Both the position numbers and the translations under genes were made by a program. A stretch of DNA of 62,172 bases, counting the filler, from Choristocarpus tenellus KU-1152 (Eukaryota; Protista; Phaeophyceae), in the NCBI GenBank assembly GCA_964200185.2. It is 15 parts of 15 records of this genome, joined end to end, with 100 filler letters (N's around TTAATTAATTAA, not from the genome) between each part and the next. Parts side by side here need not be neighbours in the genome. Positions count along the whole stretch, not along the records: positions 1 to 5,788 come from CAXNAD020009750.1; 14 more parts are not named here. One strand, 5' to 3'. The notes under the pieces are model-generated. The model did no database searches. It saw nothing but the letters and a program-made list of their open reading frames with translations, and had not been told where the DNA came from. Each line of letters opens with the position of its first letter. Position 1 is the first letter of the stretch. Of the stretch, positions 1 through 62,172 are shown piece after piece.

Positions 1-231
1 ATGACTTACCTATGTATGTATATACCCTTGCGATATGGTTTTCATGCTTCAACAATATCATCTCATCCGACCGTCTCCGTGCTGCTGCAGCATGTACTGC
101 GCGTAAATATCTACAGAATGTGTGATCCGCTGCTGGCATACGATACCTCTAGGATTCCATCCCCCGTCCCTCGTATCCACCTCCAACACATCTCCCATCC
201 ATTTATATTCATATTTGCGCTACTACAACAG

Positions 232-3200
232 GAACGGCACGAACAAAGATAAGGACATGGCTCCAAAGCGAGACTGGGTGATGTCCTGGATAAACTACTG
301 GGCTGATACATACGGGCAGTTCATGCCTCACAAGTCTACAATTGTGATCTACGCCGCAAACAAACAGGTCGGTTTTGCCCTTGGTTGTGGAGAGGTTGGC
401 TGCACCCTGTGTTGGAGTTAGATGCAAACAGTGAGACCCGGCAGTACGTAGAAAAGGTGGATCTCGAATTGTGGATGTTCATTGCTTTGACCCGTCTGAT
501 ATTATGGTTAAGAGAACGTGTCAAGGTTCGTACAAAATACGATCTTTTTCGTTTGCTATGTCGAGATTACAATATTCATGATGATACTCTTCATCGATCT
601 TACGAAGGAAGACACAGCAACTATTATTTTAACGCCGTGTACACCTACTCTGCGGCCCCGGGCCCGGTCTGACATTGGTAGGAAAAGTGTGTACTTCATA
701 TGTCTAAAGCGCTTCGCGATGATGATTATGATGATGGTAGATTCGCCTCCTTTGCCGCTTCTGCAAACGGCAGCGAGGTCCGAACAGAATGGCGCTCATG
801 GCAGATTTACGAAGATCATTGTATTTGCTCTTTTGTAACGCGCGATGAAAGCTTGCTTTATCCTGTCTTTCGCGTTCTCAGTCAAGTTATTGGTCAGCTC
901 GCCTTCGAGAGATCTTGCAGGGGTGTTCTTCGAGTGTTCCTTCTCAATAACTCCTCACTTGCCCACACAACCAACATATTTAATTAGGAGCTATACAAGG
1001 AGTTTTGCAAAGAGGCAATACGAGTGTATCCTGACGACCCTTCCTAGCGGGTAAGCAGGGCGCACTTCCTCCGATTGCTCAGAGAGGACAGGCCCAATAT
1101 CAGGGTGAGGGTAGGAGGCGAGTTTATGAAATGTCACCTATGTGTCACATTAAAAGAGAAGCGGCACAGTGCGCCTGGTGTAAAATCCACGAACGACTCC
1201 ACCGTCCTCGAGTCCATTGATAAGGAGCTATGAGACCAACGAGAGGTTGGTGTCCTCATTTAATTTTGCAACAAGGGTACAGTAACAACATTTCGCCGTC
1301 GTTGCCCTCCATTTCAAGAACATCTGTTTCCTTTTGCAAATGAAGACTCCCACGCAGGTGTTTATGGCAGCAGCAGTAGCCTCACTTGCCGTAAAACTTG
1401 TTGTTATGAGCTGCCCAAACACCTTGTATGATAGAGTGCTTCCTGGTCGAGTACAACGGGCTGTTGGAGGGACAGGTCATGTAGCGGCCTTCCTCCCCCG
1501 TACGTACATACTTCCTACCATCCCGATAACACTGAGTTTGTCTTGAATGCAGCAATATAGCATATCCCACTACAAACATTTATTGTTACCCACAAACCAT
1601 GTTTGTTACTAACTAACCTGATATGTGTTAACAAGTTGCATTTTTTATAAACCCTGAGCAATTTCTGTTTAAACCCTGAGCAGATATATTTGATTAATTC
1701 ACGTGATGTTGCTGTCCCCCATTCGCCAGATTATCCAAGTGGATCGACTGGTCATCGCCAACAGCACCAGCAGCGCCATGCGGGCCAAAGCCGACGGCAA
1801 ACCTCTCTCTCTGCTTCGTGTTCATGTCCGTAGACGCCGCGAACCAGACAGCACACGCCCTCCCAGCACTTTACCCACCTAGCCACGGCGGTGACAGGTA
1901 ACCACACGCACGCATAGTCCATCCAACAACAACTTTGCAGCCGCACGCGGAACAGAATAGGCGACCATGTTTGAGTGAAAGTATCTTAAAGGGTACGAAT
2001 TTTGCCCTGTTTGTCCATTTGGGGATTTGCTTCCCATGGGTTATTTCACGACATTTTCCTACTCCAAAATGTTTAGGAGTAGGTAAAATGAATACGTTAT
2101 GAAAAGGTATGTCCGAAACATAGATATTGAAACTTCCTAACAAACACGGTAGCCAAAATTACATCAACATCGCAACATTATATTTTGACCCCCTAATGGA
2201 CGCGGCTCTACCCTCTAAGATACTTTGACTCTTTTATTCTACGAATGAGTGCAAAGTCCCAAGAAATAATTGCCAAAACAGACGCACATAATTCCACTAC
2301 CTATTTCGGAAACATCATGATGACGACACACCTTTAAACCTTTCTTTACACGTTCCTTTCGTTCATGTCCCCCTTATCAGGGGCTACTCCGAGCGCCAGA
2401 AGATCATGGCCGCACATGTCGAAGGCCAGTTCGCGGAGGTGTTCGTCACTCCTGTCAATCTTGGAGGAGGTACGTATTGTGGGCCGTTGCGAACGATCAC
2501 ATGACTGAATAGATACTAGTTGCGCACGCACCACTTGATTTACCTTCGTGGCGAGTGGACCTGCCATAGGGTAAATCCGTAAGGACGAGTACATCCTTAC
2601 ACGATGTGCCTACAGATACCTCAGGCCTAGTGAACAGTCGATTAACTGATGATGCACTGTGCTCCCCTGCCCTCCTACGCCTCAGCTTAGGGTTAGAGCG
2701 AAAGGAGCGTAAGAGCTAATCAACGAGGAGGAAAACACATAGACATATACATCAGCCATTCCGATGTATGTACTCTACATTGCATAAACCAATTTCATTA
2801 CTCCTCTTATTAGCTCCAAATAAACAATGCGTAAGTAAGCAGAGTACTTTTTGCCAACAGTTGTTGGACATCATCGTTCGCCCAGGTTGTAACCTTGTCT
2901 GCACAGACACACACCTTGCCCCCACAAGGCTTATCGATAAGTACCACAAGAGCCTCGATCACGCGGGGAGTTGCATCATCCAGCACACGCATTGGCAGGT
3001 AAGAAGGTTTCATCTTGACACGACCTACTCAACACATACTCACTGAATATTGGTCACCAAGTAACTAACTGCACGGTCGTAAGTTTTTGTTTGTGTGTTG
3101 CAACCTGCATATATGATGGCGGTGATGTAGAGGTTGCGCTCTAGCACTACTGGAAACATTCCCTGCTCCTCCACGAAACGCGGCAAATTGGGCTGACATA

Positions 3201-4863
3201 TCGGCCTCACGCCTATCCCTCTCTCGCTCCCAACTCCCCAAACTGGCCAGGTCGACAACTGCGTCTCAGAGAACAAGAACAATTTCTTTCTCGGATATAC
3301 GGGGCTGTTGGTCGCGGCGAGTGCCATTCGTGTGGTCGAGATATATTCTATGATGGTGGGGAACACGCACATCAAAATCGATCAGATCTTCTCCAGGTAA
3401 TTAGGCAAGATATGCAAGTTCGATAGTCACATAGTGTTTTTATACGGACAGATACTGCCTTGAGGCTTGCAGCTCACGCTTGTTGCATCCATGGAAGGTT
3501 TATGGTCGTACGCTGTAGTTGATTGATTGGCTTTTGATTTCCCCATAACAAAATTGGACGTTAAGAGCAGCTGCCAAATTTGTTTCGTAACATACTCTCG
3601 AAACAAAACAATAAAAAAAATGAACGCATCACTCCTTTTTATATGCATACTTCCATATACATGCATCTGAGCATGTGCCTGCATATATATCTTGCTTCTA
3701 CACTTCGCTTCTTTCGCCCCCTCCTCAAAATTAACTTGCTTGCATTTCACCTTCAGGTTTTCACGTGGTATAAAAGGCAAGAACATATTCACAAGAACAC
3801 AGCTGGGTGAAGAGCTGCAGGCCTCTTACACGGAGGTTCCAGTATATACTACAAGACCCTACAGAACGAGGGCAACTTTAAGGGACTCCTTCGCGGTCGC
3901 GTCAACCGTGTCCCCAATATCACGACCTACAGGACTTTTCGCGTTGAAAAAGGTGGTGATGGGCGGGTGAAGGTTAGTGCAAAGCGATACATGCACAGCA
4001 CCGAATGGAGTGGGATAGGCGGAGACCTTGCTATGGACCCCAACGCCCCTCTGCACGACCTCTTCATTGGCCACCCACCTCGTATCCAAGATGCACCACC
4101 CTACCAGCTCAAGAGCGTTCCCAAAGACGTCATCCTGAAGGTGGAGCAGCGGTACCAGGCGTCGCACAAGCGCCTCGCTGCTGTGCACCCACTGGGTAAG
4201 TCAATTTTTTCGTGAGGGGTGTAGATAGTAAATTTTTGGTATTGGGTGGCAACCCAATAAAATCTGGTGCAACTTCTGTACGAGGCAGCCCTTACAGCCT
4301 ATAGAAAAAAATCTTGAAAAACATTGCATTCTCATGTGTAGTGATCGTTGCATGTTACGATAATAAGTACCATAGATTACTCCCCATAAATGTGTTGAGG
4401 GTACCGGTCTTGTTCTCAACAGACACGATTCCGACGAAATATACATCCTCCCTCTCACCGCATGCTCCCCGAGCGCATTCGTGAAACCCCGTGCCTGGTT
4501 ACAAAGTAACATTCATGCTTCCATACCGTTGATGTTCTCGTGCTCATGGATTCCACCTTCGCAGACGATGAAGCCGTTCAGAGAGCGAAATACGAGCAAA
4601 GCGAGTCTGTGCGGCTTCTCAAAAAGACAGGGGAACGAGATTTCGACCTCCCAGTCCATTGGTTTCCCACCGATGACGATGGCGCTGTAACTAGTACCAG
4701 CGACGTCGAAGACACCGACCAGGGCGAACATTCGGGTGGAGGAGATAATCTCATCACCGGTGACAATGATCTCGAAGGGCTCGGGAAACACACTCTTCCT
4801 CATCGGACAATGACAAGGAAGAACCTGGCTCCTGTCGACGGGGTTGACCTCATGCTATATTGA
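232..4863 (+). pseudogene. Intron-containing Sola-like DDD transposase, 5'-incomplete and disabled
   Basis: Exons 232-367, 988-1245, 1730-1897, 2381-2469, 2886-2998, 3251-3396, 3757-4195 and 4565-4863 all have GT-AG boundaries with matching phases. The spliced protein reads SWINYWADTYGQFMP...HFLRLLREDRPNIRVRVGGEFMKCHLC...FMSVDAANQTAHALP...GGGCNLVC...WQVDNCVSENKNNFFLGY...MVGNTHIKIDQIFSRFS...NFKGLL...YRTFRVEK...W. This follows the F-x-K-C-x2-C / IDGMDQ / QLDNCxxENKN / GHTHEDIDQxFS motif order of Sola-type transposases. Lesions: TAG 1045-1047, TGA 1231-1233, frameshifts at ~1803-1812 and ~3842-3858. Confidence 0.85.
1973..2231 (-). mobile_element. MITE family A, in intron 3 of the transposase
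   Basis: TIRs GAGTGAAAGTATCTTAAAGGGTA ... TACCCTCTAAGATACTTTGACTC; TTT on both flanks; internal hairpin CATTTTCCTACTCC...GGAGTAGGTAAAATG. Confidence 0.9.
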
Positions 4864-4887
4864 CATCAGGAAACCATGGAAACCTAC

Positions 4888-5014
4888 TGAATATGATATA
4901 AAAATCAATCAACATTATGAGTCAGTACATATAATATATCTGTTACTGGCTCTCCATCCTATTATCTAATCCACCGGTGGTGTCTACGTGTATCAGCAGC
5001 ACTATCTACGAACA
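4888..5014 (+). repeat. 3' fragment of a Copia-like LTR
   Basis: Near-identical to 22527-22653; ends CTACGAACA. Confidence 0.6.
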
Positions 5015-5201
5015 CTCTCCCTTGCTGCGCAGACACTCTACACCCTTAGCATCTACTTCTGTATAAACTTGAAGAAAGAAACAAACTTTTGCTGACTCTC
5101 TCAAAAACAAATGCAATTAATATACCCTAGAATCAAAGTTGACATTGGGTCTGTGTAGGTACAAAAACTCAGTTATCAATTCTAGACCTTTGTCCTACTG
5201 C

Positions 5202-5321
5202 AGCCTCCAGTGGAAATATTATGGGGTACTTTCTCCTGCAATCCTTAGCGATGTCCCATTGCGTCTCCAGTGGAAACATTATGATGTACTTTCTCCTGCA
5301 AGTCCTTAGCGATGTCACATC
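5202..5321. repeat. Two-copy ~60-bp tandem repeat
   Basis: CTCCAGTGGAAAYATTATGRxGTACTTTCTCCTGCAA(G)TCCTTAGCGATGTC occurs twice. Confidence 0.75.
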
Positions 5322-5748
5322 TCATCTCCCACAATCCATGAAATGGCGAGGTCCTTAGCAATACATCCAGCGTCTCGTACAATCAACGAGACCTCCCTGG
5401 TACATCACTAAATCTTCGGAACAAAGTAATATGGTGGAACTGCCATTTCCTACCTATCCTATCACAATCTCTACGAACACATCCTGGGGTGTTTTCTACT
5501 GTGGGTCTTTAGCCAAACCAAAATGCATCTCCCACGATCCTGGAAATATCCCTAGTGTCACGTACGTCTAAAGTGAATACTTGGAAAAAGTAATACTAAA
5601 CGATTGACATACCACTGAAATACCATACACAAAAAAAAGAGGAAAACCTCTCCTTGACTAAAGTCAGTCTGTATACAACATCACAGCTGTCACTTGACTA
5701 CTTTGGGTATGCACCAAAATACACAAGAAAAATAGGGGACAAACTCAA

Positions 5749-5788
5749 GAGTCAAATTATCTAAGAGGGTAGAGCCGCGTCCATTTGG
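5749..5788 (+). mobile_element. MITE family A left end, cut by the contig break
   Basis: GAGTCAAATTATCTAAGAGGGTAGAGCCGCGTCCATTTGG. Confidence 0.85.
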
Positions 5789-5888
5789 NNNNNNNNNNNN
5801 NNNNNNNNNNNNNNNNNNNNNNNNNNNNNNNNTTAATTAATTAANNNNNNNNNNNNNNNNNNNNNNNNNNNNNNNNNNNNNNNNNNNN
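5789..5888. other. Artificial contig linker (first of 14)
   Basis: 44 N + TTAATTAATTAA (stops in all six frames) + 44 N. Identical linkers start at 11794, 15909, 18842, 25017, 28761, 33038, 36484, 39351, 42327, 44957, 52549, 56211 and 58906. Confidence 0.99.
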
Positions 5889-5950
5889 GTGATTCTCTTC
5901 ACCACCCTTGCCTGAGTGAACCACGCCGCCACAGAATCACACGATTCACA
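5889..5950 (+). repeat. Dispersed ~60-bp repeat, probable LTR terminus ending TCACA
   Basis: GTGATTCTCTTCRCCACYCTTGYCTGAGTGAACCACRCCGCCACARAATCACAC recurs at 18069-18130 (+), ~27524-27590 (-) and 42264-42326 (-). Confidence 0.7.
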
Positions 5951-6850
5951 TATGGAATACTACTAATAAAAATAGTGAGAGAATTTTCGCCAATAAATGG
6001 GGAGTTGAAGGGAACTGGGTGACTTGTGACCAGAAAAGTGGATAGATAGGGTCATTAGTAATAGTAGTATGTTGTAATATATAAGAATTTGTGATGACCT
6101 TGTTGACTATTACTGTTCATCATAAATCACATGGACCACCACCCAATGACCAATCCCTACACACTTGTGTTGTTCCAGTGATTGGGTTACTATCCTACAT
6201 ACACTTCCATCCATCCATCCATGATGTAAAAATGATGTTAGACGATTGTCACACTCTTCTTCATAATAATAAATCGCAACACAGAAGACTTAAAAAGAAT
6301 ACCTCTTTTTTTAGTAGTTCAGGAATAGACAGTAGTAGTAGTTCGAACTGTTTGTGGGATTCATAATGATAAATGGTGTATCAGATTTCCATCATTATAT
6401 TAGGGAGTCTTCCAAAAACGTGTTTGGGGGGTTACTGATTGGAAACATACCCTATCATCAGTAACACATTTATTTAATACGGGTTTGGATGGGGTAGTTT
6501 GCAGAAGTATTGTCGTACTAGTACATGGACTAAGTCGGATTTCGCAGAGATTTTGGCGCAACCTCAAAATAACTCATATCATTCAATCCAATTATACATA
6601 ACTTTTAATTCTGAAAAGAGAGGAAGTATATTTTGTGTGACAAAACCCATGAGAAACAAATGTTTTCATACAGAAATGCAATGGTATTAACCATTATATT
6701 TACGGTAGATACTCTCACCAAGTACAAGCACACAGACAGGTGTGTACAATAAATTCAAGTGGAGGGACTTATTTAGACCTGTCCTCGACAAGATACCGCC
6801 AACATGTAGCGGGATTGTGGTCAACAGAGGCATGTTCTTGATGTAGGTCA

Positions 6851-7084
6851 GAGTCAAACTAATTGAGAGGTAGTAGGCAGGCTTGAATTTTTTTGCCCTG
6901 TACTATATAATATATTTCATGGCTTTATGCGCACAATAGTGTACGCAAAATTGATATTCCCCCTTTCCACACACAGTGACACCGCATTAAAGTAAAGACT
7001 CTGCAATTGTACAAAATGGTGTCTTTTGCTCTTTCTTGGGATCCTCAAAATGCAACCTTGCCTACCTCTCAGTTGGTTTGACTC
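6851..7084 (+). mobile_element. MITE family C
   Basis: TIRs GAGTCAAACTAATTGAGAGG(TAG)TAGGCAGG ... CTTGCCTACCTCTCAGTTGGTTTGACTC; TCA on both flanks. Confidence 0.8.
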
Positions 7085-9060
7085 TCAATGAAACACATGA
7101 ACAGAGGAAAATGCTTTTCCCCAGCCAAGCTCCTGTAAGGCACATAATACAGTGTACCTCATGTCCAATGTGGACTGCCGGAATTTCCTCATGGAATGGT
7201 GTTGTCCTGTTCCAGGTAAGCTCCCAGCCATGGTCCAACAATCACGAGAAGTGCTTTGTCAGCATTGGGCAACGGACTTTCACTTGTCAACGTGTTCTTC
7301 AGTACACCCAAGGGAAAGGGGGAACCTTGCCTCGATTGCATTCTCACACACTATACTTTGACTGCTTAACCATACTTTTTTACGTTTCTTTATATCTTTA
7401 AAATACAATCTTGCCTACCTCTCAATTTCTTTGGGTCGATGATGCTGAAAATCAAGTAGTGTAAAAATCATTTTTTTGTACAAATGAATGCAGGATTTTT
7501 TTCTTTATTCTGTTAAAATGTTTTCAACATTTCGGTCATAGAAATAAGGACGAATTGGAATGGATGGAAAGAATGAAAATGCTAAACGGTCAAAACTTGG
7601 GTACATTGGTTTACTTTTCCCCTCATCCTCAAGGTGGGGGTGTATCAAATTATAACGATTGATATTCTATTTACTCCTTCCAACAGAAACGGATCACCGA
7701 ATCGTATCTGTATCGGTTCGCTTCCTTGACCTATTCTCAGAATGGGATCTCTCGTGAGAAGATATGCGTTTTTCTCAACCAACAAGTTTGGGTATCTAGT
7801 CCACCATTCTTGAGGACTGAATTGGTGAGTTTGTTTGTACCAAAAATCCAGTCAGTAGAGGAAGGAGTGACAACCAAGAAAACAGGAAGTATAGCAGCAG
7901 ATTTCAACAGTGTCGCAGCTTCATGACAACAGCACAGCATTTGTTTGAAACTGCTTCAGAAGCACTGCCTCTTCCCACCAGGAATATGTATGTTGCCCCA
8001 AGGGTGGTGTTCAAGTGACCAAGCTCAAATAAGCTTCATGGGTGTCTGGAGGGGAGGAGCAGGAGCAGGCATGGTAACAACAGCGCACAGACCCCCTCAA
8101 AACGCCATCTTTAAGAAGGTGCTAATATTGTCTTGCAAATGGCACAAACTGGTGAGGGCATTCATAACGCAGACGTTCCTTGACACCTACCCAAGGAATA
8201 TGGAAGATCACGTTTGCCGTGGAGATCAAGGTGGTTGCTACCAGCACCTGAAAAGGTTCAGAACAAAACCGATTGAGAACTAGGCAGGGCTGCAATTTAA
8301 GGATCCTGAGAAAGGGGAAAAATTGTCATTTTGTACAAATATGAAAATAGCATTTGCTTAATTGTGGTGCCACTTTGTGTGTGGAAAGGGAGAATATCAA
8401 TTTTGTGCTCACAAGTTTGTACACAAATCAAAGAAATAGGGTATATTGCATGGGGTAAATTAGATTGCTTAGAACTCAAAAGGGTCCATAAACCTGCCTA
8501 CCTCTCAAACGGTTTGGCTCTCAATGAACAGTTGATCAGACAGAGGTTTGTCCTACCACAACCGTGACGAATCTAGCAGGTACTTGAGAGAGCAAGAACT
8601 CATCAAAGAATGTGAGGGTGACACGTTGAAGTGATCTTAAATGCCAGCACAGCAAACCTCATCCGAAGTAGTGATGAATCCCTCAACCAACATTCCACTT
8701 GCCTGGCACTCCCTGATGCAATAATAGACATGGAAGTGGCTGGAACAATCGGTGCCAAGGCAAACTGGAAGGTGATGGGACCAGATGATGATCTTCCGCA
8801 GCGAAAATTCTGAAACTTGACCTCAACAGAGGATGTGTTTTCCTGTAGGGTTTCCACAAGGTTTTCTGTTGGGTGTGTGGGACCAAGGAGATGTGGTGCA
8901 GGTTTGGAAGGAGATTATCTTCAGGAAGAAGGAACGGACAAATTGTGTTAATTTTGGAGGCATCTCATTGATGACACACACACACTTGGAAAATTGTTCT
9001 TAATCAAGGTATTGTTGCACGACGATTGTCATTGGAAAGTTGTCTTCGTGCGAACACTAG
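7085..9060 (-). mobile_element. Highly decayed Ty1/Copia-like pol remnant interrupted by MITEs
   Basis: Minus-strand CACATT(G)GACATGAGGTAC near 7155-7172 reads as an HIDMRY-like RNase H motif; an SSRLW-like segment lies near 8555-8575; many stops. Confidence 0.4.
8261..8520 (-). mobile_element. MITE family C, second copy in opposite orientation
   Basis: Interior is the reverse complement of 6851-7084; right TIR CCTGCCTACCTCTCAAACGGTTTGGCTC; TCA on both flanks. Confidence 0.75.
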
Positions 9061-9594
9061 GCAGGGTAAGGAGTTTTACGTTTCTGGCTCCTTTAAAATC
9101 TACCAGGTCGTGTAACTTCAACATTATAAACACATCCACTCATTGTTGGGTTTAGATGCTGCAATAGGTAGGTGGATCAGTGAAGTTTTTGCCAACTCTG
9201 CACAACATACATCTTACTCAATAATACCGCAACGGGCTGATGATATAACTTTATGTTTGTCTCTATGTTTTAAAGCCATCCTGCCCCTTGTTCATTCGGC
9301 ATTGCACGTTCCATGTGTAGTTTTCAAATGTTGGCGTTACCCACACAACATACAGTTGGAGTGGAGGAGTCTTTGTTTTGGTAGTGTTTCTGTTGATAAA
9401 GGTTGAGGTGTTGTTAGAGAGGAAGAATCATAAAATGTGTTACGCATTGAACTATTGTTTTTGTATTGGGTAGAGGATACGGGGTCGTATACAGGTAAAC
9501 ATTTTGAAATTTGGAAATAGGTCAAGACACCAAAATCAAGACCAAGGACATTCGGAGTACAGACAAGTCGAACAAAGATAGAACCTTCGGTACT

Positions 9595-11335
9595 ATGAAT
9601 GCCCAAGAGGTCATCGCAAGGCCCCTGGACATGATACGAAATGTTGAGCTAGGGTCCAGTGCCGACGAGGAAGTCGATGGGGATGGTTCTGACCCCGTTC
9701 AACGAGCATTTGATGAGTTGCTGTGCCAGGCTTTCCCCACAGGAGAAGTAGTGCTTGAAAGAGTGCCTGTCCTATCTAAGCAGGCCTTGCTAACCGGAGT
9801 TCTATCAGCAAACTCATTGGTTCGCTACAGGGGTATGATTCAGGACATGTACGATCCTGAGTACTTCGTAGGATCGTATGATGAGGTAGAGTCAGCAACT
9901 GGGAGGAGGACACGGTTCATCTCGAAGTATACAGAATCTCTGGCGACTAGACCCGGCTTCGTAAACGACTACGAGGGTCCGGAAGTAAAGACTATGGAAC
10001 GGTGAGTGCAGTGCGTTGTGTATCTGTTTTTTCGTTCTATATACTTTTGCGTGAAGATCGTATGTGTGCCCTCTACACACCCGTCCCTCCACTCTGAATC
10101 ATTGGCAAGCGCAAACTCATGTTCGCCTTGCTATGCCGGTATAATGGTCCACCTCGGGCTATAGTATCATATACATATTACTGCAATAACGGGACCCCAA
10201 ATTTCGACTTATCTACTGTGTCACCAATGGAACTAGAAATGGATTACGCGACAATACTCCCTTCGAATTTCCTGCATCGACCTTATCACCTAACCACTAA
10301 GCACCACCAATGCCGAACTTCCTCAATCTCTATCCTGTTCGTTGTACAGTCTTCCCTTGTTTTGTGTGCCTGTACCAGGACTTTCTCCTTGGGCGGTACC
10401 CCCGCCAGGACGCTCTGTGGAAGTTGTCAGCACCGAAAATGGTGCAGTATCAAACAAGCGGGCGCGGGACTCTGATGACTACAGAATGGATTATACAATA
10501 AATGAGGTTGTTCAAATACATCTTCTTGGTCCTGAGTGTGGCCCATTACTCATGCGCATTCCCATTGCCTTGAACCTGTCCCGTACTAATGTATCATCAG
10601 GGCAAGCGTCTCTGCACTATATTTGTCGTCTCGTACTTCTAAAGTTACATCAATGTTATCGCTCTAAATGCTACAACAAGTTGCACACCAGCCACTATCC
10701 CTGTATGCATTAAGATAGACCTTCCCCTTCCATGAAATACCCATTTGTGTGGCCTCTTTTCCTATCCCCTCCCTGATCAGCTTCTTTTTATAACATTGTT
10801 GATCAGGACAGCACTGGTTTGGAAGTGTCCAAGCCAGAGTCTGGAGACAGCGATCCTTGTATTCCAACCCCCACGCCCTCCTATCACCGGCACAACAAAA
10901 TAATATGCTTATCGCCTGAGAGTGTCCAGACACCTTCAAATGATCCAGGCATTGAGGGAGAGGATTCCCAAAGGGGTGGGGTTGGGGGGGTTAGAGGCAC
11001 TGATACTGTGAGCACCAACTTCCATCAAGAGCTTGAACTCGAAGATCTTGCTTGCCTAGTGAAAATGTATGGGTTGAAAGAGGGGGAGCTGAAGCTTAAT
11101 GACACGGTTGATTTCGTGGGTGTACTGGTGTACGACCAGGCACTTCCACCACAGATGTTAGGTGGTGTTTGTCACAGCCACTCTAGTGGTACTGGTGGCC
11201 AAGATGTTGTCTCTGGGGGGAGTGCAGGGCACAATGAGTTGGAGAAGAAAATCCTGGCCAATCGGTTTGAAGGCCTCGAGGACTTCTCAAGACAGGTTCC
11301 CCCGGCAAGTTTGGCACCTCGCCTGCACTGCGTAT
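9595..11335 (+). CDS. MCMBP: Mini-chromosome maintenance complex-binding protein (MCM-BP/ETG1), first three exons, 3'-incomplete
   Basis: Exons 9595-10001, 10350-10506 and 10807-~11335 with consistent phases; motifs LVRYRGMIQDMYDPEYF, ERLPLFCVPVPG, CLVKMY...LKLNDTVDFVGVL, PPASLAPRLHC. Confidence 0.9.
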
Positions 11336-11760
11336 GTGAGTGCTTTTCTTCATGTACTTGGTCTTTGGTGGGGTACCCTCCCACCTTTATCCAATCACCT
11401 GTTGCGCGATGCGGATTACACAGCACAACCATAGGAAATTTATGAGATATCTTAGTTGGTGTATGAAGTGAATCGGGAGAGGGTGATGGGGTGCTCTACA
11501 ATCACCTGAGACAATATTTTCTTTTTCTAGCATTTCTCGGCACTTGAGTATGCTTCACATGTTCCGCTCCACCGTCACTGGCAAAGGAAACCTCTGAGCC
11601 AGACGTAATCACCGTCCCAAGCTACATTAAACTCACCCCTTTATTGCGAGGAATCTCTACTTTCTTCCCATCATCAATGCTCCTCACCTGCCCATCCACA
11701 CACCAAATGGTAACATTTCTATGCCCCACACCCCCCTGCTGCTCCCCCCCACCCCCCCCC

Positions 11761-11793
<33 letters not shown>

Positions 11794-11906
11794 NNNNNNN
11801 NNNNNNNNNNNNNNNNNNNNNNNNNNNNNNNNNNNNNTTAATTAATTAANNNNNNNNNNNNNNNNNNNNNNNNNNNNNNNNNNNNNNNNNNNNATGGGGG
11901 AGAGGC

Positions 11907-11962
11907 GGGGTGGGGTGGGGTGGGGTGGGGTGGGGTGGGGTGGGGTGGGGTGGGGTGGGGTG
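11907..11962. repeat. (GGGGT)n microsatellite
   Basis: About 11 GGGGT units at the contig start. Confidence 0.95.
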
Positions 11963-12940
11963 AGAGAATAGAATGAAAGAGGTTTGTCGATTTTTGTGAC
12001 TTCATTCTTTTGGTATGTCCAATGCGTTGCAACAAAATGACATTGTGTGTCCTTGGTTCGGTGAGTACCTTTTGCTGTTTTGTGGAAACGTGATTGAGCC
12101 AACAGGATCAGGTTGGCTTTGGGATTTTGAGTCTTTTCTGTGTCCGACCAACATAGAAGTAGTGATAAGTATGTATTTTTTTTAGCTTTATTTTTGCAAC
12201 ACCTGAGTACCCGTAGGTAATGCACCTTCTGACTTTGTCGCTCCACTTCTTGCTGAACAGTGTAATCCAGTCTCTGTTGGTCGGGGCACATTGTGCATTT
12301 GATAACAAGTGTGATGCTCCCAAAATGTACTATTGCCATCTATTGTGTGCCATATTTTGATATATTTCCGGTGGGTGGGGGATTGTCAATGGCCGATTCA
12401 TGTTCCTCAATCACCACTTTAAAAGGCGTACCATTGGCTGTGGACCAAGTTTCTGGATGCAGAGCCCCACCTCAAGCCTCTCTTCAATGTCAAGCAACAG
12501 GGCAGTCTGCCAATGAAGGTCAGCTTGCCCCTGCAAAGCAAATGTAGCTAGCAAGAACCAAGGGTGGCTAGAGATGAAGAGTTATTGAACAATGTCAATA
12601 GAAGTATGGGGAAATGAGCAAGGGGAGGGAGGGGGCAGCAGTTGACTTGCTATGCAACTGCTAGCTCCTGTTGTAAGGGACTCGGAAGCATTATGTCTTT
12701 CTCTCTTTGTCAGTCTTTTCACACTTGGGAATACACATCATTGGACCTGGAGGATGACATGACCGTAGGACAAGAACAGAGAAATAGTACAGCCTCAGAC
12801 TGCTCAATCATCCTACTCTGCCGTTTTTCGTGTGGACTCTCATGCCCCGTTGTTGAGTGAGTTTGGCTGTCAACACATGTGTTGGTTTTACCTTTGCGCC
12901 CTTTTCATTGAACTTTCTTCCACAACTGTTGGCGTTGCAG

Positions 12941-13339
12941 GAATCTGATCTTGACATGCTGAAGGAGGCACTCCAACGGCTGGATGCTGCCATGATGGCC
13001 AACGGCGAGCCCTGGCGTAGGCGAGAGGGGAAGAAGGAAGGTGATCTCGGGGGGGGCAAATACAGCAGCCCCGGTGGCAACAACAGTACCACCCATAGAG
13101 GTGTTGTTGGCGAAGTCAGCACCATTGCCGATACCAGCGTCCAGGGGATGGAAGATAGTGGGACTGAGGGACCGGGGGGGAGACTTGTTGCTGTTGCCAG
13201 TGAGAGCTCAAGCCTCATCTTTGAGATGTTCTACCTGACTGATGAACTCCTGTACTACGCTCTGAAGCACGAGGGCTTTGTGGGGGAATTTGCTCTTCGA
13301 CTGGCAAACTTGGTCTTTTCGGTGGTGTTCAAACACCAG
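12941..13339 (+). CDS. Internal exon of an unidentified protein
   Basis: TTGCAG| 399-nt open phase 0-0 exon |GTGGGA; ESDLDMLKEALQRL...IFEMFYLTDELLYYALKHEGFVGEFALRLANLVFSVVFKHQ. Confidence 0.7.
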
Positions 13340-16008
13340 GTGGGAAGTGGAGGTAGAGTCTTGGGATGCTTGATTGAGGTGGGCGGTGGTAGGATCGTGT
13401 GTGGTGCTTGTTGAACAGACTAGGCAAGTGATGGAAAGATTGTTGCCAGGAAAGTTTTGCCTTGCCCTGTACTTTGATTGAGGTAACACTGATAAGTACT
13501 TTCATGCTCTCTCTACTGTGGTAGTTGTCGTAACTAATGTGTTGGGAGTTTGTACATGTGAGGTGGTCATATCAAGTCAGTCCTTCAGTTGTTGCAGATC
13601 GTGCAATTGATCGAGGTGTTAGCCCTGTGCTTGAGTCAGGACATTAGAGTGTGTGAGTGCTGCAGCACAATACATGTTTCTGTGCTGATGAATTTTCAAG
13701 TGAAGCGTTGGGGAAAGGTAAATCTACACAGGTTGTGTTTCTGTGTGTGTTGTGTGTTTTTTCCCCTAGGCAAAGCTTCTACAATTGTACCTCGGAACTC
13801 TGACTATGTGTCCACTTTGATGTTGAAACATGCAGGTGTTTACAGTGTTCAAACCCTTGGTGGGCGAGGTTTCTAGGGATGCTGCTCCTGTTTTCTTGCG
13901 CAGGTATGACCCTCTGGTGCTTTAGATAACTGCAGGTGTATCTTCAATCAAAACAAAGCGAAACTGAAAAAATGTAAAATGTTCGCCCCTGCCCAAGAGG
14001 ACAGTAAGTCTTGTTTCGGTTTGTCTCGGGTCTTAAGAGGCTTTTCTCAAGTCCTTGCTACCATTGCAATCCCTGTAGTGCAGTATTACACCAGTCTGAG
14101 GGAGATGCTGTCTTCTCTGGTCGTTAATCTTATAAGATTGTTAGAGTTGATCTATTTATGGTGTAGTTAAACTTTTTCTTAAGTTGATCAGTTCTACATA
14201 TAGAGATGCCTTCATACAATTTTTCAAATTTTATGAGAGGTGGGGAGAGGGTGAGCTGCGGGTGGTTCAATGCAGTAAGGATAACCAAAGAGGCAAGAAA
14301 TACACTCACCACATGGGTAAATGAGATGGGCTGAGGTAGCTTAAGTTATTCATATGTACACTGGTTGTAAATTCAGGGGCCATCTGGAATTCCCCCTGAA
14401 AAGCCTTTTTCATCTTCTTACACCATACACAAGCGGTTGAAATTGTGCCATCTTTCCATGAGTCAGGGTTAGTGATAGTGTTGGGCATTCTTCATGCTGA
14501 CTGTTCTACCTTCTAATACCATTCAGTCTTGTCCAAATGGGATATCCCATATATGGGGCTTGATTTGTGGGTACGTTGAAGTAAGTGACATAAAAGGAAT
14601 GTGCAGGAGAATGTTTTACAATAGCCATTGTGTTACTGCCTTAGAGTGAGAACCCATGTTGGAGTATCTTTTATATTATGCATGCTCGGAATGAGGTTGG
14701 ATTTTCACCTGCTCATGGGGGAGAATGAACTGGAAGAGGCTTGACAAGTTCTGTTACGTTAGTTTGATTTCACCACCTTATGTGGTGATCGATTGTATCC
14801 ATATCATAGTGGGTTTTCAAAAGACGTGGTATGGTTAAGAGAATCAAGAGTTTGGAATAATGTGGCACTGATTTGATGCTGCTTGTTGCTGAAACCCATG
14901 GTTGGATGTGATAAGAAGAGTGAAGTGCAAGCAAAGTAGAAGACTTTAAAACGGTATGTCAAGAAAAGCTTGTTTTGAACACTTGTATTGGAACATGGAG
15001 TGGCCTATTAGACTCCAGGAGTTGAAGTACATGTAGTTGTGAACAGTGACAAAAGGACAGAAAACAGAAGAGATACTAGATATATTCTTCTGCAGTGTGT
15101 GTGTTGTGGGTGGGCTTGTTGTCTTGTAGCAGAACGCTTTTCAGTCTTCTTAGGCTGGTTTGAAGCTTAATAATTAATTGCGGTTATATACTAAGCATAG
15201 TTGTCGGCTTTATGTTGATTTGCTTGTGGAAGGAAGTGGTTTTGGTCGGGGCATCTCCTTCCTGTCGATGATGATGCTCATGAAAAGCGTGCAATAGATT
15301 CATGTTGTTTCTGCTTGTGCTTCAATGCGAGTGATGAGTTAGTGTAGGAGAAAGAAGTGTTGGGATTTCGAAGAAGGCAAAAGCTGTGTGCTCTATTTTG
15401 GTGGCCACTGTATGTGGCATATGTAGAGTTAGTTGATTGATCAACTTCCTCAACGGAATCTATCAACGTATGAGAAGATTATTCTCGATTTCTAGATATT
15501 TTAGATATGACACAATACATTGATAACCTCAGTCTAAAGTTCGCCTTCAAGTACAAAACTAGCACTAGATTCTACTCCCCCAATCCCCCTTGCCTTGCAC
15601 TAGCTTTGTAACTTGGTGTTGGTTTATACGACTTGCACCTCTTCAGTCCTGTCCTGTTTCTTACTCTATTTCCCTCCCTTCCCTTAGCATCTCTTCTGTT
15701 TCCCCTCACCCGTCCTCCCCCAACCAATAATATACCCACACCTGCAATTCTTGCTGCAGGTGGGCGGCCCACCTCAACCACTTCCTGGGCTACTTTCCGT
15801 ACACCAAGCCAGCCATCACCCCTCTGGTCGACCTTAGGCGCTCCCTATACCCCTGCTTTTCCCCCCTTCCAGCAGGGGGGGGGGGCAGGAGGAGAGAGGG
15901 TACTACGCNNNNNNNNNNNNNNNNNNNNNNNNNNNNNNNNNNNNNNNNNNNNTTAATTAATTAANNNNNNNNNNNNNNNNNNNNNNNNNNNNNNNNNNNN
16001 NNNNNNNN

Positions 16009-16143
16009 GGTCTACACCAGGGTGTCCATTCGACCCCAAATCAGGAAAAATGCATTTACATTATCCATCGGACGTATGCAACCAAATCATTCCAAAATAA
16101 GCCCAAATGGACAGCCGCCACCCCTCCCCAGATACTTTGAGCC
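16009..16143 (+). mobile_element. MITE family B, partial
   Basis: Ends CCCCAGATACTTTGAGCC; homologous to 59083-59283 and, reversed, to 25117-25182. Confidence 0.75.
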
Positions 16144-16499
16144 TCACGAGGCACCTGTTGGACACTGCCTCCTCCCTCCCTTGAACTGGTAATAATGACT
16201 CAAAACTCTGCAGGAGGATCTGGCGTACTGGTTCAAGGGGTTTGTGTGGAGACCCATGCATTGATCCCTTGTCCTCAACAGCTCTGGTGGCGGGTCAGGA
16301 TTTGCTAAGTGTTACAGGTTATATGTCTTGATGGTTTTATAAACACCATTATGACCTTGAAGTCCTAGTTTTAAATATTTGTACTTCTTAACTATTTACT
16401 TTTTTTTTCCTTTGTACTAGTATTATTGGACTAGTCAATATCATACCCCCAAATGATACATCGTTGCCAGTTCCTTTTATATGATGATATTGATGTGTA

Positions 16500-17130
16500 C
16501 AAAGGGAATATCCATGTGAGAGATCCAGCATACATGACGACTTGTGGATCAGGAGTCCTGTACGTACATCAGTATCTTGTAGGCTTGTGGTCTGGAGCTG
16601 TGCATCCCGTGGAGATAAGCTATGGAACGTGTTGTAACATGGAAACCTACCTTGTCTCTTCAAACTTGAGGGAAAACTTAGCTTACCACATGGAACTGTG
16701 GTCAGTTCCCTGGAATGGTATGGACCCGTCTCCCTCAGCACTTCGCTTCAGTTGGGGGGAAAGGATCTGCGTCGTCACAACTGTGGCTCACCCTTAGCGA
16801 GGAACGGAACTTGTGCATCAATGGGCTGGGCTGGAGTGCATGGCTTCAGTGTTTCTCTTCAATCCCTTGAGGCTAGGCAATAACGCGGATTTCCTTACTG
16901 TGCCCACTGGGTCGCACTAATGACCTGTGCCCTAGACCATACTCATTCCTTCGGTGAATGTCTAGTAGGGCATGCTCAACACCATTTGGGACCTTTACCT
17001 CAAACCGACTTGTTCCCCCAAAGTGTTCCTTAAGGTGGGAGCGCCAGTCTGCACAGAAGGTTAAGGCACATGCCTTTCTAAGGAAAAGAGTCAAGGTGAC
17101 TGGGCGGCACTTTCCTCAGAGCTTAGACAG
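16500..17130 (-). mobile_element. Decayed non-LTR retrotransposon RT remnant (CRE-like)
   Basis: LRKACALTFCADWRSHLKEHFGGTSRFEVKVPNGVEH resembles the QFGVGVPGGVE region of CRE-clade reverse transcriptases. Confidence 0.35.
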
Positions 17131-18209
17131 CCTGAAAGTTTAGACAGCCTGGAAGTAGTGTGGAGCTCCAAAACTCAGGAGGTAAAGAGTGATTGATTGT
17201 TGTGATTGGGCAGCTAGGCCTATATTAGTACATACTACACACAATAGGTCTACTATATCTTTCATACACAATCCTCAAAAATAGGCACGAAGCCCTAAGT
17301 GTTACTTTATTACTGTCTTTTAGTACAGTGCACAAACACTCTAAGTTAAATACATACTTGTGGAAGGCAGGGTTGTTGGTTTGTTTTGGTACCGTTTGTT
17401 TCCGTATGCCATATACTGTTACAGGCGCCCCTCGATGCTCACCTTTCCAGGATGTACTAGTCAAGTCCAATTCGCAGATTATCGAACGTCAGCTGAGCAG
17501 AACAGGGGTACCCTGAATTGATTCAATCAGTATAAAATATATATAAAGTTTTGCATCAGCTTTAAGAGTGTCATGTGTGGGTCTCTCTGTTAGATCTCAG
17601 AACCCTTTCCGACCATTCATTCATGACCCTCTGCAACTACCCGAGTTACAGTTTATTCTGCAACTTTTAGGAAAATCGGAGTTTCCCCTTTTGGGGTTCC
17701 CCACGCGTGTATACTGCTCGCGCCAGTTAAAGCGCGGGAAGAAATACTCGCGCTATTCGCCTGTAACAATACCGTCAAGCTGTTTGAGATTCCTTGTCAG
17801 GAATCATGAATTCCAGTGCAGGATCTTTCATGAGATAATGTTCATGGTATCTCTTTCAAGAGAACAGTCCCACAGGTGGTGGACTTCTCTTCATTCAGAG
17901 ATACCAAGACTAAAGGATTCCTGTTGACGTCACATCCTATCACTTTGATGACCCTCACTCTTCACATGAGATATTCTGCATATTCATTCTGCACACTTGT
18001 GCTCGTTCAACCTTATCCTCGCCCTCTCATTTACAGTTTGCCTTGGTCAATCGAGTCCGTCTTCCCCAGTGATTCTCTTCGCCACTCTTGTCTGAGTGAA
18101 CCACACCGCCACAAAATCACACCATTCACGCTCTATGCTCTAAAACGTTCCTACGAAAAATGCATTGGATTGTTTTCTTACAATAAGTGGTGTTTATCAT
18201 TTTGTTTAT

Positions 18210-18467
18210 GAGCCAAAGTATCTTAGAGGGTAGGGCCGCGTCCATTTGGGGGCCAAAATCCAATGTTGAGACTTGATGTAATTTTGGTTATCGTGTTTGT
18301 TAGGAAGTGTCAATATCCTTGTTCCGGGCGCACCTTTTCACAACGTATACATTTTACCTACCCCGAAAAGTTTTGGAGTAGGAAAATGCCATGAAAAAAA
18401 ACACGAGAAGCGAAGCCCCAAATGGACAAACAGGCCAAAACGTGTACCCTCCAAGATACTTTCACTC
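18210..18467 (+). mobile_element. MITE family A
   Basis: GAGCCAAAGTATCTTAGAGGGTA ... TACCCTCCAAGATACTTTCACTC; TSD TAT/TAT. Confidence 0.9.
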
Positions 18468-18941
18468 TATTATTTGTCCACTCTACCTTGGGACTGTCCC
18501 AGCCCTGACACATAACCACACTGCACACTCCACGACTTTTCACACCAACTATTGACAAATTGTTGCACTATGCGTCATTATACCGCCTGCATATTCCTGC
18601 CCTGCTTATTGAGTGTTGGGGTGTTGGTCAGCACTTTTCATCACTTTTCTCTTCGTCTCCTCGAATCTTCTCTCTGTCCCATTTTAACTGTTAATCTTGA
18701 CCTTGATCTGGTGCCTTGGTATAATACAGGCACATGTGTAAAATGTCAAAGCATAATAATAAAAATACAGGGTGTACACTATGTTGTTGTGTGTCGTGTC
18801 AGGGACAGGTTCCTTTTTGGGATCTCCGACACACACCTTATNNNNNNNNNNNNNNNNNNNNNNNNNNNNNNNNNNNNNNNNNNNNTTAATTAATTAANNN
18901 NNNNNNNNNNNNNNNNNNNNNNNNNNNNNNNNNNNNNNNNN

Positions 18942-19700
18942 TATGTTTGCAAGCATGTCCGACCCTTTGTCTGCCCCAGTTGACACCCCGATAGGCAGAC
19001 AGGAACTGGATTTACCTCAACATAGCAGGACATCCCTGCCACAGGAAGTGACAAGCCAGAACTCCATCGCTGCATCAAGAAGTTGTCTCCAATATGGTGG
19101 CAGCCTTCGCACCGATACTCCAACCTGTTTCGTCCCAAAGCCTCACGCCCATTGACTGTGCTTCGTTGACAAACCAACCTGCTTCTAATCCTGGGAAACA
19201 TGGTACAACGTTCGTTTCGAAGAGGAATGCGCTCACGCCCGTTCGCCCAGCAATACCCGCCACCCAGTCTGTGCCCCGATCCACGTCCTCGATAACCACA
19301 GACATAGCGAGTGATGCAGTGGCTCAAAGAAAATCGAGTAGGTTTCCATCATGCCTTTGGTCGAGAATGCTTCAAGTCTATTGGCCGCAGGTGCAGGTAT
19401 ACCCATGATGACTCCGTAGTACCTAAGGGTTACTTTACATATCTGTCTCAGGATAAGCCAAGTGCCGCCCCAGCGAACGAGTCACATAGGATGGGAGCCT
19501 TGAATGATGCCCTTTTGCACTGCCTCAGCGCGATGCAAGACTTTGAGTTTCCGCCACCATGTACAAGCAGCTCGACCGCTTCTGAAGCTACCGAGTTGCA
19601 TACGACCAACGCCCACAGACAACGAACCAACATGGCCTTCCGCATACCCCACATCAACGACAACAGTAAGTACACCTAGTTGGTCGTATTGCGTCCATTC
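18942..19700 (+). mobile_element. Frameshifted gag-like remnant with a CCCH-type zinc knuckle
   Basis: Overlapping ORFs 19094-19408 and 19311-19679; (G)FHHAFGRECFKSIGRRCRYTH. Confidence 0.35.
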
Positions 19701-20819
19701 TCCACGTTCCAAAACATTTGAAGGGGTTACTTTTGTTGTTGTGTAGATCCAAAGACTTTTTGAGATTGACAGGTGATTTGGTAAGGATAGGAATCAAGAA
19801 ACAGACAGAAAAACGTTTCGTCCAACCAAGAATGTACTCCAGATTTTTGTTTCCTTCACCCACTCATTTTTCAGATGTTGAATTGTTAAGGAGGGAATAT
19901 GTTTATGGTACACAACAAAAATATGAGATATTATTAATTATTGTGTATTTTTTTTGTCTCAAAAGAAACTAACCACACACTCTATTACTTCTCACATACC
20001 AGCTACTGACTTCCTGTTCCACTTCAACTTTACTGCCTCCATTTCTTCCTTCTTTTGACCATCTTGGGTTCAGGACTCTCATTACTCCTTGCACTGTCTC
20101 TTCCTCGAATCTTTTCTGAACCTCCCTACAGTTACCACATTAATCTCCTGTTGTTTTTGTGGTATAGAACCAATAGGAAGATAGCATAGGTAGTGTGTAC
20201 AATATGTTGTGGTTGTTATGTGGAAAAGTAGAATTGAAAACAAATTATTGTATAAAGAAAGAAGTCTGTCTGACTAGGAAGAAACCCAAACCCCTCAATT
20301 CATACAGGTCGCCTTCCCCTTTTCTAATATGAAAGAGGACGCCCAAACCAGTATATACAAGGAAGTACAACCAACCCAACAACAAGATGGGACAGAGTGC
20401 AATATTTTTATTCTACGTTTAAACAATAAAGAATAGTTGAACTACTTGGAGAATTAACGAATATATTCGAACATGGAAAGACTATTATCCCATATAATAC
20501 TCAACAAAGAAGTTTGGATAGAGAGTTTCTTGTGTGGAATGAAAGATATAATGTATAAGGATATTGGAAATATCACATTAATCAATGGAAAGACCTCGAT
20601 AAAAGGAACAATATTATCCCTTGCTTAGATCCAAATTCGTGTGTGTGAAGAGGTTGAGTAGACACCAAGCACAAAGTTGAACCACATACTGCGGGAAATG
20701 GTTAATCAATCGCTTTTTCTCCCTACTTCACAACCACCACGCCATCTATACCAGGAACGCCCGGACCAAAACCACCTATGAATTATCAGAGGAGAACCAT
20801 TATGCCCTCTCTGTGCGTA

Positions 20820-21990
20820 TTAAAATGGAAAATCCTCTTGTGGATTCCCGTTTTTGCCATATGGTGTGTCAAGCACCCTGGTTACTGACTTTGGGGTTTC
20901 CGAAAAATATATCATAAGAATATGAGCCAAAGATTCAAAAAGAATTCGTTATAGACAACGCACCAGATTCAAGCTTCGGGTAGAGGCCTGGGCGCCCGTG
21001 AGAGCTCACTCCTTCTAAAATTGCGTAAGATCTGGGACATATGCTGAGAATTAACCATTCACCAACACCGAGCTAACCCTACCTGATCGAGAATGAGTTT
21101 CACAGAAACCCATCTAAACAATCTGGTGGAGTTGGAGGACGTGGGGGTGACAGAGCATACTCTTCACATCAAACCCACGCTTACTCTTCGGCATGAGAGG
21201 AAGGAGTGGATCTTGCGATTGATTCGATCGATAATCGATCCAATACCTTCCATATGACACACAAACAACTCGATCCATGTAGATGAAGGCCTGATTCTAC
21301 ACCATGCAGCAGCACTGGGAGACAGTGCGAGTTTTTCCCCGCGAGGAATGTCTAGGGTCTACCTCAGACAAGCGAAAAATCCTTAACTCCAATGTGATAC
21401 TAATTGTGGCAACGCACACCCAGGCCCTTCCCACGACTTAGACAGCAAGCTCAGGAATTGGTGTATTTGTGCCATGAGGGTTGTCCTGACATCCACGAAG
21501 TGGAAGGTGGATGAGTAATACCATTTTGATGGGACTATCGACCACGAGTGGTAGCAGAAGTGGTACAAAAAGTTATCGTTGCCCTCAATCCGAATAATTA
21601 TGCCTTGACTGCTCAGCCAGTGTGTGGTGATCTGGCAGGATGGTGCAACCACTCACACGGCACGCCGAGAAAGTCCTCCTTACGCTGGGGGAGATAATGG
21701 ATGGCATATGGTCATTGCGAAACAGCTAGCTCAGTTACCAGACCTCAACATCAACAACTTGGCCTTCTATAGGTCACTAAAAAAGCTGGGTTTTGGGAGT
21801 ATCGTACAGCATTGTTGAGGACCTTGAGCAGGGCGTTTTCGACTGTTATTTAGAACGTATTACCTGCCGCAAAACTTGAAACGGTGTGACACAGTCCGTG
21901 TTTGAGGTGTATAATATGGCCCTTACCCAATGTTTTCGAGGGGTACTAATTCCAGTATTCCATCATGCATGGACATTATGGCATAATAGT
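20820..21990 (+). pseudogene. Tc1/mariner transposase remnant (DD39D, plant-mariner-like)
   Basis: Motifs in order: LPYGVSSTLVTDFGVS (HTH), IHVDE-WFY (~21273-21300), VIWQDGATTH (~21627), QLAQLPDLNINNLAFYRSL (equivalent to QPPNSPDLNVLDLGFF); many stops and frameshifts. Confidence 0.75.
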
Positions 21991-22280
21991 TTTTAAAATC
22001 TTTGGAAAATGACTGATGATCATAGACAAGGCAGCGCGTTCAGTGGCAGATGGATGTCGTAAACCTAGAAGTTAAGACATTCGTTTTCTAATGTAAATGA
22101 TACCAACGATTCGAAAAATAGTATCAGGGTACCTTTCATACTTTTTGCAACCTCTAACAAGTCTTCTGGGTTGGAGGTGGTATCATATTACGCAAGTTCT
22201 CTTCCAAAAGCATGACCGTTTTCATACGGAAATCGAATAGAAAGTTTGCTAGGGCCTCTATAATTTCGTCCCTGTGGTTG

Positions 22281-22653
22281 TGTTGAATTATCCCACACTG
22301 GACCCGCGGCTTTTATGGTGCTTTAAAGAAGGTCAAAGAACAGCTTGATGTGTATGAACAAAGTTAATATTACAAGGGGCTTTAAGGTCTCGATTCCGCT
22401 GACTGAATATGTGGGTTAGACCAGCCTATACAACCATTACTATTCTACAGTGTGGGGTTTGTAATCGTCCACACTATTTTACTATGAATAACTTATTTAC
22501 TTGTCTTAAGTATAGAAAATGTATCTTGAATGTGATATAAAAATCAATCAACACTATGAGTCAGTACATATAATATATCTGTCACTAGCTTTCCATCCTA
22601 TTATCTAATCCACCGGTGGTGTCTACGCGTATCAGCAGCACTATCTACGAACA
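22281..22653 (+). mobile_element. Copia-like LTR followed by a PBS-like site
   Basis: TGTTG...AACA termini, 373 bp, directly followed by GGTTAT; its 3' part is duplicated at 4888-5014. The 5' boundary is inferred. Confidence 0.55.
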
Positions 22654-23647
22654 GGTTATCCCTAGTCTTCAAAACCCAATCTTAATCTTCTCCTTCTCGT
22701 TCTCTGGCTGTCTTGCAAAGTTCCATTTCATATCATCATTGTGCTTGCATCTACCTTCTTATACCATTCTCTGTGCTAACTTGATGGCACCCTCGTCATC
22801 CTCTGACAAGAAGAGTAGATTGGACCTCATACCTCTTAATACCAGGCTCTATACAAGACTCAATCTTCTGGAGGAATATTACCTCCCTACCCAAATCACG
22901 CAGGGACACCTAGTCCTGCTCAGTTGTTGATGATGTATCTGCCTTTTGCGTCGTGGACCACCATGTTACACATCCTCCTTCATACATCACATCACCTTCT
23001 GACACCAACACCCAGTTGCAAGATGACTGTCATATCTGCCGTAGAGTGTAAGGTGTGTGACTGCCTTTCGACCTTGATATTATGTGTGCGACATATATTC
23101 AGGAAAGGGCAATGGTTACAGGCGACGGTCAAAATGGTGGTTTCTTAAACGGTATTGTCAACTTGAATCCCTAGGCGTGTTGGGTTTATAATTCTTGATA
23201 CTCCAGATTATTTGTTATTTGGGCATTGTGAGGCCGTCTACCCCCGTATCTCCTTATGTTTGTATTGTCGATCAAATCATAAAAAAGCAATTGTCAAAGT
23301 TACGTATCCAGCTATATACGCACCACACCTCTTCGTGACCTACCTTAAACATGTGCTATGTTCAACATTTCATTCTGTTTGTATTATCGATCAAACCATA
23401 AAAATGCAATAATCAAAGTGATGGACCCAGCTAAACGCACATCATATCTCTTCGTTGTCCACCTTCAAAATATGCTATTGAGCATTGGGGCCATTACTCC
23501 ATCTCCACTGGGTGTGTGAATACAGTGTTTGTAACATGGAGGTCCTTTTGAGCTCTTTGAAACACAAAAAGCTGGAGTGGACACGCTCTATCCTCTTTGG
23601 TCCCAATCTCTGTGAGTGTATGTATAAATCCTATTTGTGTTTCCTGT

Positions 23648-23929
23648 GAGTCAAAACATCTTAGAGGGTAATGCCGCATCCGTTTGGGGGCCAAAATCCA
23701 ATGTTGCGATTTTGATGGAATTTTGGCTGTGTTCGTTAGAAAGTGTCAATATCCTTGTTCCGGACACGCCTTTCCATAGTTTTATACATGGTGCCTACTC
23801 CAAAACGTATTCAGTTTATCTACATGAAACATTTCGGAGTACGAAAATGTCATAAAAACCCCCCGTGGGAAGTCAAGCCCAAAACGGAAAAACAGGGCAA
23901 ACCTCGTACCCTCTACGATACTTTCACTC
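23648..23929 (+). mobile_element. MITE family A with an expanded hairpin loop
   Basis: TIRs as for other family A copies; TSD TGT/TGT. Confidence 0.9.
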
Positions 23930-24038
23930 TGTATGTGTTTCCTGTTTGAAACGGTGTATTGGCGGATCATCTTCCTCTTAAGATACGGCTTGAAGGCAAG
24001 CTCTCCAGGTTGTGAGGAATGAGTGAAAGGAGGTAATT

Positions 24039-24301
24039 GAGTGAAATTATCTTAGAGGGTACGGGTTTTTCCTTGTTTGTCCATTTGGGGCTTGGCTTCC
24101 CACAGGTATTTAATGACATTTTACCTACTCCAAAATATGTTTTGGAGTAGGTAAGATGTATGCGTTATGAAATGGTGTGTCCGGAACAAGGATATTGACA
24201 TTTCCTATAACAAGCATGATATCCAAAATTTCGACAAAATTGCAACATTGGATTTTGACCCCGAAATGGACGCGGCTCTACCCTCTAAGACAATTTGACT
24301 C
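24039..24301 (-). mobile_element. MITE family A
   Basis: GAGTGAAATTATCTTAGAGGGTA ... TACCCTCTAAGACAATTTGACTC; TAATT on both flanks. Confidence 0.9.
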
Positions 24302-24936
24302 TAATTAGGGGGAGCATGATGAGAGGAGCAAAGTGAGAAAGCGGAAAGGCCGAAGGCTAAGGAGTGGACATCAATGTCGTCAGTGCATGTATTAGAAGAG
24401 GCTATTTAATGAGAAAAGAAGTGGGTGGTACGCCTGTTCCCAAGGTGGAAACCTCCTCCTATCTCGGATCCAGATTGAATATCAAATATGTATACATACA
24501 AGGCGTGTTAGTCTCCACAAAGTGGTATGGCCTTTATGCTTGAAGGTTTAAACGTATTACCAAGAAATTTATATTTCAAGCTTTTCTACTAGGGCGGAGG
24601 AGATACCTCCTTCCTACCAAAAAAAACAAACCCGACCCCCTATTTTATTACTGTGTAATATAGTATTAATGAGATGAAAAGATGTTGGGTACTGTGTAAA
24701 GTAGAAACCACTTTAGACACTTCAATTTCACACTACATGCCTTCGTGTGTAAGGGGTGGAGTATGGATGGGCCTAGAACACCTATATTCTGATATCCTCC
24801 ATCTTTGGTTCAACAATAGTATGATGTTGCTTTTTAAATTCGCAAGCAGGTGTTCGAAGAATATCCGCATGATACTTGTTATGAGTCAAAGTCAAGGTTG
24901 CATTTAACGGATCCAGACAAGTATATCCAAATTTCG

Positions 24937-25016
24937 GGGTCAATGTATCTGGGGGTGGGGGGTGGTTTGTGAGGGGGCGTCCGTTTCGGTCCGGACGCCC
25001 CCTCACAAACCACAGA
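24937..25016 (+). mobile_element. MITE family B end with a perfect 22-bp hairpin
   Basis: GGGTCAATGTATCTGGGGG followed by arms 24962-24983 and 24992-25013. Confidence 0.7.
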
Positions 25017-25533
25017 NNNNNNNNNNNNNNNNNNNNNNNNNNNNNNNNNNNNNNNNNNNNTTAATTAATTAANNNNNNNNNNNNNNNNNNNNNNNNNNNN
25101 NNNNNNNNNNNNNNNNCCTGGTCAGGGCGCAAATGAACACCCTGGTGTAAACCCCCCCCCCCCCCCCAAGATACTTTGAGCCTGACTACCTCTCTCAAGA
25201 TTTTCTGGAATGATCCTAGTTGGTACTTCAGGCAACCGCATCAGGTAATGATCGTGTTGAGATTTGTCTGTTCTGCTTCTTCAAGTACTTCGTTTTGCCC
25301 AGCTTGAGGTTTGAGCTTAGATTATCACTCTGTTGATCGCAGATAGGTAGATATGAACGTGACATATGTTGTTGTTTTCTTTCTCTCAGGGGCCCTTGTT
25401 ATTTGTTGGGGGTCATGCTCTGGTATTGGGGGGAGCTTGCTAACATGCCTGTTAGACTAGTCAAGAGGTTGTCCACCTTGTTCGCGTATGAGTAGACTCT
25501 ATCTTATTTAACATTTTGAGAGTATGGTGATTT

Positions 25534-25796
25534 GAGTCAAAGCTTTTTAGAGGGTAGGGCCGTGTTCGTTTGGTCCGAAATCCATTGTTGCGATTTTGAT
25601 TAATTTTGGCTATCGTGTTTGTTAGGAAGTGTCAATATCCTTGTTCCGGACACACCTTTCACAGTCGTACACATTTTAGGTAACTGTGTTCACACAGAAA
25701 GCCGAAAAAGGACATAAAAACCCGTGGGAAGACAAACTCCGAACGGACAAACAGGAAATAACTCCTATCCTCTTCTTAAATGCTTTGGGTCACTTC
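25534..25796 (+). mobile_element. Degenerate MITE family A
   Basis: GAGTCAAAGCTTTTTAGAGGGTAGGGCCG...GGAAGTGTCAATATCCTTGTTCCGGACAC; right TIR decayed. Confidence 0.75.
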
Positions 25797-25940
25797 GCCC
25801 CTCACTAACTAGTCAATCAAGTCAATGTAGGTCCCTGTGTGAGTGGATACTACAGAGGGAAAATCAATGTGGGAATTCTTTTCTGTTCTTCGTGAAAGAG
25901 ACTACACAGGGGAAAATCCTGATGTAGGAAATTCTCTTTA

Positions 25941-26201
25941 GAGTCAAAGCAAACGAGAGGTACCAAAGTGGCATTTCAAGAATGCTTACAAATAGGTGAA
26001 AATTTCGTTTTTTTTTACAAATGCGTGAAAGATATTTTCTGAATTTCGTAAAAAAAAAAGAATAGAGACATCGACCTTCTCAAAAAGTCAAAAAGTCAAA
26101 CTTAGCACCTTATCCGTAGAAATATGGATGAGCTGTGAAAGATAAAACTGGCTTAACTGCAAAGCGGTCAAAACCTACGTACCCCTCGTTTATTAGCTCT
26201 C
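25941..26201 (+). mobile_element. MITE family D
   Basis: Imperfect TIRs GAGTCAAAGCAAACGAGAGGTAC ... GTACCCCTCGTTTATTAGCTCTC; a related decayed piece lies at ~7440-7624. Confidence 0.55.
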
Positions 26202-28207
26202 AGTCCTCCTTCACTCTCCTGAATTGGAGGATACCACCCAGGAACAACCCACATGGGAATTCCCTGTTATTATTTGGTCAGTCAAAATAGTGGAGTCGTG
26301 GACACTATATATTTCCTTAATGTATGATGAATTCATGCACCTCAGGCATCAAGCGTCAGTTTAATAATTACACTCGTATGCTGTTTTTTCCCACTGTCCT
26401 GCTCTCACATGGTTGGGTCAGCCTTGTTTTCGGTGTGAGCTTGGGGGACTCACGTCCTGGGGGTTGATCAATGTGGAGAGCAGGTCTGAGGGACACCTCC
26501 GGCAACGCATCTTCTCAGATTGAGAATCTCACTTCTGGATCTTTCCAGTTAGCTGGGTCTGAGAGACATCTCCAGTGACGCATCTCTGATTGAGGGTTCA
26601 CGGAGGATGTTGTGTAGTTTCCAAGTTCGAACACACCTCCAGTGGCACAAATTGGTCGATAATTTTGACGACATTCATTTATTAATTCACTGGAGGGAAT
26701 ATAGTAGGCAATTTCAGGTCCAACTACGATGTTTTCAGACACTTTACTTGGAAATGCAATGCAGGGCCATGTTGACGGGAGTGTAGAGTGGTTGCAATAT
26801 GCCATTTAGATAATAAAGAGGTAATTCTTCTTCTCCAGAACCTGTGATTGTCAGACCAGTTGGGATCTCTGCTGTGGATTGTCTAAGGTGGTTTCCCTTA
26901 GATATTGGAATCAAGTGTGAGACATTGCTACTGTTTCCGACAGGTCTTACATGATCATCAGTGTGCCCACAGGCCTGGAGCTTCAGGAGTTCCTGAAGCC
27001 ATTTGGGCAGCACAGTATTTGTTCTAGCGCACTCACTGAGGTGGTGTATAATGAAATCGGGGATGTCATCGCAGAACTGTGCCTGCGAAGTGGTCACCTC
27101 ACGAACGGTTGAACGTGAAGAGCTAGTCGGAATGTCCTGAACAGGACACGACGGGCATCATAGCAACCTCAACTGACACAAATGCTCAAAGTTCGACGAT
27201 ACTGCTCCTGCACCACCCTGATGATCTCCTGTGGGAGATGTGGGGGGAACTCGTATACAACTTTCAGTTTCTGAACTGCTGTATGGGAACGAGGACGAAC
27301 TAGTGGGAAAATCTGTGTCTGAGTCATGATTCGTGGATGACTCCATGTCCTGGATTGACTTGCTCTCGTTGGCCTTCTGCTGCTTTTATCTTGTTTCCTC
27401 AACAAGTTCAGCAAGAGGGTCTTGTTGATGACATTTTCTTCTTCTGGTTTTCGTGTTTAGGCATGTTGGTAGCCAAACGATTCTTACTCGTCACCCTATA
27501 TCTGATTTTACCAGTGTTAGCATTGTGGATTGTATGATTCTGTGGCAGTGTGGTTCAACTCAGGCAAGGGTAGCAAAGAGAATCACTGGGCAGGACGGTC
27601 TAGATGAACCAGGAAAAACCATAACCAAGAGGATGAGGTTCAGGTTGGACAAGTGTAACAATTGCAGATAACTGAAGAGCAGAGAGTTCCATATGATATG
27701 GACCCAAGGAAGTGGGGAGGATCACGATTAGGATGGGTTTCAGGAAGGAAGACCCTCAGAAATGGAAGGTGCACCTCTGGAAAAACATTTCCATGACGAA
27801 GCATCATGGGAAGTCACGGAGACCTATCCTTCCGAAGATCCTCCACAGTTGAACCAAAGATCCCAGAAAAGAACTCAATGTTATGTCGGTATATGGCATA
27901 CGGCGATAGCATCATGGTAAGAGACAACCCGGTATAAATGTGTGTGTGTGGGGGGGGGTTTCACGCAACATCGTCAATAAAACAATCAAGGGACGCTTTT
28001 TATTGCACGTCTGTGGTTAACCACACATACATACTACATGGTCACCCGAAAATCAATAAGTTGGTTGACAGGGTATCTAAACGCGGGATAACTATATATC
28101 TCAACTTAGGTTGAATAGTTCAACACAGGGATATCTCGCAACAGCTGTAACCCAACTAGAGGAGAAGTAGAGCGCGACCATCCCACCAATGTCGACAACT
28201 CTCTCAC

Positions 28208-28760
28208 CTTTTGGTACATTCCGCGGATCTCTGCTAGTGACACTTCTTTATTCTTTGTCTGTCGCTTGATAGCTTCTTGGAGCTCGTGCTGAAAATATAT
28301 CTTATCGTATAACCTGCGCTCAAGCACACTCTCGGTCGCGTAGTTGAGTGCTATAAGCATGGCGGTGCAGTGGGCGAACGGGACAAGGGTTAGGTGGGGA
28401 GCGATCGCGGGACACACGCGGCCTGCGGCACCGAGAAACATGTTGCTGAGGACAGGAATACCACGAGGGATAAAAAAGATGAGCAACGAAAAGATCCACA
28501 ATGGGCTGACTGACAATGAACATAGCAAGGGAAACTCGACAACAAATTCGTATATCAGAATAGTCATAAGGCGATCAAGGAACACCGAAAACACTCAACT
28601 TACTTCGGTGCTTAGTTGATCAGAACGGTCAGGCGATTATGGAGCAACGAAAACACTCCATCACCCACCGTTGGCAATTAGCCTCTCTTCTGTTTGGTCG
28701 AACTCCATGTAGATCCGCATGGTGAAAGCGTGCTCGGGATCAAACACTCTCTTCAGCGCC
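28208..28760 (-). CDS. Two spliced exons of an unidentified protein (partial)
   Basis: Exons 28760-28669 and 28422-28208, joined in phase 1: ALKRVFDPEHAFTMRIYMEFDQTEKRLIANG/RVCPAIAPHLTLVPFAHCTAMLIALNYATES...GMYQK. Confidence 0.6.
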
Positions 28761-29242
28761 NNNNNNNNNNNNNNNNNNNNNNNNNNNNNNNNNNNNNNNN
28801 NNNNTTAATTAATTAANNNNNNNNNNNNNNNNNNNNNNNNNNNNNNNNNNNNNNNNNNNNCGCTCTGAAATGGTCTCTTCCCCGAAAAAACAACCCCCCC
28901 CCCCCCCCCCCTTCCCCCCCCCCCCCCCCCCCTCCCAACAAAAAGGAATACCATGTAGAGGTGTTCTTATTCATATCAAACTACTACAACATTAGACCAA
29001 TGTGTCACCTCTCAAAAACCATCAAAAATTACACAAAAGCACGTAACTGCCACAAATAAAAAAAAAACACAAGACCACAGAGGACAGCAACAAGAGAGAG
29101 AGAGAGAGAGTACCTACGACAGCATACCACTACCCAACTTGAAAAAAAACAAAAAAAAACACTCCGCTCGCTCATAGAACTATCCCAAGAGCTGTTATAC
29201 AAAAACCTTTCTACAAGTATGCTATACAAGTAAGTGTCTCAC

Positions 29243-31924
29243 CTGCCTCATCCTATTCCTCCCCTCAAAGGCAAAGGGCTTGGTCACCACTCCCACTGTC
29301 AGCGATCCCTGCACCCATCAACACACCCATCAATACATTAACATGCAAAAAAAAATCACGGACACATGTGAAGCCCACCCCCACCCCCCCCACAAGAAAA
29401 TACAGGCAAAAATTCAAGAGTAGGAACATATTAAAAAATCAGTTTGTCAGGACGCCAGCCACACATTAAATAAATATATAGTCTTAAAAGGAATCAGTTA
29501 CAAGAGTCAATCACAAATCTAATTTACCAACATTGTCACTACCCCATAGAGCACTTTTTGCACACAGTCATCCATCAAATCACATGCATACAGGAGACTA
29601 AAGGCAACAAATGGTGCACAAGAGTGTATCAATACTCTCCACTTCTCACAGCCAAGTACTCACTTCGAGCACTAATACTCCACTTCTGCAGTCAGGTACT
29701 ACTGGAAGTAGTTAGCAAGACACTTTGGAAATGCACACCTAAACATGATACATACATCCATACATCCATACACAACATATACATACATACATAAATACAC
29801 CTAAACATGATACATACATACATACACAACATATACATACATACATAATACACACATACACACATTAAATACACAAAACACAAAACATACATACATACAC
29901 TCATGATAACAAAAGGTCTGCACCTCCTACTCAGGCGCATCATTCCAATTTAAAAAAACATAAAGAGAGACCCCAGAGATAAACATCGCACACAGGCATA
30001 CCACCACCATGTACATCTCTACAGGTGAAGAACGCTATAGCTAAAAGCAATGCCCTCTAAAACTGCCTCCTGAGGAACGTGTTTTGAGCACTCTGGACAC
30101 TGCTTTCATCAAAAAACAAAATTCGTATTCTCACCTAACCTTCTACCACACCCCACACCCATGTATGTGGGGGTCAACTACACCTCATGCATAGCCATCA
30201 AATTCAAACTCGAAAAGGGGTATGAGGTTTTTTGTTTTGTTTTCTGAGATACCACGAGGTTCAAAAAAGGGGATTTAAAAAAAATGAACTCAAAAAGGGC
30301 CAAACCCAAACCCCCCTCTTAGATAGTTTCACTCTACAGTAGCAACTGCTCTCATCGTTTAATTTCACCTGGTCTCTCAGGGTTTACCCTGATACAAGAA
30401 TATTCAAAGAATATTCAAAGACCCTTCTCGGTGTAGGTTGCAGTTCTCATTATCATCGCCATCAAATTCTCCTCAAAACCCGCCTCTTCTTCAACAAAGT
30501 TTAAGTGTTTAAATTCAAACCAGTCCACTTCATACATACATCCCCCCCCCCAAAATGGAAGGACTGCTGCAACTACTTCATACCCGGGTGTGTAACTAAA
30601 AAAAACACATTAAATATTAAATCTCGACTTCGTGGAAGTTACCAGGTTACCAGGGATGACAAATCCTGTCTCCTATTACACTTAAAAACCTTAACTATGA
30701 CTTTGAAGCACAATTCACACCCCACACTCTAGAGAGCACAAGACAAGTTTGCCCTAACCCTAACCCTACTTATTACATCAATATCAAAAACTCAACACTC
30801 TCACATAGTACTCTCAATCATAAAAAACTCCACCTAAAGGCATTAATCCTGTCCTTTCCTCAACACAACCCTCCCAATGATAACAACACGCCTTCGCAAG
30901 AACTACAACAACATACCAGGCAGTATTAACTTTGCCATTCATATGGAACAACTACACCCCCCCCCCCCTTCCCCCCCTGGACGCAAAAACTCACCTCCCC
31001 CAAGGCACACCCTCCGACNNNNNNNNNNCCAGGCAGTATTAACTTTGCCATTCATATGGAACAACTACACCCCCCCCCCCTTCCCCTCGTGAATGCAAAG
31101 ACTCACCTGCTCCAGGGCACACTCTGCGACCAGCGGCGCTGCTCCAGAGCCTTTCCATTAGGCATAAATTAGAGGCACCCCGTTTAGTAACACAACCATG
31201 GCAAGACAAGGTCATAGGGTTAGGGTTAGGGGTTAACAGGAAACAACACTCACGACAGGAGAGGTCACCACAACACGCCTTTCCAATATATGCTAAATCC
31301 CATCATAGGGCTACAGTGAAGCACTCGTCCATTATTTTTCTGGCTGTTGCCTAAGGAAACGCCTTCACCCTCTTAACGCTAAACCAGCAAGTCACCCAAG
31401 CCAAAGAGACAAAAAAATACTACTTAAAAGTACATACATACGTACATAAACATGTGCATACAAAAATATACATACACAGATTGCAACGCAGAGAGAGAAA
31501 GAGAGAGAGAGAGAGAGGGAGAAAGAGGGAGAGAAGTAGCATAACAACGATATGTGATCCTGAACAGAAAGTAAGACCAAAGTGAAGACAAACAACACTT
31601 GAACCCTGTGAAATGACTTACACTTTTAACATTATTGACTATTCTGCACCATGACCAAAGCCAACCTGGTTGAGCTACTAATCGGGGTACATTCAGCACA
31701 ATGTTACTTCAAACAACACAACATAAACACATCGGAAGATAAACACAATGTTACTTCAAACAACAAAACATAAACACACCGGGAGATAAATACGGTCTTA
31801 CCTCAAGCAACACAAGCAACACAAGCACCACACCCCACACAAGAACACAATCCATTTCTCTCACCAGTGCCACCTCCCATGCCTGCAGTAACAAACACCA
31901 TATCAGCATTCTCCACCAACATTC
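29243..31924 (-). CDS. ftsZ: FtsZ (organellar, probably plastid division), three internal micro-exons
   Basis: Exons 31924-31865 (MLVENADMVFVTAGMGGGTG), 31150-31107 (SGAAPLVAECALEQ) and 29308-29243 (GSLTVGVVTKPFAFEGRNRMRQ). All are AG/GT flanked with consistent phases and include the GGGTGSG tubulin signature. Confidence 0.95.
29728..29900. repeat. Degenerate (ACAT)n array with a duplicated ACACCTAAACATGATACATAC
   Basis: Seen directly; lies within an FtsZ intron. Confidence 0.8.
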
Positions 31925-33291
31925 CTGCACACAGACACATAGACACACACAACACAGTCAGGTGGGTCAGCACTCAAAATATTTAGGGAGGTGGTGGGGG
32001 TGGGGGGGTTGGACAAGACAGGAGGTAGAAAAAGTGTGTGGGGTGTGGACATCACCCCCAAAGAAAAAGACCTCCATAACGTGCATAGCCAGTACCTTCT
32101 CTCCCTTTCGGCAGAGCATTGGAATAAATCGTGTATTAACTATTACACAACACAACACAACACAAATAACTTGTATTTATTACCACACGCTACTATTAAT
32201 ATCAATATCAACTGTGCGCCTTCACCCTAACCCTAACCCTAACTAAAAAAACCGAAATATATTCCTATGAAAATAGTAGTACCCCCCCCCCCTGTCCATG
32301 CTGACATCCCTCCATTAAGTACAGCAACTTAAGCACAACCACCTTGTCCTTGCCCTCTGACAAACCACCTATATCATATCCACATCCATACCTACAACTA
32401 ACATCACATCACAAAGATAGCAGTGTGTACAATTTCAAGATATTTCTATTAGGGTTAGGGTTATAGGGTTAGGGAAGGCGCCGGATACAACACAAAAAAA
32501 CAAATTTCCCAAATAAAAAAAAGTGCAGTCAGCAGAGTGTGATACCAACCACCTTATCATCCGTTTACCTCTAATTTAACACCAACAATACAATACAACC
32601 AATTTCAAAGCCCATACCATCACCTGCTCATTAGAGTCGAGAGGTTAGTCATACCACTCTTGTGCTACCAACCAGAACTGCAAACCCCCCTGGGTAATAA
32701 ATGCGCTAACTGAATTCCATTAATCTTTTTTGGTGGTTTTTCATATCCCCCTGCAAAATAACTATAATATAATTAATAATAAATAATAAACAACCAAAGT
32801 GATCCACTATACGTGTTAAGATGAATGAAAAATCCCAGTCGGCTCTTTATTAAAAAAAAATGAACAAAAATACAATATTAAAAATATATATTAGGTAAGT
32901 CCCTTCCCTTCCCTTCCCTTCCCTTGTATAACTTCAACAAAGAAAGGCATGGATAATCGTATCAACAGTAAATACCCACCCCCCCAAAAAAAAAAAAAAT
33001 TTATTAATAAAATAAAAATATATAAAAAAAAAAAAAANNNNNNNNNNNNNNNNNNNNNNNNNNNNNNNNNNNNNNNNNNNNTTAATTAATTAANNNNNNN
33101 NNNNNNNNNNNNNNNNNNNNNNNNNNNNNNNNNNNNNTAACTGCGTGCACAAAGTTGGCTACTCGTAAACATCTACAAGGAAATATCAGCAGTACAATTG
33201 CAAGCTCGAGACCTATTATCTGTAGGGTTTGTAGTACAAACAACAATTATAAAAAGCAGTGTAATAAAAAAAGCCAGCACACCCTTCTTAC

Positions 33292-36200
33292 CTTCCACTT
33301 GTCCTCCTCGTAGGCTTGGCCGAAGGATGTGTCTATCCTCTGCTTCACCTCGTCCTTTGACGCTGCGTTGGACACGAACACCTCCACCCTCCTGCTCCGT
33401 TCAAGGGCCGCCTCCACCACATTGTGCCTCTCTGCGCTGTAGGAGATGACGGTGTCCCCAGCATTCGTGTACCTAGCGTGGGAGGGCAGTTCGTAAATTA
33501 ACCCTAACATGGTATATTGTATTGCGCACAGACTCATCATTTCGCAGTGTATGCAGTACGTTCCGATACAGGGCAACACGCTCTTTGTGTGTTTCGACGC
33601 TTAACGTACCGATTCGGGAAACAAACTCGTGGTATGGATTGATGCCCCCGAACCGTCACCCAGCTCGTTCTGTTACTGTTTAACGACGATGTCCTACACC
33701 TTCCACAAAAAAATAAATAAATCGCTGCTTCTGTGAAGCAGGATATGTGTCACGTTATTAACGAACCTGTTAACAAGGAAGTTGAGGGCCCTCATGGGGA
33801 TGTCCGAGATAGCACCTTCGTATTCGACATCCATCATGGATTGGAGTACAACAGGAGATGTATCGCGCCCGTGTCCGAAGATGTCGTCAACAGTGACTCG
33901 CTTACTGCATGTGAACATTGTCCCACCGTTGTGCGCGAGACAAATCATGTCCTGGTAGCTTTTGAGATGGTTATCTGTGCCTAATTGAGGGCGCCCCCCC
34001 TTCCTCGTCTTCGATACTAGCATTAGGGGATGATCCTCCAAAAACAAGCCCACCTTCGACACAGAAAGAGCCTCTGAATGAAGAGAATGCGGGAGGGAGC
34101 GCGTGGGTCCGACATGCGTCGAACTTGACAGTGACATAACACAAGTAGTCATGGTAGGGATTCATGAAATCTCGCACCACTAACATTATAATAGTACAAC
34201 GAGTGTGGAACGCAAGGGAAATAACCAATGCAAAAATTGCAAGCAATAGTAGATTGAGTAATAACAGGAGTAAATATGGCAAAAAGGTGTGGTGAACACG
34301 AGTAACACCAGCATGCGAGAGAATGGACAGTGAAACAAATAAGTGCGTACTTGCCGGGGGGGGGAGAGCAAGCGACACAAAAGGGAGTGGAAGGTATGAA
34401 GGACATGAAACAACATGGGAAAAGTAAAGAATATTGGAATACACAGGGATTAATGGAATCTCGTGCCACTAACATTATAAGAGTACAATGAGTCTGGAAC
34501 GCAAGGCAAATAATCAATGCAAGAATTGCAAACACTAGGAGATTAAGCAATAATAGGAGAAAATATGGCAAAAAAATGTGGTGAACACGAGTAACACCAG
34601 CATGCGAGAGAATGGACAATGAAACAAAGAAGTACGTACTTGCCGGGGGGAGAGAGCAAGCGACACAAAAGGAAGTGGAAGGTATGGAGAACATGAAACA
34701 ACATGGGAAAAGTGAAGAATATTAGAATACACACGACCTAATCCTCATCTACTGAACGGTCGCACAATATTCGATCGGCACACGGACGGAATGATAACAG
34801 TCATAGTTGATTTCAATAGTCACCCGCAATATACCTCGTATTTCAGCGCTGGCGAACTCTGCAACTCACCGTTTAGGCGGTGTAAATGCACCTTCCACGG
34901 GTGGGGCACAGTGAGGGCGATGGTGCCCTGAGGATGCATCTTACCCCGCAAGCATTGAAGCATCTCGCGCAGGTATGTGTTGGTCGCCTCTTCGTCGATG
35001 AGGAGTCTTGGCTCGGCGGCAATGGACACTATGGCGAGCTTTGGCGTTGCAGAAGGCGAAATCACCAAGTTTGTCTAGTGATATAGTGGGGTCGAGAGGG
35101 CGAAGGTCATGTAGTGCAGTGTTCTCATTCCTGCTTGGACATCATGACACACGACACAGTAGACAGACAGCACGACAAGAAGGACGGCATAGTACGCTAC
35201 GGTGCAGGTAATCTTTTCCTTAAGTGAGTTCCTGACAATATTTTCGCAGCATCTTCAAAATGTCAGGCCGTACCCTCCACAACGTCAGACTCATCAGACA
35301 AAAAAAAATCTCGTGGAAGGAGGGTAGGCGTCAAAACACTAAGTTCCATGTCCCATGGAACCCTCCAATAAAGCGACACATCCAAGGTACAAAGGATGAG
35401 CAACCCACATGATGTACAAGCAGCCACGACCTATGTGCAAACCAATGTGAAAACAAACACGCAGAGACGACTCATGTATCGGTACAATGTGCAACAACGC
35501 CGAGACCCACATGCACTTCTCCATGTCGGCCGTTTCGCTATGTGAGGTGGGACGTAAAAGGCTTTGCGTCGTGGGTGACCCGCCCGCGCTCCTTGCGCGA
35601 GCCTTACCCTTACCCTTGCCCCTGTACCGACCCGCTGCTTCGTTCTCCATCGATCCAGACCCTTCACTGCCCTCCCGTGCCATGGGGCAATTGATACATA
35701 GTCGATCCTTGTCTCTTTCGTCGCCTACAATCTCCGCGTTGGCACATTCGCCCATATGGGTGATTGAGCACCTTGGGCATGAATACCTGTCGCGCGTGTA
35801 ATCGGACGAGAGCATTAAACAGATAGGATAGTATTTTTCCAAATAAACAATTGGGCACAACAACGCAACGCGGGAATCCACGGTTACGAAGGATCACGAA
35901 ATTGGCGGCGCAAGACAGTACAGGTGAGGTACAAATGTCAGTGATGTACATGCATTATTAACACAAATCGTACTGTGGTAAATAAAGAGACGTGGGGGTA
36001 GCTACCGCAGCGCTGCATACAGGTTCCACAACATACCACCGGTTCAATGGTGTGTGCCGCTGAAAAGATACAAAGTATCTATCCGTTCGGGGGATTGGAT
36101 GGAAACCAATCTTACGCTATTAATTACACTCCACCCTACACGTGTACCATTACAAGTACATTACTCACCGAGACACAGGTGGAGGATTGCATTCAGCACA

Positions 36201-36483
36201 GCAAATGCCCGCGTTCCACCCTCCATGGCCGTTTTGAAGTTCCTCCGCACCAGGAACACTGCCCACAGAACCCCCTTCGTCCGCATCCTCTATGTCTGGG
36301 AGTCCGTTCCCTCCGACGTCTTCGTTCCCTCTGACGTCTTCGTTCCCTCCGACGTCTTGGTCGCCTCCTACGTCTTCGTCCCCTCCGACATCTTCATCCC
36401 CTCCCCCGTCCTCTTTCTCACGGTCATGTGATGCCGATCCGTTGTTGCTCTCAACTTCTGCGCCGCCGCCATCACAGCCCCAC
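33292..36483 (-). CDS. Multi-exon gene (or pseudogene) with acidic repeats and a PHD-like zinc finger
   Basis: Exon ending at 36169 (GGDEDV repeats, CCAECNPPPVS) splices in phase to the exon starting at 35786 (RYSCPRCSITHMGEC...LCINC). Further exon-like ORFs at ~35075-34836, ~34072-33778 and ~33440-33292. Confidence 0.6.
34156..34733. repeat. Two-copy 289-bp tandem duplication
   Basis: Units start at 34156 and 34445 (AGGGATTMATGRAATCTCG...). Confidence 0.9.
36304..36408 (-). repeat. Coding 18-bp minisatellite (GG[DN][EQ]DV), about 5 copies
   Basis: CGTTCCCTCCGACGTCTT units. Confidence 0.85.
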
Positions 36484-38601
36484 NNNNNNNNNNNNNNNNN
36501 NNNNNNNNNNNNNNNNNNNNNNNNNNNTTAATTAATTAANNNNNNNNNNNNNNNNNNNNNNNNNNNNNNNNNNNNNNNNNNNNCGAGAGAAAAACCACGC
36601 AAAACGGGCCCCCCCCCCCCCCCCCCAGATACTATGAGAGCCTCTTCACAAACACACCTGGCTCAATCAATTACCGTTGTTGTCAAGAACATTCAAAATG
36701 CTCTTGCTTCAAACCCTCAAGGTGATGCCCCTGTGACTACATCTACTACTCACAAAGTGGGTTGCCGGCCTGATACAACATCAGATTCCACTAAAAGAGG
36801 TAGAGACGAAGGTTTGAATCTTTTTTCAAGGCGAACTCGTAGACGATTTACCCGCTAAGTCGTTGGCGTTTTTTCTTTACCAAGTGCACATATATTTTTT
36901 AATTATACTCAAATTGATATTTTGATGGGTCCACACACATATGGGGTGGTAAGGCCTTTATCCCTTTCTTGTCGAGTTTCGAATGGAAGAAAATCCCCAT
37001 GCACCTCTTTTTTCATCTCCAAACTTGCTTTCATCATACCCGCAAAAAGGGCAACTGATGTCAATACTCGGGATGGTCATTTATAGGTTCGAATCGTTTA
37101 TCTTAAGCAGGAAATCGTTTGGATCCCTCCGCCCTCTCAATGGTTTGCCCCTTAAGCAAATAAGATTTTGTTTTGAGCTCATTCGGTGGGAGGTCACTGT
37201 GTTCCTCGTAGGCGGGCACATGGTTTCTGCTCCACATAGTCCAAAATATTGGAACTGGAAGAAAACTGAATCTCATCCCTCCAGAGCTCCGGATATAAGG
37301 GTTATTAACAACAATACTTGAAGGTGAGAAATCGGGTTTTAACGTTCAAATCAAAAGGATTAGACAGTATATAGATTCCTCAGAATGGAAGTGGACAATC
37401 CTTTCCTGACAAACACAGGATATTTATTAACCTTTTGCTTTCAGGGACGCACGGTAATAACTTGAGGTAATGATCCACCCACAAAGGTAATCACTGATCC
37501 AATTCCTCAATCCCCCCCTGGCTCTGTGCAGTCCCTCTTGAAACATCTATTGTGGCCTAGCGCAGTCCACAACCAATAATAGGGAACAATAGTTTTCCAT
37601 TCACGTTTACAATAGCTGAGGCATTGTGGCTTGATCAACACAATGACCCAAGCACTTTTTTGGTACCAAAATTCCTGGGATGTTATCTTTATCACCCTTT
37701 GGTGGTTAAAGGTACAATAAGATGTTTTCCATCATCAACAACTTTGGGGTTCCAACCCTGTTGAGGACAACTTTTCAAAGAACTCCAAATTGGCTCATTG
37801 AACATTCTTGGGATACCCAGATGATTCTTTTTCTTTTCTCCCCCGGGATTGTCTGCCATGATGTGCTGCCCAGCCACTTTTTCTTCTCGTGCACAGACAG
37901 GGCTCACACTGGGGGGGGGGGTGATGTGACGGACAGGTCCCTCTGGGACCTGATCTCAGTCCAAATCCATATCCCCGCGCACACATTAGTGCATTGCGCG
38001 CACATTTCTTTGTCATGTGGTGTTCCCACCAATATCAAACACAGAACTCTTGATAATTCTCAGACCCCTTGCCGTTGACGGTCACAAGGATGTGACGTCA
38101 GCTGACGGATCTGGGATTCTCTTCAAACTTCTTCTAAGATTTGATGGCTGAGAAAGCTTTGGGCTTGCTGGAAGCACGCCAAGTGGTGATGCTGAGCACC
38201 CCCCACGACTGATTGGACCCTGCCTCACGACATTTTGTTTATATTGTGGCGAGAAGTCCATTCATTGATACGATACCGATACGATGTCACGATAATATCG
38301 TGTTGTGGTTCGGTAGTTCTAAACGTCTTGGTATTTGGATTGTGAATCATGAATCGGAGTTTTCTTCAAGATCTAATGACATCATAGATGACGTCAAAAC
38401 AAATGTAAGGAAGTAGTTAGTACCAATATGTACCACAATTGACAAAATACGATAGATCCTTGTGCAAGTTGGAATTTGGAAATCGGAGGACCAAACAGGA
38501 CGTAATCAATCAAACCCCACACCCTCTTCCATAGATCACACTACGCAACTTCTGTACACCAGAGCAAATTTATCCACTTCCAAAACTCTACATCTAAGAC
38601 A

Positions 38602-39350
38602 ATGAAGTCTGCTGTCATGGCTGTTGCTTGCGCTGCCAGCGCCCAGGCCTTCGTGGCCCCCAGGTTCGTTCCGTTGAACTACGCTTTGCCGACTTATGTT
38701 GATAGTTTTTTCCTGCATCCTTTTTTTACATGCTGCGGTTAGTTACTTCCTTCTTAGGGTTTGATACTCTCTTCTCACTGTGCGTGTTCGTGTTCTACTG
38801 ATGATGTATTACGTGGTCGGTGTGGTCTCGGTGTGAGCTGTGGATTCATTGAGATTGGCGAACCTTTTTGCTGCATTGCTGAAGGTTACCTGAAGAGGCA
38901 TTAACTTAAACTCTGCTGCTCAACTCTAGGTTATGATCTAACGGAGATGACTCGATGTTTCCCTCTGCCTCTTTCCCCCTCCCCATTTGCAGTGCCTTCA
39001 AGGGTGCTTCCCTGGCCACTGCCGCGAAGTCGTCTACGGCTATGAAGATGTCGTTCGAGTCTGAGATCGGCGCACAGCCCCCTCTCGGTTTCTTCGACCC
39101 TCTCGGTTTGCTGGCCGACGCTGACCAGGAGCGGTTCGAGCGGCTCCGTTACGTGGAGATCAAGCACGGGCGTATCTCTATGCTCGCTGTGGCCGGGCAC
39201 CTGGTTGCACAGAACACCCGGCTGCCTGGCATGCTCTCCAACTCGGCCAACCTGTCCTTCGCAGACATGCCTAACGGTGTGGCAGCCCTCTCGAAGATCC
39301 CCCCCCTGGGTCTTGCCCAGATCGTGGCGTTCATCGGTTTCCTCGAGTTG
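38602..39350 (+). CDS. LHCF: Fucoxanthin-chlorophyll a/c-binding protein (LHCF/FCP) precursor, 3'-truncated
   Basis: Exon 1 38602-38663 (MKSAVMAVACAASAQAFVAP: signal peptide plus ASAFAP-type motif); exon 2 38993-39350 (SFESEIGAQPPLGFFDPLG...RYVEIKHGRISMLA...QIVAFIGFLEL). Confidence 0.97.
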
Positions 39351-39450
39351 NNNNNNNNNNNNNNNNNNNNNNNNNNNNNNNNNNNNNNNNNNNNTTAATT
39401 AATTAANNNNNNNNNNNNNNNNNNNNNNNNNNNNNNNNNNNNNNNNNNNN

Positions 39451-40624
39451 ATGTATATAGTTTTCATTGGTTTCCCCCTGACACATCTGCAAAATGTCAG
39501 AGGGCATAATAATAAAATATAATAACAGTTGTTTCTCAGATACTCTCTTCTCCAAATCTATACTATTCTAATAATTGAAGTACACAACAATATTACCTGT
39601 TCTTACAAACAAATTGAATGGTGTTACTATGATATCCACTTATATATACACATATTATGTATATAGTTTTCATTGGTTTCCCCCTGACACATCTGCAAAA
39701 TATCAGAGGGCATAATAATAAAATATCCACTTACCTTACCCCTACCAACGTAATATATATATGGTGAAGGATTTCAAAATATTTTCAAAGGAGTATATGA
39801 GATAACGAAGTGAAATATGACAGAAACAATCTGAAAGGTAGAAAAGTAAGAATATTTTGATGATGAGGTGCTCATTGACCCAATTGTTTTATTAGAAGAT
39901 ATAGCAACATAAATTTCTAAAATCAAATATCCAATCCACCACAAAAAGTTCAAAAAAATTTGGAAGTGGAAACTTCAGAATGTTAATTTTTTGGTGTTTA
40001 TTTTTTGCGATGGTAATGAAGATTAAGATTTTTTGTGGTATGTGGAAAAAACTCTGTTACTGTACAGACAGTATATCACATCAAGTTTAGAAGACTGCAC
40101 TGTACAGATATAACGATGAGAACGGGATCCAGATTCAACATGCGGGGTAATACTCCTACTGTTGTGAACTGCATCCAATCTTGTCATATTAAACTTTATA
40201 GGGATGTGTACATTCGGCTGGATATAAAATTTGTTTGTTCAAAAGTATGAGGGGTGTAAGTCACAGTGGGGTACTGTGTATTATAGCCGTATCGTCGACA
40301 TCGCATCGGGCGATTGGCGTGTTGGACATATCGCAACCAAAGCCAGCCGTGAAATATTCTAGGAGCTGCACGCAAAACAATTCCAATAAGCGAGGAGCCT
40401 ACGTTGGCAACGATCAGTCGGTTTAAGAAAAAAAGCGCTCTTATATATAATAAGAGATGATAAGGATATAAGAGAGGAGTTTTCTACTTGCCCCAACCCT
40501 CTCCTACACCGGTGCCTCCAATGTACAGTACGAAATTTTTCGTGGAGTAATTATGAATATATTATTATGTCCTCGGACATTTTACAGATGTGTCAGGGGG
40601 GAAACAAATGAAAACTATACATAT
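39451..40624. repeat. ~70-bp unit, twice direct (39451, 39657) and once inverted (ending 40624); possible TIR element
   Basis: ATGTATATAGTTTTCATTGGTTTCCCCCTGACACATCTGCAAAAT...CATAATAAT and its reverse complement. Confidence 0.75.
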
Positions 40625-40999
40625 TGTCAGTATAAGCCCTAAAGAAATAAAATATCATAAATGTTAAAACACTATAAAACTATAAGTGTGAAAAATAATA
40701 ATTACTTACCACTATTGTACTACTGCCTTCCTGTGCTTCCCATCTACCTACTCCTGCGCCCCGGGAGCTAGGGAGGTATCCCAAGAATCCAACAAACCCC
40801 TCCGTACCCATCTACCTGGGGACTCCAGTTTAAAGCGCATGACACGTCTAGACAATTAATACCACTTGCGTAGTCACCGAGACAATTTGGCGTAGGCGGG
40901 ATTTGACTACTCCTTTCCTGCAATATCGTCCTATTCTTACATGTTCTTTTGTGTGGAATGGTTAACTCAGACAAGGGTGTTGAAGGGAATCACTACGCA

Positions 41000-41072
41000 G
41001 GACGAACCAGGCGGACCAGACGGACCAAACGGACCAAACGGACCAAACGGACCAAGACGAACCGTAACCAAA
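41000..41072. repeat. 9-bp minisatellite (CGGACCAAA)n
   Basis: Seen directly. Confidence 0.85.
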
Positions 41073-43175
41073 AGGACGAGGTTAAGGTTGGACAAGTACT
41101 AGACTGCAATGAGTTGCAGAATATTGTGGAGAACTGAGAATCTCATGAGAGGGAGATCAACGAAACAGAAAGAGAATCTTTGATTTTGGACATCTCTGAT
41201 TGGAGAGATGCTCACTGGTTGCAGGATTGGTTCCTTCCACAAAGTTTCCCACATTAATATATTATGTCCTCTTGATAATTCGAAATATATGGAATCGGGA
41301 ATTTCTGACAAGGAACATCAATCGGTATGACGGTATATGACATACATCAATGACGGTATGATAACAGACAACCCTGCTTTCCACATCATCCCCCCTTCTG
41401 ATCGACCTTGAATCCATGTAAGCATGATTCGAGGCCAACTAAGAAGTGACCTGGGAGCAAAACGGACAACAGGTGTGATTGTTAGTATACTCTTGCACCA
41501 TTATATATGTTACACAACTTCATTAATACAAAATGAAGTTCAATATATGAAGGAGGTATTAGTGAATATCTGATTAGGGTATCATCAACCAAACGTTGAT
41601 GGTATGTGGTCAGTATTCCAATCAAGCTTACGAGGTCTGAGTGTATGGGATCAGCATATCAGTCAGTTTTAATACGAGTGAAGTTGATGGGTGTGGTCAG
41701 TATCGCATCAAGCTCATAGTCAAGGTCTGAGAGCATGGGATCAGCAATGCGGTCAACCTAAATACGAGTTGAAATGTTTATGGGGACAGCATATACATCT
41801 CTTATATCTTGTATAAACAGAGGATACTCAAAAAGGGGATACGAAGAGCAAATGCTGTATCATGTCGATAAACTGTTTAACAAGGCGTTTGTGATCTGAC
41901 ATTGCTACATGAGCGATACACGATTTTGATAAAAACAATCCGACGTGTGAAAACAGAACCCCGTGTACGTGATCAAAAATCAACACACCAGATGAGATCA
42001 ATACAAGATTTGCACACACATTCTTCTTCTTCACATTCTGAAATTATTGGAATATTGCTCACGGCTACTATTGTAATATCCAAAGTAGACACTAGGAAAT
42101 ACGATGCTGGTGATGTCTGTTTATTAGTATTCTATTGTCATTTTATTATTCCAATATTAATCTCAATTTTTAAGATCAAAACTAATGAGTACTTCTAAAG
42201 TGAAGGTCCGAAGAATTGGAGGTTTCTTGAGTACGCAAGTGCACAGATTTATAGGGCCACTCCTGTGAATCGTGTGATTCTGTGGCGGTATGGTTCACTC
42301 AGGCAAGGGTGGCGAAGAGAATCACCNNNNNNNNNNNNNNNNNNNNNNNNNNNNNNNNNNNNNNNNNNNNTTAATTAATTAANNNNNNNNNNNNNNNNNN
42401 NNNNNNNNNNNNNNNNNNNNNNNNNNCCACCATCCACATCTATTTTCTTAAAAAAAAAAAAGAACTCAAAAACAAGGCACCCCCCCCCCCCCCCCCCCCC
42501 CCCCCCCTCTCCCTCCTCCCCTTGCATAATAAAAACAACATACATACACCCCACAAAACAAAAAACGTAGACATGAAACAACGGTTGTCACCAACCATGG
42601 TCAAACAACGAACACCTGTATCACTGACAAGACACACAACAAACAATCATCTCCTTCCCCCACAATGTCTCACAAAACATACACACAAACACACACACGG
42701 ACAAATACAAACGCATTCAGGTGCTAACAGACCTCTGCACTCTGCCTGCGCCTGATCGGGTCCACATGAAACCTCCTCTCCTTCCTATAGGCGGTGGTTC
42801 TCTCAAGCACAAGAATCGAGACATACAATTATAACCACCTCGGAAATGTTTCCACTCGTGAAAAACATACTACTCCTTTCCTCTCGCCATTTGGCAACAT
42901 ACGGTTCCAAAGCATTTTAAAGGGTGACATTTCACTCACACACACACACACACACACACACAAAGATTATTCATGTCACCATCCGGTGAGAAACGCCGAC
43001 ATTAGCTTCCCGTCAATAAGAGCAACCGTCGGCCCTATCCCATACTTCCTCCAAAAAGTTGGAATAGGAGGAAGTAGAGGCAACGAAAGTCACATCATTA
43101 AACCAACAAAAGACCGTTGGCATTCAAAGTGAGTACCCTGATTGGTGCCTCTGTAGCACATACAAAACGACAGTT

Positions 43176-44548
43176 TCATCCCTCCGCAGGGATCTCATGG
43201 ACACTCTTCACATCTGGTAGGCTCTCCAGGTCAGCAATAATAGCCTCTCGCTCGTCCAGCTGCAAAGACGTCAAGGACACAGTGACACAAGTGTCGCAGT
43301 CAGAGTGGGTGGGACTCACTAGGACCCATGCAGTGGCCTCAAATCATAGCGTTGAAGCGTTCACAAAACATTCTCAAATGGGCCGTGAGGAAGCACAAAC
43401 CCTTGTCCTGAAAGTATTGGTAAAGGTCCAGTTCTATGAACAGCACACGATCTCCAGTCCCTTCCACAACTCCCCCTACCCAATAATACCGCCGAACTTA
43501 CACTTGATGCAACTCCCCTGCCGATCAAACTCCCCTGCAACCAAAAATTCAAGCGCTGTATACAAACAGCACCACCTCCCTCACCTTAGCCCCACCAATG
43601 AGAAACTCCATGACCGCCATCCCTGTGTAACCCCTTAATCCATACTGCTCCAAACGCGCACCGCTGCTCCTCGACTCTGATGTGCTTGCTGGCTTACCCT
43701 CCCCCACAGCTCCGCCATCACCACTACCATTGCCAATTTCGCCACCTTGGGGGTCGCTGTTGATGCCGTCTTTCTGCCCTCCACAGTGAGCTTTGATACG
43801 ATCCACTAGCTTGTGCAGCAGGCCCTCCTTCTCAACAGTCTCTACCCTTAGCACCACAGCCAGCTCTCTCCTGTGACCATCCTTGTTGAACCCTCCAGCG
43901 CGCTGCTGCTGCTTGTCATCCAGCTGAAGGAGCATGTGCTTGCCTTGCATCATCTCTACCTATTTCGCGTTTTTCACTTCAATTTAGCACCATTACTACC
44001 AAACCAACCTGGTCAGAGCATGCACACGTTCCTGTACTTAGGTAGCACAATACCTAAGTACTACGTAATCATCTACTTTCTCTCAAAAACCAACCTGGTC
44101 TGAACATGCACACGTTCATGCTTCATCTTCTCAGCCCCCCCCCCCCCACCCCCCCCCCCCCCCCCCCTCCACCCCCCCCCCNNNNNNNNNNAAAAACACC
44201 CCCGCCGCAACACCCCCCCCGTCCTCCTTCTCCTCTCCCCCCCCCCCCCCCCCCCCCCCTCTCTGACTTACAATGCCCTGTAATCCCTCCAACCCCTTCA
44301 GAAATCACACCTGATGCACAACATCTGCTGCTGACGGCCTATCCCCTGGAGAAGACTGCAGCATGCATGTGCACAAAGTCCTGGCTGCCTCCTGACCCCG
44401 TGGTGGGCCCCACTGCTCTTCAGGAGGGAAGTTGAGCTTGCGGGCTTTGGTCAGGACCAGTATCCGTTCCATCCGGGTGGCAAAGGGAACATGACACATC
44501 TCAAACAGAAGCATCCCCAGGGAGTAAATGTCGGTCTTCTCATCATAA
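43176..44548 (-). CDS. eIF2-alpha kinase (GCN2/PEK-like) C-lobe plus C-terminal ACT-like domain; last three exons
   Basis: Exons 44548-44311 (YDEKTDIYSLGMLLFEM...FATRMER...DRPSA), 43959-43585 (VVLRVETVEKEGLLHKLVDRI...AVMEFLI) and 43259-43176 (EAIIADLESLPDVKSVHEI...stop). Confidence 0.85.
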
Positions 44549-47427
44549 CTGAACGACAAACGAAGGTACACATCGACAAAATCAAGCACACGGTCGGTCA
44601 AATCAAGGTACAGAAGAAATACTTCCAAGTACTACCTGCACTTACTATCTCTGCCAACAGACATTGAGGTGCACACTTGAAGGTATAGACAGGAGAGGGT
44701 ACAGCAGTCATGTTTGAGCGGTTCCCCTCAATGAACAGGGCATCGACACTGCAGTGCCATGGCAAGGCAGTAGAAGCACACAAAAGTTGGATCAAAGGCT
44801 CTTCCAAAACACAACAATCAGTATGCCGAATCGACCACCTACTTCAACACGACTGCTGTAGACAGCACCACCACCACAACAACAGGAGTGCTTGCCCCCC
44901 CCCCCCCCCTACAGCTCTTCTTATCAGGGAAGCAATCGTAGTTCGATTGTCAGTGCNNNNNNNNNNNNNNNNNNNNNNNNNNNNNNNNNNNNNNNNNNNN
45001 TTAATTAATTAANNNNNNNNNNNNNNNNNNNNNNNNNNNNNNNNNNNNNNNNNNNNCCCCCCAGATACTTTGGGTCTTTCATTAGAACCATATCTGTACC
45101 ACTTTACCTTGATCAGGGTTGAGAAAACTAAATATATTATATATCTAGGCATATGGAAAGATCACGATTTCGATGTACCAGACATGGCCAGGTCTGACAA
45201 AAACTTCAACATGAAAGGGCATGGGCAAGGGCTATTTTCTCGTAGCTTTCAATCCTGTACAACTCCATCAAGGAGATACAGGGCCAAAAGCATGTACCAT
45301 CTTCTTTAATGAGAGGAAGAAAAAAGAGTGTGCGAGACTCCCATAGGGAGCGCGGAAATCGTGATCGAATTATAGCTGTATACCTGTAGCACAAAGTAGT
45401 ATATATATACTTGCGTGTAGAATTCGACAGTATAGTATACAGGTGTGTTCCAGTCTCAGCAATGGGCAAGAGTTTGATGGAACTGTCAGGAACAGGTCCC
45501 CCTTTTTTGGATCTCCCCACAGTGAAGAGGATAATGCGCGCAGTAGTTCACATTCGCGCTCGCCACATTTTGCCATTGAGACCAGGCCAGGTGATGTGGT
45601 GTGGGTGGATTCAAACCAGCAAATAATCCAGGGATTGTATTTTCTGCTCCGACTGGTAGCAACCAATCACAGTGGAGATCCATTGATATACATAGCAATC
45701 TAAGAATCCCAACATACGTCCAGCATGCCTCAGTCTCATCTCTCATTCCCTTTCTGAACGTCATTTCTGGTGGTTCTCATCACCCCCCATCACACAGAAC
45801 CAGGTCCCATAACAGAACTAATTTTAGGGAAAAATCAATCCTCTCCACTGGAAAATGAATCTATGACAACACAAAAAAAGAAATATAACATACATATATA
45901 TATAATACAATGGAAGACTGTCAGAAGGAACCCAGAGGCTGGTGTCCAAGTATCGCTATGTGTGGGGGTCCTTGGTTGGGGCGGAACAGTGCTGCTATTA
46001 TTTTATGAAGTACATATAAAGTTTGTCATCATGTCATCATGTACCATGTCGTCACGACAACAGTGACGTGTGTGTACTAATACTTACTGCTGTTGTTGTA
46101 AGTTCATTGGTATTGTTACTGGCCTCGCTCACGTCAGAATCCCAACCAATTGCCAACTGGTCCCTTCTAAGTGAAACGCCAAACATAATGACCCTTTCAT
46201 CTTTCATCCCTTCCTGCTTCGCTCTTTCAGAACAATACAAACAAGGGTACAAATAAGGGCGAAGGAAAAATTGCTTCTCGTGGTTGACCGTCAGTCATGA
46301 TTGACCCAGGTCACCACACAACACCGCCTTCACGCTTCAGCCGGCAACGTTCTTCACTGGACTGTCTTCGCACATCACCCCAGCTGACATATGATGGCCT
46401 TCAATCAACTCCTTGTAACCCTCAACATGTGTGTCTCAGCACGGCTCACCAGTTGATCTGTATAGCTGAGATGTTTCCTGTAATAAGAAATTATGGAAGA
46501 CTAACTATCACATATTAGCCCTCTGTCATATCTGGGACTTTGCTGCCTCTTTCCTGATGACAGGTTGTCGATGACTTGGACACACTTCCCGCCCCCCCGA
46601 AAAGAAGGAACGCATCTTACCCTAGGGCATCTTGGCTGCGAAATCAAGGTTTCAGTGGCGGTAGTCGACGCCATTGGGTAAGCAGCAAGATCGTAGCCTC
46701 CTTCGAGGACGGAACGTAAATTCTTGATTAATCCTATCACTGCTTGGTCTCATGATTCTTAAACCACGGTTGCTTCCACGTCAACTCGACTGGAGCTCTA
46801 CTTCTATAATTATATCGAAGTGAGGGATATTGACAGTGGTTAACCACTACAACATACTTACACTGTTAGGGGACCTATCAACCCCATGCCTGATGCCACT
46901 GAGCAGGCAACTATTGGTCCCTTAGCCCAATTAAAAGGTTGCCATGTAAGAGAATTGCAAAACCAAGGCCATGATTGCTGATGCCTCTTTCGTTTGGACT
47001 CCATTACATATACATATCAAGCGGATGACATCATCGACCGACCGTGGTGTATCCTTTTGTGTGATTGGCATCTGGAGGTGCTGCGATTGAGCGTTCTACG
47101 TTTGCGGAGCAAGGATGAAGAATCAAGTTTAGTATTTGATGATGACAGCACACACAAACCACACCATCATAGAGATTGGTGCAGGAAATAGTGGTGCACA
47201 TTAGTCCATCAGCCCAAATCAATGATTCCAAACTGTTTCGCCCTCGGGAGGACCCTTGCGCCAGTAATTCATCCTTTGCATTATCATAGTTTTATTAGGT
47301 CTCACTACATATTATAGTTCTTCGACCTTCCTCTTGTGGCATTGATTACCAGTCCATCTGTAAAACAGTTGTGAGTCATATATACACTGATTTAGCACTG
47401 ATCGCATGTTTGATTATCCTCGTGCAG

Positions 47428-50400
47428 ACAGAGATATCTCGTGCCCCTGATCGTCAATGGTTGTCTAGTGAGCCTCCTGAAGTGTGGCACCGGTCATGTA
47501 CCTCACCATCATTGCCACCACCTCCCAGGGCATTGGAATTAGTTAAGGAGGAGGTATGCAGGGCGCTTCGACATTTCTCTTCACATCCATTGAAGGGCTG
47601 CCCTAGCCCGCCCCTGCCATCCGATCTGCTGCATCAATTTGACATTGCCCGTGATGGGAAAGTCACCTATGGTGACTTTAAGGCTGGGTTGAAGGGTCTC
47701 GGGCTTGGGTTAACTATGACTGAGGAAGACCAGTTAGCTGGTGATTTTGACGAAGGTGGTATTGGGCTGGTTGACAGGGAAAAATTTGAACACATGGCAT
47801 CACTGGACCTGACCAGGGATCCGACAAAATGGGAAGGGCATGGATCAGGGATTGACTGGTCATCAATGCAAGAGAAGAAGGAAAACTTACATACAAGTTT
47901 GGAAGAATATCAGTCCAGTTACAGTCCTGTAGAATGTTGGAGTGGTGGCAACACCATACAGAGTCAGCGCTCAGAACACAGCTCTCAATCTCTTGCCTGT
48001 GACACAAGTTGGGGCAGTCGAGAGTGGAGCAAGCGTTTGGTACAGTCCCGCCCCCTGTCAACCTGGCCTAGCAACTCCTCCTTGTCCTTTGAAAACTGGA
48101 AAAACATAGCAAATGCGGGCTCACCTGTAACTGGGATACACTTAGATGCCTCCCCAAAGAAGAATAAAACAACACCAAGGTCCTATCAAGCTAGTGTGAG
48201 ACAGGGGGCCCTTCTTCAAGGTCATATTGCCCAGCAAGGCAATGCACTTCGCAGGACAAGATCTCAACATATGCAGGATCAAGAAGGTGATAAGGGGGAA
48301 CATGACCCTCCCCGCAGCGATAACAACAGGGGGAGAGTGACAACCCAGGCAAGAACAAACAGGAAGCAAGGACCTAGGCCCCACTCCGCTCCACCTGGAG
48401 GTCGAGATCAGGGATTTCGTGGTAATGGGGATGAGAGACGAAGTATACTAGAAGAGAGTCTGGACCGGAACAGAATAAAACGAGAAGTGAGGAAAAATTC
48501 AATATGGAATGCTGCTAACCGTGCAGAGAGTATTATCTACCACAAATCAGGTGGTAATCTAATGGGGCTAAGGTGGAAACTGGCAGGAGCTGACCCATCT
48601 GGATCGGGTGTCTTGACTGCTAATGAACTTGCTGTGACCGCTAGACGCTTTGGAATTGGTCTAGACGACAAGGAGAGTAATGCGCTTGCTGCACGGTACG
48701 GTAGGGGGTGTCACAGTGGCATTGACTATGGTCATCTTATCGACACCCTTGAGGCCCGAGCAGCAAAGCTTCCCATCTCCGAAGCTGGTGTGGGATCAAG
48801 AAAAAGGTTGGAGAAGCAAGAAAGTGCACCACTGGCCCAGTCAAGGACTATGCACTCGGGAAAGAGGAATACTTGGCAAAGCAATGTGAACTGGGGCATG
48901 GGGCGGGGGTTGAAGGGGAGTCAGCTGGGTCGTAGGGCTTGTGGCAAAGCCCTGGCCCTCCTGGATCGGCAGGGGGAACGCAGTGTTGAAAATGTGCTTC
49001 ATCTTGTCAACCCAGGTTAGAGTGCAAGTTCTCGGCCGTGACAACTTCAACTAATTTGAGAAGTCATTGTCAAAGGTTGTCAGAGAACGTTACAAATGAC
49101 GTATGTGTGAATTAACCCTGTATGGGAGGTCTCCAGCACCAAATGTGTGTATTAGCACATAGTCTCAAACACCCTTGACCTCTGTTTGTAGTTGTTGCCC
49201 ACAGCAGAAGGCTATAGTTGTGGCTCCACCCCCCTCAGTATCCCTCCTATCGACTAGTTCAGGTACTAGCTGGTATTTCCAACTCCTCAACATGAAATTG
49301 GACAGAGAACTATGATGAAAAAAATAACCTCAACCTTATTGACAAAAGGATGAGTACAAGATCTATCCTCAGCAATTATGAGATTGTGTTATGTCCGGCA
49401 AACAGAAACAGTTGCTTGCATGCATTTGTTTGAGACTCATCTCACCCATAACCCGCAATGAATGCAGCCCGACATGAGGGCATCAGCGCCAAACAGCTGC
49501 GACAAAGCCTGTGCATTCTTGCAGGAGGTGATCCTTTGAGTGATATTGAGCACCAAGCTCTCTTCCAGATCGTGAGCAACGGATCCCAGAAGGTTCAGCG
49601 AAGGGTAAGCAACAAATTACAAGCTTTCACGGTCGATCTCATGGTGTGCTAGAGTCTTTTTCTCAGGTCTCAGAAACAGGGTGCTGACAAGTCTTGGTGT
49701 TGCCCTTGCTTATCATTAATGTGTATCCCAGAAGAAAAGGTGCATTTCTGTCTCCTTTTCAACCTTCAATCAGTCAAAGTATCTTAGAGGGTAGGGCCAC
49801 GTCCATTTGGGGGGCAAAATCGAATGTTGCGATTTGGAAGCAATTTTGACTATCGTTTTTCTTAGGAAGTGCCAATATCCTTGTTTCGGACACACCTTGT
49901 CATAGCATATATATTTTACCTACTCCGAAACATTTCAGAGTAGGTATAATGCAACGTAAATACCCGTGGGAAGCCAAGACCCTAACGCACAAACAGGGCA
50001 AAAACTCGTACCCTCTAAGATACTTTCACTCCAATTGGTCAATTGTTCTGTTCTCAGGAGTTGGTTGATATCCTTCGTGCCAATGAGATGGAAGAACAGC
50101 AAATGCATGTGAGGCGCAAGATCCAACGTGAAGCTGAACACCGACGGCATAATCGAGATTGGGCACTTCACCTGCGCCACAGTAAGGTCCTAGACTGGCA
50201 CTCGCCCATTGGTCCAGTCCCCACAGGAGGTTATCATCACCCTGAAGCCCACCGTGATGGTCTTGTTTACCAAAGGGTTTGTGACCGTGTAAGAAAGGTT
50301 CAGGAGAGGTGCAGCAGTGCTGCCCCGGTAAGAGAACATGCAAAAAATGTAAATTCAAGAATGGACTGCTATATAGAGATACCATCAGATACTACGAAAA

Positions 50401-52272
50401 TGTGAGGTGCAAAATTGCCACTTCCCATCCAGCTACCACCACAAGATGCATGCCAAGTCATCGCCTTGTAGATCTCCACATTTTGGTTCGTGTACTTTTT
50501 TTTTGCTACATATTCCAGGGTAGTTACACAACAGAATGATTCATTTTATTAATAAAACATAACATGAATATTAATAGCATAGTAATGAGGGGAAGATGAT
50601 ACTGGAGAGTAGATGGATGTGATTGTCTTGCTACAATACACAGGCAATCCCACTGGTGAAAGGTTGCTTTGTTGCAGCCTCCCGCTCAGTGTGTTTATGA
50701 CAACCACTGTGGCAATATATTCGGTATATTATGGTAGTACTTTATATGCCTTTTCATGCTCTGTACCTACAGCCATATTTGGTAGAAGTGGTACAAGAAA
50801 TCCCACCAAGCCCTTGTACTAATCTCAGCAGAAGTAGCAGCAGCATCTGCTACCATTCAAGTCATACTACTATGTAAGTACTATCCCATCCTAACTGCAC
50901 TTCCCCATACTGCAACACCTCTCTGTGAGTGCTCCAGGTGTACAACATATTTCACTCACCAGAAGTGTTGGACAATTCACAGACTAGCACTGGGAGGCGG
51001 GTTTCACCTCAGACCTTGCGTTCCAAGTTGAGCTCATTGGGTGTCCCTCTGGGAGACGAGGACTTTACCACTCTTCTTGCTCGTATTAACCCTAGTGGCC
51101 ATGGGGATGTCACTTACAAGGATTTCTGCAACTCACTGCACCTTCCTTGCTACCAGGGTGGGCATGACATCGGTGGCATGAGAGCTTCAGATGATACTGC
51201 TGCTGAGTCTGTGCCATTAGAGTCGCACCCTTTCACTAGTGCTATCCAGAACCGGGCACTTGCCCTGATGGTCTCTGATGAATTGACATGTGACGGGGGG
51301 CTCTTTCATCACAATGAAGCTACTGCAGGATGCACCAATCCCAACTTTACTACCACAATGATAGCCGGGCAAGATACCCAGCGGTCATCTATTTCTTATC
51401 GCCCCAAGCGGCACCAATCCCCAGCACCTGCACCAGCGGCCCGCCGCTCTGGTTGCCGTTCTGGTAGTCAGGGGCAGACAGTAGTACTGGGAGGTGACCA
51501 GCCAGAGTCATGGGCCTTGATGGATGAGGGGGAACTGGGCTTCTCCCGGTCTTCACCCTATGGGAGCGGCTCAGCAGGGTGAGTGAGACCTTGGGTGACG
51601 GTGAATTCCTCCTATGTGTGTATCCTCTTACCTTCATAGCAACTACCTTACCTATTTGTGAAATCCATTGTGCCCAGCAGTTTATCTTTCAACTCACAAG
51701 AAATTGATGGCATGATTGGTGCTTACTCCCTCCCCTTTCCAATTTGTACTGATTTGAAACTGCACAGGTCTTCTCCCTTGCCAGGCGGTACAACTGTATC
51801 TGATAGTCAGAAGAGCAAACGAACATGTATTGACCGCCACAAAACACCAGGATCATCAGCACCAGATCTAGAGTTGTTTACTAACTTGAGGGATAGGAAG
51901 TTGCATGAATCAAAGCCCATTGTGGAGGGAAATCGGCGTGGCCAGGGCCATCGTCCCCCTGACAATGATTTGGGATTTGGCTCAGATCGAATGATCTTGT
52001 CAGCAGGGATACAATACTATAGGGAGGGAAGAGACACAAATGGCCCAACAGGGGATCAGACCAAGAGACATCTTCGGACTAAACGTACAGGTGCTGAGGG
52101 GCAATATGGGGCATGGGCAAGTTCCTCTATCCGTGAGATCCTGCAGCACGATGATAGATACAGCCGCATGGAAAAGGAAATGTCCCAGTATCCAGCCAGA
52201 TTGAGTGGGTCTGCAGGGGTAGTCCCCACAAGATTTCCTTACAATATAACAGCATCTACTACAGTACAGTAG
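47428..52272 (+). CDS. Large multi-EF-hand protein (3' exons)
   Basis: Exons ~47428-49015, 49468-49604, 50058-50401, (50678-50723?), 50938-51578 and 51768-52272. EF-like loops: FDIARDGKVTYGDF, FDEGGIGLVDREKF, ADPSGSGVLTANEL, INPSGHGDVTYKDF. Confidence 0.85.
49771..50031 (+). mobile_element. MITE family A in an intron of the EF-hand gene
   Basis: CAGTCAAAGTATCTTAGAGGGTA ... TACCCTCTAAGATACTTTCACTC; CAAT on both flanks. Confidence 0.9.
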
Positions 52273-54922
52273 TAGATGCTAATGTTTGATATAAGAGGGG
52301 GATCACTTGTGTAAAAGTCACAAGTATCGAACAACAATAGTGAGAGCTTTGATTGAAGTCCTGCGCATGTATATAACAGACTATATTAGTTTGCACTTTG
52401 TGTGGTGAACATCAACTCCTACCCATATGTTGCCAGGGGGTAAAAGGAGATATGCTCACTATAGATAGAACCTGACTTCGGCATAGATAAAACATTAGTA
52501 AGCCTGTGTAAGATATTGCTGCTACATTGGGTCAAAGTATCTGGGGGGNNNNNNNNNNNNNNNNNNNNNNNNNNNNNNNNNNNNNNNNNNNNTTAATTAA
52601 TTAANNNNNNNNNNNNNNNNNNNNNNNNNNNNNNNNNNNNNNNNNNNNTTTCATTGTGCTACTTTAGATTCACCTGAGAGTACTACTGTTCTGTTCTGCT
52701 GACGTGCGTTAATCTGTGAATTGGATTTGACTTGTACATCCTGGAAAGGTGAGCATTGAGGGGCGCCTGTAACAAAACTTCGGGAAAATTGATTCACAAA
52801 AATCCTGCACCAGTTAGACAAAAGAAAATTCCCGAAATTATGTCAGACTTTCTGAGAAATGTAAGTACCATTTGATCTGGTGTTATACTGGCATTACCTC
52901 CTCCTGGATGTGGTATATATGCTTCCCACATCAGCATATCTCTTGGAAATTGTACTAAGGATAAGTCAAATGCAGGAGTATATAGGATATGCAATGTATA
53001 ATGCGTGGAGCACGAGATCCGGCTGTTGGTAATGTTCGTTGAGAACATGGATTTCCTGAGCAAGCACACATGTACTACAGCTGTTATATTGGAACCACCT
53101 GAGAATAGTGAAAGACAACACTGTTTCTCCTTTCCATACAGTACGATGCACTATGGAACTGAGGAAGTCGTTCTCACTGAATCCACAGATGAGGTCTCAG
53201 TATGTCTTATATTTCCTCCATGGAAAGACAGCATGTAGGAGGAGGAAAACAACCGTAAGCAATTGTTAGAGACTTTAGGATCATCGACTGTATCATATGG
53301 CTAGGTAGGGCTTCAAAATCGACCACGGAGGGAAGGAAATGTCAGTGCCCAGTAAATATAGTAGAACTTGTCAAGGAGCCTCCTACCCTACAGTGGCAAA
53401 AAAATTCAAAGTCCAGATTGAACGAAACTTTTGAAGCGCAAGATAAAGAAGGAGTTCAGAAGTGTGAGTGGGACGCTGACCCAGTGCTTACTTATTTCCA
53501 CGAACAACCATCTTCCTCCCTAGGAGTCTACTCAGCACAACTCCTCCACTACTCTTTTCTGGCTTGGCTACCTAGGGAGCAATAAAATGCCTCTTGCTGT
53601 GGGCTTCTTCACAATAGGAGTCCTTATGGGAGCGAGGTTGATGTGAAGAAAATGTGGTCATGACTATGTACTTTGTAGTATGATCAAATTAGATCCATCT
53701 TCCAAACAAAAGGTTTGCCTTAGACCAACGCCTACCTACTTGAAATGTGCAACCTTTTATGGAAGGACGGTTTTAGTCACTAACAAAGGGAGGCCATTAG
53801 AGGGTATGAATTGGACATTACACCCAACCTATTTTCCTATCCCACATACAAACCATAGATTCACCATGCACTTCATGAGAGTGCGGAACATCGCTCTGGG
53901 ATGCTCTCACTCATTGTCTATCATATTTTTACCTATTACCGTTATAAAATATGTGCTGAGAACTTGGAATGGAGGTCTACATCACCAATCCAAACAACGT
54001 TCGGGGGCACTGTTCAGCAGGCCTCACAACAGCCTTGGAACTCCCTACACCCTTACCCTACTTCCTCCCTGTGCACCCACTGCAACGTGCAGGTGATAGC
54101 TGGGAAATGGCAGTCATCTAGGGCTGCAAGAAGGGAAGGAAGAGCATCTCTTCAGCAGTGATGCGGTCTTCTGGACTGGCCACAAGCGTCTGCAAAAATA
54201 ATTTATCGGTAAGGTGTAGAAGGGTGAAAAAGAGAGGAATTTTCACTACTGGTGGGAGTGAATGGAAAGATCAGACACTAGTGAGGAAGCCATTGAGATA
54301 CAGATGTAATGTTGTAAAGGGGAAGTGATGATTGTAGCCCACAGGAAGGCGTCATCCATCAATGGAAGTAGACAAAAGAACTACATACCCTGAGGAAGAG
54401 ATACTTCACAGTACCGTATCCACCCTGGGATGAAACAACTGGAGGGATACGCATGGGCACATACATGCAATGCAAGGAATGGTTGACTCTCTCTATCAGC
54501 ATCTACATGTCATGAAACTGAAGCCAATTGCTTACCAGGAACCCCTGCCCCTTAAACAACTCATATGGCACAGTTTGATTTGTCCTTTGTGTAGAGGTCT
54601 TGACATTCATACGACCAACATCATCACCTTGTGGATCAACAGAGTAAGGTCATATGACATACTGTCCGGAAGGACATAGAGCCCCGCCTGAACATGGAAG
54701 AGGTGCAGTAGCTCTCTCTGCAAAAGGATGGAACAGTGAATGTGTCAGTCTCAATCACCAACACAGCTTGATTGGGGTATCATTGCATAAGAGCATTCTA
54801 CGTCGACAAGGTGATGGACTGTTGGCTTGAAAGTCTACTGGGAAATACAGTTAGCTGGTCTGGTGATCCCCATGCCTTACTTGGTGTAGCAGTATTCAGG
54901 TGATTCACTAGAATTGGATAGG

Positions 54923-55099
54923 GGGTCAAAGTAACCAGAGGGGGCGATGTCGGCGTCCGTTTTTCACCCTTTTTTCGATTTTCACTTTTTTGGTGTGATT
55001 TGATCGCAAGTGTCGGATTTGAAATGTCCGCAATAAAAAGAGTTGACGAAACGGACGCCCCCTCACAAACCATCCCCCCCCCCCTAGATACTTTGACCC
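54923..55099 (+). mobile_element. Complete MITE family B copy
   Basis: GGGTCAAAGTAACCAGAGGGGG ... CCCCCTAGATACTTTGACCC; TAGG on both flanks. Confidence 0.85.
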
Positions 55100-56322
55100 T
55101 AGGGTTCAGGGAAATTACCAAACAAAATCTTACTACCTCTGCGAGTATGTTACAAGGACTCCACCACATCGCCGTGTCAGTCCTGACACAAATCACATGC
55201 TATGCAGATGAGGAAGTCATTCTGGCATGCTAATACGTGTTACTTCAAACTACAAAATGTGTTTCAGAGGAATATTTTTACACAGTACAAAGCGTAGTAC
55301 AGCCATCTGTGTTCATGCCAGAGAATCTTCTACGTACTATATGGTACATGGCAGCGGGGTGGGGAACATATATCATTCATTGACAAGGGCAATGGGAAAT
55401 AGCAATAGCACTATTCTATTTTATAATGATCTCGAAACCCCTTAGTAAAGCCTGCCTGCAGAACTGACTGATTTCCCTGGACCCAGATTTTAGCTTTTGT
55501 GTCATCCATTCTATCATATGGCGACAGCAATTGAAAGCTCACCCCGTCCGGATCTCGATTGTAATGCATCCAGCATGCAGGGGATTGCCACAAGTCTACC
55601 AAGGTGCACGCTCAGCAACAACCAAGTGGGCGTTGGGTGGCATCTGTGCCCACCACATGTACTTGCATCTAATTACTACTGGTTGCATCTAAATACTCGA
55701 CGTAGTGCATATCAACTTGAGCTAAGAAGAAATAGTGTAGCTTGCACCAGAGCTGAAGGGACAGGAGAATGCACTTCAGTTTCATGTGTTAATGGTTCAA
55801 TTCTGGGACTTGTCAACCGGCTGATGGGTTGGCCAGTACAAAGAAAATGCTCCTTCTCCTTGCTATAACCTAACTCAGACTGATGTGGGTCAACTCAATG
55901 GAAGGGACTATCCTCCAAGAGTAGAACCTTCATCATATCACCCACACCAAAACCAACGGCTGCTCTCTCTCTAGTGTACTGCTGTTCCTAATATGAATAC
56001 AACTGTGGATGGATCAAAAGAACCGACACAGGTTTCAAAAGAGCAATGATTTGCACTATTGCATTGTCAAGAAGAATTTTGTGGGGTGTGTGACACGCTT
56101 GCACCCAAACACATGATATGCATCGATAAACAGCAAAAGCAATGGCCTCATTAGTCACAGAAAGGAAACTGTATCCACCACGACACTTCAAGGCAACTCT
56201 TACCTCAGCANNNNNNNNNNNNNNNNNNNNNNNNNNNNNNNNNNNNNNNNNNNNTTAATTAATTAANNNNNNNNNNNNNNNNNNNNNNNNNNNNNNNNNN
56301 NNNNNNNNNNCCCCCCCCCCCC

Positions 56323-56355
<33 letters not shown>

Positions 56356-56369
56356 TATCTCTATCTGTC

Positions 56370-56403
<34 letters not shown>

Positions 56404-56454
56404 TGTGCGCTTTATTGGTTCTTAATGCAGGTACAAATTCACTTGGGTTTTGTG

Positions 56455-56592
56455 TTAGGGTTAGCGTAAGGGTCAGTGTTAGGGTTAGGGTTAGCGTAAG
56501 GGTTAGGGTTTGGGTTAGGGTTAGCGTAAGGGTCAGTGTTAGGGTTAGGGTTAGCGTAAGGGTCAGTGTTAGGGTTAGGGTTAGGGTTAGGG
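56455..56592 (+). repeat. Variant telomeric array of 23 hexamers with higher-order structure
   Basis: TTAGGG interleaved with TTAGCG-TAAGGG-TCAGTG blocks. Confidence 0.95.
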
Positions 56593-56904
56593 TTTACAAG
56601 AGTTGCAAGCAGTACCTGTTTCTTCATGTGCTTGTTCTGTTTTCACTGTTTCTGTTTTCATCCAATAGAATAGCCCGCACGTTCAAGCTCAGCCAATAGG
56701 ATACACTCATTCATCTGATCAAAACAAATAATGCCTTCCACGTTGATGGAAATCTGGGCATGTAGTGATTTAATGTTATTTTTGTCCAATACTGACTACT
56801 ATGTACATACTATGTACCTGTAGTGCAGTGTATGTGTATATGCATCCTAAATGCAAGAAACCCTAACCCCAGTCCCTGGTAAATATGAAGAAATGTCTAT
56901 GTAT

Positions 56905-57268
56905 ATGTATGTATGTATGTATGCGTAGGGCTGATGAAGGAGTTATTATTAAATATAAAAAAATTCTATTTGTATGTGTGTATACGTATTATTTATATAT
57001 GCATAGGGCAGATGAAGGAGTTATTAAATATAAGAAATATATTTGTATGTAGATATGTATGTGTATATATGCCTAGGGCAGATGAAGGAGTTGTAGAATA
57101 AAAAGTATATATTTGTATGTATAAAAAAATTGTATGTGTGTATATGTGTATGTATGTATGCATATAGGGCAGATGAAGGATTTATTATTAAATATAAAAA
57201 ATGTCTATTTGTTTGTGTGTATACGTATTATTTTATATGTGCATAGGGCAGGTGAAGGAGTTAAATTA
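56905..57268. repeat. Minisatellite with five GCATAGGGCAGATGAAGGAGTTA cores in AT-rich spacers
   Basis: Cores near 56923, 57001, 57071, 57160 and 57241. Confidence 0.8.
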
Positions 57269-57324
57269 GTTATGATGTGTGCTACAAACAGGATCTTAAA
57301 ATATGAAAGTGATCAAAGCCATTA

Positions 57325-57636
57325 GAGTCAAAGTGTCTTAGGGTTAGGGTAGAGCCGCATCCATTTGGGGGTCAAAATCTAATGTTCCGATTTTGATGTA
57401 ACTTTGACTATCGTGTTTGCTAGGAAGTGTCAATATCCTTGTTTCAGAAACACCTTTCCATATATATATATATATATAAATATATATATATATATTTATT
57501 TTATTTTTTCATCAATATCCTTTTCATGACGTACACATTTTACCTACTCACAAAACGTTCTGAATAAATATAGTAGGAAAGTATTAAAAAAAAAAAACAT
57601 GGGATGCAAGCCCTCTCTTAATAAGATACTTTCTCT
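57325..57636 (+). mobile_element. Degenerate MITE family A with TTAGGG and (TA)n insertions
   Basis: GAGTCAAAGTGTCTTAGGGTTAGGGTAGAGCCGCATCCATTTGGGG... Confidence 0.85.
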
Positions 57637-57920
57637 GGCAGTATTCATTTTTGTGTTTTTATCTCTTTTTTTTGCACTTGTCAGAATCGACAAACTAATA
57701 AATTATTACCTCCATTTTTATTCATTTTTTTCTTTACTGATGATATTTTTCTTTTCTTTTTCTGAGTATGTATGTTGGTACTACTACCCTTTTGTTTGTT
57801 TGGCTGTAGGTGATACGCTTGCATGCTGTGTTGATGTTGATGTTTATTTATGTTGATGTTTATATTTATTTATATGCATGTATTTGGTTGGTTGGTTTGG
57901 TATGTCCTGTTTCATGTTAG

Positions 57921-58019
57921 TGGCGGCGATCCCCTGGATGTGAAGAGCTTGACGGCCTGAGCCTCTGCCTTCCCCTGTCGGAGGCGCTGGAGAGGGCTGT
58001 GAAGAAGACTGTGGTGAAG
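57921..58019 (+). CDS. Isolated 99-nt exon, unidentified protein
   Basis: GC-rich island with TTAG| and |GTATAC boundaries; one open frame, WRRSPGCEELDGLSLCLPLSEALERAVKKTVVK. Confidence 0.55.
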
Positions 58020-58710
58020 GTATACCTTCACCCTTGCACAGGAGATAACCGACCTCAAAGGTGTGTGTTATATGTATTTTTCAGTGTTCTCTGTGTTCTC
58101 TGTGCTATTTGTGTTTATCTGTGTTTTATATATTTTTCTGTGTTATCTGTGTTCTCTGTGCTATCTGTGTTTATCTGTGTTATCTTTGTTTATATGTATT
58201 TTTCTGTGTTCTCTGTGTTATCTTTGTTGCCTGTGTTTTGTGATGTGTTATCTTTGATGTGAGGTGGTCATAGTTTATGTCAAAAAAAATTTATCAGAGA
58301 GTGTTCTCAAACTGCGTGAATGTGTGTAAATGTTTTTCCCACAAATGTTTTTTATTTTATACAAATGTTTTTCATTTTATTGACCTCCATTTCTTTATTA
58401 TTGAGCGTTTTTTCAATCTTTTGTATTTATTTTAAAATCAGGGTTAGGGTTAGGGCTGCAGTTCTTTTTTTAATTTCTGACTTGAAGGATTTATAAGAAT
58501 AGAATAGGTTAGTGAAGGTTTTATGCTCCTTAGTATGTTTTTGATGGAATAATAACTGTGATCGGGTTTATATTATTTTTATTTTTTTGTGGAAATCGAC
58601 TACGGCATGTAGTTAATGAAAGTTAATGAAAGTGGTCTGGACGAAAGGGTATGTGTTTGATGCTTTGATGCGGAGGGGAACATGACCAGGAAATTTCCCG
58701 GAATGTTCCA

Positions 58711-58905
58711 GGGCCAAAGTATCTGGGGGTGGGGGTGTCGGTGTCCGTTTTTCACCCTTTTTTTTATTTTCACTTTTTTGGTGTGATTTGGTTGCACGTG
58801 TCGGATTTGAAATGTCAGCAAAAAAAAGAGTTGTTTGACCAAAACGGACGCCGCCCTGAAACCTCACCCCCCCTCTCCCAACACCTCCACCCTTCACCCC
58901 CTGTC
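58711..58905 (+). mobile_element. MITE family B, cut at the contig end
   Basis: GGGCCAAAGTATCTGGGGG; interior matches 54923-55099. Confidence 0.85.
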
Positions 58906-59082
58906 NNNNNNNNNNNNNNNNNNNNNNNNNNNNNNNNNNNNNNNNNNNNTTAATTAATTAANNNNNNNNNNNNNNNNNNNNNNNNNNNNNNNNNNNNNNN
59001 NNNNNTTTAACTCTTCCCCTCAAACATTATCGTATCATGCTCCAAGATACACCTGTGACCCCAATTATTATTATTTTTTTTT

Positions 59083-59283
59083 GGGGGGTCTATACTAGAG
59101 TGTCAATTTGAACCAAAACCAGGAAAAGTGCACTTACATTATCCATCCAACGTATGCAACCAAATCACACAAAAATCGCGACATGAAAAAATTGGCCCCA
59201 AATGGACAGCTGCCACACACCCTCCATACGTATTTAGCCAGGGTCAAAAACGGACGCCGGCACCCCCCCAGATACTTTGACCC
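59083..59283 (+). mobile_element. MITE family B
   Basis: Ends CCCCCCCAGATACTTTGACCC; matches 16009-16143. Confidence 0.75.
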
Positions 59284-59645
59284 CTGTTGAATACGTGGGA
59301 TAGAGACTTTATATTGCCGTTGACTGAAGTAGAGTCTGCTCTTCTTTTTGTTGTGTTGGTTGCTGTCATTACGTGCCCAGGGGAAACTATAACTTCGAAG
59401 GCGATGAGCTCTTGCAAGCGTTTTGGTTTAGTGTACAGTTTTCTTTTTTACCCCCCCCCCCCTTTTTTTTTTCTTGTAGGTAGACCGTGTCTTGAAAGTA
59501 TTCAACGACCTTTGAAGGCTTTTTCGGTTGTGTCCTGATGCTCTGCCGTAGTAGTGGCCATTAGTCATGCACGAACAACGAGTGGTGATTTGATGTGATT
59601 TGACTTGATGTGATTTGACTTGACTTGACTTGACTTGACTTGCAG

Positions 59646-59756
59646 GTGGTGAAGGCGGCTGCAGATGAGACTCCGTTGACACTGGCTACTATGAGAGACT
59701 ACCTCGAGGGTGTGGTGCAAGAGGAGGGGAACCTCAGTGCTGAAGATGCTGCCAAG
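59646..59756 (+). CDS. VPS11: Exon of a VPS11-like HOPS/CORVET subunit
   Basis: Phase 0-0 exon VVKAAADETPLTLATMRDYLEGVVQEEGNLSAEDAAK resembles the pre-RING segment of VPS11 (VVQTLA...TLSVIRDYL...IAQDE). Recognised by eye from 37 aa. Confidence 0.6.
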
Positions 59757-60329
59757 GTGTGAGAAACTCAATGATAGAGCCAGCCATGATTTACCAAAAC
59801 CTGAATGGAGCATCTTTGTGAGTGGGTTTGATTGGTCTACTGGAGGGTGGTGGTCAAGCTCGTGATCTGCATAAGGGCAACGATGCTAGCCTTAAGGGCT
59901 GCGGAAATATATATCTTTTTTTTTGGGGGGGGAGGGGTCTCTTTGTAGGAGCTTGTGATGGACCTGTCCTTGAATAGTGATGGAGACCAACCATCCTGCA
60001 GGGGGATTGTAGCAGAGTGTTTCTTGTTGTTTGGCTTAATCGACTTCGCTACAGTTACAGTTACAGTTACAGTTACAGTTTTTGTGGAGATTGCATATAA
60101 TCAACTATGGGTTTGAAACATCAGTGGAGAGTCACATCTCGGGGTGCATACAAATAATGAGGCGTTTGTTTGTTTTTTCAAGCATGCGTCTTACTGTTTG
60201 CCCTGTGGCTGATTCTTGTGAGACTTGTAAGGGAGGGCCTAGAGATTGGAGTGTAGATGTAGAGTAAGGCCTCAAGGGGTCTGTGATTAAGGGAGGCAAG
60301 GAGGGTTGGTTAGGGTTAGGGGTGATGGT

Positions 60330-61800
60330 GCTGGGTTTGTTTTGTTGTTGTTGTGGTGGTGGGTTGATTTTCCCTTGGTGGTAGGCTGGAAGCACGCCTT
60401 CGCGGTTCACTAGGTGTGGCTTGTTGGTGATGTATTCCATCCAGTACTGTTGCGAATTGGCATATGATGCAACTGTGTGTTGTGTTTGTTGTGAAGTGTT
60501 TTTTGGGGGGGTATGTTCGATTGTTGGATGGGGTGACATGATGCCGCAGTGGGGATGTGGCATATCGCCGTACCATAGATGTTTGCATTGTGTTCTCTGG
60601 CGTCAGCTTGCTGGTGAATGAGTTTGAGGCATGGATGCCAGGGTGTCTCTCCTAGGTGCTGTATATAGATAGATAGGTGTCTCTCCATAGGCGACGGGTA
60701 CCCGCTTATCGGGCCTAGTGTCTTAATAGTTGCTTTTGGAGGTGGTAGTGTAAGGATCAAATGGAAACGGGCATTTGTGATGCTCACCCCAGGCGTTATC
60801 TTAATAATTGGGAAAATAACAGTGTTCAAAGGGTGTTCCAACCTCCTGGAAGGTGGATGTTCGCTTGTTTGTTGCTCATAAACTGCTCTGTTACCGGATC
60901 ATCTTGTGTCAGGTTTGGGGGTGATATCGATTGTATGCATCTGGTGACAGTTGATCTCTTAGGACAGAAGCATGACATCTGGTGTTTGATCAAGGCCTGT
61001 TTCTCACCACCTTGTTGCTCAGAAATAGTCCCATTAGAGCAAGACCAATCTCCATCTAGAATAGGCCATTGAACTCGAGGTTAGGGTTAGGGTTAGGGTT
61101 AGGGTCATCTTTTTCTTTCTTTCTTTTTTTAGGGGGGGGGGGAGAAGAAAAATATTTTGATTTCTGTCAAACGGTAACATGAACCGTTTTCTTTTTTCTC
61201 ACGAATGAAAAATTGGAATGATATACCATTTTTTCAATGCTTTGGAATGATATATTGCTAACAGCCTCATGAACAAGGCCAACAGCCTCTTGTTGGCGAT
61301 AACAAATTGTTATACCTTTTTTTCGTGTATACGGCCTTTTTTTTTTTTTTTGAAAAGTAAACAATTTTAGAGTGAACCGTGTGTGCTTGGTGTGTGTGAA
61401 AAGTGCCTATCATGGGTTAGTTGCTGCATCGAGATCTGATGGGATGAATGTCCAATGTAGTAGTGAAAGATCCTTGTTTTAAGGAGAGTACGCCACTCAG
61501 ACTGTTGGTTATGGGCATCAATGAGATTCACTGTTTGCTCTCTGTCGTAATAAATTTCTATTGTGTTTAGTTTTCCTTGTGAAGAGGTTATTATCTCAGA
61601 GTGTCATAGTGTCTAGGAGTGGGGTGCATCCAGTGTTGGATTGAATCTCCTCCTCCAGTAACAAGTTTATTTGTCGATGCCTGGTGCAACATTGGGATGT
61701 GAAAGCCCAGCTATTCTTGAGGATGTGATTTTGCCCTAGCCTGGCTGCCTGTAGGAGGTGTTAGAGACTTGATTGGCGTGTGCTGTGTGTATGGGTAGTA
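60330..61800 (-). mobile_element. Decayed LINE-like RT remnant
   Basis: Weak QGD-like (~60640) and YADD-like (VASYANS, ~60455-60475) traces in the expected order; many stops. Confidence 0.3.
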
Positions 61801-62123
61801 TAGTATAGTGGTGTATCCACTGTGGACTGTTTTGCTGTGTAAGGTGTGGGGTGATTTTTCATGCTGGTGAGTTTCAGCACACATGTCAATTCATGTTTTC
61901 AATGTAATTGGTGTATTTGACATTTAGGTACAGTAGCTTTCGTGTTCAATTGTGTGAGTGTGTTTTTTTTCTTATTTTCAGTGCGAGGACTCATTCTCAA
62001 GGCAGATTGCCACGGAGTAGATTCACAGCGGTGTAGGGCGACTACCGAGCACTACAGAGCCGCTTAAATCGGGGACGTAAATAGAGGTATATTGGATTGG
62101 AGTTTGTGGAATGGTATTCATGA

Positions 62124-62172
62124 GGGTCAAAGCATCTGGGGGGGGGGGGGGTGTTGGCGAGGTCGGAAGATC
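62124..62172 (+). mobile_element. MITE family B left end
   Basis: GGGTCAAAGCATCTGGGGGGG. Similar ends at 52529-52548, 45057-45076, 36584-36642 and 25117-25182. Confidence 0.75.

Follow-up and report, generated by a model that had tools for sequence, protein, structure and literature searches.

A decayed and truncated, intron-containing transposase gene, probably of the Sola1 superfamily, in the brown alga Choristocarpus tenellus

We report here that the gene at positions 232 to 4885 of the window, by which we mean the whole 62,172-nucleotide stretch of Choristocarpus tenellus DNA that was analyzed, is very probably a decayed, truncated copy of the transposase gene of a cut-and-paste DNA transposon of the Sola1 superfamily. 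The copy would belong to a family of several hundred members, the gene of which carries at least eight introns. We regard it as an ordinary repeat and not as a gene of a new kind. A preliminary description of this DNA had presented it as a hidden and divergent Sola-like lineage; this overstated its novelty, given that giant Sola-1 elements of a brown alga were already published in 2025 (PMC12477816). The element described there, Sola1-1_Ec32, is a 21.5-kb giant Sola-1 DNA transposon of Ectocarpus with 1,989 copies, 2 of them intact, and it forms part of a transposable element set in which intron-containing genes were curated by RNA-seq (PMC12477816).

The eight exons are colinear on the + strand, and all seven introns between them start with GT and end with AG. 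Exon 1 (232-367) is an internal exon with its acceptor AG at 230-231; it contains an ATG at 257, the frame stays open 5' of that ATG, and 8 of 13 sister copies retain both the AG/GT sites and the open frame. By eye, exon 1 matches a ..PKRD...MP.. stretch located about 190 residues into the Sola1-1_Ec32 transposase. Exon 2 (988-1245) encodes a CxxC motif at 1132-1143 and contains two copy-specific stop codons, exon 3 (1730-1897) carries the codon of the first catalytic Asp (1833-1835), and exon 4 (2381-2469) is bounded by AG/GT sites present in 11/11 copies. Exon 5 extends from 2886 to 2998. Its acceptor AG at 2884-2885, a CAG with a CTAAC upstream that is conserved in sister copies, was kept in all 11 of these and fits the phase of exon 4. 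The AG at 2859-2860 was rejected as an alternative acceptor, since its use would put the exon out of phase and only 4 of the 11 copies retain it. Exon 6 (3251-3396) includes the second Asp (3254-3256), a GNTH sequence and the third Asp (3380-3382), and exon 7 (3757-4195) contains a 2-nt insertion in a TA run. Exon 8 (4565-4885), which had earlier been ended at 4863, represents the first part of a long terminal exon, which in sister copies continues for about 250 codons beyond 4885.

Positions 1 to 231 (+ strand) are the end of the intron preceding exon 1. They lie inside the repeat, which runs off the start of the contig; about 40 copies align with the window from its first base on, and a sister copy has an upstream coding exon at C7196:4773-4910, 180-320 bp before the point corresponding to window base 1. 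The eight-exon model covers only part of a longer gene, with at least one upstream exon beyond the contig start. The eight exons, seven GT-AG introns and matching phases noted in the preliminary description are present, but the gene is incomplete and all phases agree only when exon 5 starts at 2886.

All searches were made exon by exon rather than with the joined, spliced protein. In Pfam, exon 6 matches PF25273 (DUF7869) with an E value of 8.7e-15 and 55.2 bits (gathering cut-off 26) over profile positions 65-113 of 192; sister copies score up to 80 bits, and a scan of each exon piece gave no match besides that of exon 6. An exhaustive search with exon 6 returned 139 database relatives, the closest of which are brown-alga gene models from Choristocarpus, Sphacelaria, Ectocarpus and Undaria, and ten long homologs carry DUF7869 at E values of 1e-44 to 1e-49. 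When aligned by hhalign to A1, a profile of DUF7869 proteins of 500-1000 amino acids, exon 2 corresponds to columns 16-56 (E 2.1e-5), exon 3 to columns 97-120 with a ..DGADQ..LPHF block (E 8.8e-6), exon 4 to columns 124-150 (E 0.0056; colinear, weak) and exon 7 to columns 262-347 (E 5.6e-13, probability 98%), and exon 5 falls into place in the order, with a match that is not significant. By tblastn, the Choristocarpus gene model P0003 also matches exon 4, P0003 and P0012 match exon 5, and proteins of Ectocarpus, Sphacelaria and Undaria match exon 7. The same exon structure was scored at no fewer than 150 genomic sites. With this recurrence and the colinear exon-by-exon homology, the exon pattern lies far beyond chance.

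Across the aligned homologs, the DNC..N.N and G.TH..D.Q.FS blocks do not vary and a D.A.Q block is conserved. Among 30 homologs, the second and third Asp show little or no variation, whereas the first falls within the D.A.Q block. As had been described from the window alone, the CxxC motif and all three aspartates are in place, and the Asp codons at 1833-1835, 3254-3256 and 3380-3382 are kept in 20/20, 12/12 and 20/20 sampled sister copies, respectively. DUF7869 proteins of 500-1000 amino acids resemble the window gene in their DNC..ENKN, GHTH.D.DQ.FS, D.A.Q and CxxC sequences and in an RNase H-like modelled core. They differ from it in that they are encoded by long uninterrupted open reading frames, whereas many introns interrupt the brown-alga genes, and in that they keep the first His of GHTH, which is Asn in the window copy. 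The name DUF7869 was absent from the literature searched.

The fold was modelled on a full-length homolog and not on the window's own protein. The AlphaFold model of the homolog core (pLDDT 87, pTM 0.81) has the order strand-strand-strand-helix-strand-helix-strand-helix, and its best Foldseek matches are Mos1, Metnase/SETMAR, retroviral integrases, IstA, Sleeping Beauty and RNase HI, with all matches being RNase H-like transposases, integrases or nucleases. A sequence-profile search of solved structures gave no match. Transposases of the Tc1/mariner type (Mos1, Metnase/SETMAR and Sleeping Beauty) are the best structural matches, at Foldseek probabilities of 0.96-0.99, and carry their catalytic residues in the same order on an RNase H-like core as the homolog model. 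However, sequence identity to the homolog is only 10-17%, and the flanking domains differ; the likeness is one of fold and mechanism and not of family membership. For the C-terminal extension, Pfam returned low-complexity acidic matches only, look-alikes in the ESM Atlas were uninformative, and the AlphaFold model (pLDDT 46) was unusable.

The intact protein is predicted to be an RNase H-fold DDD transposase with the first Asp on strand 1 (D.A.Q), the second closing strand 4 (DNC..ENKN) and the third opening the next helix (GHTH..D.Q.FS). The upstream CxxC region and the N-terminal region would probably bind DNA. The family also encodes an additional C-terminal domain and an acidic tail. At least eight spliceosomal introns are part of the element, which would move by a cut-and-paste mechanism, and dead copies may be mobilized in trans.

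The Sola-like DDD transposase of the preliminary description finds support in the match to DUF7869, and by eye the gene can be placed in Sola1 specifically. Because the Sola1-1_Ec32 transposase aligns to exons 1-7, we consider the gene to be probably Sola1 rather than simply Sola-like; this link consists of a by-eye alignment to protein text printed in a supplement, convincing throughout exons 1-7 and with 26 of 49 residues identical in exon 6, and of one similar database protein. The latter, CAB1119301.1 (P0028), is near-identical to the Sola1-1_Ec32 transposase and matches exon 6 at E 6e-13 and exon 7 at E 6e-14 (tblastn). The two transposases share, in colinear order, ..PKRD.., CxxC, D.ANQ, DN..ENKNN, GHTH..DQIFS and ..IPNIT.. 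/ ..PPY.LK.. sequences, and by eye a Sola2-1_Ec32 fragment in the same supplement has none of the motifs of the window gene. Both elements reside in a brown alga, are large (21.5 kb compared to about 16 kb here) and have many decayed copies. With about 50% identity in exon 6, they represent different families. Compared with the Ec32 protein model, the window family is longer at the C-terminal end by about 250 codons, and Ec32 has an accessory gene of the ParB/methyltransferase type, whereas none was detected in ten upstream open reading frames here.

It is improbable that the gene belongs to another DDD/DDE superfamily, with DUF7869 unrelated to Sola1 and Sola1-1_Ec32 misclassified in the literature. 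Pfam leaves the domain unnamed, the fold matches are generic with mariner-type proteins best, and the comparison made here reaches Sola1 of Repbase by way of Sola1-1_Ec32, all of which would be compatible with such a reading. Against it, Sola1-1_Ec32 was classed by its best blastp match to Repbase Sola1-1_PPa and has a 4-bp target site duplication (PMC12477816), and the motif pattern that the window gene has in common with it extends over about 450 residues.

Comparison with sister copies identified the lesions of the window gene as copy-specific. The stop codon at 1045-1047 is TAG, in place of AAG in 16/16 sister copies, and that at 1231-1233 is TGA, in place of TCA in 16/17. A His-to-Asn replacement at 3362-3364 (AAC; CAC in 19/20 sister copies) gives GNTH for GHTH. 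A 4-nt insertion in a CT run at about 1809-1812 is absent in 13/18 sister copies and in contigs of a sequencing run, and the 2-nt insertion in the TA run at about 3843-3848 is absent in 19/22 copies. These two stops, two frameshifts and the His-to-Asn change had all been seen earlier, when the copy was described as dead, but a third frameshift had been missed: one base is lacking after 4783, and 20/21 sister copies have an extra base at 4782/4783 and stay in frame beyond it. Because of this -1 frameshift at about 4783, the stop codon at 4861-4863 lies outside the family frame. All sister alignments stop at 4885/4886 and then go on with sequence that the window lacks.

Other repeats add to this damage. 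A MITE of 259 bp with 23-nt terminal inverted repeats (TIRs) and TTT on both sides occupies 1973-2231 in intron 3; it is missing from most sister copies and is not part of the gene, and in the run contigs it is represented by empty-site joints and very high depth. Downstream, within 4886-5788, an unrelated multicopy repeat (4888-5748) and the start of a second copy of the MITE (5747-5788) replace the rest of the transposon. With two nonsense codons, three frameshifts, the His-to-Asn replacement, the MITE, the missing 5' part and the break at 4885, this copy cannot make transposase. Single exons are intact in 30-70% of the 11-22 copies sampled, and no intact full-length copy was found among these. 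Recent decay had been proposed; this is unsupported because the divergence between this copy and each of the sampled sisters is 9-15% and its exons are hardly more conserved than its introns.

Hundreds of copies, 85-92% identical and split by the same introns, are present in the genome. Searching the genome for exon 6 gave 385 candidate DUF7869 matches, at least 150 of which were scored, and nearly all have the same 67-codon open frame ending at the intron. A first look with exons 3-6 gave 1010 candidates, and more than 40 DNA copies were scored among thousands of candidates. The Choristocarpus gene model has a best identity of 96% among 150 scored places, and the flanks at the 3' end differ between copies. 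It is very unlikely that the gene is a domesticated or ordinary host gene derived from a transposase, even though its introns are of host-like size and density, its splice sites are canonical and it may be transcribed. A host gene would have a low copy number and an intact frame, and neither is found here: hundreds of copies are 85-92% identical including introns and flanks, the reading frame of this copy carries five lesions, and conservation is hardly higher in exons than in introns. The hundreds of copies with the same introns lead us to conclude that this is not a hidden host gene.

The introns recur in all sampled copies and belong to the element itself. In homologs from other organisms the open reading frame is long and uninterrupted. 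Open reading frame fragments of many diverged relatives (57-86% identity) in Choristocarpus, Ectocarpus, Sphacelaria and Undaria end at the exon 6 donor residue. In contigs of run X3, depth is high over exons and low over introns. Joints in these contigs, from a run of unrecorded kind and at 85% likeness with a shorter side of 23-30 letters, correspond to predicted intron 3, to intron 7 with boundaries one base off, and to the exon-1 donor joined to the exon-4 acceptor.

Tiling indicates a repeat unit of about 16 kb with the gene at its 3' end. This 3' end could be placed in only two sister copies, and no inverted copy of it was found in the loci examined or in a genome search; Sola1-1_Ec32 has AACCG..CGGTT ends, a 282-bp TIR and a 4-bp target site duplication (PMC12477816). 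Ten long open reading frames in the upstream 10 kb gave no Pfam match, and thus nothing here points to a counterpart of the ParB/methyltransferase gene of the Ectocarpus element. It is possible, though we consider it unlikely, that the unit is a composite in which a Sola1 part of about 8.3 kb is joined to an upstream module of different origin (about 7.6 kb), or contains fixed nested insertions, and that it spread as a whole or by duplication. The position C7196:2841, 2.25 kb upstream of window base 1, is 78-80% like the sharp 5' start of a more abundant repeat, which in contig C5316 abuts the 3' end head-to-tail; the ten upstream frames are devoid of Pfam domains, and fixed nested insertions have been reported for giant Ectocarpus elements (PMC12477816). 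However, the approximately 15 or more sampled copies that reach C7196:2841 all span it unbroken, and identity is alike on both sides (84-93%), which fits one amplification unit, as a giant transposon also would.

In conclusion, DUF7869, until now a nameless Pfam domain, can plausibly be identified as the domain that forms the catalytic core in Sola1 transposases. At several hundred copies of about 8-16 kb each, the family would account for roughly 1-3% of the 164-Mb genome by a rough estimate. It is a source of many spurious, fragmentary gene models ("unnamed protein products") and matters mainly for annotation. Choristocarpus is an early-branching brown alga, and our findings probably extend giant Sola1 elements from Ectocarpus to such a lineage. 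It is possible, though less likely than not, that the Sola1 genes of brown algae form one old, vertically inherited lineage that kept a single gain of introns and acquired its C-terminal domain, perhaps for target choice, and that the family is still transcribed and spliced, with at least one copy supplying transposase in trans to hundreds of dead copies. If intron positions are shared across brown algae, the family would be a useful case of transposon genes gaining and keeping host-type introns.

Three-frame translation combined with splice-site inspection places eight colinear coding blocks on the plus strand of the window, at 232–367 (exon 1), 988–1245 (exon 2), 1730–1897 (exon 3), 2381–2469 (exon 4), 2886–2998 (exon 5), 3251–3396 (exon 6), 3757–4195 (exon 7) and 4565–4863 (exon 8 of the window model). 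Each intron of this copy begins with GT and ends with AG, and phases are consistent across all exons if the acceptor of exon 5 is the AG at 2884–2885. The CAG at 2883–2885, with CTAAC upstream, is conserved in 11 of 11 sister copies, that is, other genomic copies of the same family; a more obvious AG at 2859–2860, considered as the exon 5 acceptor, gives the wrong phase and is present in only four of the 11. A CxxC motif (1132–1143), three Asp codons (1833–1835, 3254–3256 and 3380–3382) and an Asn codon replacing His (3362–3364), all on the plus strand, lie where the preliminary description placed them. Its exons, splice sites and motif positions hold; its number of frameshifts, gene start and gene end were incomplete.

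The sequence was found in four public sequencing runs of unrecorded kind. In one of these, X3, contig depth over the predicted exons is roughly 10 to 150 times that of most introns; the two remaining runs of this organism are DNA-like in appearance. One X3 joint, 1897 to 2381, is exactly intron 3, and another, 4193 to 4564, lies one base from the predicted boundaries of intron 7 (4195/4565). A joint from 367 to 2381, in one contig, connects the donor of exon 1 to the acceptor of exon 4, skipping exons 2 and 3, and may come from a copy whose transcript is spliced alternatively or aberrantly. These joints come from contigs placed at 85% likeness with a shorter side of only 23–30 letters, and are supportive of the predicted splicing rather than conclusive. 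The boundaries of the window model also recur in a gene model from Choristocarpus, which unites exons 3, 4 and 6 with part of exon 5.

Homology searches were run exon by exon. Exon 6 alone matches Pfam DUF7869 (PF25273) with an E value of 8.7e-15, and an exhaustive search returned 139 relatives of this exon. The nearest are annotated gene models of brown algae, from Choristocarpus tenellus (88–90% identity), Sphacelaria rigidula, two Ectocarpus species and Undaria pinnatifida; the more distant are uninterrupted proteins of 500–1000 residues. DUF7869 was present in all 10 long homologs scanned (E 1e-44 to 1e-49), which contained no other Pfam domain. Along an alignment profile of 30 long DUF7869 proteins, exons 2–5 and 7 fall in order: exon 2 at columns 16–56 (E 2e-5), exon 3 at 97–120 (E 9e-6), exon 4, weakly, at 124–150 (E 0.0056), exon 5, without significance, at 155–162 (E 0.14) and exon 7 at 262–347 (E 6e-13). 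By tblastn, brown-alga proteins match exons 3–7. The stretch is real homologous coding sequence.

Among the long homologs, the DNC..ENKN and GHTH.D.DQ.FS blocks are invariant or nearly so, and the first Asp lies within a ..D.A.Q..LPHF block upstream of DNC..ENKN. An AlphaFold model of the core of one homolog (pLDDT 87, pTM 0.81) arranges its strands and helices in the canonical RNase H-like order. Strand 1 carries the first Asp, whereas the second is found where strand 4 ends and the third where the helix after strand 5 begins. Its Foldseek matches are RNase H-like enzymes only: the Mos1, Metnase/SETMAR and Sleeping Beauty transposases, retroviral integrases, IstA, terminase nucleases and RNase HI.

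Supplementary file 2 of a curated Ectocarpus transposable element library prints the transposase of Sola1-1_Ec32, a 21.5-kb Sola-1 element with a 4-bp target site duplication, classed through its best blastp match to Repbase Sola1-1_PPa (PMC12477816). By eye, this transposase aligns block for block with window exons 1 to 7, with 26 of 49 residues identical in exon 6. CAB1119301.1 of Ectocarpus sp. CCAP 1310/34, near-identical to it over the shared part, matches exon 6 (E 6e-13) and exon 7 (E 6e-14) by tblastn. The earlier term "Sola-like" was therefore apt and can be narrowed: judged by the published classification and the by-eye alignment, Sola1 transposase would be the right name for this gene. 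Sola-1 transposons of giant size, most of their copies pseudogenized, are already on record for brown algae (PMC12477816), and the preliminary description overstated the novelty.

The sequence belongs to a repeat rather than to a host gene. More than 40 DNA copies of 232–4863 were scored among thousands of candidates, at 85–91% identity, introns included. DUF7869 matches were scored at at least 150 places among 385 candidates, nearly all sharing a 67-codon open frame that terminates at the intron 6 donor, and the four-exon Choristocarpus gene model gave 1010 first-look candidates. Among copies, conservation is only slightly higher in exons (90–93%) than in introns (81–91%), which is how decaying copies appear and does not bear out the recent decay proposed earlier. 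Taken one at a time, exons retain their splice sites and a frame free of stops in 30–70% of the 11–22 copies sampled, among which no fully intact copy was found.

The window copy is dead, as had been proposed. Compared with sister copies, its plus strand carries stops at 1045–1047 (TAG for AAG) and 1231–1233 (TGA for TCA), a 4-base insertion in a CT run near 1809–1812, AAC for CAC at 3362–3364, a 2-base insertion in a TA run near 3843–3848 and, overlooked earlier, a third frameshift from one base missing after 4783. Because of this missing base, the triplet at 4861–4863 is not the gene's own stop; in sister copies the frame continues about 250 codons beyond the equivalent of 4885, through a conserved domain of about 125 residues and then an acidic tail. 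This domain lies in the last exon (minus strand 1557–1946 of locus L070 in contig C5316; also sister loci L061, L065 and L066) and is weakly shared with CAN0392031.1 of Ectocarpus sp. 12; Pfam gave no match to the domain, and the structure model made of it was too poor for use. At the other end, the 5' boundary of exon 1 is an acceptor, and sister locus L033 (contig C7196) has a further coding exon at 4773–4910, 180–320 bp upstream of the position that corresponds to window base 1. Its sequence is similar to the N-terminal part of long homologs (best E 4.5e-4 with P0125, 0.003 with P0044) and, by eye, to the Sola1-1_Ec32 protein. With this upstream exon and the open frame past 4885 in sister copies, the window holds the middle portion of a longer gene.

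Within the window, the element ends at 4885/4886; beyond it lie a repeat of no relation to it and a MITE. The multicopy repeat (4888–5748), with two modules (4888–5268 and 5265–5748) and direct repeats some 60 bp long inside it, stands in place of the remaining last exon. A 259-bp MITE copy with 23-nt terminal inverted repeats and TTT on each side occupies 1973–2231 in intron 3; a second, in reverse orientation, runs from 5747 to 5788 and past the contig end, and sister locus L068 has one at 2578. The MITE is extremely abundant, since its depth in the DNA-like runs is 20–100 times that of the adjoining repeat.

From window base 1, a walk along overlapping contigs (C9750, C7196, C3985 and C6057) followed the shared sequence upstream for about 9.9 kb, as far as a poly-C tract; downstream, sister copies continue for 1.13 kb past 4885 to a sharp end common to two copies with unrelated flanks. 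These extents suggest a repeat unit of some 16 kb that carries the transposase gene at the 3' end and is comparable in size to the giant element of Ectocarpus. Neither the sampled loci nor a genome search yielded an inverted copy of the 3' end, so any terminal inverted repeats and target site duplication of this element are putative. The unit may be composite, as L033:2841, which lies 2.25 kb upstream of the window, is homologous, at 78–80%, to the sharply defined 5' start of a different and more abundant repeat, although this point is spanned in all sampled copies. At 1977/1978 on the reverse strand of L070, the element's 3' end adjoins the 5' start of that repeat head to tail. This arrangement may reflect a tandem insertion, a related subfamily or a unit of composite make-up. 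Tandem repeats of about 175 bp, varying in number between copies, occur about 0.7–1.3 kb upstream of the window start (L033:3800–4370) and at the equivalents in C5497, C5581 and C5085.

The idea of an intron-rich lineage gains support from relatives. Long homologs of other organisms are uninterrupted. Many short database ORFs of diverged relatives terminate at the last residue of exon 6, which suggests that the intron after this exon is old and common to brown-alga lineages.
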